Shown here: in pieces, positions 1 through 38,842 of the stretch
How positions within the stretch are numbered: position 1 is the first letter of the stretch
Layout of the letters: each line of letters starts with the position of its first letter
Assembly: GCA_964503955.1 (NCBI GenBank)
Contig: CAZDCG010000001.1
Location: forward strand, 68,962 to 107,803
Length of the DNA stretch: 38,842 nucleotides
Direction: 5' to 3'
From: an uncultured Gammaproteobacteria bacterium
Lineage (GTDB): Bacteria; Patescibacteriota; Patescibacteriia; VMEV01; CAYQCH01
Made by a program: the position numbers and the translations under genes
The notes under the pieces: model-generated
What the model was told of the DNA's origin: nothing
Databases searched by the model: none
What the model saw: the letters and a program-made list of their open reading frames with translations, nothing else

Positions 1-253
1 CAAAAAAAGTTGTGTGGCGGTTATCGCCGATTTCGTCGATATCTTGGGAGCGGAAGCATTTCTGCGAATTGGTCAGGCGCGTCCCTTCCGGATGCTCCTG
101 GCCCAGCAAATACGGAACAAGCGGCTGCATGCCAGAACCGGTAAACAGCGTTGTCGGATCGTTTTCAGGCATGAGCGAAGCGGATGGGATAACGGTGTGT
201 CCTCGTTCTTCAAAAAACTTGAGATAAGCTGATCGGATTTCATTTGTTGACAT
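1..253 (-). CDS. alaS: Alanine--tRNA ligase, N-terminal part (runs off window start)
   Basis: Manual translation from ATG at 253: [84 protein letters not shown], the classic AlaRS N-terminus. Absent from the ORF track because it is truncated. Confidence 0.96.
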
Positions 254-327
254 AGAATGCTGATTTCAGAGATCGATGCTGGTTACAGTATCGAAAATCC
301 CCGCCGCAGTAAAGATCCGAGTATACA

Positions 328-356
328 AGAAAAAAGAGGCGGAGCAAAGCCCCGCC
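328..356 (-). terminator. Intrinsic terminator after the 379-1575 gene
   Basis: Minus strand GGCGGGGC-TTT-GCTCCGCC followed by TCTTTTTTCTT. Confidence 0.7.
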
Positions 357-378
357 CGCTTTCTTGCAAAGAAGCAAG

Positions 379-1575
379 CTATTCGCAAGCCTGATTTGTC
401 TCGTCGATTTCAACGCCGAATTGCTCTTCGGCAACACAAGAGTTTGCGTAGTATTTTCCATCAACGCCGCAAACCGGCTCATACACCTGAATGCAGGCAA
501 TATCATGCGCGGTAATGCCGGACGGAGTCATCTTCATCATGCCAGCTGCATAGTCTCCAACCTCTGAAGGCAGTGAGAAGAGAATGACATAGCTTGCTCC
601 GCCATCAACCGAGTTGTAGAGGTATTCCTGCTGATCTGTAAGCGGAAGCTCCAGTTTATCATAGAGGATTTCATCCTCGGGCGTTCCATAAAATCCATTG
701 GGATACGTCAGATACACTCGTTGATCAATACCGATGGCGGCTGGGCCTGTTTCCGTCACGGGATAGCCGCCCACTTTAGATTTATAGTTCTCAAGAGATG
801 CTTGAAGCGCAAGCATTTCGTTCAGGATTTGCTGCGAGATGGCACCGCCTTCAAAGACCACGTAGAAAGGCGATTGTTCGTATTCCTTTTGAGAGAGCAA
901 TTCCTCTGAAGAGAGATAGTACATGCCTCGTCCGAGATATCCGTACTCTTCCGTGGACAGCGGGCTTGTCAGCTCGAAGCGGTGCAAGGTCACGCCGTCT
1001 TTGCTCATAACTTGGAGCTGCCCCTCTTGAATGGCAGCTTGCACATCTGCATGCTCTGGCTGTTCAAGCGCAAGCTCTGCAAGATCGAGCGTCTCGCTGC
1101 TCTCGATAAAGGATTCGCTTAGATCCATGACGGCAAATGTTTGGTTTGAGATGCCAAGCCCAAGAGCGCGGAATACGCGCAAAGCATCATCCGGACGGCC
1201 GAGGTAATAACGCTGCAAATCAACTGGATTGATATACCATGCCTGCCCCTGGCTTTCTACCTGCAAGAGGATTTTTCCAGCCAGCTGTCGTGAAAGCGCT
1301 TCGTCAAAGTCGCCGGTTTCATTCCCTTCTCCGCGAAGCTTGAACAAATTTTCATCGCTGATGCCAAGCCCCATTTCCGACATGATGTTTAGCGCATCGA
1401 CCGGACGGCCAAGAAAGGAGGCCTTGCCTGTTTCAGGATGCACGTACCAGGCCTCTCCATTGGCCTCTACCTGCAGAACGATCCGCCCTTTCAGGTTTTG
1501 CGGAGTGGCGGCGAATGAACTGAGCGGGACGAGCGAAATAAGAGCAAGGAGCAAAGCGACGAGATTTCTTTTCAT
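379..1575 (-). CDS. Secreted protein: signal peptide, 2 CPR-type LLQVE..GEAWYV repeats, pilin-head-like domain, C-terminal Kazal-like domain
   Basis: Signal peptide MKRNLVALLLALISLVPLSSFAA; tandem ~53-aa repeats (res 28-80, 98-150); LQASLENYKSKVGGYP...YLYNSVDGGASYVILFSL...TPSGI; CIQVYEPVCGVDGKYYANSC. Confidence 0.8.
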   Translation of the reverse strand: MKRNLVALLLALISLVPLSSFAATPQNLKGRIVLQVEANGEAWYVHPETGKASFLGRPVDALNIMSEMGLGISDENLFKLRGEGNETGDFDEALSRQLAGKILLQVESQGQAWYINPVDLQRYYLGRPDDALRVFRALGLGISNQTFAVMDLSESFIESSETLDLAELALEQPEHADVQAAIQEGQLQVMSKDGVTLHRFELTSPLSTEEYGYLGRGMYYLSSEELLSQKEYEQSPFYVVFEGGAISQQILNEMLALQASLENYKSKVGGYPVTETGPAAIGIDQRVYLTYPNGFYGTPEDEILYDKLELPLTDQQEYLYNSVDGGASYVILFSLPSEVGDYAAGMMKMTPSGITAHDIACIQVYEPVCGVDGKYYANSCVAEEQFGVEIDETNQACE

Positions 1576-1579
1576 AAAG

Positions 1580-2674
1580 TTAGGTTATAACGGCATTGCC
1601 CAAAACGGCATCACCGTCATAAAAGGCGATTATTTGTCCGGGAGCAATTGCCCGCTGCGGATCTTTGAAATCCACGCGAAGCAGCGGCTCCATGCGTGAA
1701 GACGGCTCAACTTGCACCGTTACTTCCTGCAATGGCTGATTATAACGAATTCTTGCAAGACAGGTCAAAGGGAATGACTTGATTTTGCCGTCGATCCAGT
1801 GAAGCCGGCTCGCAAACAGCCGCGTGCCTTCAAGTGCTTCCAGCCTGTCTGAAACAACCAGTTCATTTGTTTCAGCGTTCTTTGCGGTCACGAAAAACGG
1901 CTTGCTTGCAGCGGTGACTGCGGGGATATGCAGGCCTTTTCGCTGGCCGATCGTGTAGAACGCAACACCCTCGTGTTTACCGATAACGGCCCCTGCTTCA
2001 TTCACAATATTCCCTGGCTGCTGAATGGTATACCGCTCGAGAAACTCCTTGAGGTTGACATCCCCGATAAAGCAAATCCCTTTCGTCGAGGGCTTATCCG
2101 CATTATGCAAGCCAAGCTCCCTTGCCTTTTCCCTGACTTGATCTTTCGTCATATGGCCAATAGGAAAAAGCGTATGGGAAAGCTGGAATTGATTCAGCGA
2201 AGATAAGAAGTATGACTGATCTTTTTTCTGATCAATGCCTGCCAGAAGTTTTACGGTATTTGAGGTGCCGGACACAGGATCGCGGCGGACATGGTGACCG
2301 GTGGCGATATAATCAGCTCCCTGCTTAAGCGCGTAATCAAGGAATGCGCCGAATTTGATGACCTGGTTGCAAAGAATATCCGGGTTTGGCGTTCGTCCCG
2401 CCGAGTACTCGCTGACGAAATAAGAAAAAACATCTTTTTTATATGCTTCTTCAAAGTCGATGGTTTCAATCGGGATACCAAGCTTGGCCGCGACATTGAT
2501 AGCGTCGCGGCGTTCTTCAACCCAGGGGCAAATATTCTTCTCGTCTAATTCATCGGACCAGATTTTGAGAAAGACGCCGCGGACATCGTACCCCTGCTCC
2601 AATAACAAAACAGCCGCGATTGCTGAATCAACGCCGCCGGATAAACCTAAATAAACGACATCTTTCTTTTTCAT
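1580..2674 (-). CDS. mnmA: tRNA-specific 2-thiouridylase MnmA
   Basis: GLSGGVDS PP-loop, TPNPDILCN, IATGH, KDQSYFL, GICFIG motifs. Start moved to MKKKD (2674). Confidence 0.96.
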   Translation of the reverse strand: MKKKDVVYLGLSGGVDSAIAAVLLLEQGYDVRGVFLKIWSDELDEKNICPWVEERRDAINVAAKLGIPIETIDFEEAYKKDVFSYFVSEYSAGRTPNPDILCNQVIKFGAFLDYALKQGADYIATGHHVRRDPVSGTSNTVKLLAGIDQKKDQSYFLSSLNQFQLSHTLFPIGHMTKDQVREKARELGLHNADKPSTKGICFIGDVNLKEFLERYTIQQPGNIVNEAGAVIGKHEGVAFYTIGQRKGLHIPAVTAASKPFFVTAKNAETNELVVSDRLEALEGTRLFASRLHWIDGKIKSFPLTCLARIRYNQPLQEVTVQVEPSSRMEPLLRVDFKDPQRAIAPGQIIAFYDGDAVLGNAVIT

Positions 2675-2718
2675 ACAGCACCATAACACCAGAAAACACC
2701 TTATCTGTCAAGCAATAA

Positions 2719-2820
2719 TCAGATGGTTTTTGCAAGCGCAAAGCCAATCAGAATCCCCACCGCCAGCATACTGAAGCTGACGAGGATGAGAAAAAGTGCC
2801 GATTGTTTTTCAGAATTCAT
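2719..2820 (-). CDS. 33-aa single-transmembrane small protein (not in ORF track)
   Basis: MNSEKQSALFLILVSFSMLAVGILIGFALAKTI*. Its ATG (2820-2818) overlaps the upstream stop (2819-2817) as ATGA; one clean hydrophobic helix. Confidence 0.7.
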   Translation of the reverse strand: MNSEKQSALFLILVSFSMLAVGILIGFALAKTI

Positions 2821-3380
2821 TGTTGATTCGATTTACGAGCAAAAATATGCATCCACGGACGTTCCGGCCCCCCTTGCCTCCAGGCATCCATAATCTCAAA
2901 GCCGGCAAAGAGAAGCATCGCGTTCAATTCCGCCGGCTGGTAGTAGTACTCCGTTTTTTGTTCGATTTTTGCCGCTCCCTGATTTGTCACGACCCGATGC
3001 CCTTCCCCTTCAAGCAGCGTACAGAACAAGCAGCCATCTTTTGCGAGCCAATCAAAACAGAGCTCAAGCCATCTCTGTACTCTGGAGCGGGGAATAAAGC
3101 TCAAGGCCTGAGCGATCCAGACAGCGGAAACGGATCTGAACGGTATAATAACATCCTCGAGCGCTTTGGTGACAACCTCTTGCGCGCGGCCTTGAACAGC
3201 TGGATTCTCCCCAAATGGCTCAATGACAATGGGATTGAATCCTGCTTTGATAAATTCAGCCGTATAAACGCCAGTTTGTGAATCAACTTCGATGATGGGC
3301 TGCTCCCGATCCGCGTACGCAAGCATCTGTTCAAGCCCTCTCGCGAAGCGGTATCGCCCCTGATTGGCTTGGTTGCTCAT
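2817..3380 (-). CDS. Class I SAM-methyltransferase-like protein, degenerate motif I
   Basis: IIEVDSQTG in place of (V/I)LD.G.G.G, later SAVWIAQALSF and DWLAKDGCLF (L.pgG.l motif), AGFEI. ATGA overlap with uppP stop. Confidence 0.6.
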   Translation of the reverse strand: MSNQANQGRYRFARGLEQMLAYADREQPIIEVDSQTGVYTAEFIKAGFNPIVIEPFGENPAVQGRAQEVVTKALEDVIIPFRSVSAVWIAQALSFIPRSRVQRWLELCFDWLAKDGCLFCTLLEGEGHRVVTNQGAAKIEQKTEYYYQPAELNAMLLFAGFEIMDAWRQGGPERPWMHIFARKSNQQ

Positions 3381-4171
3381 ACAAAAAAGATCAGCAATAC
3401 GATTGCCAGAAGAATGCGGTAGACTCCGAAGAAGTAAAGCCCGCGCTTTGAAATGAGTTTTAAGAGCAAATGAATGGCGGCTAGCCCGCTTAAAAATGCG
3501 AGCAGCAAGGCAGCTGCCAAATCAATCGATCCCATTCCCCCCGGCTGCTGAAAGAAATCCAGGAGGCTGAACAAACCGGCACCGGCAATAACAGGAATTC
3601 CCATCAGAAAGGAGAAGCGCACGGCCTCTTCTCTTGACAAGCCTGAAAATAATCCGCTTGAGATGGTGATTCCAGAGCGGGATGTTCCCGGAATCAAGGC
3701 CAGCGCCTGAGCAGCACCAATGAACAGCGCTCTTTTCCAGGTGAGCTGCTCCATCTTTAACTCAGTTTGGCGGTGCTGAGCCGTATATTCGGCAATCATC
3801 AGAATAATCCCCCAGATAAGCAGATTGACAGCGACAATCAGCACCCCCCGGACCTGTTCTTCAATAAACGTTTTCAGCGTAAGCCCCGCAATCACCGCCG
3901 GAATAGCGGAAAGCAGGAGCAATGCCACCAGTTTGCGGTGCGCTTTCGATTCAGGGTCAAAGAGGCTTGCGATCAACGAGCGAAGATCACGGTGGAAATA
4001 GACGAGAACCGCCAGCAAGGTACCAAGGTGAATCGCCGCGTCGAAGTTCAACCCCTGGTCCGCCCAACCGAAAAAACGCGGTAAAAGAAGCAGATGCCCG
4101 GAACTGGATATGGGCAAAAATTCCGTCAATCCCTGGACAATGCTAAGGACCATGAGTTGGATCATCGGCAT
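3377..4171 (-). CDS. uppP: Undecaprenyl-diphosphate phosphatase
   Basis: QGLTEFLPISSSGHL and ALIPGTSRSG motifs, multiple TM helices. Confidence 0.96.
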   Translation of the reverse strand: MPMIQLMVLSIVQGLTEFLPISSSGHLLLLPRFFGWADQGLNFDAAIHLGTLLAVLVYFHRDLRSLIASLFDPESKAHRKLVALLLLSAIPAVIAGLTLKTFIEEQVRGVLIVAVNLLIWGIILMIAEYTAQHRQTELKMEQLTWKRALFIGAAQALALIPGTSRSGITISSGLFSGLSREEAVRFSFLMGIPVIAGAGLFSLLDFFQQPGGMGSIDLAAALLLAFLSGLAAIHLLLKLISKRGLYFFGVYRILLAIVLLIFFV

Positions 4172-4174
4172 AGA

Positions 4175-5182
4175 CTAACGGAGAACCACGGTTGCCTGCG
4201 GCAATGATTCAGCCATATTTTCAAGTTCATAAACTTTCCCCGCTTCGGCCAGCCTCGGGACATTCGCGGAAAGAATCGGCGCGGGGAATTGACCGGCGCC
4301 GCTGGGATCAGCTCCAGCCGACTCTGGTTCAAGCGTAATCATGATCGTTTGAGACGAAAGATCGACAGGAAAGGCCAAACCGGGAAATACAGCAACAGGA
4401 GGATCGTTTAGAAAATCTTCTCCTGGGAAATCAGGCGATGATGCTTTTGTATCGCTGAACCCGCTAAAACGGTCTTTCTGATCCGCGCGCTGAAAACGCC
4501 CGGTTGTAAGCGTCCTGCCCCCGATAACTGCCCAGCCTTCATAGACCCAACCCGCGGTCGGCTGAGGAAGATTCAGCAAAGACGTGTTCTGGTACACGTT
4601 TCCAAACCAGACCCCGCTGCGCTCATTGATGAGACTATTATTATCCGTAGGCGTTGCGAGCATGAAGCTGCCGCGCGCAGCCGCGAGCGCATTCGCCTCG
4701 ACAAAAGACAGCACCGCGCGATCTCCGGAAATTCTTCCTTCAAGAAACGGGATCACAACCGGATTGCGCGGATTGGCATTGTCATAAAGAAAAATGCGGA
4801 CTGTATTGACTGATTTGACGGCATCGGGCAGTTCAAACATTCCGTCCGCGTACGCAGCGCCCCGGTTGTCGCTCATTTGCTCAGGCGTCTGATAAAGAAA
4901 GCTTGCGACCGTATGCTCATTCCCTTCCTGGTCAGTGACTTCCACCAGATACTGCAATCGGCTTTGAAGAGGCAATGTCTGTGGAAAAATCTGAAGAGCA
5001 GAGGGTCCCGCCTCCTTGATATCCAAGCGAGGTTCCTGCTTTGCGCGGTACCCTGCCGTGACATGGTAGGCCAGCGGTGTAAGCGCAACCGCCGTTAAAA
5101 GAAACATCCCCACCGTAAGGCGTGCATATCCCCTCTGCGTACAGACCCGCGCGAATAGTTTACGGATAGATTTGGTTTCCAT
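4175..5182 (-). CDS. Membrane-anchored exported protein with RskA-C/'anti-sigma factor'-like domain
   Basis: N-terminal TM, then ATPTD..SGVWF, LPQPTAGWVYEGW..TTGRF, DFPGEDFL, ITLEPE, resembling extracytoplasmic proteins annotated 'anti-sigma factor'. Start uncertain (5182 chosen; 5107 possible). Confidence 0.5.
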   Translation of the reverse strand: METKSIRKLFARVCTQRGYARLTVGMFLLTAVALTPLAYHVTAGYRAKQEPRLDIKEAGPSALQIFPQTLPLQSRLQYLVEVTDQEGNEHTVASFLYQTPEQMSDNRGAAYADGMFELPDAVKSVNTVRIFLYDNANPRNPVVIPFLEGRISGDRAVLSFVEANALAAARGSFMLATPTDNNSLINERSGVWFGNVYQNTSLLNLPQPTAGWVYEGWAVIGGRTLTTGRFQRADQKDRFSGFSDTKASSPDFPGEDFLNDPPVAVFPGLAFPVDLSSQTIMITLEPESAGADPSGAGQFPAPILSANVPRLAEAGKVYELENMAESLPQATVVLR

Positions 5183-5432
5183 CTTTGTCAAAAAGAAGAA
5201 TAGCCGCGACCGGGCATGCCTGCGCCGCTTCAAGAATTGTTTGAGGATCAACAAGCAGCGCGCCGTCTTTTACAATGGCGATATTTTCCTCGTCCATCTC
5301 GAACGCATCAGGCGCGACAACCACGCAGCTTTCAGCGCCGATACAGAGCTCCCGATCAACTTCGATGCGTGCGATTTGCAGCTTTTCCGTATTCAGTTTT
5401 TCAGGAACATTATTGACGATATTCAATGACAT
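5160..5432 (-). CDS. Single-cluster ferredoxin, probably [3Fe-4S] type
   Basis: VDRELCIGAESCVVVAPDAF...AAQACPVAAI (C-x2-A-x2-C...CP). Confidence 0.88.
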   Translation of the reverse strand: MSLNIVNNVPEKLNTEKLQIARIEVDRELCIGAESCVVVAPDAFEMDEENIAIVKDGALLVDPQTILEAAQACPVAAILLFDKDGNQIYP

Positions 5433-5437
5433 AAGAG

Positions 5438-5899
5438 TTACAGGCTTCGTTTAATGTCTTTCCACATACTCTTAAACTCTTTTGCCATTTTTTTCAAGGG
5501 TTGCTGCAGCTTTTTGCTTTTTGAAACCTGTTTCACCACGGAATCAACCATTTCTTCAAACGTTTCGCGGTTCAGTTCTCCTTTATACTTGGCGATTTTC
5601 GTCAACAGTTGCGCTTTTGCTTTCGCATAGAGCTTTAGGCCTTCAGGCGACACCTCGCCAAAAACGCGCTTTACCGTTGCCTCGGCTTGTTTTTTGGTGA
5701 CCTTGAGCTGTTTCCAAAGCCTGCCGGCTTCCCGCTCCAAGTCAGACTGCAGTTCTTTTCCTTTTTTGGGTGCTTTTAACAGACCGATTGCCGCTCCGAT
5801 AAGCGCGCCAACCGCCAAAGAAACGGTAGCCACTTTTGCTGTCTTCTTTGCCCTGCCATACCCAGAAAGTTGTTTGTTTTCTTTTTTCTTCATACGCAA
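5438..5899 (-). CDS. YtxH-domain protein
   Basis: GALIGAAIGLLKAPKKGKELQSDL signature followed by Lys-rich amphipathic helices. Confidence 0.8.
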   Translation of the reverse strand: MRMKKKENKQLSGYGRAKKTAKVATVSLAVGALIGAAIGLLKAPKKGKELQSDLEREAGRLWKQLKVTKKQAEATVKRVFGEVSPEGLKLYAKAKAQLLTKIAKYKGELNRETFEEMVDSVVKQVSKSKKLQQPLKKMAKEFKSMWKDIKRSL

Positions 5900-5902
5900 T
5901 GA

Positions 5903-7840
5903 TTAAAGCTGAATAGTTTGTCCTGGTTCAAGCGGCTTTGCCGAGTCCGCATTTGCCGCATTTCCGTTGCGAAGCGGAACAAGCTTTTCTTTCGACGCGC
6001 GCAACGTTACCTCCTCTTGTTGTTTCGGTTTAGACATGCCCGAAGCATCCTCTCGTGCTTTGCGCTGATCTTTTTTCTTCTTCAGACAATTTGAACAGTA
6101 AATTGGTTTATTCGGATCGGGCTCGAAAGGCACCGTATCTTTTATTCCGCACTCATCGCAAACAATCTCCGTCCTCTTTCGTTTCTTTTTGTCTTCACGC
6201 GAGACTTTCTCTCGCGAAGGTTTCGGCTGCACGGGCCGCGATGCGCGGATGGGTTCTGCAGCCTTGTTTGCCGCGGCTTCTTCAGCTGCTTCCAAAGCCT
6301 CTTCCCGGTCCATTTCCCTTTCTGCAGCATCCGATTCGTCGCGCCCGATGATATCACCAAGGTCCACGTCCTGATTCTGCGCAAGCAGCGTAGTTGCCTC
6401 ATTCAACTTCTGAACAATGTCCACCGCCTCCTGATTCCCCAATTGCGCCAGCTTCTCGTATTCAGGCAGAAGTTTTTCGATCTTTTTTATTTTCTTTTTA
6501 TTACGTTTTTTCCTCTTCTTTTCTTCATCTTTGACCCCTTCTTCATCCGGCGTGGCCATGCCGCTCCATTCGCGGATTTCCTGTTCGACTTTTGCCCGAG
6601 GCGACGCGTAATTTGTTCTGGTGTAATCAATAACCTGCTGCATGAAGCCGGTATCGCCCTCAAATGGAGGCAGGCCCTTCGCGCTGAACGGCTCAGACGC
6701 GATGCCGTCGATCATGAGACGCATGTAGCAGTTGTATTTTGGAATATTGACGAGATCGTCTTCTTCGTATTGCGGCGTAAATTCCTTTACCAGCTCTTCC
6801 GCGTCGGTGGCGCCAACACGGAATACAATCATGGTTCCCACATTTCCAAAAACCGCAGGCTTCACAACTTCTCCAAGCTGCTCGATATATTGATGCGCAA
6901 TAATCAGGTTCAAGCGGTATTTTCGAGCTTCTGAAAGGATATTGGCAAAACTGTCGGTTGCGAAATTCTGAAATTCATCAACATACAAATAGAAATCCTT
7001 TCGCTCATGCTCGGGAATATCAACACGGCTCATCGCAGCAAGCTGGATTTTGGTAATCATCATTGCTCCAAGCAAAGCGGCATTGTCTTCCCCGATGCGA
7101 CCTTTGGAGAGATTCAGCAGAATGATTTTCTGATCATCCATTGCCTGACGGATATTGATGGTTGACTGCGTTTGCCCCACGACATTGCGGATCAATGAGC
7201 TCGATAAGAATTGTCCGACCTTATTCTGAATCGGAGAAATCGCTTCCGTGAGGAATTGCTGATTGTATTTGGAGAATTCATCCACCCAGAACGCTTTCAC
7301 GACCGGATCCTGAATCTTTGCGATCACTTTTTTGCGGAAATTATTGTCTACAAACATTCTTGAGATGCCAAGCAGCGTGCTGTCCGGATAATCAAGCAAA
7401 GCAAGAATGACATTGCGCAGCAAATATTCCAGACGAGGCCCCCAGCTGTCCGCCCAGATTTTTTTGAAGACCCCAACAAGCCCTGAAGCTACTAGGTGGC
7501 GGTATTGAGGTTCAACTTTTTCAACAACGTTGAACGCAATGGGAAAATCCAGGTCCGAAGGATTGAAGTAAATAACATCTTTTAGACGATTCTCGGGAAT
7601 CAGCTTGATAACTTTCTCCACAAGGTCGCCATGAGGATCGACCAGAGCAACCCCTTTGCCATTGTACACGTCCTGAATCACCAGATTTTCGATCATGGTG
7701 GATTTGCCCATACCTGTTTTCCCGATCAGGTACATGTGGCGGCGGCGGTCATCGATTTTAATACCAAAACGCTGCCGGGCATTGCGGAAGTTGGTTTCTC
7801 CTAAAAAGGTGATTTCTGGATGAAGTGGAATGCGTGACAT
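5903..7840 (-). CDS. VirD4/TraD/TrwB-like coupling ATPase with C-terminal CxxC-x17-CxxC Zn finger
   Basis: Walker A GKTGMGKST, Walker B LYVDEFQNF, SEARKYRLNLIIAHQY; C-terminal CDEC-x17-CSNC (17 residues counted). Confidence 0.88.
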   Translation of the reverse strand: MSRIPLHPEITFLGETNFRNARQRFGIKIDDRRRHMYLIGKTGMGKSTMIENLVIQDVYNGKGVALVDPHGDLVEKVIKLIPENRLKDVIYFNPSDLDFPIAFNVVEKVEPQYRHLVASGLVGVFKKIWADSWGPRLEYLLRNVILALLDYPDSTLLGISRMFVDNNFRKKVIAKIQDPVVKAFWVDEFSKYNQQFLTEAISPIQNKVGQFLSSSLIRNVVGQTQSTINIRQAMDDQKIILLNLSKGRIGEDNAALLGAMMITKIQLAAMSRVDIPEHERKDFYLYVDEFQNFATDSFANILSEARKYRLNLIIAHQYIEQLGEVVKPAVFGNVGTMIVFRVGATDAEELVKEFTPQYEEDDLVNIPKYNCYMRLMIDGIASEPFSAKGLPPFEGDTGFMQQVIDYTRTNYASPRAKVEQEIREWSGMATPDEEGVKDEEKKRKKRNKKKIKKIEKLLPEYEKLAQLGNQEAVDIVQKLNEATTLLAQNQDVDLGDIIGRDESDAAEREMDREEALEAAEEAAANKAAEPIRASRPVQPKPSREKVSREDKKKRKRTEIVCDECGIKDTVPFEPDPNKPIYCSNCLKKKKDQRKAREDASGMSKPKQQEEVTLRASKEKLVPLRNGNAANADSAKPLEPGQTIQL

Positions 7841-7863
7841 ACTCGCAGTATAACATTATCCGG

Positions 7864-9408
7864 TCATGATTCATCTGACGGAGGTTCCTTGCGTTTGGGC
7901 GAACTTGGGATGTCGACATAGCGGACCTGTGAATCATCCACAGATGGAAGCCCCCCTTCATTCTGCTCCTTTAGATCAGCCACGCTTGCCGGTTCAGGCA
8001 GAAGCACAGATCCTCTATCGGATGCCTTCGGTTCGGTCAAAGGCTTGGAGCTTCCAATCTCAAATTCAGTAGCGCCGATATCACCAAGCGGCAGTGTAGA
8101 CGGCGGTTCGCTCTTCTTGGCTCCCGTACGCTTCACAAGCGGCGCGCGGACAGAGGCCATCGGGAAATGATAAATAGTCGCCAGCTCTTCGGTATTGAGC
8201 ACATATCCTCCGCTCGCCTGCGCGGACGAGAGTGATCTTCCGGCATAGGCTTCCATGAACGAATTCTGCCGCAGATAAATACGGGCTTTCTTCAAGGTGT
8301 AATTTGCCTTGGTCCAGGAATGTTTTCCCGGCTTAAACCAGTTGCGGCTATCGTCGTTGAACTGCTTAATGGCGCCCACAACCGGCCCCACGCCGCGAGC
8401 TTTATTGAAAACCTCTTTGCGGCCGACATACACAATGCGCATAAGACACTTATACACCAGCTTCCCGTTTTTTCGTTCCATGTCTTCAAGCAGCTGCTGT
8501 TCACCCGGAGTCAGGCGCTGAAGCAAAGGAGCAGAATCTTCTTTACTCTCATCGCCACCTCCGCCGCCAAGCTCAAGCCCAAGCAAATTGTCCAGCAGCC
8601 CCGTGATCATGAACGGGATATTGAAGAGAAAGCCAAGAATGCCTCCGCGTTTCGGTTCTGGCGATTTTCTGTCGACGATTTTGTCTATTTCCTGCTGCGC
8701 TTCGGCAAGCCAGTCCTCCGCGACAATCGGCTTTGCTAAAATCTGGTACCAGATCTGCTCGCCTTTCCCTATTTTGCTCATGATTTCAAGCAATGCCGCC
8801 ATTGGATCAACCAGTTCACCGCGGACTTTGTCTTCAAAATCCCGATAGGTCTTGATCGGGTACGCATTCGGCCGATGAAGCAGATACTCCATGCCGTACA
8901 TATCCCATTTTTCGTCTGGGTATTGTTTTGGAACATCATCCGTGTAATCGGTAACTTCGCTGATTTCAGCATCCGGATATTGCGCGTAAATGGATGCCTC
9001 TACTAAGTCCCGAAGCGCGTATGGAGCACGAATGATGTACTGGACATACCCTTCTAAACTGACAATTTCAAAGGAAAACCATTCCTGAAATTCCCCTTTC
9101 CAGCGCGCTTCCCACCAGGTTTGCGAACCATGCGCACCGGCAAGCTGATTAAAAATAGCTTCCATGCTTAGCGGTGTCTGCTCGGTATCGCGCGGAACAT
9201 CAACCGCCAGGAATACAAACTTTCTATTCAATGAGTGGTGGATATCAGCCGTGTAATTCTGAAACGCATCCCAGACCTCCATCAACAGAGCGTAAAAAAC
9301 TGGAATCCAGAAAATATTGACGAATAGCAAAAACATGAGTTTCCAGGTTGGCTCCTGAACCCAGGCGATAATCCAATCGGCGGATGTAAAACTCAATAGC
9401 ATATCCAT
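7864..9408 (-). CDS. Conserved CPR membrane protein, partner of the VirD4-like ATPase
   Basis: N-terminal TM, WFSFEIVS..YIIRAP..LVEASIYAQYPDAEISEV, LNTEELATIYHFP; directly upstream of and co-oriented with the ATPase. Confidence 0.65.
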   Translation of the reverse strand: MDMLLSFTSADWIIAWVQEPTWKLMFLLFVNIFWIPVFYALLMEVWDAFQNYTADIHHSLNRKFVFLAVDVPRDTEQTPLSMEAIFNQLAGAHGSQTWWEARWKGEFQEWFSFEIVSLEGYVQYIIRAPYALRDLVEASIYAQYPDAEISEVTDYTDDVPKQYPDEKWDMYGMEYLLHRPNAYPIKTYRDFEDKVRGELVDPMAALLEIMSKIGKGEQIWYQILAKPIVAEDWLAEAQQEIDKIVDRKSPEPKRGGILGFLFNIPFMITGLLDNLLGLELGGGGGDESKEDSAPLLQRLTPGEQQLLEDMERKNGKLVYKCLMRIVYVGRKEVFNKARGVGPVVGAIKQFNDDSRNWFKPGKHSWTKANYTLKKARIYLRQNSFMEAYAGRSLSSAQASGGYVLNTEELATIYHFPMASVRAPLVKRTGAKKSEPPSTLPLGDIGATEFEIGSSKPLTEPKASDRGSVLLPEPASVADLKEQNEGGLPSVDDSQVRYVDIPSSPKRKEPPSDES

Positions 9409-9440
9409 ATTGTATCAGATTTGCGTTTTTTTGTGATACA

Positions 9441-9471
9441 AAAACAGCGGGATATCGTTCCCCGCTGTTTT
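9441..9471. terminator. Intrinsic terminator hairpin after the sigma-r4 gene
   Basis: AAAACAGCGGG-9 nt-CCCGCTGTTTT, perfect 11-bp stem. Confidence 0.75.
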
Positions 9472-9487
9472 AAAGATGTCTTCGGTC

Positions 9488-10585
9488 TTAGGCCGGAAGC
9501 GTATACTTGCCCTCCGCTGTTTTAGCAAAACGGTCTTTATTCATCAATGCCAGGTGAACCGTACTCTTCCCAACGATGCGCTGTTCAAGCACCCGTTTAA
9601 CAATCTCCTCCCTGGTCAGCGGCATTTCAGCTTCCTGCAAGACGCGGGCGATCACGTCGGCAACAACTCCGGGCTCATACCCCCATTCAGCCAGTGCATA
9701 AATTCCCCGTCCGACAAGGACGTATTTTTCATCCAAAATCAGCTCATTGTGCACGGTAGCCGGATACGCCGTTTTATGATCGAACTTCAATTCGTTGATC
9801 TTTGCCGCGATTTCCGTGAAATGGAGCGGCTTTTTCACATGCTTCAAGACCAAATGGATCTTGTCATTCATGCGCTTTGGCGTAATCGTATTCCATTCCG
9901 CGCAGCCCCAATGGCCGAAAATATTTTGCTTGAGCCCGCGGCAAACACGCAGATGCCCGCGAAGACGATTCTCTTCCTGAATATTCAATTTTTCAACCGC
10001 CATATTGACCAGGGTGTCTTCATCAAGAGGCTCGCCATGGCCGGTTACAAGATCCAAAAGCTGGCAAAGGACATCATGCACATGCGTTTCTTCAACCGAT
10101 GCAAGCTTCCAGGAACGATGATATTTATCCGCATGATGCAAGAGGTCGAAATGGTCAGCAAGCAGTTTTTCCAGCATGAACAGAAGAATAGCGCGCGCTA
10201 CCTGGCGCCCAGCCCGCTCTCCCAAAGCAAGGTCAAGCAGGTGGTTTTCCTCAAGGATGCCTCCATGCGAATCAAGCAGCTGGTAGACAATGCTCTCAAC
10301 CGGCTTGAGCAATTCATTGGCATTTCGATGGTTGCGGAGTTTCTTGATACCGCCGGTTTCGATCTGACGGACACGCTCTCGCGTAACGCCAAAGTGTTTT
10401 CCGATGATTTCAAGTGTTTCCGGCTCGCTGCCAAGCAACCCGAAGCGGCGGGTAAGTACCTCGCGTTCGCGTTCATTCAGGTGCTCAAACAGCGCAGATG
10501 CCAAAACATCCGGATCGAAATGGTGCAATTCCTCTGCCTGCTTGTTCTCCAACACCTTATCAAGAATTGATTGCTCGTAGCCCAT
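9488..10585 (-). CDS. Sigma70 region-4 HTH fused to tandem winged-HTH (HARE-HTH/RNAP delta-like) domains
   Basis: [36 protein letters not shown] (sigma r4); C-terminal [19 protein letters not shown] and PLTREEI..GKYTL wHTH-like units; no region 2 recognisable. Confidence 0.75.
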
Positions 10586-10665
10586 ACACGAAATAATAGA
10601 ATCTGATAGCCGGCATCACTAGACGACAGTGCTCAGAATTTGATGTAATTTCTCAGAACGGGTCT

Positions 10666-10694
10666 AATATAGCATAAAAGAGGTTAAACGTCAA
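10666..10694 (-). promoter_or_regulatory. Sigma70-type promoter for the sigma-r4/HTH gene
   Basis: TTGACG-17 nt-TATATT with extended TG. Confidence 0.7.
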
Positions 10695-10733
10695 GAACAT
10701 AAAAACTGCTGGAAAACCCTGCTTTTCAGCACG

Positions 10734-10765
10734 AAAAAGCCGGCCAGTTAAACGGCCGGTTTTTT
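10734..10765. terminator. Terminator downstream of secF
   Basis: AAAAAGCCGGCC-AGTTAAAC-GGCCGGTTTTTT. Confidence 0.75.
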
Positions 10766-10786
10766 CTCAATTCGCCTGAAAAAAGG

Positions 10787-11779
10787 CTATTTTGCTGATT
10801 TTTGCGATCTCTCGTGGATGGTGATAAGAAGCGGACTTGCAATGAAGATCGAAGAATAAGCCCCCGCCACGATACCAATGGTTAATGCTGCCACAAAACT
10901 CTGTATCGCGGTGCTGCCGACAACCAGAATAGCCACCAGAACAAGCATAGTCGTAAAGGAGGTAATCATTGAACGCGAGAGGGTTTGGTTCAGGGAATTA
11001 TTGACGGTTTCTTCAAAAGCACCGCCTCTTTTGAGCAAATTCTCTCGAATACGGTCGAAAATAACAATGGTGTCATTCACGCTATATCCAAGAACCGTGA
11101 GGATCGCCGCGATGAAAGCTACGTTCAGCTCCCACCCGTAAATATGAGCAAGGATGGCATAGACTCCAAACATGATGAAGACATCATGGAACAACGTCAC
11201 CATCGCGACTAAGCCGTACTTCCATGATTGCACCGGCCAGGACACCTTGCGGAACGCCCAGGCGATATAAAGCATCATGGCGATCAGTACAACCACAATA
11301 GCCAGAATAGATTTATTCTTCAGCTCTTTGCCGATAACCGGGCCGATGGTCTCAAACCGTTCTTCAATGAGCCTGTTTGCGCTATCAGAGCCTGATGGAG
11401 CCAAGCCAAGCTCAATGGTGCCCAAACCAGGTACTTCCTGCGAATCAATATTGGAGGCACTGCCGTCGTCACCGATTTGCTCGCGAAGCGCCTGGATGAT
11501 CGCTCGATGCTGCTCCTCTTCGATATTCACAAAGCGCAACAGATATCCGCGCTCACCAATGGACTGGATTTGCGCTGAATCAATTCCTTGGGATTTCAAC
11601 GTATCTGCAATCTGTGATGTTTCAGGACGTTCTTGTGTATAGCTGATTTCAAGCAAAGTTCCGCCTGTAAAATCAATTCCCGGCCGGATGCCGAAAATGA
11701 GAACGCCCAGCGCGCTGATGAGCAGAAGAAGCGCAGAGAGCAAATACCATGCTTTTCGATGTTTGGTTATTGACCACAT
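10787..11779 (-). CDS. secF: Protein translocase subunit SecF
   Basis: GIDFTGGT, ETIGPVIG, GYSVNDTIVIFDRIRE motifs. Confidence 0.96.
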   Translation of the reverse strand: MWSITKHRKAWYLLSALLLLISALGVLIFGIRPGIDFTGGTLLEISYTQERPETSQIADTLKSQGIDSAQIQSIGERGYLLRFVNIEEEQHRAIIQALREQIGDDGSASNIDSQEVPGLGTIELGLAPSGSDSANRLIEERFETIGPVIGKELKNKSILAIVVVLIAMMLYIAWAFRKVSWPVQSWKYGLVAMVTLFHDVFIMFGVYAILAHIYGWELNVAFIAAILTVLGYSVNDTIVIFDRIRENLLKRGGAFEETVNNSLNQTLSRSMITSFTTMLVLVAILVVGSTAIQSFVAALTIGIVAGAYSSIFIASPLLITIHERSQKSAK

Positions 11780-11783
11780 AAAG

Positions 11784-13886
11784 CTATCCTTTCAGGTTTT
11801 TTCCGCTTGTATAAAGCGGAGTAAATCTACGAATGAAAGACCAACCAAGCACAAAATCCATCAACGACTTCGTCACCACCATGGCGCTGAACATGCTGAC
11901 CATCACACCAAGCGCGAGCGTGACAGCAAACCCCTTGATAAGCGTGGTTCCAAACCAGGCCAGGAAGAAACAAGTGATCAGGGTAGAGATATTGCCATCC
12001 CGGATAGACGGCCAAGCTCGTTTAAACGCCAATGGAATTGCTTCAGCCAGCGCTCTGCCTCTGGCAAGTTCTTCTTTGAACCGCTCAAACACAAGGACAT
12101 TGGCATCAACCGCCATACCAAGAGACAGGATAAAACCGGCGATTCCGGAGAGCGTCAGCGTCACCCCGATAAACTTGAAGACCACCATGGTTGTCAGACC
12201 GTAAACAGCCAGCGCAAGCACGGCCAGCAATCCAAGCAGGCGGTAGTACAAAATCATGAAAACCGCGATAAAGATCAAACCAATGATCCCCGCTTTCATG
12301 CTCTTGGAAAGCGAATCAGCTCCCAAAGTCGCGCCCACGGTTTGCTGCTGCACAAGTTCAACCGTAATCGGCAGAGCTCCATCTTTTAAGCGGCGAGCCA
12401 AATCCTGTGCTTCTTCCGTTGAGAAATTGCCGCTGATGACAGCTTCACCGGTTGTAATCTGCTGCTGAACCGTTGGAATGCTGATTGCCCGGCCATCCAG
12501 ATAAATGGCAATTTCACGGTTTAAGTATCGCTTGGTCAGATCAGAAAAAATCCTGGTTCCTTCTTCGTCAAAGAGAATAGAAACTTGCGGAATCTGGGTT
12601 TGCGGAGAAAAAACGAGCTGAGCGTCAACCACATTCGCCCCCGTTAACCCTGTATTTTTCCATTCTTCCGCAGGCGGGAGAATATCCTCAGCCGTCTGCT
12701 TGTCGAATTGAATACGATGGATCGTAATCTGCTCGAACGGACGCTGATCCCGCTTATAGATCAAATGCCACCCGAACTCCGTTTCAACCGGTTCGGAAAT
12801 CTGTCCTACCTCAAGGGCTTTTGCCGCGGTTTCAAATGATTCAACGGTGGCTGCTGGAGCAAGCCATCCTAGATCCCCGGAATTCTGTGAAGCGGATGGA
12901 TCAGTTGAAAGCGTTTTTGCTTTTTCGCTGAAATTTGCCGTGGTGATTTCATTCGCGATTCCCTGAATTTTCGCCAAAGCTTCATCACGTGAAAGCTGCG
13001 AATCACAAGAAGCGGCACCTGTATAACAAATGAGAAGATGGCTAACGAGCATCTCGGTATCAGCAGCCTGCCGGTCATCCACGCGGACAATTTCGTAGGA
13101 ATTGTCGGTTTCAATGACTTGTGAAACAACGCGTCCGATACGGGTTGCACCGATTCCTTCCACCAGTTCCGGATGGGTGGCATTGGTGATCACTCCCAAA
13201 TCCCCGCCTGAATCACGAGTCGCCAGGTCTTCAGAAGTTTCTTTTGCCACGTCTTCAAATGATTCCTGGCCCGATGTCACGCGGCCATACGCAGCCTGCG
13301 CTTTTTCAAACTGTGTTTTGTTGTAGGCATCGATCTCCTGTTGTTCTTCTTCGGTCAAGGGACGAGGAGGTTCATTGTTCGGTTCACGGAATTCAAGTAC
13401 GGGGGTTTCCCCGATGCGATCGATGGCCTCGTCCACAGCAACGCCTGCTAATTCGACAACAAGGCGGCTATTTCCCGCAACCTGGACAAGCGGTTCTGCC
13501 ACGCCAAGCGCGTTAACACGGCGTTCAATGCGGTCGCGCAATCGCGCGATTGCCTCAGCAGCATCATCTTCAGGTCCAAGCTCTTCGATTTTCGCTTCGT
13601 AAACGAGGTGCGCTCCTCCCTGTAAATCAAGCCCAAGGTTGAACGGTTTTTCTGAAACCGTGTCGAATCGGTACCCTGAAACCAGCGGAAGCTTTGACAA
13701 TCCATTGTTGACGGAGCCGATCACCTGATTATACCCCGATGGATAAACCAAACTCGCACAAAAAACCGTCAGCAAGAGGATACCCAGCATACTCCAGCGC
13801 ACTTTTGCGCGTGGCGACGGATCAATGACGGCATTCCAAACCTTCTTGAACGGATGAGACAGCACCCTTTTCATTTTCTCAAACAT
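11784..13886 (-). CDS. secD: Protein translocase subunit SecD with two inserted parvulin (PpiC-type) domains
   Basis: LGLDLQGG, RRVNALGVAEP, VDANVLVFERFKEE; insert res ~171-407 with two F..A...S.D.....GDLG parvulin motifs and SEPVETEFGWHLI. Confidence 0.95.
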   Translation of the reverse strand: MFEKMKRVLSHPFKKVWNAVIDPSPRAKVRWSMLGILLLTVFCASLVYPSGYNQVIGSVNNGLSKLPLVSGYRFDTVSEKPFNLGLDLQGGAHLVYEAKIEELGPEDDAAEAIARLRDRIERRVNALGVAEPLVQVAGNSRLVVELAGVAVDEAIDRIGETPVLEFREPNNEPPRPLTEEEQQEIDAYNKTQFEKAQAAYGRVTSGQESFEDVAKETSEDLATRDSGGDLGVITNATHPELVEGIGATRIGRVVSQVIETDNSYEIVRVDDRQAADTEMLVSHLLICYTGAASCDSQLSRDEALAKIQGIANEITTANFSEKAKTLSTDPSASQNSGDLGWLAPAATVESFETAAKALEVGQISEPVETEFGWHLIYKRDQRPFEQITIHRIQFDKQTAEDILPPAEEWKNTGLTGANVVDAQLVFSPQTQIPQVSILFDEEGTRIFSDLTKRYLNREIAIYLDGRAISIPTVQQQITTGEAVISGNFSTEEAQDLARRLKDGALPITVELVQQQTVGATLGADSLSKSMKAGIIGLIFIAVFMILYYRLLGLLAVLALAVYGLTTMVVFKFIGVTLTLSGIAGFILSLGMAVDANVLVFERFKEELARGRALAEAIPLAFKRAWPSIRDGNISTLITCFFLAWFGTTLIKGFAVTLALGVMVSMFSAMVVTKSLMDFVLGWSFIRRFTPLYTSGKNLKG

Positions 13887-13956
13887 ACGTCGGTTCTTCA
13901 GAGGGATAAAAAACCAGAGGCAACCTCAAGAGGCCTCTGCGGAATAATACGTAGAG

Positions 13957-14022
13957 AGTATAGCAAAGCCGGTCCGCCCGTCAATCAAAGGTATTGACAG
14001 AAAATAGGAAATTTTCTATAGT
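13957..14022. promoter_or_regulatory. Divergent sigma70 promoters for secD (-) and rpmA (+)
   Basis: Minus: TTGACG-16-TATACT (13984-13957). Plus: TTGACA-17-TATAGT (13994-14022). Confidence 0.75.
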
Positions 14023-14098
14023 GATGCCACTAGATTGATTAAGTGTAGAAATCTGTGGTGATTTTGCGATCACTGCTTTTTTTACACAGCAAAATGCT

Positions 14099-14377
14099 AT
14101 GGCGAAGAAAAAAGCAGCGGGTTCGACCAGTTTGGGACGAGACTCGATTTCAAAACGACTAGGCGTGAAACGCTATGACGGCCAGCCGGTGGAACCGGGC
14201 ATGATTCTCGTCCGTCAGCGCGGAACAAATGTCCGTCCGGGCAAGAATGTCCGAAAAGGCGAAGATGACACCCTTTACGCAACCGCAACCGGAGTCGTCA
14301 AATTCACCACAAAACAGGTAAAACGATTCACAGGAAAACTCAAGAACGCGAAATTCGTCAACGTCATCACCAAGTAG
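14099..14377 (+). CDS. rpmA: 50S ribosomal protein L27
   Basis: [44 protein letters not shown]. Confidence 0.97.
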
Positions 14378-14384
14378 AAAACGC

Positions 14385-14410
14385 AAAAGAGGCCTTCGGG
14401 CCTCTTTTTT
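14385..14410. terminator. Bidirectional terminator between rpmA and pyrG
   Basis: AAAAGAGGCC-TTCG-GGCCTCTTTTTT. Confidence 0.88.
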
Positions 14411-14426
14411 GTTTGCCTGTTCGGAG

Positions 14427-16061
14427 TTACGCTCTGCGCTCAGATGCCGCCTTGAGCAGACCGAGAAAGACAGGATGCGGTTTCAGCGGCCTGGATTTAA
14501 ATTCAGGATGGAATTGCACCCCGACATAGTACGGATGCCTGTCTTTTGGCAGCTCTACAATTTCTACCAGATTCTGCTGCGGATTTACTCCGCTGATGAC
14601 AAGTCCGGCCTGCTCCAAATGAGCGCGGTAAGCATTGTTGAATTCATAGCGATGGCGATGCCGTTCCCGAATCACCGGATGAGCGTACAAGCTAGATGCG
14701 ATTGTTCCGGGGACAAGCTCGCAATCATAGGCGCCAAGACGCATGGTTCCCCCATATTGCTTCTTTTTGATCTTATCGACTTGATCGGCCATGGTGTGGA
14801 TGACCGGCTCACTGCTTTCTTCATTGATTTCGGTTGTATGGGCCTCATCAAGCCCGGCAACATTGCGAGCAAATTCAATGGTCGCCATTTGCATTCCATA
14901 GCAAATCCCAAGATACGGAATATTCTGTTCGCGGCAATACCGGATCGCGGCGAGCTTGCCGTCAATCCCGCGGCTTCCGTATCCGCCGGGAACAATAATG
15001 GCATGATAAGATGACAATGTTTCGAGTTGACTTGGATCTTCTTCAAAATCTTCTGCATTGATCCAGACAATTTCAGGTTTTCTATTCACGGCCCAGGCCG
15101 CATGCTTCACTGATTCAATAACGGAAAGATACGAATCAGATAATGTAAATTCCCCGGTTTTAAAGTACTTCCCAACAATCCCCACCCGCACCGCTTGGTC
15201 AACCTCGCGAATCTTTTTCACGAAGGCTTTCCACTCATTCAAGCGGGCTTTTTTCATTTCAAGACCGAAGCGTTTCACGATTTCCGCATCTAATCCTTCT
15301 TCGTTGAAAAAAAGCGGAATCCCATAAATCGTGTCCGCATCCGGCGCGGAAATAACCCGTTTAGGATCGATGCTTGCAACCGTAGCGATTTTCTCTTTCC
15401 GCGGTTTATCAAGCATTTGCACGGATCGCGCGATAATAAAATCAGGGTTGATGCCCGACGCGTTCAAGGTGCGGATCGCGTACTGGGTCGGTTTCGTTTT
15501 CATTTCGCCGATGGCGCCCGGAACCGGGAGATAGCTGACTAAAACAAAGGCCACGTCTGCCGGATTCTTGATTTGCATCATTCTTGCCGCTTCCAAAAAC
15601 AAGACATTCTGGTATTCTCCCACCGTTCCGCCGACTTCCACGATCATGACATCGGTTTGACTGAGTTCAGCCGCGCGGCGGATGCGGCGGACCACTTCCT
15701 GAGGGATATGAGGAACAACCTCCACGCACTTTCCGCCGTATTCCAAATTGCGTTCTTTTTCGATGACGGTTTGATAAACACGTCCGGTTGTCATGTAGTT
15801 ATCTGACAGAATGTCCAGATCCAGGAAGCGTTCATAATTTCCAATATCCTGATCCGTTTCATCGCCGTCTTCCGTTACAAACACTTCTCCGTGCTCGGTC
15901 GGGTTCATGGTTCCCGCGTCTACGTTGATATATGGATCGATTTTGATGGCTGAAACCTTATATCCGCGCGACTGCAACAGCTTAGCGATTGACGCGGAAG
16001 ACACCCCCTTTCCTACCCCGGACATAACACCACCGACCACAAACAGATATTTGCATGACAT
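14427..16061 (-). CDS. pyrG: CTP synthase
   Basis: GGVMSGVGKG, KIDPYINVDAGTMNPTEHGEVFV, GICYGMQ, ERHRHRYE, QFHPEF. Confidence 0.98.
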   Translation of the reverse strand: MSCKYLFVVGGVMSGVGKGVSSASIAKLLQSRGYKVSAIKIDPYINVDAGTMNPTEHGEVFVTEDGDETDQDIGNYERFLDLDILSDNYMTTGRVYQTVIEKERNLEYGGKCVEVVPHIPQEVVRRIRRAAELSQTDVMIVEVGGTVGEYQNVLFLEAARMMQIKNPADVAFVLVSYLPVPGAIGEMKTKPTQYAIRTLNASGINPDFIIARSVQMLDKPRKEKIATVASIDPKRVISAPDADTIYGIPLFFNEEGLDAEIVKRFGLEMKKARLNEWKAFVKKIREVDQAVRVGIVGKYFKTGEFTLSDSYLSVIESVKHAAWAVNRKPEIVWINAEDFEEDPSQLETLSSYHAIIVPGGYGSRGIDGKLAAIRYCREQNIPYLGICYGMQMATIEFARNVAGLDEAHTTEINEESSEPVIHTMADQVDKIKKKQYGGTMRLGAYDCELVPGTIASSLYAHPVIRERHRHRYEFNNAYRAHLEQAGLVISGVNPQQNLVEIVELPKDRHPYYVGVQFHPEFKSRPLKPHPVFLGLLKAASERRA

Positions 16062-16126
16062 ACGTGCCTGAGATCAACACAATAGTGAAAGGCGGCAATG
16101 CAGCTGAGTGCTGACTGCCATTGAAC

Positions 16127-16201
16127 GAAAAAAGACCCCGCCTTGCGGGACCCTTTTTGCAGAGCCTCCTTTAGTATATCCCTTCTGAAAAAAGATCACA
16201 A
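16127..16201 (-). promoter_or_regulatory. pyrG promoter followed by a terminator hairpin in the leader (possible attenuator)
   Basis: TTGTGA-17-TATACT (16201-16173); downstream GGGTCCCGC-AAG-GCGGGGTC-TTTTTT (about 16158-16127). Confidence 0.55.
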
Positions 16202-16207
16202 TACGTT

Positions 16208-17137
16208 TTACCCAAGCTCTCTTTTGCGCGTTTGCACAACGTAGAACATGTCAGAAAAAACCCATTCCATTTCCGTGTCTTGTCCGCAAGATTGCTCCAC
16301 TTCGATCCCCAAAGCCGTCAACTGCTTGATCTGGGCTTCATTCAGCTTCTGCTTACTACCCTGTTTTCCCGTTTCAGACATTTGCAATCCCGCCTCCTTT
16401 GCCGGAACAAATTTTGTTTCCTGAACGGAAATATGCGCATCCAGAATCTGAAACGGCTGCTTTTGCACGACGTAGGTATCAAACGGGGGTTTTTGTCCGC
16501 CATCCATTTCCATGAAACCGTAGGTCGCTTCAATAACCATTTGATTTTCATCAAGCGTTACGGGATGCCTTGTATAGACGCGGCCGCTGGCCACCGCGTC
16601 AATTGTTTTCTGCACAATAACTCCCATGCTCACCTCGGCCGGATTTTTTGACTCTTTTACCAAATAATAAAGCGATCTGGTTGAGAAAAGCGCCTTCCAG
16701 CACCTTTTAACTTCATCAAGCAGCCGGTCTGCCGGGACATGCAGAAAGCTTGGCAGCTCGCTGGCCCACAGAGCGCCTCCGTCTTGCCAGAGCGCGGAAC
16801 TGCGGACTGCCACGAATTCCGCATTAATATGCGTAAATTGCTGGAGAATTTCCGTTTGCATATCCATGGGCATTTCCGTGTGGTCCACAAGCGCCTGCAA
16901 TTGTCTGCTCGCAAAATCAACCGAGTGCAAATCAGCCAAATCAATTTTGGCCAGCTCCGTTCGCAATGCCACATGAATCCCCCCGTGCTGTATGAAATTG
17001 TTGAACGCATCCGAGGTAATAACGTACCCTTCCGGCACAGGAAACTTGCCCTGTGAAAGGCATGCGAGAGAATACGCCTTGTCTCCGACAAGCGCCCTAT
17101 TGGTAGCGTCCACCTGAATGAGCGGCAAGATATGCAT
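16208..17137 (-). CDS. PEP synthase/PPDK N-terminal (nucleotide-binding) domain only, degenerate
   Basis: VGDKA, FPVPEGYVIT, VAVRSSA, MGVIVQK, EWVF..YVVQTR; no phospho-His domain in this ORF. Confidence 0.8.
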   Translation of the reverse strand: MHILPLIQVDATNRALVGDKAYSLACLSQGKFPVPEGYVITSDAFNNFIQHGGIHVALRTELAKIDLADLHSVDFASRQLQALVDHTEMPMDMQTEILQQFTHINAEFVAVRSSALWQDGGALWASELPSFLHVPADRLLDEVKRCWKALFSTRSLYYLVKESKNPAEVSMGVIVQKTIDAVASGRVYTRHPVTLDENQMVIEATYGFMEMDGGQKPPFDTYVVQKQPFQILDAHISVQETKFVPAKEAGLQMSETGKQGSKQKLNEAQIKQLTALGIEVEQSCGQDTEMEWVFSDMFYVVQTRKRELG

Positions 17138-17138
17138 A

Positions 17139-17456
17139 CTATTCTGGTTGAGCAGTAAAATGCTGCAGCCATCGTTTCAGCCGGCCGGCTTCAGCTTGGA
17201 CTTGTTCGCCGTCATATTCCGTATCATGCAGGCGCTGCCCCCAGCCATGTTCGCGGTAATCAAGATGCAGATGCAGCCGCAATTCATCGTCTGACTCTCC
17301 TTCCACATATACGTGAAAACGGGGATATCGATTCGCGGTCAACCGGAGAATATAACTTTGTTTTCCGCTGCGGCGGTCAAGAATGGGAAAATACCCGGCC
17401 TCACGCAAAATCTGATAGGAGTTCTTGCGCAGAAAACCCTGATGAGCGATATCCAT
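17139..17456 (-). CDS. Conserved hypothetical protein (CPR-type)
   Basis: 105-aa ORF tightly packed in the operon; YILRLTANRYPRFHVYV..LHLHLD..EYDGEQV. Confidence 0.7.
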   Translation of the reverse strand: MDIAHQGFLRKNSYQILREAGYFPILDRRSGKQSYILRLTANRYPRFHVYVEGESDDELRLHLHLDYREHGWGQRLHDTEYDGEQVQAEAGRLKRWLQHFTAQPE

Positions 17457-17473
17457 AGAGCGAGATGGCTTAC

Positions 17474-18715
17474 TTAATTGGCCGCGCGCAGGATCTGAAG
17501 CGCCGCATCAAGCTGCGGGTCTTGGCTATTGTCAAAATCCTCTTCTGTCAGATCAATTTCAACGTCAGGTACGATCCCGGCCTCGTCAATGGCGCGCTCG
17601 CGCGGCGTAAACCATTTGGCAACGGTCAAACGGAACGAAGATCCATCTTCAAGCGTCTCATATTTCTGCACGGACCCTTTTCCAAACGTTGTCTTTCCGA
17701 TAATAGTTGCCACTCCGTAATCCTGCAAAGCTCCCGCCACAATTTCCGACGCGGACGCACTGCCTTCATTGACCAGGACAACCGTCGGGATCCCTGCCAG
17801 GCGCGCCCGGCCGCGGGAATGGTGCTGACGTTCTTCGCCTGCATGATCACGCTCTCTCAGGATGATACCGTGCTCAACCCATTCGCTGGAAACTTCAATG
17901 GCCATATCAAGAAATCCGCCGGGATTATTGCGCAGATCAAGAACAATTCCTTTGATGCCATCGCTTTCCTGACGGATAAACTGATTCAAAAGATTTTCCG
18001 TCTCTTCATCAAAGGAAGACAATTTCAAATGCGCGATTCCCCCCTCAAGCATTTCCCATCGCAACCCTGTATGTTCGATCTTCTTGCGCGTAATCGTGAT
18101 GGTACGAGGATCATCCGACTCGTTTTGAACGAGCAGCGTAACAGTCGTTCCCTCTTCACCGCGAATTCTTGACACGGCCTCGTCTAAGGAGAGAAAAGCG
18201 GTGTCAACATCATCAATAGACAATATGTGGTCGCCCGCCCGCAAACCTGCGAGATCTCCAGGGCTGCCGTCCAATGGAGCGATGACAACCAATTGTCCTT
18301 TTTTAATCCCCACTTCCACCCCGATACCGCTGAAGGAACCGGACAATTCCTGATCAAATATCTCCGCCAGTTCCGGGTCATAAAATTCTGAATACGGGTC
18401 GTCAAGAGCGGAAAGCAGCCCTCTCATTGCTCCGTAAAAGAGATCTGAATCGCTGACCGGCTGGTGGATATATTCTGATTTGATATTGTCCCAGACATCC
18501 CAGAAGAGCTGAAAATCCGGAGCTCCTTGATAGCTCGACGAAATCAACCCTTTTTGACGCAATTGCGTATCTGCCGCCGAGGTTCTGTCTCCAAGCGTGC
18601 GGCCGCTGCCCAAAAACCAGCCTGAAAAAAAAGTGATAATCAACGCAAAGACAATCCCGTAGCTTTTCGCCCAGGATTTTTTCGTCACCTGATTAGGTCC
18701 AAAGTAGTCGCTCAT
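17474..18715 (-). CDS. S41A C-terminal processing protease (CtpA-like) with PDZ domain
   Basis: TM anchor, LDDPYSEFY, FSGIGVEV, LDLRNNPGG, NEGSASASEIVAG, GKTTFGKGSVQ. Start at 18715 gives an ATGA overlap with the murA stop. Confidence 0.93.
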   Translation of the reverse strand: MSDYFGPNQVTKKSWAKSYGIVFALIITFFSGWFLGSGRTLGDRTSAADTQLRQKGLISSSYQGAPDFQLFWDVWDNIKSEYIHQPVSDSDLFYGAMRGLLSALDDPYSEFYDPELAEIFDQELSGSFSGIGVEVGIKKGQLVVIAPLDGSPGDLAGLRAGDHILSIDDVDTAFLSLDEAVSRIRGEEGTTVTLLVQNESDDPRTITITRKKIEHTGLRWEMLEGGIAHLKLSSFDEETENLLNQFIRQESDGIKGIVLDLRNNPGGFLDMAIEVSSEWVEHGIILRERDHAGEERQHHSRGRARLAGIPTVVLVNEGSASASEIVAGALQDYGVATIIGKTTFGKGSVQKYETLEDGSSFRLTVAKWFTPRERAIDEAGIVPDVEIDLTEEDFDNSQDPQLDAALQILRAAN

Positions 18716-20007
18716 GTTGTTTGCTGGCCGCAGTTGACGCACGTATGCGCTTCTTTCTTCCGTTCAATGACGGCGCCGACAGCTTTCAGACGCTCTTCAA
18801 GAGCCTCGTAGCCGCGATCAATATGATAAATATGTTCCACGCAGGAATCGCCCTTCGCAATCAATGCCGCCATCACGAGAGTGATTCCGGCGCGCAAATC
18901 AGGGCTTTCAATGGTTTTCCCATATAGCTGGCTTGGACCGCTGATCAAGACACGGTGCGGATCGGCCATGATGATATCAGCTCCCATCTGATTCAGCTTG
19001 TCGGTGAAGAAAAGACGTCCGTCATAGACCGTCTCATGCATCATGCTTAACCCTTCGGCCTGTGTCAAAAGTAATGTCATCGGAGGCTGCAGATCCGTGA
19101 TAAACCCAGGATATTCATGTGTTTTGACCTGCTGCGGCCGCAAATTCATTGATTTTTTCACCTCAACGTAATCCTCGCCTAAGCTATATTGTACTCCCAT
19201 CAGATCAAAATATTTCCACAAGGCATCCAAATGATCAGGGCGGATCTGCGTTACTTTAAGCGGATTTCCACATAAGGCACCAAGAATTGCAAATGTCCCC
19301 GCTTCAATTCGATCCGGAATAATTTCTCCCGTCCCCCCGGAGAGACGCTCTACGCCCTCAATAACCAGCGTGGGGCTGTCAATACCGGTGATCTTTGCGC
19401 CCGCGGAGTTGAGGTATGCGCAAAGAGCGCCGACTTCGGGCTCCATGGCGGCATTCTTAATAACAGTTTTGCCTTGCGCGAGCACCGCCGCCAGAATAAG
19501 AGCTTCCGTCCCCGTATGGCTGACCCACTTAAATGTATAATCGACTCCCTTCAACTTGTCCGCCTTGATGCGGTACGCGTCGTGCGATAACTCGATTTTT
19601 GCTCCCATGATGCGGAGAAAATCCAATGTCATGTCAATCGGACGCCGCCCGATCGCGTCTCCGCCTGGATGAGGAAAGACGACCTCCTTAAACCGGTGAA
19701 GCAGCGGCATGATAAAAAGAAAAGAAGCCCGCATTTTCACCACTTCTTTGGCGGGAAGATTCGCAGACGTAATCCCGGACGGGTCGATGGTAACGGTATG
19801 GCCGTTGCGCTCAACCTTTCCGCCAATCGCATTGATGATATCGGCCATCAGCCGCAAATCAAGGATATCCGGCACCTGCTCAAGCGTACAAACCTCATCG
19901 CTGAGCAAAGCAGCGGGATACATTTTTAGCGCGTGGTTTTTCGCCCCGTGCACCGGAATGATTCCTTGCAGGATTTGCTCGCCTTTGATAAGAAATGATT
20001 CTGACAT
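18712..20007 (-). CDS. murA: UDP-N-acetylglucosamine 1-carboxyvinyltransferase (Asp variant)
   Basis: GAKNHAL, RASFL, PGGDAIGRRPID, PDRIEAGT, YPGFITDLQ, DLRAG, HIDRGYE. Confidence 0.96.
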   Translation of the reverse strand: MSESFLIKGEQILQGIIPVHGAKNHALKMYPAALLSDEVCTLEQVPDILDLRLMADIINAIGGKVERNGHTVTIDPSGITSANLPAKEVVKMRASFLFIMPLLHRFKEVVFPHPGGDAIGRRPIDMTLDFLRIMGAKIELSHDAYRIKADKLKGVDYTFKWVSHTGTEALILAAVLAQGKTVIKNAAMEPEVGALCAYLNSAGAKITGIDSPTLVIEGVERLSGGTGEIIPDRIEAGTFAILGALCGNPLKVTQIRPDHLDALWKYFDLMGVQYSLGEDYVEVKKSMNLRPQQVKTHEYPGFITDLQPPMTLLLTQAEGLSMMHETVYDGRLFFTDKLNQMGADIIMADPHRVLISGPSQLYGKTIESPDLRAGITLVMAALIAKGDSCVEHIYHIDRGYEALEERLKAVGAVIERKKEAHTCVNCGQQTT

Positions 20008-20067
20008 ATACTAAAAACAAAGTATTTATACCTCCTAGAACGGAAAGGCACAGCTTTTTCTTACCCT

Positions 20068-21378
20068 ATGACACTCCTCAAACGACGCCTGATCTTTGCT
20101 CTTCTCTTTCTTGTGTTTTTCCTTGGAGGACCGGCTATTGTGCTTTATGCCGCCGGATACCGGCTGAATATAAAACAAGGGCGCATAGAGCGCGTCGGGC
20201 TTTTGCATGTTACTACAGATCCGGACGATAGCCAAATGATTCTTGACGGAATCCTTTATGAAATCGGCAAAGAAATCGTCCTAAAAAGCCTGCAACCGAA
20301 ACGCTATGAGATTATCCTGACCAAAGAAGGCTATCATTCCTGGATCAAGAATATCGACATCCTTCCCGGCCAATCAACGATCTTGCGGGAGATAAAACTG
20401 ATTCAAAAATCCGATCCTGTTCTCATCAGTGAACAAAAAGAATCAAAGAGCGTCGCTGTCAGAGCAAATCAGGTGCTTTTGCAGCAAGGCGCAAACTTGC
20501 TCATACAGACAACAGCCGGCGAACCGCAAAGCGTGCCGATGCAGTCTGCTCATGAGATGCATGATCTCCGATTCAATACCGACGGCTCAATGATTGCTTT
20601 CTCACAAAACGGAACCTGGTTTACCGCTGATCTGCTTACCGAAAAGATACAGGAAATCACAACCGATTTGCCGGTTCAACAAATCGAATTCGCGAGCAGT
20701 CTGATCTTGCTGCTCACCCCGCAGGAAATCTGGACCTACAATCCGGCCTCGCAAACCGAAGGAGAACAGCTATGGACAATCTCCCTTCCGCAACTGGTAA
20801 AAAGCAAGTCCGACGGCTATTGGATCATCAGCACCGAACCCGCCAGACAGCGAAGCTTCCTTTATGAAACATCGGGCTTGAGCGGACGACCAAGACTTGT
20901 CGCAACATTGCCCTATGCCCAGACATACGAAATGATCCGCGACAGCAACGGGTTTATCACGCTGCTTGACCGCGCTGCCAAAAAAGCGGTGCTGGTTGAT
21001 ACGCGCATCCTCCCGCCAAGAATCGAGGTGCTTGAAGGCGTGCATAAGGCAGTTTGGAACGCGGACGGTACGCAGCTGCTGACAGCAACCGACTACGAAA
21101 TAACGATTCATCATTTCACGCAAGGCAGAACGCAGGAATTGATCTTGCGCATCAGCACGCCGCTGCGCGACGTCGCCTGGCACCCTGAGGAACGCCATGT
21201 GTTTTACACCACGGATGACGGGCTTTTCCTGGTGGAACGAGACGGAATATCGCAAAGAAATATCTTCGCGTTGAATAGAAACGCGTCCTATCCGGAATTT
21301 GTAATGACAAGCAAGGAGACGATCCGGTTTCTCTCCACGCCTGCTGGAACCGTGCAGATCTGGGAACTCGCGCTTTAA
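20068..21378 (+). CDS. PEGA-domain membrane-anchored protein with beta-propeller-like C-terminus
   Basis: N-terminal TM + YAAGYR, PEGA-like (LQPKRYEIILTKEGYHSWIKNIDI), repeated W/F..DG..L blades. Confidence 0.7.
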   Translation: MTLLKRRLIFALLFLVFFLGGPAIVLYAAGYRLNIKQGRIERVGLLHVTTDPDDSQMILDGILYEIGKEIVLKSLQPKRYEIILTKEGYHSWIKNIDILPGQSTILREIKLIQKSDPVLISEQKESKSVAVRANQVLLQQGANLLIQTTAGEPQSVPMQSAHEMHDLRFNTDGSMIAFSQNGTWFTADLLTEKIQEITTDLPVQQIEFASSLILLLTPQEIWTYNPASQTEGEQLWTISLPQLVKSKSDGYWIISTEPARQRSFLYETSGLSGRPRLVATLPYAQTYEMIRDSNGFITLLDRAAKKAVLVDTRILPPRIEVLEGVHKAVWNADGTQLLTATDYEITIHHFTQGRTQELILRISTPLRDVAWHPEERHVFYTTDDGLFLVERDGISQRNIFALNRNASYPEFVMTSKETIRFLSTPAGTVQIWELAL

Positions 21379-22454
21379 AGCTCTACAAATGTATTTTCGC
21401 CGATAACCAGCTTATGGCCGCTGGGCAAAGACTGGATCTTTGAACTCACCACGCAATTTTGGCCAAGCACGCTGTCGACAATGCGCTCTTCGGTTTGGAT
21501 AAAGACATTGTCCATGAGAATGGAATGTTCAATTTCGCTTCGAAGCAAACGAACTCCATTGCCAATGGACGTATAGGGTCCGATATAGGAATCATTGATC
21601 TCGCAGTTTTTGCCGATAGAAACAGGGCCGCGAACAACAACATTCGGCCCGATTTTGGTTCCTTCGCCAACAATAACGCGCCCCTGAATAATAGCGGCGG
21701 GATCAATTTCCCCTTTCAAATCAGTTTCAATTGTATGCAAAGCTAAGCTGTTTCCCCCCAGAAGGTCTTCGGGCGTGCCGGTATCTTTCCACCAGCCTGT
21801 AATTTCACTGACGGTGATTTTATGCCCCTGGTCAATCATCCATTGATGCGCCAAAGGAGGGTAATATTCCGGAACCGAACTATTCCCCTTGATGACCGGT
21901 TTTACATTTTTCATCGCTTCAAAAATAGGACTGCGGTAGAAATAAACTCCGGTCACGGCCAGATCGCTGACAAACTCCGTCGGCTTTTCAACCGTTTTGA
22001 TCATGCGCCCGTTTTCGACAATAGCGACCCCGAACCGCTGCCAATTATTCACCCTGGTTACCAGCAAATGCGCTGAAGCATCAGACGCGAGAAAGGTATC
22101 CATGTATTGTTTGATTCCGCCGGAGAGAACATTGTCGCCCGCAGAAAGGAGAAATGGACTATTACCGATAAGCTTTTCCGCCATGATGATCGGATACATC
22201 ATGCCGTTTGGCATTTCCTGCTCGATATAGTGCACCTTGATTCCCCAAACCGAACCGTCGCCTATGGCAGCAGGAATTTCTTTGTCGCCTTTATTCACGT
22301 TCACGATGACTTCTTTGATCCCGCAAGCAGCAATATCGTCGATCACGCGGAAAATCATCGGCCGGCCGGCGATGGGAATAAGATGTTTATTCAATGTATT
22401 GGTGATCGGACGTAATCGCGTACCGCGTCCGCCCGCAAGAACAAGGGCTTTCAT
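21375..22454 (-). CDS. rfbA: Glucose-1-phosphate thymidylyltransferase (long form with LbH tail)
   Basis: LAGGRGTRLRP, NKHLIPIAGRPMI, VEKP, WWKDTGT, hexapeptide-repeat C-terminus. Confidence 0.88.
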   Translation of the reverse strand: MKALVLAGGRGTRLRPITNTLNKHLIPIAGRPMIFRVIDDIAACGIKEVIVNVNKGDKEIPAAIGDGSVWGIKVHYIEQEMPNGMMYPIIMAEKLIGNSPFLLSAGDNVLSGGIKQYMDTFLASDASAHLLVTRVNNWQRFGVAIVENGRMIKTVEKPTEFVSDLAVTGVYFYRSPIFEAMKNVKPVIKGNSSVPEYYPPLAHQWMIDQGHKITVSEITGWWKDTGTPEDLLGGNSLALHTIETDLKGEIDPAAIIQGRVIVGEGTKIGPNVVVRGPVSIGKNCEINDSYIGPYTSIGNGVRLLRSEIEHSILMDNVFIQTEERIVDSVLGQNCVVSSKIQSLPSGHKLVIGENTFVEL

Positions 22455-22492
22455 AAGAAGTTATCCAATCACATTTCTCATCGACAGGCAAA

Positions 22493-23071
22493 TCATGGAT
22501 GTAGCTCTTTTCGCGCAAGCAGAAGAGCCGCCAACGTGAAGGAATCCTGTATGGTACCGGCTTCAGCCATGTCGTAGACATCTTTCACGGGAAGCAATTC
22601 TACGCACATCCCCTTTTCCGAGGCCTCCGGCTGGGGTTCCTGCTGTTTAAAAGCATGGCGCGCTAAAAATAAGTGGGCGACGTCATTAGTCATGCCGTTT
22701 GATACGTCAAACGTTGCGATTCGTTTAAACTGTTCCGCAGAATAACCTGTTTCCTCCAAAAGCTCCCGACGGGCGATTTCTTCCGGTGTTTCATCAAAGC
22801 CACCAGTCCCTCCGGGAACCTCCAGCGAATCTTTTGAGGTCAGATAACGGTATTGTTTTACGAGCACCAATTCATTGTTTTCGGTTAATGCCAAAACACC
22901 AACGGCGAACGGAATCGAAACATAATAGTATTCAAACGGCTGGCCGTCGTCTCGGATACCCTTATCGCAAACATAGGTATACCACGGATTGCGATGCAAA
23001 ACCTCGCGCTTAAGAATGTTCCAGCGCGATTCTTTTTGCCTTGGCCTCCAATTGGATAGATTTTCACTCAT
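22493..23071 (-). CDS. Nudix hydrolase (ADP-ribose pyrophosphatase-like)
   Basis: LVKQYRY..EVPGG..ETPEEIARRELLEETGY Nudix box. Confidence 0.9.
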   Translation of the reverse strand: MSENLSNWRPRQKESRWNILKREVLHRNPWYTYVCDKGIRDDGQPFEYYYVSIPFAVGVLALTENNELVLVKQYRYLTSKDSLEVPGGTGGFDETPEEIARRELLEETGYSAEQFKRIATFDVSNGMTNDVAHLFLARHAFKQQEPQPEASEKGMCVELLPVKDVYDMAEAGTIQDSFTLAALLLARKELHP

Positions 23072-24068
23072 GCGTGTATTGCTCCTGATACCAGCGGGCG
23101 TATTCCCCTGATTTTATGGATTTCCACCAATCTTGATGCGTACGATACCAATCAACCGTTTGCTTAATCCCTTCATCGAAGGTTACGGAAGGCACCCAGC
23201 CCAATTGCCTGATTTTGAACGAATCAACCGCGTATCGGCGATCATGTCCGGGACGGTCGGAAACGTACTCAAGCAATGAGCCGTCCGCGCCACATAGCGA
23301 AAGCAGCTTTTTAGCCACGTCAAGATTTGTTAACTCTGGATCCTGCTCCGCGCCGATGACATAGTTCTCTCCTTCTCTGCCCTTATGCAGCACAAGATCG
23401 ATAGCTGAGCAATGATCCTCCACAAATAACCAGTCGCGGATCTGCTGGCCGTCTCCATAGACCGGAAGAGGTTTGCCCTCGATAATATTGGTGATGAATA
23501 GCGGAATAAGCTTTTCCGGATACTGATACGGACCGTAATTATTGGTGCAATTCGTCACAATCCCCGGAAAACCGAAAGAGCGGTGCGCTGCCTGCACCAA
23601 ATGATCTCCTCCCGCCTTTGAAGCTGAGTACGGGCTGCTTGGACGATACGGCGAGCTTTCGGTCGCTTTTCCTTGCTCCCAGTCACCGAATACTTCGTCT
23701 GTTGAAATCTGAATATACCGTTCATGTCCGGCTTCCTGCGCGGCTTTGATCAAACTGTATGTTCCGCGCATTGCCGTATCGATGAACGAAAAAGGCTCTT
23801 TTAATGAGCGGTCCACGTGGGTTTCAGCCGCAAAGTTGATGATGGCATCGACCTCGGAGGCCAGCTCGCGCACGAGCTTGAAATCGCCGATATCTCCCTT
23901 AATAAAACGATAACGCGGATTGTTTTCCACGTCTTTGAGGTTCTCAAGATTTCCCGCGTATGTCAGCTTGTCAAAATTAAGCACATGGTACGATGGATAC
24001 CTTGACAGGATATATCTGATGAAATTCGAGCCGATAAAGCCGGCTCCACCCGTGACCATCAGTTTCAT
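23064..24068 (-). CDS. rfbB: dTDP-glucose 4,6-dehydratase
   Basis: VTGGAGFIGS, AAETHVDRS, ISTDEV, YSASK, NNYGPYQYPEKLIP, DRPGHDRRY. Confidence 0.96.
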   Translation of the reverse strand: MKLMVTGGAGFIGSNFIRYILSRYPSYHVLNFDKLTYAGNLENLKDVENNPRYRFIKGDIGDFKLVRELASEVDAIINFAAETHVDRSLKEPFSFIDTAMRGTYSLIKAAQEAGHERYIQISTDEVFGDWEQGKATESSPYRPSSPYSASKAGGDHLVQAAHRSFGFPGIVTNCTNNYGPYQYPEKLIPLFITNIIEGKPLPVYGDGQQIRDWLFVEDHCSAIDLVLHKGREGENYVIGAEQDPELTNLDVAKKLLSLCGADGSLLEYVSDRPGHDRRYAVDSFKIRQLGWVPSVTFDEGIKQTVDWYRTHQDWWKSIKSGEYARWYQEQYTHE

Positions 24069-24069
24069 A

Positions 24070-24609
24070 TTATGACCTCAAATAGTTCTCAAGATGATGA
24101 TAGGCAACAATGCTCGAGCTGTCCGCAATCCCTGCCGATCTCACCAGTTTACTAAGCTGTTTGAGTGGAACAAATTTCATGTCCACGATTTCATCGCTGG
24201 CTTCATGATGCTTGATCGGCTCAAGCCCTTCGGCCACAAAGACATGCCCCTTTTGATTGGAAATACCCGGAGCAATAAAAAAGGAGGTCAGGCGTTTCCA
24301 TTTTCTTGCACGAAACCCCGTTTCTTCTTCAAGCTCTCTTTTTGCTGACATCAGCGGAGTTTCACTTCGCTCTCTCCAGCCTTTTGGAAATTCCCAGACA
24401 TAGCGGGCAAGCGGGTAGCGCCAGCTCTTAACGATATACACTCCCTGCCTCGCGCGGTCAAGCGGACAGACAACCACAAAAGGATCCGCAATCACGGAAA
24501 AATAGTTGGAGGATTTGCCGTTTGCGCGCAGAAACACGTCTTTGCGAACCTGATAGTACGGGTTCTTATGAACAACACGGCTTGTGATAACCTTTTTTGG
24601 TTTATGCAT
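24070..24609 (-). CDS. Nudix hydrolase
   Basis: WEFPKG..ETPLMSAKRELEEETGF. Confidence 0.9.
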   Translation of the reverse strand: MHKPKKVITSRVVHKNPYYQVRKDVFLRANGKSSNYFSVIADPFVVVCPLDRARQGVYIVKSWRYPLARYVWEFPKGWRERSETPLMSAKRELEEETGFRARKWKRLTSFFIAPGISNQKGHVFVAEGLEPIKHHEASDEIVDMKFVPLKQLSKLVRSAGIADSSSIVAYHHLENYLRS

Positions 24610-24630
24610 GTTTATCGCGGTCCAAACCTA

Positions 24631-25041
24631 TTAGAGATTTTGCCTGATCGCATTGGCAATACGGCTGACTTCATCTTGAGGCAAATCGCCTGATCCATGC
24701 CAGGCTTCGTATCCGTCTCCGTCAAATCTGGGGATGATGTGAAGATGCACATGATCGATTGTCTGCCCCGCAAGATCGCCATTATTGCACATTAGGTTAA
24801 AGGCTTCAGCGCCCACCGCTTTCATGATGGCCTTGGAGAGATATGGCACAACGCGCATCAGCGAGGCAGCCGCGTCATCCGTCATTTCCGCGAGGCGGTC
24901 CGTATGCGCTTTTGGAATGACCAAAGCATGACCGGGGTTGACAGGTTTGATATCAAGAAAGGCAAGCACTTCATCGTCTTCATAAATTTTTGCCGAAGGA
25001 ATCGCGCCGGAAATGATTTTACAAAAGAGACAGTCATTCAT
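24631..25041 (-). CDS. HIT family nucleotide hydrolase
   Basis: MNDCLFCKII start (25041), PVNPGHALVIPK, HVHLHIIPR triad. Confidence 0.93.
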   Translation of the reverse strand: MNDCLFCKIISGAIPSAKIYEDDEVLAFLDIKPVNPGHALVIPKAHTDRLAEMTDDAAASLMRVVPYLSKAIMKAVGAEAFNLMCNNGDLAGQTIDHVHLHIIPRFDGDGYEAWHGSGDLPQDEVSRIANAIRQNL

Positions 25042-25057
25042 AGCAGAGTGATAAGGA

Positions 25058-25684
25058 TTAGAGGAGCAGGGATTCCAGTTCTTTGACATTGCTCGCAAGA
25101 TAATCAGGCTGAATGTCGCGCATCTGTTCAGGCGTATTAAATCCCCATGTTACGCCGATCGTTTTTACCCCGGCCTTCTTTGCTTCTTTCATGTCGCTGA
25201 CGGTATCGCCGATAAAGACGACCTGCTCAGGTTCAATCTGGTATTCCTCTAAGATCAGCTTTATTTTAGCATCTTTATGGATAGAAACCTCAGGCCCCAA
25301 AAAGGCTGAAAAATAGGTGTCTATGCCTTCCTGTTCAAAACGTGTGAGCACCATGGAGATAAAGGTGGATGTGATGATCACCATGGGGTAGACCTTGCAA
25401 AGACGCTCAAGAGCGGCCTTCATGCCGTCAAACAGCTGTTGATTCTCGTAGGGGGCGATAAATCCGGGCATGGAATGAACATCCATTTTCTCTTCGGCTT
25501 GTAATCCCGCTCGAGCAAGAATCTGTTCCCAGGGATTTTCCTTGATCAGCTCGCGGTATTCGTCTTCGGAAATCTCCTCGCCGGTTTTTCCTTTAATAAA
25601 CTGCCGGGCATTTTCATACCCATGGCGGAAAGAATCAACGATGGTACCGTCGACATCAAATATCAGAAGCTTAGGTTTCTTCAT
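25058..25684 (-). CDS. HAD-superfamily phosphatase (Gph-like)
   Basis: FDVDGT motif I, FIGDTVSD, GVTWGF. Confidence 0.9.
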   Translation of the reverse strand: MKKPKLLIFDVDGTIVDSFRHGYENARQFIKGKTGEEISEDEYRELIKENPWEQILARAGLQAEEKMDVHSMPGFIAPYENQQLFDGMKAALERLCKVYPMVIITSTFISMVLTRFEQEGIDTYFSAFLGPEVSIHKDAKIKLILEEYQIEPEQVVFIGDTVSDMKEAKKAGVKTIGVTWGFNTPEQMRDIQPDYLASNVKELESLLL

Positions 25685-25752
25685 AGGATAAGCAGAGGAC
25701 CAGACAAACCTGCCTGGTCCTTGATTAAACGATCTTGCACCAGTCTACTTGA

Positions 25753-27039
25753 TTACCACTCTTTCTTCAATTCAAGCTCAATTTCCATGAGACGGTTGTA
25801 TTTTTCAACGCGTTCGCTGCGGGACAGGCTGCCGGTTTTGATGAATTCGGCATTCACGGCCAGCGATAAATCGGCAATGGTGGTGTCTCCTGTTTCACCC
25901 GAGCGATGAGAAATAATCACTTTATAGCCATGCTTGCGGGCAAGCTTGATCGCGTCAATTGTTTCCGTCAACGTGCCGATCTGGTTGACCTTGATGAGAA
26001 TAGCATTGGCCACTCTCATCTCAATTCCTTTTCGTAAACGCTCCGCATTGGTGACGAATAAGTCGTCTCCCACAATTTGCACGCTCTTGCCAAGTTTTTT
26101 TGTCAGCATGGCCCAGTCTTCCCATTGCCCTTCATGAAGCGGATCCTCAAGAGAAATGATTGAATACTTTTTGATCCAGGCTTGCAGCATGGCAACGATA
26201 TCTTTGGCATTTTTGTACTGCTTCCCTTTCTTCCCAGGGATTTTATAATCGAAATCGTAGCCTTTGCCTTCCTCAAAAAACTCGGACGCAGCCAGGTCGG
26301 AAGCGACAAAAACGTCTTTTCCTGGCGTAAATCCCGCTTCTTTGATCGCTCTAACAATATAGGAAAGCGCTTCTTCATTGTCTTTGAGTGTCGGCGCAAA
26401 GCCGCCTTCGTCTCCAACAAGCGTGAGATATCCATCCTTTGCAAGAATTTTTTTCAACGTTTGAAACACCTCAGCGCCTTTCCATACGCGCGCGGCCATA
26501 TTGGGGCCTTTTGGCACAATCATGAATTCCTGAATGGACAGCGTATTATTCGCATGCTGGCCGCCATTCATGATATTCATCATCGGCAAAGGAAAGCTGA
26601 ATCCTTTGGCCTGGATACGATAAATGGATCGAAGATGCTTATAAAGCGGAACCTTTTTCTGCGCGGCTCCCGCATGCGCGCAAGCAAGCGAGACGGCCAG
26701 AAGCGCGTTTGCGCCAAGCTTCTTTTTATTCGGTGTGCCGTCAAGCTCAATCATTTTTTTGTCGATTTGGCTGAGCTTGCGTACGTCCATTCCTTTGATT
26801 GCTTTAGCAATTGGACCATTCACATGCTTTACCGCCTTGCCAACGCCCTTTCCCGCCAATCGCTTTCCACCGTCGCGCAGCTCCCAGGCTTCAAAAGAAC
26901 CGGTGGAAGCTCCGGATGGAACGGAAGCGATTCCTTGCCCGCCTCCGTTGAGAATGACTTTGGCTTCCACGGTTGGAAATCCGCGCGAGTCAAGAATTTC
27001 CCTCGCTTGAACTTTTTTGATGGCAAAAGGCTGGCTCAT
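25753..27039 (-). CDS. eno: Enolase
   Basis: EILDSRGFPTVE, GDEGGFAP, VGDDLFVTN, SHRSGET, GSLSRSERVEKYNRL. Confidence 0.98.
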   Translation of the reverse strand: MSQPFAIKKVQAREILDSRGFPTVEAKVILNGGGQGIASVPSGASTGSFEAWELRDGGKRLAGKGVGKAVKHVNGPIAKAIKGMDVRKLSQIDKKMIELDGTPNKKKLGANALLAVSLACAHAGAAQKKVPLYKHLRSIYRIQAKGFSFPLPMMNIMNGGQHANNTLSIQEFMIVPKGPNMAARVWKGAEVFQTLKKILAKDGYLTLVGDEGGFAPTLKDNEEALSYIVRAIKEAGFTPGKDVFVASDLAASEFFEEGKGYDFDYKIPGKKGKQYKNAKDIVAMLQAWIKKYSIISLEDPLHEGQWEDWAMLTKKLGKSVQIVGDDLFVTNAERLRKGIEMRVANAILIKVNQIGTLTETIDAIKLARKHGYKVIISHRSGETGDTTIADLSLAVNAEFIKTGSLSRSERVEKYNRLMEIELELKKEW

Positions 27040-27290
27040 AGAATGTAGATACGGATAATGACAAAAAGGGAAATCAGCGCCCAGACAATGTTAAGGAATG
27101 CCGGCTGGTAGGCCCTCTTTCGTAAAGAGATATACACGATCGCCAGTGAACCGCCGATATTGAGAATGAGATAGATGGCAGAACGGGCGGATATCCAGTC
27201 AAGGCTGGTTGCCGCATAACCGGTGAGAATGGCAAGCGCCCCTGCCCAGCCCAGAACCTCCGCGCGAAAACGCGCGCTAGTAAATTTCAT
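27036..27290 (-). CDS. Small 3-TM membrane protein (CBU_0592-like)
   Basis: LGWAGALAILTGY..YLILNIGGS..AYQPAFLNIVW; overlaps both neighbours. Start moved to MKFTS. Confidence 0.7.
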   Translation of the reverse strand: MKFTSARFRAEVLGWAGALAILTGYAATSLDWISARSAIYLILNIGGSLAIVYISLRKRAYQPAFLNIVWALISLFVIIRIYIL

Positions 27291-28044
27291 ACTCGATGGT
27301 TGCAATCACAACCACCTCTTCTGATCCGGCTTCAAACTCTGGAGCAGGTGCGGCGGAATCAAGAGCTTTCTCTGCTTGCGCGAAATCCAGGCGATACATC
27401 GGCTGCGGCACCCCGGCGCTTGATTCAGAGAAAGAGACGATTTTTCCAAGAGAAACTCCTGTCAGATCAGCTAATTCCTGCGCCTTCTCTCTCGCATTTG
27501 CCAAAGCTTCTTCTCTTGCCAGCTGTCGGTATGATTCCGGTTCGTCGATGGTAAAGGACAAGCCGCTGACTTCATTTACCCCATTCTGGCTTGCGATGCG
27601 GATCACTTCGCCCGCATTGTTGAGATCGCGGATCTTGACCTGAAGGCTTTGGCGGACTTCAAAACCGCGGAATTCACGCACCCCTTCGATCCAGTCGTAA
27701 ACCGGAGATACTGTATAGGCTGTTGATTTTAGATCTTTGCTGTCGATGCCGGACTGCTTGAGCTCGTTGACAAGTCCATTGTACTTTTCAATGTTTTGCG
27801 CCTGGGCCTCTTCCGCATCGCGTCCTTCCGTGACGATCGAAACGGTGATCTGCCCAAGATCAGGGATTGCGGTTACGCGCCCTTCGCCCGTGATGGTGAT
27901 GGTGTCACGCTCGGTATCGGGCCGGCCGATATAGCGGTTTTCTTTAACAGCATTCACCGACAAAATAGCGATATATACGGTTGACGCGAGCAGGAGAATT
28001 CCCGCAAGCACAGATAAGAGCTGCGCGAAAGGCAATTTTTTCAT
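27277..28044 (-). CDS. SIMPL (DUF541/BP26) domain protein
   Basis: TM anchor, ITITGEGRVTAIPD, ALANAREKAQELA..G..LG.I, GSEEVVV...IEY. Confidence 0.92.
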   Translation of the reverse strand: MKKLPFAQLLSVLAGILLLASTVYIAILSVNAVKENRYIGRPDTERDTITITGEGRVTAIPDLGQITVSIVTEGRDAEEAQAQNIEKYNGLVNELKQSGIDSKDLKSTAYTVSPVYDWIEGVREFRGFEVRQSLQVKIRDLNNAGEVIRIASQNGVNEVSGLSFTIDEPESYRQLAREEALANAREKAQELADLTGVSLGKIVSFSESSAGVPQPMYRLDFAQAEKALDSAAPAPEFEAGSEEVVVIATIEYEIY

Positions 28045-28121
28045 AGTTTTGTTTTAACGCTTCCTTCAAAGTATACCAGACAAACGAATTGTAAAAAAGA
28101 AGGAAAATGGTAGTATAGAGA

Positions 28122-28214
28122 AGACGCACAGACGTTACAGACGCTGAAGACACCTCAGACGGATGGCCGGATTGTCTGTGACGTCTCAAATAGTCTGTGA
28201 TGTCTGGAATGTCT
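28122..28214 (+). repeat. Five AGAC direct repeats then five inverted GTCT repeats (8-10-nt period) in the hisS leader
   Basis: AGAC at 28122, 28130, 28139, 28148, 28157; GTCT at 28174, 28183, 28193, 28202, 28211. Confidence 0.85.
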
Positions 28215-28219
28215 ATTAT

Positions 28220-29500
28220 ATGAGCCTCATCGAACCAGCCATTTTGAAAGGAACCCGTGATTTCGCCCCGGAAGAGATGCGCAAGCGTCTTTTTGTAATT
28301 GATACCATGCGCGAGATTTTTGAACGCCGCGGCTATGATCCGATTGAAACGCCGGCCATTGAATACGCCAAAACCATTCTAGGAAAGTACGGAGACGAGG
28401 GCGATCAGCTGACCTATACGTTCAAAGACCATGGAGGGCGTGCAATCGCGCTGAGATATGATCAGACTGTTCCTACCGCCCGATTCGTGGCCGCGCATCA
28501 AAACGAACTGCCTTTTCCGTTCAAACGCTACCAGATCGGACCGGTTTGGCGCGCGGATAAACCGCAAAAGGGCCGCTATCGTGAATTCGTTCAGTGCGAT
28601 ATCGATATTATCGGCGCGGAAAGCCTGCTCGCCGACGCGGAAGTCGCCCGCGTGATATTTGAAGTCTTCAGCCGGCTGAAGGTGAAGGATTTTGTCATCC
28701 GCATCAACTCCCGCAAAGCGATTAATGACTTGCTTGACGCCTGCAAAGTGAAAAAAAACTCCCGCATCGACGTAATCCGGCTGATCGACAAATTAGACAA
28801 GGTGCCTCTCAAGAAAATTCAGAGTGAGCTTGAAAAAACCAGCATGACAACGGATCAAGTTGTAAAGCTGACTGACATGGCGCTTTCTGAAAAAACCAGA
28901 AACCGCATTGACCAGCTCCCCGACGGAGAAGGAAAAAGCGAACTCAAACAACTTTTCGTTTATCTTGAAGCGCTTGGCATCCCCGAAGAGCATGTCATGG
29001 TCGATCTGACGCTTGCCCGAGGGCTTGATTACTACACAGGAGTCATTTACGAGGTGATCGTGCCAAATTCCGGCTTAGGTTCGCTCTGCGGAGGAGGACG
29101 ATACGATGATTTAACCGGACTCTTTTCCGAGAAAAAATTCCCTGGAATCGGCGTTGCCTTTGGATTGGATCGGATTGTTGAGCTGCTCAAAGACCGGGGA
29201 TTATTAGATGATGCCAAGCTTTCTTCTTCAGAAGCGCTTGTCGCACATTTCCCTGACACGGTAAAAGAAAGCGTTGCGGTTTTAAACGAATTGCAAAAAG
29301 CAGGTATCCGCTCAGAGCTCTATCTCGAACCAGTTCCTTTAAAAAAACAATTCAAGTTTGCTGATAAAAAGCAGATCAAATGGATGCTTCTGCTTGGAAG
29401 CAATGAAGCCAAGCAAAAGAAGGTGGTCCTTAGAAATATGGAAACCGGAAAGCAGGAATTGCTTACTTTGCAAAAAGCCATCAAGATCATGCAGAAATAA
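28220..29500 (+). CDS. hisS: Histidine--tRNA ligase
   Basis: KGTRDF, LRYDQTVPTAR, RADKPQKGRYREFVQCD, LARGLDYYTG, GGGRYD. Start moved to MSLIEP (28220). Confidence 0.97.
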   Translation: MSLIEPAILKGTRDFAPEEMRKRLFVIDTMREIFERRGYDPIETPAIEYAKTILGKYGDEGDQLTYTFKDHGGRAIALRYDQTVPTARFVAAHQNELPFPFKRYQIGPVWRADKPQKGRYREFVQCDIDIIGAESLLADAEVARVIFEVFSRLKVKDFVIRINSRKAINDLLDACKVKKNSRIDVIRLIDKLDKVPLKKIQSELEKTSMTTDQVVKLTDMALSEKTRNRIDQLPDGEGKSELKQLFVYLEALGIPEEHVMVDLTLARGLDYYTGVIYEVIVPNSGLGSLCGGGRYDDLTGLFSEKKFPGIGVAFGLDRIVELLKDRGLLDDAKLSSSEALVAHFPDTVKESVAVLNELQKAGIRSELYLEPVPLKKQFKFADKKQIKWMLLLGSNEAKQKKVVLRNMETGKQELLTLQKAIKIMQK

Positions 29501-29511
29501 ACGATCCATCC

Positions 29512-29543
29512 AAAAAGCCCACAGGAACCCTGCGGGCTTTTTT
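29512..29543. terminator. Bidirectional terminator between hisS and gap
   Basis: AAAAAGCCC-A-CAGG-AAC-CCTG-C-GGGCTTTTTT. Confidence 0.85.
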
Positions 29544-29564
29544 GTTGTTTGCGGGACAAAAGTT

Positions 29565-30578
29565 CTAGCTCTTCTTCAGCTTCTTCCCTACTTCAACAGC
29601 CATTTCCACCAGGCGGTTTGAGTAACCCCATTCATTGTCATACCAGCCGATCACTTTGACGAGGTTGCCTCCGACCACCTTGGTAAGGCTTAGATCAACA
29701 ATGGTTGAATGCGGATTGCCAATGATATCGCTTGAAACAATCGGTTCTTCCGTTACTTCAAGGATGCCTTTGTACAAAGGATGGTTTGCCGCTTTGCGAA
29801 ACGCATTGTTAATTTCTTCTTCGGTGGCATCGCGCTTGAGCAAAAAGGTGAAATCAGACAACGAGCCGACGGCAACCGGGACGCGGATGGCAAGCCCGTC
29901 AAAAATTCCTTTGAGCTCAGGGATGGTATGCGTGGTCGCGATCGCGGCCCCCGTGCTTGTGGGAACGATATTCTGGGCGGCAGAGCGCCCTCGGCGCAGA
30001 TCGCTGTGCGGACCGTCAACCAGCGCCTGGTCGGCCGTATAGGCGTGGATGGTTGTCATCATCGCCTTTTGTACGCCAAAGGTTGCGTGCATGACAGCGG
30101 CGATGGGCGCGATGCAATTGGTGGTGCAAGAAGCATTGTCGATAATCAGTTCATTGGCACTATGCTTATTGTCATTGACCCCAAGCACGTATGTATTGAC
30201 CCCCTCGCCCTTGCTGGGAGCCGAAATAATCACGCGTTTTGCTCCCGCTTTAACGTGAAGCCCTGCTTTTTCTTTGTCTCGAAATACCCCGGTGCTTTCA
30301 ATCACTACGTCGATGTCGAGATCACCCCATGGCAATGCGGCCGGGTCTTTTTGCGAAAATGCTTTGATCGTTTTTCCATTGATCGCAATGCTTCCTTCGC
30401 CCGCTTCCACTCGATGTTTGTATCGTCCGTAAACCGAGTCATATTGAAGCAAATACGCGAGTGTTTTTGTGTCCGCCAGATCATTCACCGCGACGAATTC
30501 CACGTCGTCGCGATCAAAGCCAGCTTTTAGCGCATTACGCCCGATGCGACCAAACCCGTTGATGGCAATTCGTATCAT
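29565..30578 (-). CDS. gap: Glyceraldehyde-3-phosphate dehydrogenase, type I
   Basis: INGFGRIGR, NASCTTNC, WYDNEWGYS. Confidence 0.98.
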   Translation of the reverse strand: MIRIAINGFGRIGRNALKAGFDRDDVEFVAVNDLADTKTLAYLLQYDSVYGRYKHRVEAGEGSIAINGKTIKAFSQKDPAALPWGDLDIDVVIESTGVFRDKEKAGLHVKAGAKRVIISAPSKGEGVNTYVLGVNDNKHSANELIIDNASCTTNCIAPIAAVMHATFGVQKAMMTTIHAYTADQALVDGPHSDLRRGRSAAQNIVPTSTGAAIATTHTIPELKGIFDGLAIRVPVAVGSLSDFTFLLKRDATEEEINNAFRKAANHPLYKGILEVTEEPIVSSDIIGNPHSTIVDLSLTKVVGGNLVKVIGWYDNEWGYSNRLVEMAVEVGKKLKKS

Positions 30579-30667
30579 AGTGAGTTGATAGTGTTTAGGT
30601 TTTCGTTTTTAGGATGCTCCCCCCACTCGCTTTTCAGCTTTGTAGATTTCCCCTGTAAAATCGTATA

Positions 30668-30692
30668 ACAAAAGGAGCCGAAATGGCTCCTT
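30668..30692 (-). terminator. Terminator after the 30717-32132 gene
   Basis: AAGGAGCC-ATTTC-GGCTCCTT-TTGTT on the minus strand. Confidence 0.7.
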
Positions 30693-30716
30693 AAGTATAT
30701 CACAATGCGTTTGTTC

Positions 30717-32132
30717 TTACTGCAGATTGCCGACGCGCACAATGCCTTCCGGGCGTGCTTCATACACACCAGGTGTCAGCACGTCTTTGTAATCACGGAA
30801 GGATCCGTACAGGGTGAAGGTAATCGCGTAGCTTTCGCCGCCAATGCGGTTATCGTACATCAGCTTGGTCGTTGGTCCAGGGTTTGGAATATTGTCCAGG
30901 TATACCGTGCCGTACTTCTCGCCAAACGCCCCATATTGGGATAGCTGGCGGTAAGAACCTTCGCCAAGGGAAATTGCATGGTTTTGCGGAATCGGATACC
31001 CATGGACTTCCGCCACATATTTGGACAAAGCGTCTTGAATTGAACGAACAATACCGACAATGCGGGCGGCCTCGACGTTCACGTCCAAGGTTGACGGATC
31101 CCATGTTTGGTTGCCTGAATCGACAACAGTACCGCGATTGGCAAATTCCTGGTTATTCATCAGGCCTTCCATCGCGCTCCAATGATAGGTTCCCTTTTCC
31201 AAAAGGCCATGCTCAGCCGTTTGGATATCGGACGGCAAATCAAAATGCATCAGCAAATTGCCATTTGATTCGATCTCTGCCTGGAAGTGGTCAAAGTAGA
31301 ACTTGAAGAATTCCATGGAAAGATCTGACCACACCCAATAGTGGTCCGGGCGATTGGAGAGCGTGAATCCGCTTGCGTCCATGTAAATCGGCTGATTCCA
31401 ACCAAACACATTGGCAAACCATTTGATTTCAGGAAAGTAGCCGTGATCGCGGTGAAACTGCTTATACGCAGAGCTAAGACTTGAAACAAATTCCCAGGCA
31501 AGCTGCGCATTCGCGAACTCAACGGAACCGAGGTTCGCCTTCACTTCGTCGATATTAATGCGAACCGGCTGCGGCACAGACGGTGCGGACGGGGTTTCGA
31601 CAACGACGGGAGCTGAAGCTGGAGGAGTATTCACGACCGGTGTTGCCGGCACAAGCTGAAGATGAGAAAGCGCGATTGCATTGATATCAGCAAGCGTTGC
31701 TCCAAGCGCAATCTTCTTTACATGCTCGTAGGTTGATTCTCCCGTACCAAGATAGTAGCGGAAACCGTCATGCGGGTTCACAAACCAGACTTCACCCTTT
31801 TGCTCTACGGCGAGAAGGAATTGTCCTTTCAGCCTGTCGCGCAAAACGGCATTCTCCCTTCCAAGCGCCTGTCCCGGCTGGGGAAGCTTGTTAAGATTTT
31901 CATTGCTGATGCCGATCATATTGTCTTTGATCAGCTTCCAGGCAGCCTGCGCGTGAGCGACATGAACGCGCTCGCCGGTTTCAGGCAGGACATACCAGAT
32001 CTTGCCCCGGTCCTGGACCGAAAGCAGGAAATACCCCTTCAGGCGTTCAGCCTGCGAGGTCTGTGCGAATGCGGGCAGTGCTGAGGTAAGACCCGCAGCC
32101 ATTGCAAGCATTGCCAATAGTGCTTTTCGCAT
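30717..32132 (-). CDS. Secreted protein: signal peptide, 2 CPR-type repeats, Pro-rich linker, two pilin-head-like domains
   Basis: Signal peptide ending AFA; LKGYFLLSVQDRGKIWYV and LKGQFLLAVEQKGEVWFV repeats; SAYKQFHRDHGYFP and IQDALSKYVAEVHGYP...SYAITFTL...RPEGI. Confidence 0.75.
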   Translation of the reverse strand: MRKALLAMLAMAAGLTSALPAFAQTSQAERLKGYFLLSVQDRGKIWYVLPETGERVHVAHAQAAWKLIKDNMIGISNENLNKLPQPGQALGRENAVLRDRLKGQFLLAVEQKGEVWFVNPHDGFRYYLGTGESTYEHVKKIALGATLADINAIALSHLQLVPATPVVNTPPASAPVVVETPSAPSVPQPVRINIDEVKANLGSVEFANAQLAWEFVSSLSSAYKQFHRDHGYFPEIKWFANVFGWNQPIYMDASGFTLSNRPDHYWVWSDLSMEFFKFYFDHFQAEIESNGNLLMHFDLPSDIQTAEHGLLEKGTYHWSAMEGLMNNQEFANRGTVVDSGNQTWDPSTLDVNVEAARIVGIVRSIQDALSKYVAEVHGYPIPQNHAISLGEGSYRQLSQYGAFGEKYGTVYLDNIPNPGPTTKLMYDNRIGGESYAITFTLYGSFRDYKDVLTPGVYEARPEGIVRVGNLQ

Positions 32133-32162
32133 AGTGAATTTGTTAATCGGCTTAATCGGTGG

Positions 32163-32191
32163 ACTTTAGCACAAAATCTGGAATTAGTCAA
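32163..32191 (-). promoter_or_regulatory. Sigma70 promoter for the 30717-32132 gene
   Basis: TTGACT-17-TAAAGT with extended TG. Confidence 0.7.
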
Positions 32192-32193
32192 GA

Positions 32194-32220
32194 GCAAAAA
32201 CAAAAGCCCCGATGCGGGGC
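32194..32220 (-). terminator. Terminator of the rpsB-tsf operon
   Basis: GCCCCG-CAT-CGGGGC-TTTTGTTTTT. Confidence 0.75.
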
Positions 32221-32244
32221 CCTCGTTTTGTCATCAGTGGCTGA

Positions 32245-32832
32245 TTACAGTGAAAAACGGCTAAAATTAGTCAAAGTAATATTCTCCCCAAGGACGGAAA
32301 TCGCCGATTGAATCAATGACTCGATGGTTTTCTCATCATCTTTGATAAATCGCTGTTTGAGCAGAACCTTTTCTTCATAGAAACGGCCCATCTTCCCTTC
32401 AACGATTTTATCAAGCATTTCTTCAGGTTTTCCTTCTTTTCGAAGCTGTTCTTTATAGATTTCCTTTTCCTTTTCAAGAATGTCTGCTGGAACATCTTCG
32501 ACGTTCAGGTATTCAGGATCAGACGCCGCCACATGCATGGCAATGTCTTTAGCCAGGTTCTGGAAGAGCTCGTTGCGAGCCACAAAGTCAGTTTCGCACT
32601 TGAGAACAATCATGGAGCCGACTTTTCCGCCCGCGTGAATATAGGCTTCAACCAATCCTTCATGGGTTTCACGGTCCGCCTTTTTCGCGGCTTTCGCGGC
32701 TCCGGCTTTGCGCAGGATTTCAATGGCTTTTTCGATATCTCCCTGCGCCTCTTCGAGAGCGCCCTTGGCAGCCATTAAGCCTGCACCCGTGCGTGCGCGA
32801 AGCTCGGTGACTTTCTTCATCGCTTCGTTCAT
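32245..32832 (-). CDS. tsf: Elongation factor Ts (short form)
   Basis: LRARTGAGLMAAK, HEGLVEAYIH, LKCETDFVAR, DIAMHVAA. Confidence 0.97.
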   Translation of the reverse strand: MNEAMKKVTELRARTGAGLMAAKGALEEAQGDIEKAIEILRKAGAAKAAKKADRETHEGLVEAYIHAGGKVGSMIVLKCETDFVARNELFQNLAKDIAMHVAASDPEYLNVEDVPADILEKEKEIYKEQLRKEGKPEEMLDKIVEGKMGRFYEEKVLLKQRFIKDDEKTIESLIQSAISVLGENITLTNFSRFSL

Positions 32833-32853
32833 ATGGATTTTTGCTTAAGAACA

Positions 32854-33672
32854 TTATGCCTTAACGGTTTCTTTCTTCTTGGCAGGAGTCTTCTTTGCCG
32901 CAGGTTTCTTTTCAGCGGTTTTCTTGGCCGCAGCTTTCTTCTTTGGCTTCTCTTCGGCGGGTTTTACAACCTTTGCCGCCACGACTTTGCGGTTGTTCAA
33001 ACCTTCTTTTACCGCTTCGGTCAATACGCCCATCAAAAGGTCAATCCCCTTGGTGGCATCGTCATTTGCGGGGATCATATGCTTCACCCCGCGTGGGTTC
33101 ACGTTTGTGTCACAGAAAGCAAATACAGGCACATGCACGACATTTGCCTCCTGCAAAGCGGTTTTTTCGGTGCGGATATCCACAATAACAATCGCCTGAG
33201 GCAATTTTTCAAGCGTGACAAGACCTGAAACGAAAGTAGCAAGTTTTTCAACTTCTTTCTGCAGAAGCACCTGCTCTTTTTTGGTGTATTTTGCCCACTG
33301 GCCGGCTTCCCGCTGTTTGAGCAAATCAATATATCGGCGGATCGTCTTTTTTACTTCGCCAAAGTTCGTAAGCAAACCGCCGATCCAGCGGCCGCGCACA
33401 TACGGCATGCCGACTTCGGTCGCGTACTTCTCAACAATCGGCTGCGCCTGTGACTTTGTTCCGACGAACAGAACGGTTCCTCCGTCGGCAACGATTTTCT
33501 GCAAATGCTGCGCTGCTTCTTCAAGCTTTTGCGCGGTCTTTTTTACGTCGATGATGTGACGGCCATTTTTTGCTGTGTAGATGTATGGCGCCATCTTAGG
33601 ATGCCAGCGAGACGACTGGTGGCCAAAATGCACACCCGCTCGGAGCAACTCCTCCATGCTAGGGATCTTCAT
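32854..33672 (-). CDS. rpsB: 30S ribosomal protein S2
   Basis: AGVHFGHQSSRWHPKM, RWIGGLLTNF, DTNVNP, IPANDDA; Lys/Ala-rich tail. Confidence 0.98.
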   Translation of the reverse strand: MKIPSMEELLRAGVHFGHQSSRWHPKMAPYIYTAKNGRHIIDVKKTAQKLEEAAQHLQKIVADGGTVLFVGTKSQAQPIVEKYATEVGMPYVRGRWIGGLLTNFGEVKKTIRRYIDLLKQREAGQWAKYTKKEQVLLQKEVEKLATFVSGLVTLEKLPQAIVIVDIRTEKTALQEANVVHVPVFAFCDTNVNPRGVKHMIPANDDATKGIDLLMGVLTEAVKEGLNNRKVVAAKVVKPAEEKPKKKAAAKKTAEKKPAAKKTPAKKKETVKA

Positions 33673-33686
33673 ACCCTTTTTTCACC

Positions 33687-33847
33687 TACGGCTCGCGCTG
33701 TGGGACCTTAAGGCGTTTCTAAAATGGCTTTAAGGCAGGACCGGCAGCGAATCAAGAACCGTATGTTTTTTAATGAGTTAACAAAAGCCAGTGCCAGTTA
33801 CGGCATTGGCGTGCAAGAACTATACGGGAAAACGCCTTTTTCCGCAA
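33687..33847 (-). promoter_or_regulatory. rpsB promoter and structured 5' leader (candidate S2 autoregulatory element)
   Basis: TTGCGG-17-TATAGT (33847-33819); long irregular leader hairpin 33763-33687 (TACGGTTC/GAGCCGTA, CGCTG/CAGCG, CCTTAA/TTAAGG). Confidence 0.55.
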
Positions 33848-33855
33848 GGAGTATA

Positions 33856-33884
33856 TTGACAAAATAGGTAAAAAATGCTAGAAA
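33856..33884 (+). promoter_or_regulatory. Promoter for the GC-rich insert, back-to-back with the rpsB promoter
   Basis: TTGACA-17-TAGAAA with extended TG; last -10 position is non-consensus. Confidence 0.6.
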
Positions 33885-33889
33885 TAGAC

Positions 33890-34089
33890 GATGCCGTCTT
33901 ATCAGTTCCCATAAACGGGGGCGGGACGTCATCTGTTCGAACCGAAAGGGGCATGCGGTGTTCTTCCTGAAAGGACGAATACCCAACTGATGTTGGGCTT
34001 TCGTCACCGCACAACTGAATCTCTCATGACTTCCGGTCACTGAGAGTCCTCCAAGGAGTGCGGTGACACCGCATTCCAAGGAGATTCTC
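33890..34089 (+). ncRNA. Candidate structured cis-regulatory 5' leader RNA (family not recognised)
   Basis: Multiple helices: TGCGGTG/CACCGCA, GACGAA..CCCAAC-TGAT-GTTGGG..TTCGTC, CTCTCA-TGAC/GTCA-TGAGAG, GGAGTGCGGT/ACCGCATTCC; ends at SD AAGGAG. Confidence 0.55.
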
Positions 34090-35241
34090 ATGGCCGACTT
34101 CATCACCCGTCGCATCAGCGCCCTGGTCAACCGCGTCAACAGCGCCATCCAGGGCCGCGGCCAGAACGAGAGGAAGGTGTCCGATGACCTGATCAACGCG
34201 GCCGCCCGCCTCGTGGAGCGGGCCAAGGCCGCCTTCACCCCGCTCGAGTCCAACGGCTGGGACATCGAGCAGAGCATCTACCAGCAGCCGATCGAGGTCT
34301 CGCACGAGGACCTCAACCAGTCCGAGCCCGCTCCCGTTCAGGAGCTGGTGATCGAGGCCACGGTCCCCGTTCTGGAGACCGCGCTCGAGCCGCCGGCTGA
34401 CGAGATCGAGGAGGAGGAGCCGATCGCTGAGACCGAGGACTCCGAGCACGACGAGGGGGTCTGCGAGATCACGACCGTGGTCATGCAGGCCCACTGCGTC
34501 CAGCGCAGCACGTTCCGCTGCGGGATGTGCGGCAGCACGCACTTCGGTGCCGACATGGTCGGCGCCAGGGTGAACGCGTTCGCCGCGATACCCAACGACG
34601 AGATGATCATCGCCAAGAGCGTGTGCAAGCACTGCTGCGACAGCGATGACTGGGGATGGCTCGCCGGCGTGATCAAGTACGCCGGCCACGCGCGCGCGAA
34701 CAAGCTCGAGCGCTGCGTGAAGCTCATGGAGTCCGCGCTCTTCGGAGACCCCGAGAAGAGCGACGCCTGCCGCATGCGGTACCTGGCCAACAACGACCAG
34801 CCCGCGCGCGCCCACAAGGCTCTCGAGATCCTCGAGCGCCTCACCGAGAACTGCAGCTCGCAGCCGACCGTCGAGAAGGACGAGCGGATCCGGCAGCTGC
34901 GGAACAAGGCGGAGCTCTGGGCCACCGAGCAGGAGGCCCAGCGGCTGGCGGGCAAGATCCGGCACCGGATCGAAGCGGGGAACTTCAAGCGCGCGTACAA
35001 CACGCTCAACGAGGCGCGCAAGCAGTTCCCCAAGCAGACCAAGTCCTGGGACAAGCTGGAGTCCGAACTCAAGGACGCCCAGTCCAGGACCGAGCAGGAG
35101 GAGATCATCGCCGACCTCCGCTCGAGGATCGCCAAGGCGGCCAGCAATGACGACACCGAGACGCTCGTCGCGCTGATCGCTCACGGAAGCAAGATCGCTC
35201 CCCATCTCGACTGGGAGCAGATCGCGCTCCAGGCCATGTAG
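34090..35241 (+). CDS. Orphan GC-rich protein: acidic linker, CxxC..CxxC Zn-binding region, helical/TPR-like C-terminus
   Basis: AAGGAG SD 6 nt before ATG 34090; 19 of the first 20 codons after ATG end in G/C; RCGMCGSTHF..VCKHCC. Confidence 0.85.
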   Translation: MADFITRRISALVNRVNSAIQGRGQNERKVSDDLINAAARLVERAKAAFTPLESNGWDIEQSIYQQPIEVSHEDLNQSEPAPVQELVIEATVPVLETALEPPADEIEEEEPIAETEDSEHDEGVCEITTVVMQAHCVQRSTFRCGMCGSTHFGADMVGARVNAFAAIPNDEMIIAKSVCKHCCDSDDWGWLAGVIKYAGHARANKLERCVKLMESALFGDPEKSDACRMRYLANNDQPARAHKALEILERLTENCSSQPTVEKDERIRQLRNKAELWATEQEAQRLAGKIRHRIEAGNFKRAYNTLNEARKQFPKQTKSWDKLESELKDAQSRTEQEEIIADLRSRIAKAASNDDTETLVALIAHGSKIAPHLDWEQIALQAM

Positions 35242-35344
35242 GGTTCAGCTCGCGAGGGCTGTTCCCGCTCCTGGAGATCGTCACCACCGACGGTCTCCAG
35301 GACGAAAATATTTTCATAACTATTTGTGAACATATTTTCGTTCC
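35241..35344 (+). other. Three consecutive hairpins after the orphan gene
   Basis: GGG..CAGCTC-GCGA-GGGCTG..CCC; CTGGAGATCGTC-6-GACGGTCTCCAG (35271-35300); ACGAAAATAT/ATATTTTCGT (35302-35311/35332-35341) with inner TTCATAA/TTGTGAA. Confidence 0.7.
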
Positions 35345-35381
35345 ACGCTCTTTTGTTCACCACCATGAATCGGAGAATCAC

Positions 35382-36083
35382 TTGACCAAGAAGCCCATGT
35401 TGTTCGGCGCCAGCCTGGCAATCCTTGCCTTGGCTGTCTACTTCGCCATTCAACACAGCAGCCGGGCGACCACGGCCAACGTGGTTCCCCCTACCCCCAA
35501 CCAGCCGAAGGAAGCGCCAGCGACATCTGCTCGCCCCGTCTACACGCAAGACGAGATGAGGGCATTCCTGGGCAATGTGCTCATGCCGTTGCTTCACTCG
35601 GCCAGGCAGGAGTATCCGGTCGTTTCGGTGCGAGAGTCCATGGAAGGGCTCATGGCCAGGATTGAGCGGCACGAAATTCTCCTGGTGATCCAACCGGTCT
35701 ACATGGGCGGAGGGCTGGCGCGCTCAGGAATGTCGCAGGATGGCAGGCCGATGCTTGAGATCATCCTTCCCGCGGCTATGCAGTTCCACGAGGAAACCGG
35801 GCGCGATACCGAGAGCTTCCAGGATGAGATGATCGCGACGGTGCTGCATGAGCAGTATCACATCGATCATCACTTCAAAGCTCCCCTTCCCGCGACACAA
35901 GCCGAATCGGAAGCATGGGCGTATACGATTCGCGAGGTCTACCTGCCGATGTCCAAAGCCGGCCGCCTCAAGCAGGTCGACAGTACGGCAGGTGCGGGTA
36001 TCCTCTCCTATCACGCTTGCGGCGGTGATACGAATCACCGGGCATGGCAGGCGTTTATCGGGACAGTCACGTCCCCCTACTAA
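35382..36083 (+). CDS. Membrane-anchored putative zinc metalloprotease (HEXXH)
   Basis: GGAG SD plus TTG start, N-terminal TM, Pro-rich linker, ATVLHEQYHIDH and downstream AESEAW. Confidence 0.7.
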   Translation: MTKKPMLFGASLAILALAVYFAIQHSSRATTANVVPPTPNQPKEAPATSARPVYTQDEMRAFLGNVLMPLLHSARQEYPVVSVRESMEGLMARIERHEILLVIQPVYMGGGLARSGMSQDGRPMLEIILPAAMQFHEETGRDTESFQDEMIATVLHEQYHIDHHFKAPLPATQAESEAWAYTIREVYLPMSKAGRLKQVDSTAGAGILSYHACGGDTNHRAWQAFIGTVTSPY

Positions 36084-36084
36084 A

Positions 36085-36130
36085 GCAGCCCGGTTTCTCT
36101 TTTCGCGGAGGAGCCGGGCTGCGTTCTTTC
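36085..36130 (+). terminator. Terminator hairpin closing the insert
   Basis: GCAGCCCGG-TTTCTC-8-GAGGAG-CCGGGCTGC followed by GTTCTTTC. Confidence 0.7.
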
Positions 36131-36154
36131 ATTAAAAAGTCATGATGATATTGA

Positions 36155-36307
36155 TCAAGAAGTTTCTTTGATCTCGGGAAAAACTTGCTTATTCCCGCAC
36201 CACGGACAGCACCAGTCTCTTTTTTCTTCAGGCGCATCACCAACGGACCACCAGCCTTTACAAGAACCGTATTGAAAGTGATGTAAAATTTCTTTCGAGC
36301 GGGACAT
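36155..36307 (-). CDS. 50-aa small Zn-ribbon-like protein
   Basis: MSRSKEILHHFQYGSCKGWWSVGD..DWCCPWCG; starts 1 nt after the cupin stop. Confidence 0.6.
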   Translation of the reverse strand: MSRSKEILHHFQYGSCKGWWSVGDAPEEKRDWCCPWCGNKQVFPEIKETS

Positions 36308-36308
36308 A

Positions 36309-36719
36309 TCAGATTCCGTATTGGCTTTCCATTTCTTTTCCGAACCGCTCATCCTCTTCATCTGCCATAGCTTCTGCTTTTGTCGCATGCACGATCCCGT
36401 CAAGATGATGAGGAGGCCAATAGATTGTATAAATCTTCAAAGGCTCTTCTCCCGTATTAATGAAGTTGTGCTTCACGCCGGGCCGCACATTCACAACGTC
36501 GCCGGGACCTACCGGAAATTCCTTTCCATCAAGCACGCCTTTCCCTTCTCCCTGATGAAAGAAGAGAATTTGTTCGGTATGCTCATGCACTTCTTCGCCG
36601 ATATCTTCTCCCGGCTGAATACACATCACAACGAGCTGGGAATTTTCAAATGTCTTCGCCACTTTGCGATAGGACTCGTTCTCTTCTGTTTGCTTGATGA
36701 TATCAACGGCAGATTTCAT
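36309..36719 (-). CDS. Cupin-domain protein
   Basis: IQPGEDIGEEVHEHTEQILFF..GEG..PGVKHNFIN. Confidence 0.92.
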   Translation of the reverse strand: MKSAVDIIKQTEENESYRKVAKTFENSQLVVMCIQPGEDIGEEVHEHTEQILFFHQGEGKGVLDGKEFPVGPGDVVNVRPGVKHNFINTGEEPLKIYTIYWPPHHLDGIVHATKAEAMADEEDERFGKEMESQYGI

Positions 36720-36730
36720 AGTAAATCAAA

Positions 36731-37030
36731 TCAGATTTCAAGCATGATCTTTCCCTCAAAGCCTCCCCTGTCTTCGTACTTCATACGCTTGCGCTCAAGG
36801 ATATCTTCCATGGAAAATCCTTTTTCTACGGAAATTGCGTCAAGCACTTCAAGAATATCGGCAATTTCCTCCGGCTGTTCTCGTGTGAGATACTCGTTCA
36901 CTTCCTCAAGCAATTTCTCGCGCAAGGCTTCGGCATACTCCCAGTCGCTTGCCACACGGATGACAGGTTCTTTGCCTTTTGAGCGGATGAGGTCAGGAAT
37001 TTTGTCACGAACAAGCTTTGAAGATTTCAT
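36731..37030 (-). CDS. MazG/PRA-PH-like nucleoside triphosphate pyrophosphohydrolase
   Basis: KLVRDKIP..LREKLLEEVNEY..EEIADILEV..RGGF. Confidence 0.88.
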   Translation of the reverse strand: MKSSKLVRDKIPDLIRSKGKEPVIRVASDWEYAEALREKLLEEVNEYLTREQPEEIADILEVLDAISVEKGFSMEDILERKRMKYEDRGGFEGKIMLEI

Positions 37031-37036
37031 ACACAC

Positions 37037-37318
37037 TTATTTTCCCAAATTATTCAACTTCCCAAAAATATTCGCTAAGGATTTTGGATCCATGCAATAG
37101 TTCTTACCTTCTTCGCGTTCAAATGGAGTAAAACGCCTTACATTCTTTCCGTCTACTTCTATCTCGTCTTCAAACATGGCTCTTGGTCTTGCCCATATCT
37201 TGCTTTCATCGTTGATATCTTGATAGACGATTAAATCCTCAAGCGTTTCCGTATGCTTGGCAATCGCGACAATCCGATATTCATTGCCTTTGTAATGACG
37301 AAAATAGGTTTCAGGCAT
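37037..37318 (-). CDS. DUF1653-domain protein
   Basis: YFRHYKGNEY..AKHTETLE..IVYQ..IWARPRAMF..RRF. Confidence 0.9.
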   Translation of the reverse strand: MPETYFRHYKGNEYRIVAIAKHTETLEDLIVYQDINDESKIWARPRAMFEDEIEVDGKNVRRFTPFEREEGKNYCMDPKSLANIFGKLNNLGK

Positions 37319-37319
37319 A

Positions 37320-37853
37320 TCAGTAATGATGAGGATGCAGGAGATGGACCAATGCCATCATCACCGCTTGTTTATTGTACATGGTTCGATCCATTTTGCC
37401 ATTGCTCAGCAGCCAGATCCCGCCTTGCGCCGTGCCGATTTTTTCATGCTGAGTAATCCCGGCCTGGCGAAGCGCCTGGCTGCCGTCAAACTCGCCTGAA
37501 ACAATTAAATCCGTCACTTGCTTTGGCCATTCATAGGCTGAAGATAGACCAAGATGGATTTGCCGGCCGTCAAAAATGGCGCAGGCGGCCATTTCCATAT
37601 AACCGCTTTTGGTCGCGGGAACTTCAATCAGCCCGCCCTCAATGCCAAAGCTTAGATCCGCTCCTTCAAAAGCGGCTCTAGCCCGATCAGCGGCTCCTTT
37701 GATCACGGCCTCCATGCCGATGGGGTGGCCGAATTCTTCAACTGAAACATCCACGCCAACAACTTCCGCGTTTTCAAACTCAGGATGACCTTGCAGAGAT
37801 TGAGCAACCGCATTGATTTTCGTTTGATTTTTTGAGCCAACATGAACGCGCAT
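37320..37853 (-). CDS. Inosine/xanthosine triphosphatase (YjjX/DUF84 family)
   Basis: VGSKNQTKINAV, GAADRARAAF, FGIEGG, GGIWLLSNG.MDR. Confidence 0.88.
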   Translation of the reverse strand: MRVHVGSKNQTKINAVAQSLQGHPEFENAEVVGVDVSVEEFGHPIGMEAVIKGAADRARAAFEGADLSFGIEGGLIEVPATKSGYMEMAACAIFDGRQIHLGLSSAYEWPKQVTDLIVSGEFDGSQALRQAGITQHEKIGTAQGGIWLLSNGKMDRTMYNKQAVMMALVHLLHPHHY

Positions 37854-37868
37854 AAGGGAGAAAGATCC

Positions 37869-38195
37869 TTACAACTGATCAATCTTTGCGGCGAGGATAA
37901 AATCATTTTCAGAAAGCCCTTTGATCGCATGCGTGCTGAGCAGCACATCCACCTTATTCCAGCGGATCGTGATGTCCGGATGATGACCTTCAAGTTCAGC
38001 CAAATCGCCAACGAGATTGACGAATCCAAGCGCCTCGGCAAAATCGCCGAACCGAAACTGGCGATGAATAGACAATCCGTCTTCAGCAAGTTTCCATTCA
38101 GGAATCTCAGCCATCAGCTTCTCGGCTTCTTCGCGAGGCATGGGAGGAATTCCCCCTTCGCAAGGCACGCAATGTTTTTGTGTGAGGGTGGACAT
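37869..38195 (-). CDS. phhB: Pterin-4-alpha-carbinolamine dehydratase
   Basis: CVPCEGG, F.DFAEALGFVN, EGHHPDI, STHAIKGLSENDFILAAKID. Confidence 0.93.
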   Translation of the reverse strand: MSTLTQKHCVPCEGGIPPMPREEAEKLMAEIPEWKLAEDGLSIHRQFRFGDFAEALGFVNLVGDLAELEGHHPDITIRWNKVDVLLSTHAIKGLSENDFILAAKIDQL

Positions 38196-38221
38196 ATTCT
38201 AAAGTTAACATTACTTGACAA

Positions 38222-38239
38222 AAGCGTATTTATACGCTT
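38222..38239. promoter_or_regulatory. Palindrome with 8-bp arms (operator candidate) inside a TTGACA-18-TATCAT spacer
   Basis: AAGCGTAT-TT-ATACGCTT. Confidence 0.55.
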
Positions 38240-38345
38240 ATCATTTATTTAGATCACCACGAAAAGCGCCCTTCAAGGTTCCGTCCTTGCGGGGTTCTTT
38301 TCTTTTCAGCCTTTTTTCAGGTTTGCCCATACATATGCTTTTCAT

Positions 38346-38373
38346 CTGGATTCCCGCCTTCGCGGGAATGACA
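38346..38373. repeat. REP-like palindrome matching ATTCCC-N8-GGGAAT
   Basis: CTGGATTCCC-GCCTTCGC-GGGAATGACA. Confidence 0.75.
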
Positions 38374-38381
38374 GAGTGCTG

Positions 38382-38419
38382 CCCCCTCTCCTTGCGAAGG
38401 AGAGGGGCCGGGGGTGAGG
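38382..38419. repeat. Second REP-like palindrome (CCTCACCCCCGGCCCCTCTCC-type)
   Basis: CCCCTCTCCTT-GCG-AAGGAGAGGGG plus CCGGGGGTGAGG tail, abutting the secA stop. Confidence 0.65.
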
Positions 38420-38842
38420 TCAAGCTCCGTGACAATGCTTGAATTTTTTTGGTGTCCCGTCTTCTTTTGTGGCACCACAAGGACAAGCATCATTTCTCCC
38501 CACGTTCTTGAATTTCTCATCTCCCGCGTGCAAATGCACTTCAGCATCGCCTCCCTGCGCTCCTTTGCTCTGCGTTTTTGCCGGCGCGGAGAATTGCAAA
38601 GCTTTATCAAGCACCGACTGCTGTGCCTGCAGCTTTGCGCGGACTTTGAAGATGGAGTTCACCACTTGTTTCTGCATTTCCCGCAAAAGACCATTGAACA
38701 AGTTGAAAGACTCCTTCTTGTACTCCACAAGCGGGTCGCGCTGGCCATATCCGCGCAAGCCGATGCTTGTTCGTAATGAATCCATGGTTTCAAGATGTCC
38801 GATCCAGAGATTATCAATCGTTCGCAAGAGCAATTCTTTTTC
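38420..38842 (-). CDS. secA: Preprotein translocase ATPase SecA, C-terminal part (runs off window end)
   Basis: IDNLWIGHLETMDSLR..IGLRGYGQRDPLVEYKKE; SEC-C motif VGRNDACPCG..KKFKHCHG with a short insertion. Confidence 0.96.
   Translation of the reverse strand, partial: EKELLLRTIDNLWIGHLETMDSLRTSIGLRGYGQRDPLVEYKKESFNLFNGLLREMQKQVVNSIFKVRAKLQAQQSVLDKALQFSAPAKTQSKGAQGGDAEVHLHAGDEKFKNVGRNDACPCGATKEDGTPKKFKHCHGA

Follow-up and report, generated by a model that had tools for sequence, protein, structure and literature searches.

A patescibacterial SecD with two parvulin domains in its P1 region, the inner one probably nested within a circularly permuted outer one

Introduction

In SecDF, the proton-motive force (PMF) swings the P1 head, which captures the emerging preprotein and pulls it from SecYEG. 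We know of no solved or described SecD that carries a foldase domain. The solved SecDFs of T. thermophilus and D. radiodurans (3AQP, 5YHF, 5XAN, 5XAP) belong to the same family as the SecD reported here and share its domain order (TM1, P1 base, P1 head, membrane domain) and its SecF partner; PMF-driven pulling is presumably common to all of them. They differ in having about 28 residues (118–145 in the T. thermophilus protein, TtSecDF) where the present SecD has about 237, in two parvulins.

SecDF and the parvulin chaperones PrsA, PpiD and SurA are each well known, but how folding helpers come to the Sec channel exit remains a matter of debate, argued from crosslinks and predicted complexes (PMC9987972; PMC7793623). 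PrsA of Bacillota (4WO7, 6VJ4, 2JZV) is an extracytoplasmic, membrane-tethered parvulin for Sec-exported proteins, and the inner unit described below resembles its PPIase domain. However, PrsA is a separate lipoprotein whose normal-order parvulin is inserted in an NC chaperone domain, whereas the present SecD is without an NC or SurA_N domain, provides the tether itself, and appears to use another, permuted parvulin as the host domain. [quoted passage not shown] PpiD is a protein in its own right, with a TM anchor, a SurA_N-type domain and normal strand order, whereas the parvulins described here are covalently linked to SecD and lack the chaperone domain. SurA (1M5Y) also carries two parvulins per chain, one active and one degenerate, with the P1 head of SecDF as their predicted binding site (PMC9987972); unlike the units described here, its P1 and P2 parvulins are sequential and in normal order on an N/C core, without nesting or permutation. 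A Mycoplasma PPIase lipoprotein also crosslinks to SecD (10.1101/2024.09.05.611430).

Related Patescibacteria have SecDs with a single permuted parvulin (e.g., P0120 of Moranbacteria) that share with the present protein the insertion site, a long α1 entry helix, and a tail β1 leading into the W.TGL motif of the P1 head. The outer unit and tail of the present SecD are the positional counterpart of this single parvulin. The P0120-type domain keeps both catalytic histidines and closes by a β4-turn-β1 hairpin; in the present SecD, by contrast, a whole second parvulin stands at that place and the outer unit is degenerate.

The secD-secF locus

The window, by which we mean the whole 38,842-nucleotide stretch that was analyzed (contig CAZDCG010000001.1, assembly GCA_964503955.1), includes a secD gene with secF adjoining it 4 nt downstream on the same strand. 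An Rfam scan of the window matched no RNA family. The features are as follows.

11784..13886, minus strand: secD, a single uninterrupted ORF of 700 aa
10787..11779, minus strand: secF, 330 aa; SecD_SecF_C (PF02355) at E = 1.5e-55, Sec_GG also matched
13377..13541, minus strand: N-terminal part of the P1 base, residues 116-170, ending ...ETPVLEFREPN; Pfam SecD_1st
12666..13376, minus strand: whole insert, residues 171-407, about 237 aa, NEPPRPLTEEE...DILPPAE, translation checked
13071..13352, minus strand: body of unit 1, residues 179-272, from a long α1 helix to β4, without an N-terminal β1
12744..13055, minus strand: unit 2, residues 278-381, a full parvulin in normal strand order
12702..12734, minus strand: tail strand EQITIHRIQFD, residues 385-395, the probable displaced β1 of unit 1
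12366..12662, minus strand: P1 head subdomain, residues 409-507; Pfam SecDF_P1_head at 411-507, profile positions 18-114

The protein is a genuine SecD by its domains and its secF neighbor. Its layout runs from TM1 (about residues 31-47) through a periplasmic P1 region with the insert to a C-terminal membrane domain, and the Pfam domains SecD_1st, SecDF_P1_head, SecD_SecF_C (residues 509-676) and Sec_GG (PF02355, PF07549, PF21760, PF22599) were all found above their curated cut-offs. The best PDB match by phmmer is T. thermophilus SecDF (3aqp, E 1.4e-79), and the top structural matches by Foldseek are likewise SecDF. Residues 79-168 align to TtSecDF 30-117 and residues 399-679 to TtSecDF 146-425, so that the insert corresponds to the stretch flanked by residues 117 and 146 of TtSecDF, where the P1 head begins. 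The full-length AlphaFold2 (AF2) model has a mean pLDDT of 90.7, with values of 93-98 over residues 261-400 of the insert.

Two parvulin units within the insert

The original prediction had placed an insert of about 237 aa in periplasmic P1, between PVLEFREP and WKNTGLTG, and had read it as two parvulin domains. Translation of 12666-13376 as residues 171-407 bore out the first point, with the insert lying at the junction of P1 base and P1 head, and the second agrees with two Pfam Rotamase (PF00639) matches inside the insert, both far above the curated cut-offs.

Unit 2, predicted to be complete, is matched at residues 283-379 over profile positions 1-96 (72.6 bits). It combines this full-length match with the β-α3-β-α-β2 fold, its AF2 elements being E278-286, H300-313, H319-326, H332-335, E338-342, H349-357, E367-369 and E372-380, and its structural matches by Foldseek include the PrsA PPIase domain 2jzv (TMt 0.83) and Pin1 (range of TMt 0.82-0.83); PrsA was matched by sequence as well. 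Unit 1 had been said to lack its first strand, and its Rotamase match (residues about 190-272, 48.5 bits) covers profile positions 15-97 only. Its AF2 elements are H179-205, H210-217, E229-233, H239-245 and a strand beginning at E263; irrespective of strand order it has the four strands and the helices of a parvulin, with residues 385-395 in the β1 slot according to the AF2 strand pattern. The best PDB match of unit 1 is 2kgj, the parvulin domain of PpiD, a domain that is not known to have PPIase activity. SurA was matched by both Foldseek and phmmer, although its superposition on the present SecD is poor (TMq 0.14, rmsd >20 Å).

The two units differ in their active-site residues. In unit 2, H283, H374, S327 and T/S369 are each present in 54/54 homologues and D338 in 42/54, and a cysteine pair (C287 and C294) is conserved in 52/54 each. 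The unit thus has the two His, Asp/Cys and Ser/Thr of a parvulin active site (H283, D338, T369, H374), which we take, by motif, to correspond to Pin1 H59/C113/S154/H157. In unit 1, the residue equivalent to the β4 histidine (265) is N, S, Y or E and is His in 0/54 homologues, while residue 391 of the tail strand, whose family pattern is Y-x-[VI]-x-R/H-[IV]-[LF]-h across the 54 homologues, is R in 34/54 and H in 7/54. As both histidines have been lost, unit 1 is not to be classed as an active PPIase. The original prediction that unit 2 is likely active and unit 1 likely chaperone-only therefore stands as regards the residues, with both histidines kept in the one and a degenerate site in the other; activity itself is a prediction from sequence, from which unit 2 looks catalytically intact.

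It had also been proposed to look for other foldases of the PpiD, PrsA or SurA type. Searches with PF00639, PF13145 and PF13624 over the organism's own genome (1.12 Mb, 100% complete) found the SecD units only, and no SurA_N-type chaperone was found there, the SurA_N_3 matches being not significant. By these profile searches, the SecD units are the only parvulins of the genome. A weak additional Rotamase_2 match proved to be ribosomal protein L1. Among 67 genomes bearing the double-parvulin SecD, about 26 yielded one or more additional matches when searched with the insert. Some of these may be a single SecD matched in pieces; in genomes that do have a second parvulin, the fusion is not a simple replacement of a free foldase. 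Within SecD itself, Pfam matched none of SurA_N, SurA_N_2 and SurA_N_3, so that the NC-type chaperone domain of PrsA, PpiD and SurA was not found, and the parvulins belong to the SecD polypeptide itself rather than being separately anchored or free periplasmic proteins acting in trans. It is likely that the insert resembles these chaperones in action without being a member of them.

The parvulin fold may instead have been reused for something other than a foldase, such as a spacer, an arm binding the cell envelope or a partner, or a regulator of P1-head movement. The loss of the catalytic residues of unit 1 in all 54 homologues and its likeness to the PpiD domain are consistent with this, and a position at the base-head junction could affect the swing. 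Strict conservation of catalytic-type residues in unit 2 is, however, hard to explain for a spacer. Most single-parvulin SecDs also retain both histidines, no parvulin was found elsewhere in the genome, and there is precedent for parvulin chaperones acting near the P1 head of SecD. We consider a non-foldase role unlikely.

Evidence for a nested topology

The original prediction held that EQITIHRIQF, the segment following unit 2, is the first strand missing from unit 1, and that one unit is permuted around the other. Structure prediction agreed on both points. In the AF2 model, a prediction that rests on 54 related sequences, DSSP assigns two unbroken 24-residue strands, E263-286 and E372-395, without a turn, and the second of these runs continuously from β4 of unit 2 through the tail segment (pLDDT 95-96). 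A control AF2 model of a single-parvulin SecD instead shows a clear β4-turn-β1 hairpin (E229-239, turn, E246-255). Strand pairing, including the strand partners of unit 1, was read from DSSP runs, lengths and conservation, and the register is self-consistent (283+374=657; 265+391=656). In the single-parvulin relatives, as well as in two homologues (L008 and L012), a canonical β1 (ASHILIK/LAHILIT) occupies the position of the tail strand.

These data strongly support a model in which unit 1 is circularly permuted, with its body (179-272) first and its β1 (385-395) last, and in which unit 2 occupies what single-parvulin relatives have as the β4-β1 hairpin. The model fits an arrangement in which β4 of unit 1 with β1 of unit 2, and β4 of unit 2 with β1 of unit 1, form one long two-stranded antiparallel ribbon joining the domains. 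The spacing from β4 His to β1 His is 17-18 and 17 residues in 51/54 homologues, and the ribbon strands were nearly constant (17-18, 17) when checked for length covariation. Two homologues have an insertion of 8-9 residues in one ribbon strand with none matching in the other, so strict pairing along the ribbon between the domains does not extend to every homologue.

The same order of elements could also be read as two ordinary permuted parvulins side by side, with the body of unit 1 completed by LVSHLLICY and that of unit 2 by ITIHRIQF, and no nesting. The order body-β1-body-β1 is the one expected from tandem duplication of a permuted unit, and one homologue (L008) has all four His motifs. Moving the degenerate tail strand to the front of unit 1 left its Rotamase match at 15-97 and raised Rotamase_3 from 39.7 to 42.1 bits, while joining the body of unit 1 to the canonical β1 of unit 2 gave a slightly higher Rotamase_3 score (47.8 bits), a gain owed to the canonical form of that strand. 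Yet side-by-side domains should turn within 263-286 and 372-395, and AF2 shows no turn there, although it did predict the hairpin for the single-parvulin SecD used as control. At 17-18 residues, the spacings are also shorter and far less variable than those of real hairpins, which range from 20 to 34 when derived from motif positions in single-parvulin SecDs. Side-by-side pairing would moreover leave two half active sites in 47/54 proteins although H283 and H374 are invariant; since the equivalents in unit 1 have been lost, a complete site exists under the nested fold only.

Natural losses of either unit also bear on the choice. One family (f71: L088, G069/G122/G165/G199), which falls within the R1 clade (100/96) of a tree of 86 domain bodies, has unit 1 and the tail without unit 2, the missing segment being exactly the first β1 and the second body. 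Conversely, one SecD (G053; L092), within the R2 clade (98/91), has only unit 2, having lost the body of unit 1 and the tail together. Both losses run against the side-by-side arrangement, which we regard as improbable, and together with the co-conservation of H283 and H374 they lend further support to the nested topology.

Distribution among Patescibacteria

The taxonomic distribution, another check proposed at the outset, shows that the architecture is recurrent in the class: the double-parvulin SecD is present in 67/201 class genomes in one count and in 33/101 in another. SecD-parvulin fusions are rare elsewhere in the phylum. In about 61 of the 101 genomes SecD contains one parvulin, which is permuted; 33 encode the nested double, and in 1 genome SecD has a lone parvulin of normal strand order. 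The single-parvulin SecDs read ...FGYHIIKK-loop-ASHILIK-W.TGL, and their Rotamase coverage extends from 14-96 to 1-96 upon un-permutation in silico; on this evidence from sequence the permutation is real. In this class SecD commonly carries the permuted parvulin, which is also found there in free-standing proteins with a SurA_N-type domain. Four related forms are thus found in the class: single permuted, nested double, outer unit only and inner unit only.

As the same architecture recurs in 77 other protein clusters and in the genomes counted above, the fusion is neither chance nor an artefact of annotation or assembly, such as would arise if a prsA-like gene had interrupted secD or been merged with it; nothing but the length of 700 aa (most SecDs of the phylum have about 430-530 aa) speaks for such an error, and against it stand the single uninterrupted frame, flanking segments collinear with TtSecDF, independent assemblies from many sources, and an AF2 model confident throughout.

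Possible function and origin

The best overall explanation, to which we assign a probability of about 0.72, is a SecD with a two-parvulin P1 module, in which the inner unit is nested in a permuted one, acting as a foldase beside SecDF. By analogy with the known systems, the module is likely to be a PrsA/PpiD-like foldase wired to the SecDF motor. The built-in parvulins would lie beside the substrate-binding P1 head, where unit 2 could isomerize prolyl bonds of the exported chain and unit 1 could act as a PpiD-like non-catalytic binding domain or as a pedestal; the module would then fill in cis the role that PrsA, PpiD or SurA play in trans. The proposal of a Rosetta-stone fusion fits the published non-covalent contacts of PpiD (PMC7793623) and SurA (PMC9987972).

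The older state in the class was probably a SecD with a single permuted parvulin. The double form may be the product of a tandem duplication in which the two permuted copies swapped their β1 strands; alternatively, a second parvulin may have entered the hairpin of a single one. In the domain-body tree R2 is a supported clade, R1 is weak and the backbone is unresolved, so the tree does not decide between these routes. A further-reaching proposal, rather unlikely as it stands, is that the module is mechanically coupled to the P1-head swing and that the four forms in the class record permutation and nesting by tandem duplication with β1 exchange. Since the chain runs through the module from the base into the head, SecDF would under such coupling be an energy-coupled extracytoplasmic foldase, each power stroke passing the captured chain to the isomerase, and folding outside the cell would be driven without ATP.

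Significance

Literature searches found no paper describing a SecD-parvulin fusion and no description of a naturally circularly permuted parvulin. Here export and folding appear to be tied physically in one protein, by nested parvulins in the outward-facing arm of SecD. That the fusion is kept by nearly an entire class of Patescibacteria argues strongly, on comparative grounds, for a parvulin beside the SecD P1 head as a functional arrangement, and having both in one chain lends itself to structural and biochemical work. About 90 distinct double-parvulin SecDs are available, and the natural variants missing either unit form a ready series for studies of permutation and domain insertion. For small-genome bacteria with minimal sets of chaperones, the finding suggests how fusion to an essential machine may preserve an extracytoplasmic foldase function.

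The insertion site in SecD

The window protein belongs to the SecD family and is encoded directly upstream of secF; its parvulin insert lies between the base and the head of the P1 domain.

Features of the secD-secF region (window positions, or SecD residues where stated)
11784..13886, minus strand: secD, 700-aa ORF, Pfam SecD
10787..11779, minus strand: secF, 330-aa ORF, Pfam SecF, 4 nt downstream of secD
12666-13376, minus strand: insert, SecD residues 171-407
SecD residues 80-98: Pfam Sec_GG
SecD residues 116-170: Pfam SecD_1st
SecD residues 411-507: Pfam SecDF_P1_head
SecD residues 509-676: Pfam SecD_SecF_C

Translation of nucleotides 12666-13376 (minus strand) placed the insert between ETPVLEFREP and WKNTGLTG, as in the original prediction. 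In alignment, SecD residues 79-168 match residues 30-117 of Thermus thermophilus SecDF and residues 399-679 match its residues 146-425, so the roughly 237 extra residues stand for a 28-residue stretch that leads from the P1 base to the P1 head. At the same site, a 561-aa SecD (L022) carries a Ser/Thr-rich low-complexity stretch and no parvulin; it also has an additional hydrophobic segment in its membrane domain.

The two parvulin units

Pfam searches bore out the earlier claim of two parvulin domains, the first without its N-terminal strand and the second complete. Rotamase (PF00639) matched unit 1 at residues ~190-272 over profile positions 15-97 only (48.5 bits), and unit 2 at residues 283-379 over positions 1-96 (72.6 bits). 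The best solved relatives by sequence are SurA and PrsA for unit 2 and the PpiD parvulin domain (2kgj) for unit 1; fold comparison with the PrsA PPIase domain and Pin1 gave target-normalised TM-scores of 0.82-0.83. Unit 2 was said to keep both histidines, and H283 (β1), H374 (β4), and S327 are indeed invariant in 54 homologues, with T/S369 in all 54 and D338 in 42. Unit 2 thus qualifies as a parvulin in its sequence, its fold, and the residues of its active site. Its β1-α1 loop contains a Cys pair, C287/C294 (13005-13028, minus strand), each present in 52 of the 54 homologues, within the motif H-[IL]-L-I-C-Y-x-G-A-x-x-C; this pair, absent from the Peregrinibacteria doubles, may form an extracytoplasmic disulfide staple.

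Unit 1 has a parvulin fold in permuted order and has lost both histidines: the β4 equivalent (residue 265) is His in none of the 54 homologues, and at the equivalent in the tail strand (residue 391) 34 homologues have Arg and 7 have His. Unit 1 most resembles the parvulin domain of PpiD, which is not known to have PPIase activity, and its most likely role is that of a binding or pedestal domain without catalysis.

Probable nested topology

An AlphaFold2 model of the window SecD (54-sequence alignment; mean pLDDT 90.7, and 93-98 across residues 261-400) was assigned secondary structure by DSSP, which gave two unbroken 24-residue strands. E263-286 runs from the last strand of unit 1 straight into the first of unit 2 (LVSHLLI), and E372-395 from the last strand of unit 2 (GWHLIYK) straight into the tail strand EQITIHRIQF. 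Equal in length and running in opposite directions, they have the look of one continuous antiparallel ribbon, in a register where the histidines of unit 2 sum to 657 (283+374) and the equivalent positions of unit 1 to 656 (265+391). A control model of P0120, a single-parvulin SecD from Moranbacteria (30 sequences; pLDDT 86-93 in the parvulin region), gave E229-239, a six-residue turn, and E246-255, a plain β4-β1 hairpin; DSSP thus separates ribbon from hairpin.

The alternative is a side-by-side fold in which each body closes with the strand directly following it. With no turn in E263-286 or E372-395, neither body can close in this way, and such a fold would leave two half active sites in 47 of 54 proteins. 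The co-invariance of H283 and H374 favors nesting, since only the nested fold joins both histidines in one site. In 51 of the 54 doubles the two His-to-His spacings measure 17-18 and 17 residues; in single-parvulin hairpins they vary from 20 to 34, as derived from motif positions. In two homologues, one ribbon strand has an insertion that the other does not match.

Natural variants point the same way. In family f71 (L088 in genome G165, also G069, G122, and G199; 581-591 aa), the unit 1 body is followed directly by the tail strand (GINIIKRLTAKAGDTTSTPKTYNVARIFFKTK) and unit 2 is missing. A tree of domain bodies places L088 well within the unit 1 clade (100/96), which marks the form as a secondary loss. 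The 553-aa L092 (G053) lacks the unit 1 body and the tail strand; its sole parvulin is in normal order, keeps the unit 2 Cys motif (ANHLLICYKGAVRC...FGFHLIYK), and falls inside the unit 2 clade (98/91). The unit 1 body and the tail strand are therefore kept or lost jointly. The predicted nesting, with EQITIHRIQF as the missing first strand of unit 1, fits the unbroken strands, the histidine co-conservation, and these deletion variants; the strand partners themselves are inferred from the secondary-structure string of the model.

Distribution and origin

The fusion is real, and it is conserved: searching with the insert region brought up another 77 protein clusters of identical Pfam architecture (36-62% identity across the insert), which, where named, are called simply SecD and come from Patescibacteria and Uhrbacteria. 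Magasanikbacteria, Uhrbacteria, and Parcubacteria are among the names on genomic loci of the long form. Shorter SecDs of the class Patescibacteriia (540-640 aa) follow the order LEFKE, long helix, DF..LAK.SEDPGS...GGDLG, FGYHIIKK, loop, (R)ASHILIK, W.TGLTG, placing the canonical N-terminal parvulin motif behind the canonical C-terminal one. Moving the tail strand of such a single permuted parvulin to the front extended its Pfam match from positions 14-96 to 1-96, and the score rose from 77.4 to 79.3 bits. With this form as query, 3,872 proteins matched at E ≤ 1e-3, and the best 120 of these were all SecD plus Rotamase, named just SecD. A permuted parvulin is the common state of SecD in the class.

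Parvulin forms of SecD in 101 genomes of the class
Single permuted form: about 61
Nested double: 33
Normal-order single: 1
None or unresolved: remainder

Among 301 genomes from across the phylum, SecDs outside the class mostly measure 430-530 aa and have no insert, with about 10 exceptions that include SecDF fusions of 1,030-1,090 aa aligning across the parvulin insert. The two named Peregrinibacteria SecDF fusions inspected, L017 (1,066 aa) and L019 (1,149 aa), contain the nested double; their outer unit is very degenerate. Matches in G256, G279, G447, and G358 resemble these two in size and coverage.

The permutation may be older than the fusion to SecD. All eight inspected free-standing SurA_N-parvulin proteins of the class (L096-L103, in G117, G151, G162, G088, G023, G026, G086, and G200; membrane-anchored, 308-352 aa) have β4 before β1, reading GWHIILV, loop, KARHILIS, C-terminal helix. 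Pfam, run on L096 and L100, gave SurA_N_3 and Rotamase positions 11/12-96, followed by ARHILI/AAHILI. No gene of this type was found in the window's own genome.

One double (L008:2968-5019) keeps all four His motifs (GYHVVK, ASHLLICW, GYHLILK, LAHILIT) and looks like a little-diverged tandem duplicate, in which both units might be active. Its motifs agree with doubles having arisen when a permuted unit was duplicated in tandem and the β1 strands were swapped. Alternatively, a second parvulin may have been inserted; the tree of domain bodies does not separate insertion from duplication.

Genome context

In the window's genome (1.12 Mb, rated 100% complete), the two SecD units are the sole Rotamase and Rotamase_2 matches apart from a weak one rejected as ribosomal protein L1, and SurA_N_3 had no significant match. 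Since 41 of 67 double-bearing genomes gave no second parvulin match, the fusion is often, not always, the sole parvulin. Adjoining ribosomal protein L1, near 160 kb on contig C1 of the same genome, is a 265-aa multi-pass membrane protein (L085:2123-2920) that by eye looks like a short YidC-type insertase. Within the window, a 1.2-kb stretch (34000-35250) has a G+C content of about 0.63 against about 0.49 elsewhere and may be foreign DNA; it holds a 392-aa ORF (34063-35241, plus strand) with no function assigned, and long ORFs on the other strand. Rfam had no match anywhere in the window.

Functional implications

Three published findings give meaning to the placement of the module near the P1 head. 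Photo-crosslinking in E. coli links PpiD to the SecD P1 head, and late in translocation the pair cooperate in non-redundant roles (PMC7793623). SurA is a binding partner of the holo-translocon, and in an AlphaFold prediction its two parvulin domains rest against the P1 head of SecDF (PMC9987972). Crosslinks to SecD are also reported for a PPIase lipoprotein of Mycoplasma (10.1101/2024.09.05.611430). Unlike PrsA, PpiD, and SurA, the insert has no SurA_N chaperone domain and so is not a member of any of these families, although it probably works like them. Neither a SecD-parvulin fusion nor a parvulin with circular permutation turned up in our literature search. The architecture of the module, its conservation, and the catalytic-type residues of unit 2 are shown; the module would probably serve as a built-in PrsA/PpiD-like foldase acting on chains caught by the P1 head.

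Follow-up and report, generated by a model that had tools for sequence, protein, structure and literature searches.

A predicted Sec-exported pilin-head protein on an uncatalogued, widespread paired repeat module

Protein P0001 (471 aa), encoded at 30717..32132 of the window analyzed here (the whole stretch of 38,842 nucleotides), is best explained as a pilin-head protein that does not polymerise, is exported by a predicted Sec signal, and is probably held on the cell envelope by a paired repeat module; our confidence in this explanation somewhat outweighs our doubt. In it two known kinds of protein appear to be joined, the wall-anchored surface protein and the pilin-fold binding domain. A second gene at 379..1575 encodes the paralogue P0002 (398 aa). 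Both genes are on the minus strand, as are all features given below with coordinates. The two open reading frames had been singled out in an earlier reading made from the letters of the window (the sequence-only reading); they are present at those positions and both motifs quoted there are found in the translation. Searches of Pfam, NCBIfam, and PDB with the single P0001 sequence gave nothing relevant. We aligned nine full-length relatives of P0001 and collected further relatives by profile search in 1.84 billion cluster representatives. The full-length P0001 was modeled with AF2 at a pLDDT of 72.8.

The two proteins share a common N-terminal design, a Sec signal followed by two repeats, as had been claimed: residues 1-157 of each can be aligned by BLASTP with 35% identity (E 6e-24). 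A second BLASTP segment pairs P0001 residues 287-465 with P0002 residues 190-355 (25% identity, E 3e-10), so the cargo is partly shared and the paralogy extends to both ends. The proposal that the two genes carry different cargo has to be amended accordingly, as both have the pilin head and a portion of the domain before it (BLASTP and domain HMMs). Among P0001 orthologues the identity is 60.6% in the module, 43-45% in the middle domain and head, and 30% in the linker; the protein is constant at its base and variable towards its tips. The linker, rich in Pro, Thr, Val, and Ala (residues 160-190; 31563..31655), is the least conserved part of the protein and is modeled with a pLDDT below 50.

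The C-terminal pilin-head domain was delimited to residues 347-471 (30720..31094) with the A4 profile, hhalign, a PDB profile search, and Foldseek. In the AF2 model of P0001 it is laid out as an alpha1C-like helix (residues 351-376; 26 residues), a YP loop, and a beta-sheet. The A4 profile was built from 22 C-terminal domains. When it was searched against 5.8 billion proteins, exactly three matches fell in the length range of free pilins and all are prepilins of 142-170 aa (P0158-P0160; E 3.6e-13, 3.1e-10, and 1.3e-4). The three prepilins have GFTLIELLVVIAIIG leaders and the Pfam domain N_methyl (PF07963); they also match T2SSG (PF08334), one of the three above the Pfam cut-off. Aligned to them by hhalign, A4 scores a probability of 99.05% and an E value of 2.1e-18 over 112 columns, which span prepilin residues 59-170, from just past the hydrophobic half of alpha1 to the C terminus. 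By this profile comparison, the homology of the last 125 residues of P0001 takes in the entire globular head of type IV prepilins of the Patescibacteria type, starting with alpha1C. The sequence-only reading had taken the C-terminal unit for a pilin-head homologue, which agrees with the 99% hhalign probability (E 2.1e-18) and with the retrieval of prepilins only by A4.

Structural comparison with pilins and GspG gives a compatible picture, a helix at 351-376 followed by strands. The best-probability Foldseek matches of the full P0001 model are PulG and the type IV pilins 4d40 and 4bhr, at E values of 0.7-2 that are non-significant alone, and the alpha1C-YP segment was aligned repeatedly to eight GspG PDB entries in the PDB profile search, each at E 0.2-1.3. 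With Patescibacteria-type type IV prepilins and GspG-like pseudopilins P0001 shares the globular head, including the alpha1C motif (R)D.KR..D..QIQ..LE.Y....G.YP, the alpha-beta loop, and a C-terminal sheet with Y.(I/L)TF.L...G. Across the C-domain family the YP loop, G, and Y positions are invariant or nearly so. Module-borne heads from other lineages can exceed the Pfam T2SSG cut-off and lack N_methyl (P0076 at 29 bits and P0161 at 22.3 bits).

Where prepilins have their class III leader and hydrophobic alpha1N, P0001 has a predicted Sec-type signal peptide. It covers residues 1-23 (MRKALLAMLAMAAGLTSALPAFA|Q; 32064..32132) and has a basic n-region, a hydrophobic core with a mean Kyte-Doolittle value of 2.4, and an AxA site. 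Basic head and hydrophobic core are found in both proteins, with AxA-type cleavage sites at AFA|Q in P0001 and SFA|A in P0002; the signal peptides were called heuristically and not with a trained predictor. There is no Cys lipobox at the N-terminus of P0001 or P0002 and no TM-like segment past the signal peptide of either one. A class III motif of the G-F-T-L-I-E type is absent from P0001, P0002, and the six-frame translation of the window, and likewise from the module proteins examined. The open frame of P0001 extends upstream of the ATG for just 11 codons back to a stop, and a hidden leader is excluded for this reason.

Pilins are defined by a class III signal with G-1, F/M+1, and E+5 that is cleaved by prepilin peptidase, and their alpha1N, about 25 hydrophobic residues, forms the filament core; incorporation into a pilus, as it is known, needs alpha1N. 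This segment is absent from P0001, in which the alignment to prepilins begins at prepilin residue 59, past the hydrophobic segment. The earlier expectation that P0001 has no class III signal and hence should not polymerise into a pilus in the usual way is borne out by the motif search and by hhalign, since motif and alpha1N are both missing. With the class III leader missing and the domain starting exactly where the polymerisation helix would end, P0001 as predicted cannot be a pilus subunit: prepilin-peptidase processing and entry into the filament core would be impossible by the defining features of pilins. Unlike type IV prepilins, with their class III leader, G-1/F+1/E+5 motif, and hydrophobic alpha1N, P0001 has a cleavable Sec signal and then some 320 residues that belong to other domains.

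The middle domain M (residues 195-340; 31113..31550) consists of a long helix, a GYFP loop, and a beta-meander; in the AF2 model the helix has 22 residues and ends in GYFP, and the beta-meander follows. Orthologues of 594-615 aa contain the M domain twice. The M and C domains can be related by hhalign at E 1.6e-4 (probability 51%, 104 collinear columns), and a broad pilin-head HMM gives weak matches of 1e-3 to 5e-3 to the M domains of several orthologues. There is no similarity between M and C at the single-sequence level (z -0.4) and no profile-profile signal between M and prepilins, and a database search with the M profile found no prepilins, only one fragment of P0001's own family. The M domain is possibly a degenerate pilin head. 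Of the two pilin heads proposed for P0001, the second one (the C domain) is upheld; the first, the SAYKQFHRDHGYFP unit (195-340), is related to the second weakly and at the profile level only (E 1.6e-4), and it gives no match to prepilins.

In P0002 the signal peptide (residues 1-22) and the paired module (25-149) are encoded at 1129..1575, as supported by BLASTP (35%, E 6e-24) and by repeat-HMM i-E values of 3.9e-22 and 5.1e-23. Its pilin-head domain (residues 241-355; 511..855) matches the C-domain HMM at i-E 7e-40 and P0001 by BLASTP at E 3e-10. Residues 193-235, located before the head, are a remnant of the M beta-meander (M HMM positions 96-139, 7.7e-6). P0002 thus retains just the last third of the M domain, then a complete head, and then a Kazal-type domain (residues 357-398; 382..507), whose presence had been read from the letters and is backed by Pfam Kazal_1 above the cut-off (E 1.7e-5, 25.2 bits vs. 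a cut-off of 21) and by PDB Kazal inhibitors (E 1.2e-4). The C2-X7-C3-X6-Y-X3-C4 core is that of Kazal-type inhibitors. P0002 differs from them in having four of the usual six Cys (361, 369, 380, and 397), and so two disulfides at most, and in that a pilin head precedes the domain in the same chain, on a bacterial surface chassis.

The part of P0001 that links it to a much larger set of proteins is the paired module. Repeat 1 (residues 28-88; 31869..32051) and repeat 2 (residues 95-153; 31674..31850) are recognized by the repeat HMM at i-E 7.5e-28 and 2.4e-29, respectively. The repeat units measure ~58 aa, not the ~53 aa given in the sequence-only reading. The internal repeat of P0001 reaches a Smith-Waterman score of 103 vs. 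21.6 +/- 4.4 in 1000 shuffles (z 18.6), and that of P0002 a z of 26.7 in the same shuffle test; unlike Smith-Waterman, BLASTP self-comparison of P0001 did not report it. A module-only alignment of 46 sequences yields an AF2 model of the pair with a pLDDT of 95 and a pTM of 0.86, in which each repeat is folded as beta-beta-beta-alpha-beta-alpha. Residues 1-160 have no match in Pfam or NCBIfam at E <= 1, and the module profile finds nothing among PDB sequences at E <= 10. The best Foldseek matches of the module fold have an E of 0.66 in the PDB (probability <= 0.11, TM <= 0.23) and 0.1 in BFVD.

Several more specific relationships of the module were considered, and none is upheld. A likeness to PUR repeats was the top Foldseek match of the full model, with E 0.36, TM 0.19, and an rmsd of 17 A; it is gone when the module model is used and was rejected. 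The segment GLGITNADL cannot be read as a helix-hairpin-helix, as GLGI is modeled as a strand, and there is nothing significant to phage cell-wall-binding domains in BFVD. EccB of ESX/type VII secretion likewise has paired repeat domains that are small, rich in beta-strands, and include a helix; a relationship to them is not supported, with EccB5 chains ranked 31 and 48 in Foldseek (E 1.6-2.3, probability 0.02, TM 0.18) and no PDB sequence match.

The P0001 family profile matches 3,677 clusters at E <= 1e-3, 3,265 at E <= 1e-10, and 1,725 at E <= 1e-30, and nearly all of the best 150 matches are limited to profile positions 1-160. We estimate from these profile matches that the paired module is present in at least 1,725 protein clusters and perhaps in as many as about 3,700. 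By a single-repeat HMM, 150 out of 155 proteins have exactly two copies; the module is N-terminal, directly behind the signal peptide, in 109 cases, C-terminal in 42, and internal in three. In 30 proteins the two copies are separated by a linker of ~60 aa of the DxDxDG (TSP3-type) kind. A signal-peptide-like start is found in 107 of the 110 proteins with an N-terminal module, and a class III motif in none. The cargo catalogue compiled with the repeat HMM, a check put forward with the sequence-only reading, contains many unrelated domains across exported proteins. A Pfam scan of 146 module proteins counted TSP3_bac (21), CAP (10), Trypsin_2 (6), Kazal (5), purple acid phosphatase (5), and fn3 (4); further cargo includes subtilase S8, M23, S11 DD-carboxypeptidase, beta-lactamase-like, GH6, SpaA-like, Ig-like, plastocyanin-like, and SH3 domains.

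At the genome level we scanned one genome per GTDB species with a tight alignment of eight module sequences, found at least 585 module loci, and inspected the best 80. Among these best 80 loci the lineage-naming titles are all Patescibacteria groups (Uhr-, Falkow-, Doudna-, Kerfeld-, and Buchananbacteria, Parcubacteria, Paceibacter, and one Saccharibacteria) save for 25 labeled 'uncultured Gammaproteobacteria'. The latter are third-party assemblies, and several more titles of the 80 read only 'bacterium' or 'metagenome'. The gammaproteobacterial label is doubtful since one assembly so labeled holds the syntenic orthologue of P0001. All 86 module ORFs of the best 80 loci have two copies. Only one of them (L077) carries pilin heads, two near-canonical ones, and no prepilin gene is located within 3 kb of a module ORF in these loci. 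Pilin heads are seldom carried by the module, in about 1 of 86 cases of this unbiased sample, and the 'system' is therefore the module and not a pilin-specific device.

The paired module is an autonomous, two-copy, and uncatalogued unit that recurs terminally on exported proteins in the thousands, whose extracellular cargoes are unrelated. Terminal placement on diverse exported cargo fits the pattern of a cell-envelope retention module, and the suggestion that the repeat is an anchor or docking unit has gained from these placement and cargo statistics, as a promiscuous terminal module of exported proteins is what would be expected of it. Because the module model has no structural match, the anchor role is argued entirely from the statistics of architecture. 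LysM, SLH, CWB2, SH3b, and PG_binding_1 are non-covalent cell-wall anchors of monoderm bacteria (reviewed in PMC5817068). The module resembles LysM/SLH/CWB2-type anchors in being a short repeated terminal unit with flexible or Ca-binding linkers and very diverse exported cargo, and in occurring as several paralogues per genome; it differs from them in its copy number, which is fixed at two. There is no sequence-model match of the module to LysM, SLH, SH3b, CWB, PG_binding, or SPOR (Pfam/NCBIfam E <= 1; PDB profile E <= 10).

The P0001 gene (X) sits between tsf and gap, and the order rpsB-tsf-X-gap-hisS-SIMPL-eno is maintained in three independent assemblies of relatives. X shares 34-48% identity with its counterparts and the neighbours share 55-84%. 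The gene is real and vertically kept, and it has changed more rapidly than the genes around it, as exposed proteins commonly do; the intact syntenic orthologues in independent assemblies rule out a gene-fusion or assembly artefact. No pilus or wall gene is linked to P0001, the neighbours being housekeeping genes (rpsB, tsf, gap, hisS, and eno), and in this it differs from type IV pilin and T2SS genes with their pilus-gene neighbourhood. A consensus scan found a promoter-like site, TTGACT-17-TAAAGT with TG (32163..32191), ~30 nt upstream of the ATG, and a terminator-like hairpin (30672..30692) 25 nt past the P0001 stop codon; another terminator-like hairpin, also a consensus match only, follows tsf inside a 112-nt spacer. 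There is a weak hint that the gene is expressed. In a compost metatranscriptome run, two contigs that are 99% identical fall inside the P0001 gene, where DNA carry-over is possible.

In the explanation that we favour, P0001 would be released by Sec export and subsequent signal peptidase I cleavage, and the paired module would bind a conserved polymer of the envelope, such as peptidoglycan, a wall glycopolymer, or the S-layer. The Pro/Thr-rich linker would cross the wall, and the fast-evolving middle domain and the pilin head would form an adhesin-like, ligand-binding surface that is exposed on the body of the cell and not on a pilus. In P0002 the same chassis would present a Kazal-type protease inhibitor. 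A partial precedent is PilJ of Clostridioides difficile, a dual-pilin fold whose second head has no polymerisation helix to itself and offers an exposed surface for interactions (PMC9556784). P0001 may likewise bear two heads in tandem. PilJ, however, still has a true pilin domain at its N terminus and becomes part of the pilus, whereas P0001 and P0002 lack such a domain and are predicted Sec substrates.

The same chassis could instead be aimed at another cell, the paired module binding the wall of the epibiont's host bacterium and delivering proteases, M23, CAP, and pilin heads. The richness of the cargo in lytic and host-interaction domains (S8, Trypsin_2, M23, CAP, and GH6) speaks for such targeting, as does the obligate episymbiotic life of the cultivated Patescibacteria (10.1101/2024.11.25.624915). 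But the cargo also includes S11 DD-carboxypeptidase and beta-lactamase-like domains, enzymes of own-wall maintenance, and no other part of the protein changes as slowly across lineages as the module, in keeping with a self-ligand that is conserved; host peptidoglycan, if it is the conserved ligand, would leave the same trace. On this evidence we regard host targeting as unlikely.

Two further explanations concern the head itself. It might work with the type IV pilus, as a wall-anchored collar or docking site, as an accessory that binds the tip or shaft, or as a decoy for pilus-specific phages or ligands. The kinship to real Patescibacteria pilins is close enough that head-head contacts are conceivable, and PilJ shows that a stem-less second head can be an interaction surface on a pilus (PMC9556784). 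Against this, neither the P0001 locus nor the best 80 module loci show linkage to pilin or pilus genes, and the alpha1N required for known pilus incorporation is absent, so that a pilus partner appears quite improbable. The pilin-like domains might also be inert spacers, a stable fold reused as a stalk with no binding of its own, and the head of P0002 would merely distance the Kazal domain from the wall. The position of that head between module and Kazal domain is as a spacer would have it, and the number of middle domains varies from one to two among orthologues in a stalk-like manner; yet the head of P0001 is terminal, with nothing beyond it to display, and the YP loop, G, and Y are (near-)invariant across the family. 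It is very improbable that the heads are spacers only.

Neither the module nor Sec-exported pilin heads are described in Pfam, NCBIfam, PDB, or the literature searched, and the statement that no functional description was known thus holds for these sources. For the phylum as a whole, the display of P0001 on the cell body can be extended to a bolder and decidedly tentative proposal, which we put forward with considerably more doubt than confidence: Patescibacteria may have a new, phylum-wide, non-covalent display system, a counterpart of LysM, SLH, and CWB2, on which some lineages mount pilin heads as cell-body adhesins, and the task of host attachment may have moved away from the retractile pilus and on to a copy of the same binding domain that acts at short range and does not polymerise. 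Host recognition by ultra-small episymbionts is credited mainly to type IV pili (10.1101/2024.11.25.624915). If the proposal is true, a filament-free, Sec-exported pilin head would be a second and unrecognised use of that binding fold. The paired module, whose fold is predicted with confidence and is without a match in the PDB, is among the commonest unassigned exported modules of this radiation. Once its ligand is known, much of the surface proteome predicted for these uncultivated bacteria could be annotated, and there would also be a handle for surface display or for the labeling and capture of cells.

The architecture in which a repeat module carries pilin heads is found again beyond the target gene's own family. 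In module locus L077, which comes from a lineage other than the target's, the ORF at 73-1569 (+) encodes a signal peptide, a repeat, a TSP3 linker, a second repeat, a helical linker and two pilin heads, in that order. Both heads are of a near-canonical Patescibacteria pilin type and begin RD(S/K)KR(I/V)SD, and each starts at the exact point where alpha1N, the hydrophobic polymerisation helix of pilins, would finish. The paralogue carries a Kazal-type domain at its C-terminal end (window 382-507, minus strand; residues 357-398) with only four cysteines (361, 369, 380 and 397). The core of this domain, CIQVYEPVCGVDGKYYANSC, is very similar to the canonical reactive loop of ovomucoid type, and from a reading of the motif the P1 residue is predicted to be Gln363.

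The 5' half of the target gene (window 31476-32060) is about 99% identical to two contigs from a compost run that is flagged as transcriptomic, in which DNA carry-over is possible; depth over this half is about the same as over tsf and rpsB. The module is also present in third-party MAGs titled 'uncultured Gammaproteobacteria bacterium' (25 of the best 80 loci among at least 585, plus L081). This taxonomic label looks wrong, because one MAG so titled (L081, CAYGRO010000003.1) carries the syntenic orthologue of the target gene, in rpsB-tsf-X-gap order, of the Patescibacteria-type window.

Elsewhere in the window, the 365-aa protein at 9491-10585 (-) has both a sigma-70 region 4, at residues 33-85, and a HARE-HTH domain, at residues 243-298; an ORF of equal length, 9476-10570 (+), lies on the other strand. 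By its Pfam domains, the 700-aa SecD homologue at 11787-13886 (-) is a putative export-motor/foldase fusion, in which the first part of P1 is separated from the P1 head by an inserted peptidyl-prolyl isomerase domain of the PPIC type (Pfam Rotamase, residues 283-379, E 1.6e-32). The TrwB/TraG-like coupling ATPase at 5906-7840 (-) (PF10412, PF12696, PF23477) ends C-terminally in a treble-clef zinc finger. It adjoins a 514-aa protein (7867-9408, minus strand) for which a Pfam search returned no match, and together they may belong to a type IV secretion or DNA-transfer set of Patescibacteria.

Follow-up and report, generated by a model that had tools for sequence, protein, structure and literature searches.

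Two adjacent lineage-specific genes of high GC3 in the rpsB–cupin interval of a candidate phyla radiation genome

The stretch of DNA analyzed here, referred to as 'the window', is 38,842 nt long and comes from a tiny bacterium of the candidate phyla radiation (CPR), whose genome of 1.12 Mb has 50% GC and a mean GC3 of 0.54. Two genes of the + strand, g1 followed by g2, occupy positions 34090–36083 and adjoin rpsB. g1 encodes 383 amino acids (GC 0.66; GC1/2/3 = 0.63/0.41/0.95) and g2 encodes 233 (GC 0.60; GC3 0.74); among the neighboring genes (rpsB, tsf, a cupin gene, a DUF1653 gene and an NTPase gene), GC3 is 0.39–0.57. Measured in steps of 500 nt, GC content is 59–67% across 34001–36000, versus 44–54% in the remainder of the window. 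Measured in steps of 100 nt, it is raised from about 34050 to about 36100, falling to 39% in the intergenic stretch, and the change is sharp at both ends of the unit. A preliminary description of this DNA called the region a GC-rich insert, and these values, set against those of the genome, agree. It also placed GC3 near saturation, which is true of g1 and not of g2. The features of the locus are as follows.

33753..33764, no strand: left direct repeat, CAAGAACCGTAT, 12 nt, 81 nt upstream of the rpsB start codon
33856..33884, + strand: sigma-70-type promoter, TTGACA-17 nt-TAGAAA with an extended −10 TG, from the sequence and a promoter scan
33891..34089, + strand: predicted 5′ leader with strong structure, some 200 nt long, its start inferred from the −10 box
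34041..34090, + strand: predicted hairpin over the Shine–Dalgarno (SD) site (AAGGAG, 34078–34083) and AUG region of g1, from the fold
34090..35241, + strand: g1, a 383-aa orphan protein, from the gene call, SD spacing and homologue N-terminus
35270..35341, + strand: two adjacent strong hairpins after g1, from inverted repeats and an intergenic fold (z = −7.8)
35382..36083, + strand: g2, a 233-aa protein, its start probably TTG 35382, with GGAG 6 nt upstream
36085..36122, + strand: intrinsic terminator, 16-bp stem and U-rich tail (−31.9 kcal/mol, z = −5.4)
36261..36272, no strand: right copy of the direct repeat, 12 nt, 37 nt past the stop codon of the cupin gene

Three things favor ATG 34090 over GTG 34063 as the g1 start codon: the spacing of the SD site, the gene call in the database (P0001) and an N-terminus, MA.F, that the homologues share. 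An open reading frame of 393 aa on the minus strand (34024–35205) is a shadow of the GC3-rich g1, and not a gene.

The promoter is near-consensus, with TTGACA at 33856–33861 followed, after 17 nt, by TGcTAGAAA. The g1 homologue in a sister genome, G001, has a promoter of the same kind (TTGACA-17-TGcTATAGT), 257 nt before the start codon versus 234 nt here. Transcription would start near 33891 and end at 36122. The leader has a minimum free energy of −88 kcal/mol (z = −5.1 versus shuffles), and in its final hairpin an upstream CCUCC...UGAGAG stretch pairs with the SD/AUG region (−31.7 kcal/mol, z = −6.4). Folding of the leader is thus predicted to hide the ribosome-binding site, so that translation of g1 would probably be gated. 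The G001 leader aligns with this one at the apex of the hairpin, GUGCGG/CCGCAC, and at two flanking CCAAGGA boxes; the comparison is of two sequences and includes no compensatory changes. RNA thermometers and translational riboswitches are the nearest parallels, in that a long leader is predicted to pair SD and AUG in a stable hairpin whose core and SD boxes are kept in G001, the only homologue for which the DNA was compared. The g1 leader differs in belonging to no Rfam family (positions 33500–36400 gave no match) and in that its G001 counterpart has only a weak fold (−15.5 kcal/mol, z = −2.1); two sequences allow no support from covariation or a ligand pocket. The leader, intergenic hairpins and terminator are not dispersed repeats; none has another copy in the genome.

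Both genes have an SD site at the same distance from the start: AAGGAG (34078–34083) is 6 nt before the ATG of g1, and GGAG (35372–35375) is 6 nt before the TTG of g2. Properly spaced sites are missing from the starts of rpsB, tsf, the cupin gene and the NTPase gene. In the predicted folds, the ribosome-binding sites of both genes are partly sequestered. The two hairpins after g1, one with a GC-rich 13-bp stem (35270–35301) and the other an AT-rich near-palindrome (35302–35341), could terminate transcription in part, stabilize the mRNA or serve as an operator. g2 homologues in G003, L023, L024, L026 and L027 each have a promoter of their own (TTGACA-16/17-TAnnnn); g2 in this genome (G000) has none and so is probably expressed by read-through past these hairpins. 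The promoter, SD sites and terminator that the preliminary description had attributed to the unit are thus all present, next to core genes that lack SD sites, and with the structured leader they accord with its suggestion of a distinct expression regime.

From its N-terminus, the g1 protein has a helical region and then an acidic linker; a zinc ribbon (CGxC...CKxC) and a GWLAG motif follow, and the C-terminal half is helical and TPR-like. Its relatives are few: four (P0003–P0006) among 1.84 billion cluster representatives, and one in G001. All four cysteines are invariant in the six sequences. The structural model is confidently helical in the C-terminal half, where the fold matches are all TPR-like and generic (Foldseek, E ≥ 0.08), and three to four of the six members give sub-threshold matches to TPR_14/TPR_19. 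Nothing above threshold was found for g1 in Pfam, NCBIfam, PADLOC or PHROGs, nor was there a match in a sequence-profile search of the PDB, in tblastn of phages and plasmids, or in viral contigs. We predict that g1 is a cytoplasmic Cys4 zinc-ribbon and TPR-like protein of a tiny family, which would act as a scaffold or adaptor; the zinc-binding protein proposed earlier holds in this predicted form. It resembles LapB (YciM) and other bacterial adaptors that combine TPRs with a zinc ribbon or rubredoxin, in that a cytoplasm-facing Cys4 module accompanies TPR-like helical repeats, and the LapB structure 4zlh is among its weak fold matches. The differences are that the order of domains is reversed, the zinc ribbon of g1 preceding the repeats, and that g1 has no N-terminal transmembrane helix and shows no sequence similarity. 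The likeness is a resemblance only, drawn from a model that is unreliable at residues 1–200.

The g2 protein begins with a signal-anchor helix, followed by a Pro-rich linker and a zincin-like domain of 170 aa with the motifs HEQYH (156–160) and ESEAW (175–179). It has eight relatives among 5.8 billion sequences. The pattern HE[QKEW]xH occurs in 9/9 family members, and in the window protein H156, E157 and H160 lie on a helix of the model (143–164). E175 and E177 of ESEAW are invariant and lie on the next helix (171–192); the third zinc ligand is putative. The model is confident (pLDDT 84; above 90 through most of the domain, residues 60–230). In a library of viral structures it matches SprT-like, IrrE and M48 folds, weakly but consistently (Foldseek probability up to 0.97; E 0.02–0.1; TM-score about 0.3); none of its matches in the PDB has E < 0.4. 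The PDB sequence-profile search and tblastn of phages and plasmids gave no match, and nothing in Pfam, NCBIfam, PADLOC or PHROGs exceeded threshold. Of the curated peptidase families of Pfam and NCBIfam (M48, M78, SprT and others), DUF7844 scores best, with 16 bits where its gathering threshold is 27, and one family member matches Peptidase_M9 at E 0.021. From its predicted ligands and export, g2 is probably a membrane-tethered zincin-like protein (HExxH + ESEAW) of a tiny new family, which would act at the cell surface as a small gluzincin-type zinc metallopeptidase held by its N-terminal helix. An earlier sketch of g2 as a membrane metalloprotease is sustained to this extent: an anchored HExxH protein whose activity is predicted. 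Like the minimal zincins (SprT-like, IrrE/ImmA M78, M48-type and minigluzincin), it has a small three-stranded sheet, then a long helix that carries HExxH, and an invariant Glu-containing motif on the helix that follows. It differs from them in that ESEAW comes just 15–17 residues after HExxH and in having no Pfam, NCBIfam or PDB sequence match, and from SprT and IrrE, which are cytoplasmic, in its predicted export and tethering through a Pro-rich linker.

Nowhere else do homologues of g1 and g2 lie side by side. G001 is the only relative with both, g1 on one contig (C7) and g2 on another (C1). Seven other g2 loci lack g1. G003 has g2 only, and L023–L027 have g2 only within their flanks. The interval between rpsB and the cupin gene varies in content between genera, among relatives too distant to show an empty site; in G002 it holds a different gene, of 648 aa and GC3 0.96. 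G001 and G004 share a simpler arrangement, secA-x-rpsB, that we read as ancestral. In G003, too, only a few kb separate g2 from rpsB and DUF1653. We conclude, with a probability of roughly 0.6, that the block consists of two independent, lineage-specific accessory genes that stand side by side in a variable slot, and is neither a mobile cassette nor a two-component system. The locus is akin to the ORFan islets found in variable slots between core genes in its atypical composition, the lack of relatives outside a narrow lineage, the turnover of slot content between related genomes and its self-contained expression signals. It departs from them in that GC3 is high even in homologues diverged to synonymous saturation, in genomes of 37–55% GC, that the shift in this gene class is almost confined to third codon positions, and that mobility genes are absent.

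The foremost alternative is recent horizontal import: a 2.5-kb cassette, from promoter to terminator, would have come from a high-GC donor—a host bacterium, or else a phage or plasmid not yet sampled—in one insertion between rpsB and the cupin gene that duplicated or used a 12-nt target. The sharp compositional step at both ends fits such an event, as do the variability of the slot and the simpler arrangement in G001 and G004. So does the perfect 12-nt direct repeat at 33753 and 36261, which the preliminary description had missed in reporting no clear target duplication. It has just two copies in the genome, and these bracket the unit from promoter to terminator, as a single insertion would leave them; the left copy, extended leftwards, forms part of an imperfect repeat of about 28 nt. 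Repeats of at least 12 nt, however, are found in 2% of control flank pairs, so that among the 29 islands tested 0.6 were expected and 1 was seen, and the significance of the repeat is uncertain. Direct repeats are not a general feature of GC-rich islet flanks, there being no enrichment over controls and none around the other islands.

Relatives and composition count further against recent import. Homologues of g1 are confined to a six-member family among the 1.84 billion representatives, and phage and plasmid collections are empty for both genes, as are viral contigs for g1. Two scans of metagenome contigs gave no match. No tRNA is present across 28000–38842 and no integrase or transposase among the neighboring genes, as the preliminary description had noted. 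The position of g2 in G003 suggests that it resided near rpsB before g1 arrived, and the two genes differ in GC3 (0.95 and 0.74) and have homologues that are unlinked in G001. A donor of ~70% GC is expected to have GC1 of ~0.70 and GC2 of ~0.50; g1, at 0.63 and 0.41, has the values of a mid-GC proteome. Finally, the G001 homologue of g1 has a GC3 of 0.86 among neighbors of 0.25–0.30, although silent sites have turned over completely: the same-codon fraction between the G000 and G001 genes is 0.586, against a chance expectation of 0.60, and the rpsB and tsf controls are likewise at saturation. g2 homologues stand 0.2–0.3 above the GC3 of their neighbors in G000, G001, G003 and L026. The presence of both families in sister genera, at saturated synonymous divergence and with elevated GC3, argues against a single foreign origin, and we consider recent import unlikely. 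g2 may nevertheless have come long ago from a GC-rich lineage, because its distant relatives (26–31% identity) are on contigs of 57–63% GC, where their GC3 is native; these contigs also speak for recent import. An integron cassette was rejected for want of an integrase, of attC-like recurrence and of any family match.

A second alternative is that g1 and g2 form a two-gene module specific to this genome, in which g1 would regulate, chaperone or neutralize the exported metalloprotease, for example as an effector–immunity or protease–adaptor pair in one leader-controlled operon. The genes share a strand, one promoter and one final terminator; both ribosome-binding sites are predicted to be partly sequestered; and the promoter that g2 has elsewhere is absent here. 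Against this, the two genes do not co-occur elsewhere, two strong hairpins separate them, and immunity proteins are typically far smaller than g1. Neither protein matches a PADLOC family at E ≤ 1 or a defense model, and no toxin or immunity family of Pfam or NCBIfam matches, for which reason a toxin–immunity reading was set aside. We judge such a module improbable. g1 and g2 may well be co-transcribed in G000, and a functional link could then have evolved locally; as a two-gene defense or effector system, they are unsupported by any evidence found. The preliminary description had proposed both a co-functional cassette and a defense or effector unit. Neither is supported: for the first, homologues are never adjacent, being on separate contigs in G001, and seven g2 loci are without g1; for the second, searches of PADLOC, PHROGs, phages and plasmids and, for g1, viral contigs were empty.

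A chimeric assembly or binning error, with GC-rich foreign reads joined to a CPR contig, could produce a compositional step within a metagenome-assembled genome but is effectively refuted, since Logan contigs assembled independently from two sequencing runs match the window at 100% identity (33300–36758 and 33786–36114, one running from within rpsB to within the cupin gene) and so reproduce both junctions, while some 47 islets of the same kind lie inside long contigs and homologues of both genes are embedded in contigs of sister genomes.

Under the preferred reading, that of two independent accessory genes, g1 and g2 would be members of a class spread through this CPR genome and its sister genera. 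The genome has about 47 islets of at least 60% GC, 67.6 kb in total, and 40 open reading frames with GC3 ≥ 0.70. An SD 5-mer precedes 16% of candidate starts in open reading frames of GC3 ≥ 0.62, versus 3–4% in the others (internal control, 5–9%), an enrichment of about 4-fold. The anti-SD sequence is present, since the 16S rRNA ends in CACCUCCUUUCU. GC1 and GC2 of the class are just ~0.05 above the genome bulk. The class would comprise single or paired genes, mostly orphans, with G/C-ending codons, a canonical SD site, a near-consensus sigma-70 promoter and a strong hairpin at the end, features that core genes would lack altogether. The preliminary description had held that its proposal would fail if the two genes never co-occurred and similar GC-rich orphans were scattered without shared features. 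The first part describes what is found, in that the genes are not paired elsewhere and the orphans are scattered over the 47 islets; the second does not, as the orphans share SD sites, consensus promoters and terminators.

Two further GC3-rich genes of G000 have homologues with GC3 of 0.70–0.94 in G001, G002 and G003. Because GC3 richness tracks the gene family in genomes of 37–55% GC, despite saturated synonymous sites, simple recent import is an inadequate explanation. High GC3 would instead be a property kept by each gene family, and not the mark of fresh import; selection on mRNA, or GC-biased gene conversion in accessory genes that recombine often, are candidate forces. This apparent maintenance is seen in few genomes, and repeated imports from an unsampled GC-rich pool could account for it instead. 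We tentatively suggest, at somewhat less than even odds, that the genomes of this CPR family carry a second tier: rapidly evolving orphans, each set off by its own promoter and terminator and translated from an SD site, under a separate expression program. Irrespective of genomic composition, their silent sites would be actively held at G/C, through selection on mRNA or strong GC-biased gene conversion. g1, with its conserved leader predicted to hide the ribosome-binding site, and g2, a new exported zincin, would belong to this tier. If so, the second tier might serve, for example, at host contact.

Viewed as a possible system, the locus is unremarkable: two unlinked orphan genes, with no pointer to defense or mobility. 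It is useful, rather, for offering a clean test of an unexplained pattern of GC3, in which one family has GC3 of 0.86–0.95 in genomes of 50% and 37% GC despite full turnover of silent sites. Such retention calls into question the habit of taking compositional islands for recent imports, and bears on the evolution of synonymous sites in ultra-small symbiotic bacteria. The locus also adds two small new protein families, a predicted exported minimal zincin and a predicted zinc-ribbon/TPR protein with a conserved structured leader. Literature searches turned up no account of such a class of genes in CPR bacteria. The Bacteroidia offer a partial parallel. There too, as described, core genes are SD-poor and a minority of genes are led by SD sites. 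The genome analyzed here differs in having an intact anti-SD sequence, and in that its SD-led subset is set by high GC3 and orphan status, and not by ribosomal or translation-factor function.

The two GC-rich orphan genes beside rpsB, g1 and g2, are another, well-resolved example of a class of GC3-rich (GC at third codon positions), Shine–Dalgarno (SD)-led orphans in a candidate phyla radiation (CPR) lineage. The source genome, G000, comprises 1.12 Mb in 7 contigs at 50% GC, and the window corresponds to G000:C1:68962-107803. Its size and its gene content both indicate a Patescibacteria/CPR bacterium. The locus is laid out as follows.

Features of the locus
Beside rpsB, minus strand: tsf
32854-33672, minus strand: rpsB
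33856-33884: promoter, TTGACA-17-TGcTAGAAA (sequence and motif scan)
34090-35241, plus strand, right of rpsB/tsf: g1; GC 0.66, GC1 0.63, GC2 0.41, GC3 0.95
35382-36083, plus strand, right of rpsB/tsf: g2; GC 0.60, GC1 0.61, GC2 0.45, GC3 0.74
36085-36122: terminator hairpin, 16-bp stem
Beyond g2, a minus-strand run: cupin gene, 101-aa gene, DUF1653 gene, DUF84 NTPase gene, up to secA
37869-38195, minus strand: further short ORF in the rpsB–secA interval
Six neighbouring genes: GC 0.39-0.51, GC3 0.39-0.57

The compositional step noticed in the preliminary description is real, by per-gene GC3 and at two scales: GC is 59-67% in 500-nt windows from 34001 to 36000 and 44-54% elsewhere in the window, and 100-nt windows show a rise from ~34050 to 36100 with an intergenic dip to 39%. 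Chimeric assembly, raised there as a possible cause, can be set aside. Two single-sequencing-run Logan assemblies carry contigs identical to 33300-36758 (one end within rpsB, the other within the cupin gene) and 33786-36114. A minus-strand ORF of 393 aa (34024-35205) was rejected as a shadow of GC3-rich g1, because the database gene call and all g1 homologues lie on the plus strand. It exceeds the true gene (383 aa), and longest-ORF gene callers would choose the wrong strand.

Both genes carry SD sites, AAGGAG 6 nt ahead of the g1 ATG and GGAG 6 nt ahead of the g2 TTG, and properly spaced sites are absent from the starts of neighbouring core genes, as had been claimed for housekeeping starts. 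The TTG start gives g2 an MTKK... N-terminus resembling that of its homologue in the related genome G003. The ~200-nt g1 leader, a candidate translational leader, folds far better than shuffled sequence (z = -5.1); in its last hairpin an upstream CCUCC...UGAGAG is predicted to pair with the SD and AUG (-31.7 kcal/mol, z = -6.4). The core of this hairpin, along with both CCAAGGA boxes, is found again ahead of the g1 homologue in the same-family genome G001, a gene that also has a promoter ~250 nt upstream; the hairpin there is weak, and the comparison comprises two sequences, without covariation. Two strong hairpins follow g1. No promoter for g2 was recognisable in G000 by promoter scan, and g2 would probably be made by read-through from g1; five g2 homologues have promoters of their own. 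Between the genes, directly after a GC-rich hairpin, lies an AT-rich near-palindrome (35302-35341; 18-nt arms, 89% complementary, 4-nt spacer) that may serve as an operator or belong to a composite terminator.

Neighbouring genes and a tRNA scan bear out the earlier statement that no mobility gene accompanies the unit: no integrase, transposase or tRNA lies near g1/g2. The genome has only two copies of CAAGAACCGTAT, one at 33753 and one at 36261, which flank the promoter-to-terminator unit; the match extends imperfectly to ~28 nt. This is a possible insertion scar, indistinguishable from chance: flank repeats of at least 12 nt occur in 2% of 3000 control flank pairs, and in 1 of 29 GC-rich stretches ('islets'; g1/g2 only) against 0.6 expected.

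The proposal of an undescribed two-gene system is unsupported. Among 60 related genomes there is one g1 homologue, in G001 (36% identity), and g2 homologues occur in G001 (34%) and G003 (26%), with a marginal match in G004. In G001 the two are unlinked (g1 on contig C7, g2 on C1), no g1 homologue was found in G003, and none of the flanks of seven other g2 loci holds a g1 relative; thus g1 and g2 are not a conserved pair. A word-indexed search of 5.8 billion proteins matched g1 to nothing but itself and found 8 relatives of g2, while four other g1 relatives emerged when 1.84 billion cluster representatives were searched exhaustively with HMMER. The rpsB locus, compared in G001–G004, does not repeat the arrangement, and its contents differ. 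Gene order in G001 and G004 is secA, small gene, rpsB, tsf; that single small gene (loci L016 and L018) compares with 4.7 kb in G000 (33673-38420), where g1, g2 and the cupin, 101-aa, DUF1653 and DUF84 NTPase genes are six extra genes. The G003 homologue of g2 adjoins a DUF1653 gene, 3 kb upstream of rpsB, and in this neighbourhood g2 looks like an older resident than g1. Other genes fill the rpsB-to-cupin interval of G002, which represents a sister genus, one of them (L017:10073-12019, minus strand; 648 aa, GC 0.66, GC3 0.96, signal-peptide-like N-terminus) unrelated to g1 and g2. The slot is thus variable, and GC3-rich genes occupy it repeatedly.

Each protein represents a small new family, that of g2 being uncatalogued. 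In g1, which has no signal peptide, the N-terminus is helical and an acidic linker follows; two invariant cysteine motifs (CGxC...CKxC), a GWLAG motif and a C-terminal half that is again helical complete the protein. Only the part from ~residue 270 to the C-terminus (383) is modelled reliably, the fold matches are all TPR-like and all weak, and we read it as a predicted zinc-ribbon/TPR-like adaptor. g2 has a basic N-terminus, an 18-residue hydrophobic helix, a Pro-rich linker and a 170-aa domain, modelled confidently (mean pLDDT 84; >90 through most of the domain) as two helices, a three-stranded sheet, an HExxH helix (156-160) and a helix with an invariant ESEAW. The model has no significant match in the PDB, and weak but consistent ones to SprT-like, IrrE and M48 proteins in a viral structure library. 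We read g2 as a putative exported, membrane-tethered gluzincin-like metallopeptidase, with zinc binding and catalysis presumed; a lipoprotein-type signal (LVAC) in one distant relative supports export.

Stretches of 500 nt or more with a GC content of 60% or above number 47 in G000 (67.6 kb in total), and 40 of its ORFs have GC3 of at least 0.70. Properly spaced SD 5-mers precede 16% of candidate starts among ORFs with GC3 of at least 0.62, against 3-4% in the rest and 5-9% of internal in-frame start codons, which served as control. With CACCUCCUUUCU at the end of its 16S rRNA, the ribosome is able to read such sites. The class exceeds the genome bulk by only ~0.05 in GC1 and GC2, and by ~0.3 in GC3. 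In the sister genome G001 (37% GC), small GC-rich ORFs (GC 0.54-0.62) lie between core genes near the gap gene (L016:1918-2705), so the class exists there too.

The persistence of G/C-ending codons is unexplained, and is the part of the locus worth pursuing. In G001 the g1 homologue reaches GC3 0.86 (overall GC 0.61) beside neighbours with GC3 0.25-0.30, and GC3 of g2 homologues is 0.2-0.3 above that of neighbours in G000, G001, G003 and locus L026. Two further GC3-rich G000 genes have sister-genus relatives with GC3 0.70-0.94; for two others, no relatives were found in sister genera. Silent sites of g1 are saturated between G000 and G001, as are those of rpsB and tsf: codon identity at shared g1 residues is 58.6%, against 60% expected for independent draws. 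Saturation with retained GC3 argues against neutral import, which would have drifted to host composition over that length of time. This leaves two alternatives: GC3 is maintained in each gene individually, or divergent copies keep entering from a GC-rich pool absent from databases. That g2 is an old import is possible, its distant relatives (26-31% identity) residing on contigs of 57-63% GC from organisms not closely akin to G000. The one with the lipoprotein signal (L023:705-1487; contig 63% GC, likewise not close kin) lies near an ECF sigma factor gene and near a gene of 573 aa that is translationally coupled to the sigma factor gene. G001 is grouped in the same family as the CPR genome G000 (rpsB ~63% identical, tsf 84%), so the public title of its contig CAYGRO010000007.1 (L022), 'uncultured Gammaproteobacteria bacterium', is probably a wrong label.

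Follow-up and report, generated by a model that had tools for sequence, protein, structure and literature searches.

A candidate two-state leader RNA over the ribosome-binding site of an orphan gene family in uncultured small-genome bacteria

Ribosome-driven attenuation or coupling is the regulatory logic of the ermC and cat leaders and of the transition from the coat to the replicase gene of MS2. In the leaders of ermC, cat-86 and cmlA, a short leader ORF is preceded by an accessible SD of its own, and four complementary segments pair either as 1:2 plus 3:4 or as 2:3. Segment 4 is sequestered by default together with the downstream SD and start codon; segment 1 overlaps the leader ORF, and the position of the ribosome decides which fold is adopted. 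Control is exerted at the level of translation, and no terminator is involved. The leader described here resembles these three in the arrangement of SD, leader ORF and segments and in having no terminator, and the position of the ribosome may be decisive here as well. It differs from them in that no resistance gene lies downstream and in that the leader peptides comprise four to ten residues, are not conserved and have no known stalling motif; moreover, there is no known inducer. Three of the leaders compared below (W, L005 and L003) add a helix between segments 1 and 4 as well as a second overlapping uORF, and two of them (W and L005) also add a decoy of the start region. Here, W is the window's own leader, and L003, L004, L005, L006 and L008 are the leaders of homologous genes.

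Three further types of system are comparable with this locus. In RNA phages, as exemplified by the coat-to-replicase coupling of MS2 and by the kinetic folding of the maturation-gene leader, a ribosome site is likewise shut by base pairing and is opened only by upstream translation or before the final fold has been reached. In contrast, the upstream frames of the present locus are tiny, unconserved uORFs in the 5' leader of a chromosomal cassette. With translational riboswitches, the leader shares mutually exclusive helices over the SD and the start codon and an alternative state that is a multi-helix junction. However, it has neither a conserved nucleotide of a ligand pocket nor an Rfam family, and its hairpins a and b are located in an SD-led uORF. 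Long, inactive mRNAs of very high stability in which the ribosome site is occluded are also known from type I toxins of the hok/mok kind; their main frame needs an upstream frame that overlaps it in order to be translated, as is proposed here. For the present locus, however, an antisense RNA or a processing signal was not identified, and the product is a soluble-looking protein of 383 residues rather than a small membrane toxin.

The leader is located in a window of 38,842 nucleotides, which is the whole stretch of DNA that was analysed, and is flanked by rpsB (32854-33672, minus strand) and by a plus-strand ORF. The coordinates of all features are compiled in Table 1.

Table 1. Features of the leader, its promoter and the downstream gene in the window.
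Feature	Position	Strand	Remarks
Cassette promoter	33856..33884	+	TTGACA 33856-61, TAGAAA 33879-84; direct reading
Leader element	33890-34089	+	upstream of the 383-aa gene
P1, 5'-terminal stem-loop	33887..33937	+	high pairing probability
Upstream SD-like motif GAAAGGGG	33944..33951	+	found in all six leaders
Segment 1 GGCAUGCGGUGU	33950..33961	+	spacer and start of uORF1; pairs with 2 (closed) or 4 (open)
H2	33954-34011	+	UGCGGUG/CACCGCA enclosing hairpins a and b
uORF1	33958..33990	+	GUG, ten sense codons, UGA
Hairpin a, GUUCUU/AAGGAC	33960..33976	+	inside uORF1; common to both folds
Hairpin b, CCCAAC/GUUGGG	33982..33997	+	arms 33982-87 and 33992-97; uORF1 stop in loop
Possible uORF2	33989..34041	+	AUG, 17 codons, UGA; begins on uORF1 stop
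Segment 2 GUCACCGCAC	34003..34012	+	pairs with 1 (closed) or 3 (open)
Start-region decoy CUCUCAUGACU	34021..34031	+	pairs with anti-RBS strand in open fold
H3, closed-state hairpin	34034..34096	+	pair probability ~1
Anti-RBS strand of H3	34034-52	+	contains anti-SD CCUCC 34048-52
Segment 3 GGAGUGCGGU	34055-64	+	component of H3; loop 34065-67 follows
Segment 4 ACCGCAUUCC	34068-77	+	component of H3
Main SD AAGGAG	34078-83	+	component of H3; followed by spacer, AUG 34090-92 and first codons
Regulated gene, 383-aa orphan protein	34090..35241	+	GC 66%, GC3 0.95

The TTGACA to which the first-pass annotation had drawn attention is part of a promoter in which a 17-nt spacer separates it from the -10 element and a TG at 33876-77 provides an extended -10. 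The same layout, TTGAC(A/T/G)-N17-TAnnn(T/A), occurs upstream of all six homologous genes and is accompanied by TGn in five of them; at all six loci, it is found 234-287 nt 5' of the start codon. A simple consensus promoter scan did not call the window's TTGACA/TAGAAA promoter, because the -10 element is without the final T. Transcription is predicted to start at about 33891. The region is best explained as the leader at the 5' end of the mRNA that encodes the 383-aa protein, with promoter, leader and gene forming a self-contained cassette. A scan for tRNA and tmRNA genes found none. No run of U follows H2 or H3, and a transcription attenuator was rejected on this ground. The read run X8, which is labelled 'RNA?' and may contain DNA, stems from a relative with 92-94% identity and covers parts of that relative's leader at only 2-5x.

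In the regulated protein, an N-terminal helix is followed by a spacer that is acidic and disordered, by a zinc ribbon of the form CxxC...CxxC with GWLAG, and by helical repeats at the C-terminus. No Pfam family scored above the cut-off, the comparison with PDB folds gave no match with E <= 0.001 and merely weak TPR-like matches, and no resistance family matched the product. In the AlphaFold model, the pLDDT is 74 overall and exceeds 90 for much of residues 140-383. Word-indexed protein searches retrieved only the gene itself and one homologue; a full HMMER scan yielded four distant homologues and a genome scan a fifth (31-37% identity). Metagenome scans by protein profile and by leader DNA pattern found nothing. 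Viral contigs and a phage collection contained no relative, and there is thus no sign of a phage origin. In the DNA searched, the leader is single-copy.

All five homologues possess leaders of 200-250 nt that are structured, equipped with a promoter and located at unrelated genomic sites. Their neighbours, namely argS plus a VTC-domain gene, a UPRTase gene, an EVE-domain gene and greA, are unrelated, and no conserved partner gene was found across the homologous loci. The GC3 values of the homologues are 0.82-0.91, compared to values as low as 0.24-0.38 for flanking genes. At all six loci, the main start has an SD at 5-8 nt and is followed by a conserved N-terminus (MADFI, MAKFI, MAYFN, MINFI or MTCFN). 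An N-terminal extension beginning at the in-frame GUG 34063 was rejected, because the annotated start keeps both the N-terminus and the SD; moreover, the extended frame is not kept in L003 or L004. What we find is a real, conserved mRNA leader, which accompanies a single family of orphan genes in uncultured bacteria with small genomes.

In the window, the leader heads a 2-kb island with a GC content of 60-66% in surroundings of 48-52%. The GC3 of the 383-aa gene, which is the first gene of this island, exceeds that of its neighbours (0.48-0.59). A canonical SD precedes each of the two island genes, whereas a plausible one is found for only about 2-3 of the 31 ordinary genes of the window; the two SDs of the leader are therefore unlikely to be background. 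In a neighbouring GC-rich islet, the leaders comprise only ~35-45 nt. It follows that the long leader is specific to the 383-aa gene, and the idea that long leaders are a general trait of the GC-rich cassettes of this genome was rejected.

Public reads of X6, a close relative of the window's strain, show 11 differences over 33455-33880. X6 keeps the promoter and a diverged P1, and 78 nt replace positions 33881-35287 of the window. This remnant (...GAACTGAAAGGAATACCC...) is still similar to the interior of the leader, which indicates that the first island gene and most of the leader were lost together. A hairpin homologous to P1 is thus present in this relative without the gene, and also in L005; the remaining family members have 5' hairpins that differ from P1. 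P1 is outside the switch discussed below and is probably a hairpin that stabilises the transcript.

For most pairs of leaders, the identity over the whole leader is at the level of alignment background; exceptions are W/L005 with 75% and L004/L008 with 70%. For W and L005, the 3' 62 nt of the leader are 89% identical. The notion that the leader is more conserved than the coding sequence is not upheld, as the nucleotide identities are 75% and 72% for this pair. The six leaders represent about four independent lineages, and the comparisons given below are therefore to be read as falling short of R-scape-grade statistics. Because MAFFT did not align hairpin b and segment 2 correctly, the helices were aligned and tabulated manually with Python.

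The stretch 33885-34100 has an MFE of -92.5 kcal/mol. For 200 dinucleotide shuffles, the value is -66.3 +/- 4.5 kcal/mol (z -5.9), and none of the 200 is equally good. The ensemble consists of the three modules P1, H2 and H3. With Rfam covariance models and gathering thresholds, no match was found in the whole window; under permissive settings, 33600-34300 gave matches at chance level only (E 1.1-9.6; 12-20 bits versus cut-offs of 45-100). The statement of the first-pass annotation that the element matches no known riboswitch consensus is in agreement with this outcome.

The helices and repeats listed in that annotation can all be read directly from the DNA: TGCGGTG 33954-60 is complementary to CACCGCA 34005-11, CTCTCA 34021-26 to TGAGAG 34041-46, TGCGGT 34059-64 to ACCGCA 34068-73, and GAATCTC 34017-23 to GAGATTC 34081-87. 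Furthermore, GTCACCGCA(C) at 34003-12 is fully complementary to (G)TGCGGTGAC at 34058-67, and TCCAAGGAG occurs twice, at 34050 and 34075. This duplication is a by-product of nested CUCC:GGAG plus GGAG:UUCC pairing. The inventory was correct with respect to these helices, but the dominant hairpin H3 had not been described. The CTCTCA/TGAGAG pairing had been assigned to the same fold as TGCGGTG/CACCGCA; according to our analysis, it belongs to the alternative, open fold. The pairing of GAATCTC with GAGATTC, which overlaps the main SD, exists in the window, but it is not conserved: L005 reads GAACCAG at this site, and we rejected it as a conserved helix.

The dominant fold of W is H3, one long hairpin in which the SD and the AUG, that is, the ribosome-binding site (RBS), are paired with p ~1. 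The 3' 90 nt of W, which correspond to H3, fold with -42.5 kcal/mol; the hairpin contains bulges and G-U pairs. Opening of the RBS costs 12.1 kcal/mol in W and 8-20 kcal/mol across the six leaders. At least part of the start codon is paired in 6/6 leaders when the MFE structure is computed for the 3' 90 nt. Pairing extends to the whole codon in W, L005, L003 and L006, and to its U and G alone in L004 and L008. Sequestration of the RBS is strong in the first four leaders and weak in L004 and L008, for which the stability of H3 is no better than chance. A hairpin of the GUGCGG type, formed by segments 3 and 4, adjoins the main SD in all six leaders and shows wobble-compatible changes. SD and anti-SD covary, reading GGAG:CUCC in W and GGAA:UUCC in L004; in L006, the top helix of H3 contains an A-U to G-C compensation. 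AAGGA(G/A) motifs are repeated (34053 and 34078, with more in L004 and L008); leaders controlled by CsrA or RsmA present several A(N)GGA motifs in hairpin loops, one of them overlapping the SD, whereas the motifs found here lie in stems of the predicted folds.

The alternative state contains a pairing of segment 2, which sits 27-51 nt 5' of segment 3, with the latter. This helix had been noticed in the first reading of the sequence (34003-11 with 34059-67) and turned out to be the best-supported alternative helix. Among 500 shuffles, a duplex as good was obtained once for W, twice for L005, once for L003, never for L004 and 15 times for L008; the 2:3 duplex thus beats shuffles in five of the six leaders, and is not significant in L006. 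Forcing the 2:3 pairing in W, L005 and L003 gave a four-way junction consisting of the helices 1:4 and 2:3 and of hairpins a and b. In this open fold, each strand of H3 except for the ribosome site finds a new partner. In each of these three leaders, segment 4 finds its best upstream partner in the ribosome site of the uORF, and 1, 0 and 32 of 500 shuffles were as good as the 1:4 duplex of W, L005 and L003, respectively. The 1:4 helix is missing in L004, L008 and L006. The decoy pairs with the anti-RBS strand with -12.6 kcal/mol in W and with -11.2 kcal/mol in L005, where it reads AACCAGUGAUC and contains GUG, matching the main start of this leader; the counterpart in L003 (CUGUG/CACGUAG, -1.9 kcal/mol) is negligible.

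Both folds display compensatory changes, which for the closed fold are those of H3 given above. The 1:2 pairing of this fold comprises 7/7 bp in W and in L005, 9/10 in L004, 7/8 in L008 and 6/6 in L006; it is not evident in L003. For the open fold, L004 contains GCCACAC/GUGUGGC and L008 GCUGCAC/GUGCGGC in the 2:3 helix, which amounts to a double change between C-G and U-A. The 1:4 helix has undergone three double compensations from W to L003. The three underlying substitutions in segment 4 (C to U, A to G and U to C) keep wobble pairing with the unchanged segment 3 and are mirrored by changes in segment 1. As these changes are compatible with both pairings, both states constrain the same bases, and at the level of sequence this is the signature to be expected under selection for both conformations. 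Hairpin a, which is common to both folds, carries two double compensatory changes between W and L005 (U-A to C-G, C-G to G-C) despite its location in a uORF, and has an equivalent in L003. Hairpin b corresponds to CCCAAAC/GUUUGGG in L005 and to CCAGGGU/ACCCUGG in L003, and in both cases the loop holds the stop codon of the uORF. The claim of mutually exclusive helices over the RBS of a cis-acting leader is therefore borne out by closed and open folds that both show covariation among homologues; a lack of covariation, which the first-pass annotation had named as refuting, was not observed. The existence of two folds covering the RBS supports the reading as a translational switch.

With respect to energy, the difference between the open and the closed fold is 5.8 kcal/mol in W, 0.3 in L005 and 0.7 in L003, compared to 4.1 in L004, 10.7 in L008 and 17.9 in L006. 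The open fold is thus competitive (0.3-5.8 kcal/mol) in the first three leaders, and 11-18 kcal/mol worse in L008 and L006. In W, L005 and L003, the native upstream sequence cuts the cost of opening the RBS by 8-11 kcal/mol relative to shuffled upstream sequences (0/60 each); such an effect was not found in L004, L008 and L006. The latter three leaders fit only a simpler 1:2 / 2:3 / 3:4 scheme or adopt mainly the closed fold. Taken together, we assign a probability of about 0.6 to the reading that the leader is a conserved two-state translational element that sequesters the RBS.

An RNA thermometer of the ROSE or fourU type, in which warming would melt H3 and free the SD, would agree with the bulges and G-U pairs of the hairpin that holds the SD and the AUG. 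However, at about -42 kcal/mol H3 is far from marginal stability, and the energy gap between the closed and the open fold of W, L005 and L003 is flat from 10 to 55 C. On these two grounds the thermometer was rejected as extremely improbable.

The sole single-stranded motif conserved across the six leaders is the upstream SD, which occurs in 6/6 as GAAAGGRG, GAGAGGAG or GAAAGAAGG. It is followed in each case, about 6 nt later, by a start codon (AUG or GUG) and a uORF of 4-10 codons. An SD-led start as good was present in 3 of 300 shuffles for W, 1 for L005, 0 for L003 and 1 for L004, and the arrangement is thus significant in these four leaders; the numbers presuppose a canonical anti-SD. In W, the UGA of uORF1 overlaps an AUG (UGAUG) within the loop of hairpin b. 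The relative represented by X8 keeps the GUG frame of uORF1 and not the AUG at 33953. The peptides encoded by the six uORFs (MFFLKGRIPN, MLFNKRRPNY, MNSMELPGL, MFRPSLD, MTWT and MTWSSCGCCS) are unrelated, and no conserved stalling motif was found among the six leaders. In W, the possible uORF2 stops 7 nt 5' of the anti-SD. In L005, the corresponding frame starts with UAAUG and stops 6 nt 5' of the anti-SD; in L003, it starts with GUGA and stops 5 nt 5' of it. The layout is kept in these three leaders despite indels, a pattern noticed post hoc. Both uORF1 and uORF2 may be translated.

In W, L005 and L003, the MFE structure computed with a ribosome parked on the stop codon of uORF2 is the open four-way junction. 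The cost of opening the RBS decreases from 12.1 to 5.6 kcal/mol in W only; it stays at 10.9 in L005 and 9.3 in L003. In equilibrium folding with a masked uORF1, the opening cost is slightly lower in W, L004, L008 and L006, and higher in L005 and L003. The simple scheme in which a ribosome on uORF1 opens the site at equilibrium is therefore unsupported, as masking gives no systematic lowering of the opening cost.

The failure of uORF masking to open the site, together with the dominance of the closed fold in W at equilibrium (pair p ~1), is what would be expected of a constitutive leader, in which a stabilising 5' hairpin and an occluding one set a low, fixed level of translation or confine translation to nascent transcripts. 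Internal sequence repeats would then produce the alternative pairings as by-products; indeed, segments 1 to 4 represent one inverted repeat in two copies, from which alternative pairings arise automatically, and L006 and L008 have no competitive open fold. By-products of this kind do not account for compensation that is specific to the alternative helices (2:3 in L004 versus L008; 1:4 in L003), for an upstream sequence that lowers the opening cost far beyond shuffles, or for folds that are near-isoenergetic in L005 and L003. We therefore regard a constitutive leader as quite unlikely and prefer the two-state element.

Two other explanations concern the signal to which a two-state element would respond. 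The first-pass annotation had called the leader riboswitch-like, and if this is understood as ligand sensing, the four-way junction would be an aptamer for a metabolite or an ion, and binding of the ligand would stabilise either the open or the closed state. This proposal is compatible with two folds of nearly equal energy over the ribosome site and with an open state that is a compact multi-helix junction kept in W, L005 and L003; the class would have to be new, given that Rfam offers no match, and the Cys4 zinc ribbon of the downstream protein makes a metal signal conceivable. However, in this small sample of six leaders the nucleotides of loops and junctions vary, including those in the loops of hairpins a and b, whereas the helices and the upstream SD alone are conserved; the only conserved unpaired motif is thus GAAAGGRG, followed by its short ORF. 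In addition, the junction leaves nearly no unpaired residues for a pocket, hairpins a and b lie inside a uORF, and the 1:4 helix is missing from L004, L008 and L006. A sensor of metabolites or ions is for these reasons very unlikely.

The second explanation is autoregulation, in which the protein of the cassette, with its zinc ribbon and helical repeats, would bind the GUGCGG/CCGCAC hairpin region and lock the closed or the open fold. Zinc ribbons commonly bind nucleic acids. Leader and gene always occur together in unrelated hosts, for which a self-encoded regulator would be economical, and segment 3 (GUGCGG) is nearly invariant, more so than pairing alone demands. The two alternative partners of segment 3 nevertheless explain its invariance well enough, the protein shows neither homology to an RNA-binding protein nor a fold match with one, and the conserved SD-led uORF would be left without an explanation. 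Autoregulation is consequently rather improbable.

In the preferred reading, the two-state element is most likely an ermC-like translational attenuator or coupling relay rather than a metabolite riboswitch: no unpaired nucleotides are conserved except for the upstream SD, and the balance between the folds is flat with temperature, which points to a ribosome-driven device. In the closed state, segment 1 would pair with segment 2, and H3, composed of 3:4 plus the anti-RBS and RBS strands, would hide the SD and the AUG. The exposed upstream SD (GAAAGGRG) would load ribosomes onto the short uORF, whose ribosome site is at the same time segment 1; in W, L005 and L003, the second, overlapping uORF would end just 5' of the anti-SD. 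Upstream translation would unzip H3, and the RNA would re-pair into the open state, that is, the four-way junction that 1:4 and 2:3 form together with hairpins a and b. The decoy would capture the anti-RBS strand in W and L005, and the real ribosome site alone would be left without a dedicated partner. We infer the direction of this effect as well as the signal that is read, be it ribosome traffic or stalling. A trigger by ribosomes on the uORFs is accordingly put forward as a tentative proposal that may well prove wrong. Still bolder, and unlikely in its complete form, is a cassette-autonomous, ribosome-driven switch in which a strong upstream SD and a relay of two tiny overlapping uORFs would exploit the helicase activity of the ribosome to flip the hairpin to a four-way-junction 'memory' state.

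If the cassette-autonomous switch exists, a mobile family of genes with G/C-ending codons would be translated in a regulated, SD-dependent manner, and this in Patescibacteria-like hosts that start translation of their own genes without an SD; the device would travel with the gene and would require no host factor. To our knowledge, very few RNA regulators are known from bacteria of the candidate phyla radiation. If confirmed, the leader would represent a new family of cis-regulatory RNAs from this group and an unusually clean natural switch with comparative support for both conformations. It also touches on a wider oddity, namely cassettes with nearly exclusive use of G/C-ending codons that carry their own consensus promoter and SD among genes that use neither. 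A leader gating SD-dependent initiation would offer a tractable experimental handle on when and how such cassettes are expressed.

The known members of the gene 1 family are the 383-aa orphan Zn-ribbon protein gene of the window and its distant homologues at other loci. In the window, L003, L004, L006 and L008 they retain G/C-ending codons regardless of host, with a G/C share at third codon positions (GC3) of 0.82–0.95. Among neighbouring genes, GC3 lies at 0.24–0.38 for the VTC gene of L003 and for the genes flanking the L004 and L008 homologues; the window genes flanking gene 1 have values of 0.48–0.59. An upstream Shine-Dalgarno motif was found for only about 2–3 of the 31 ordinary window genes; both genes of the GC-rich island headed by the leader, gene 1 and gene 2, are preceded by GGAG at a spacing of 6 nt (starts 34090 and 35382). 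The record of L008 (contig CAYGRO010000007.1) is labelled 'uncultured Gammaproteobacteria'. The locus, however, has 33–38% GC, lacks Shine-Dalgarno motifs and contains small genes typical of reduced genomes; a mistake in binning or naming may account for the label.

Coordinates of the gene 1 family members in the GC3 comparison and of further features of the island
Feature	Location	Strand	Remarks
Gene 1	window 34090-35241	+	
Gene 1 homologue	L003 2890-4053		
Gene 1 homologue	L004 347-1579		
Gene 1 homologue	L006 397-1395		
Gene 1 homologue	L008 784-1911		
393-aa antisense ORF	window 34024-35205	minus	public gene calls on L009 and L010 contigs
Region with hairpin and palindrome	window 35269-35341		between gene 1 and gene 2
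Gene 2	window 35382-36083		start TTG 35382 (233 aa) or ATG 35397 (228 aa)

In the public annotation of the L009 (3105-4286) and L010 (2623-3804) contigs, gene 1 is not called and an antisense ORF is given in its place. This call is probably an artefact of a stop-poor, GC3-rich frame; homologues exist for the plus-strand gene, which lies opposite the ORF. The homologue of L005 (3001-4060) is frameshifted near position 3560, so that 244 aa are read before the remainder continues in a different frame. Either the gene is a pseudogene or the frameshift is an assembly error (the assembly coverage of L005 is 1.2x). The leader of L005 is intact.

Downstream of gene 1 lies a 14-bp hairpin (TCCTGGAGATCGTC/GACGGTCTCCAGGA) without a T-run and, after it, a short way upstream of gene 2, an AT-rich palindrome of 18 nt (ACGAAAATATTTTCATAA/TTGTGAACATATTTTCGT). 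This palindrome may serve as an operator or as a terminator of an unusual type. The product of gene 2 contains an HExxH-like motif (HEQYH) and is an orphan: a search among 5.8 billion proteins yielded no homologue. At the other end of the island, the divergent rpsB promoter and the cassette promoter share the spacer 33673-33855; these 183 nt upstream of rpsB (minus strand) match neither the known S2 (rpsB) leader nor any Rfam family.

The segment 33881-35287 represents a presence/absence polymorphism. A close relative of the window's strain in X6, a sequencing run from a solid-waste metagenome, differs from the window at 11 positions over 33455-33880. It retains the promoter, a diverged P1 (the 5'-terminal stem-loop of the leader) and a leader remnant, after which the sequence resumes at 35288 with a short CCC microhomology reused at the join. 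Since this relative has just 78 nt in place of the segment, gene 1 is dispensable.
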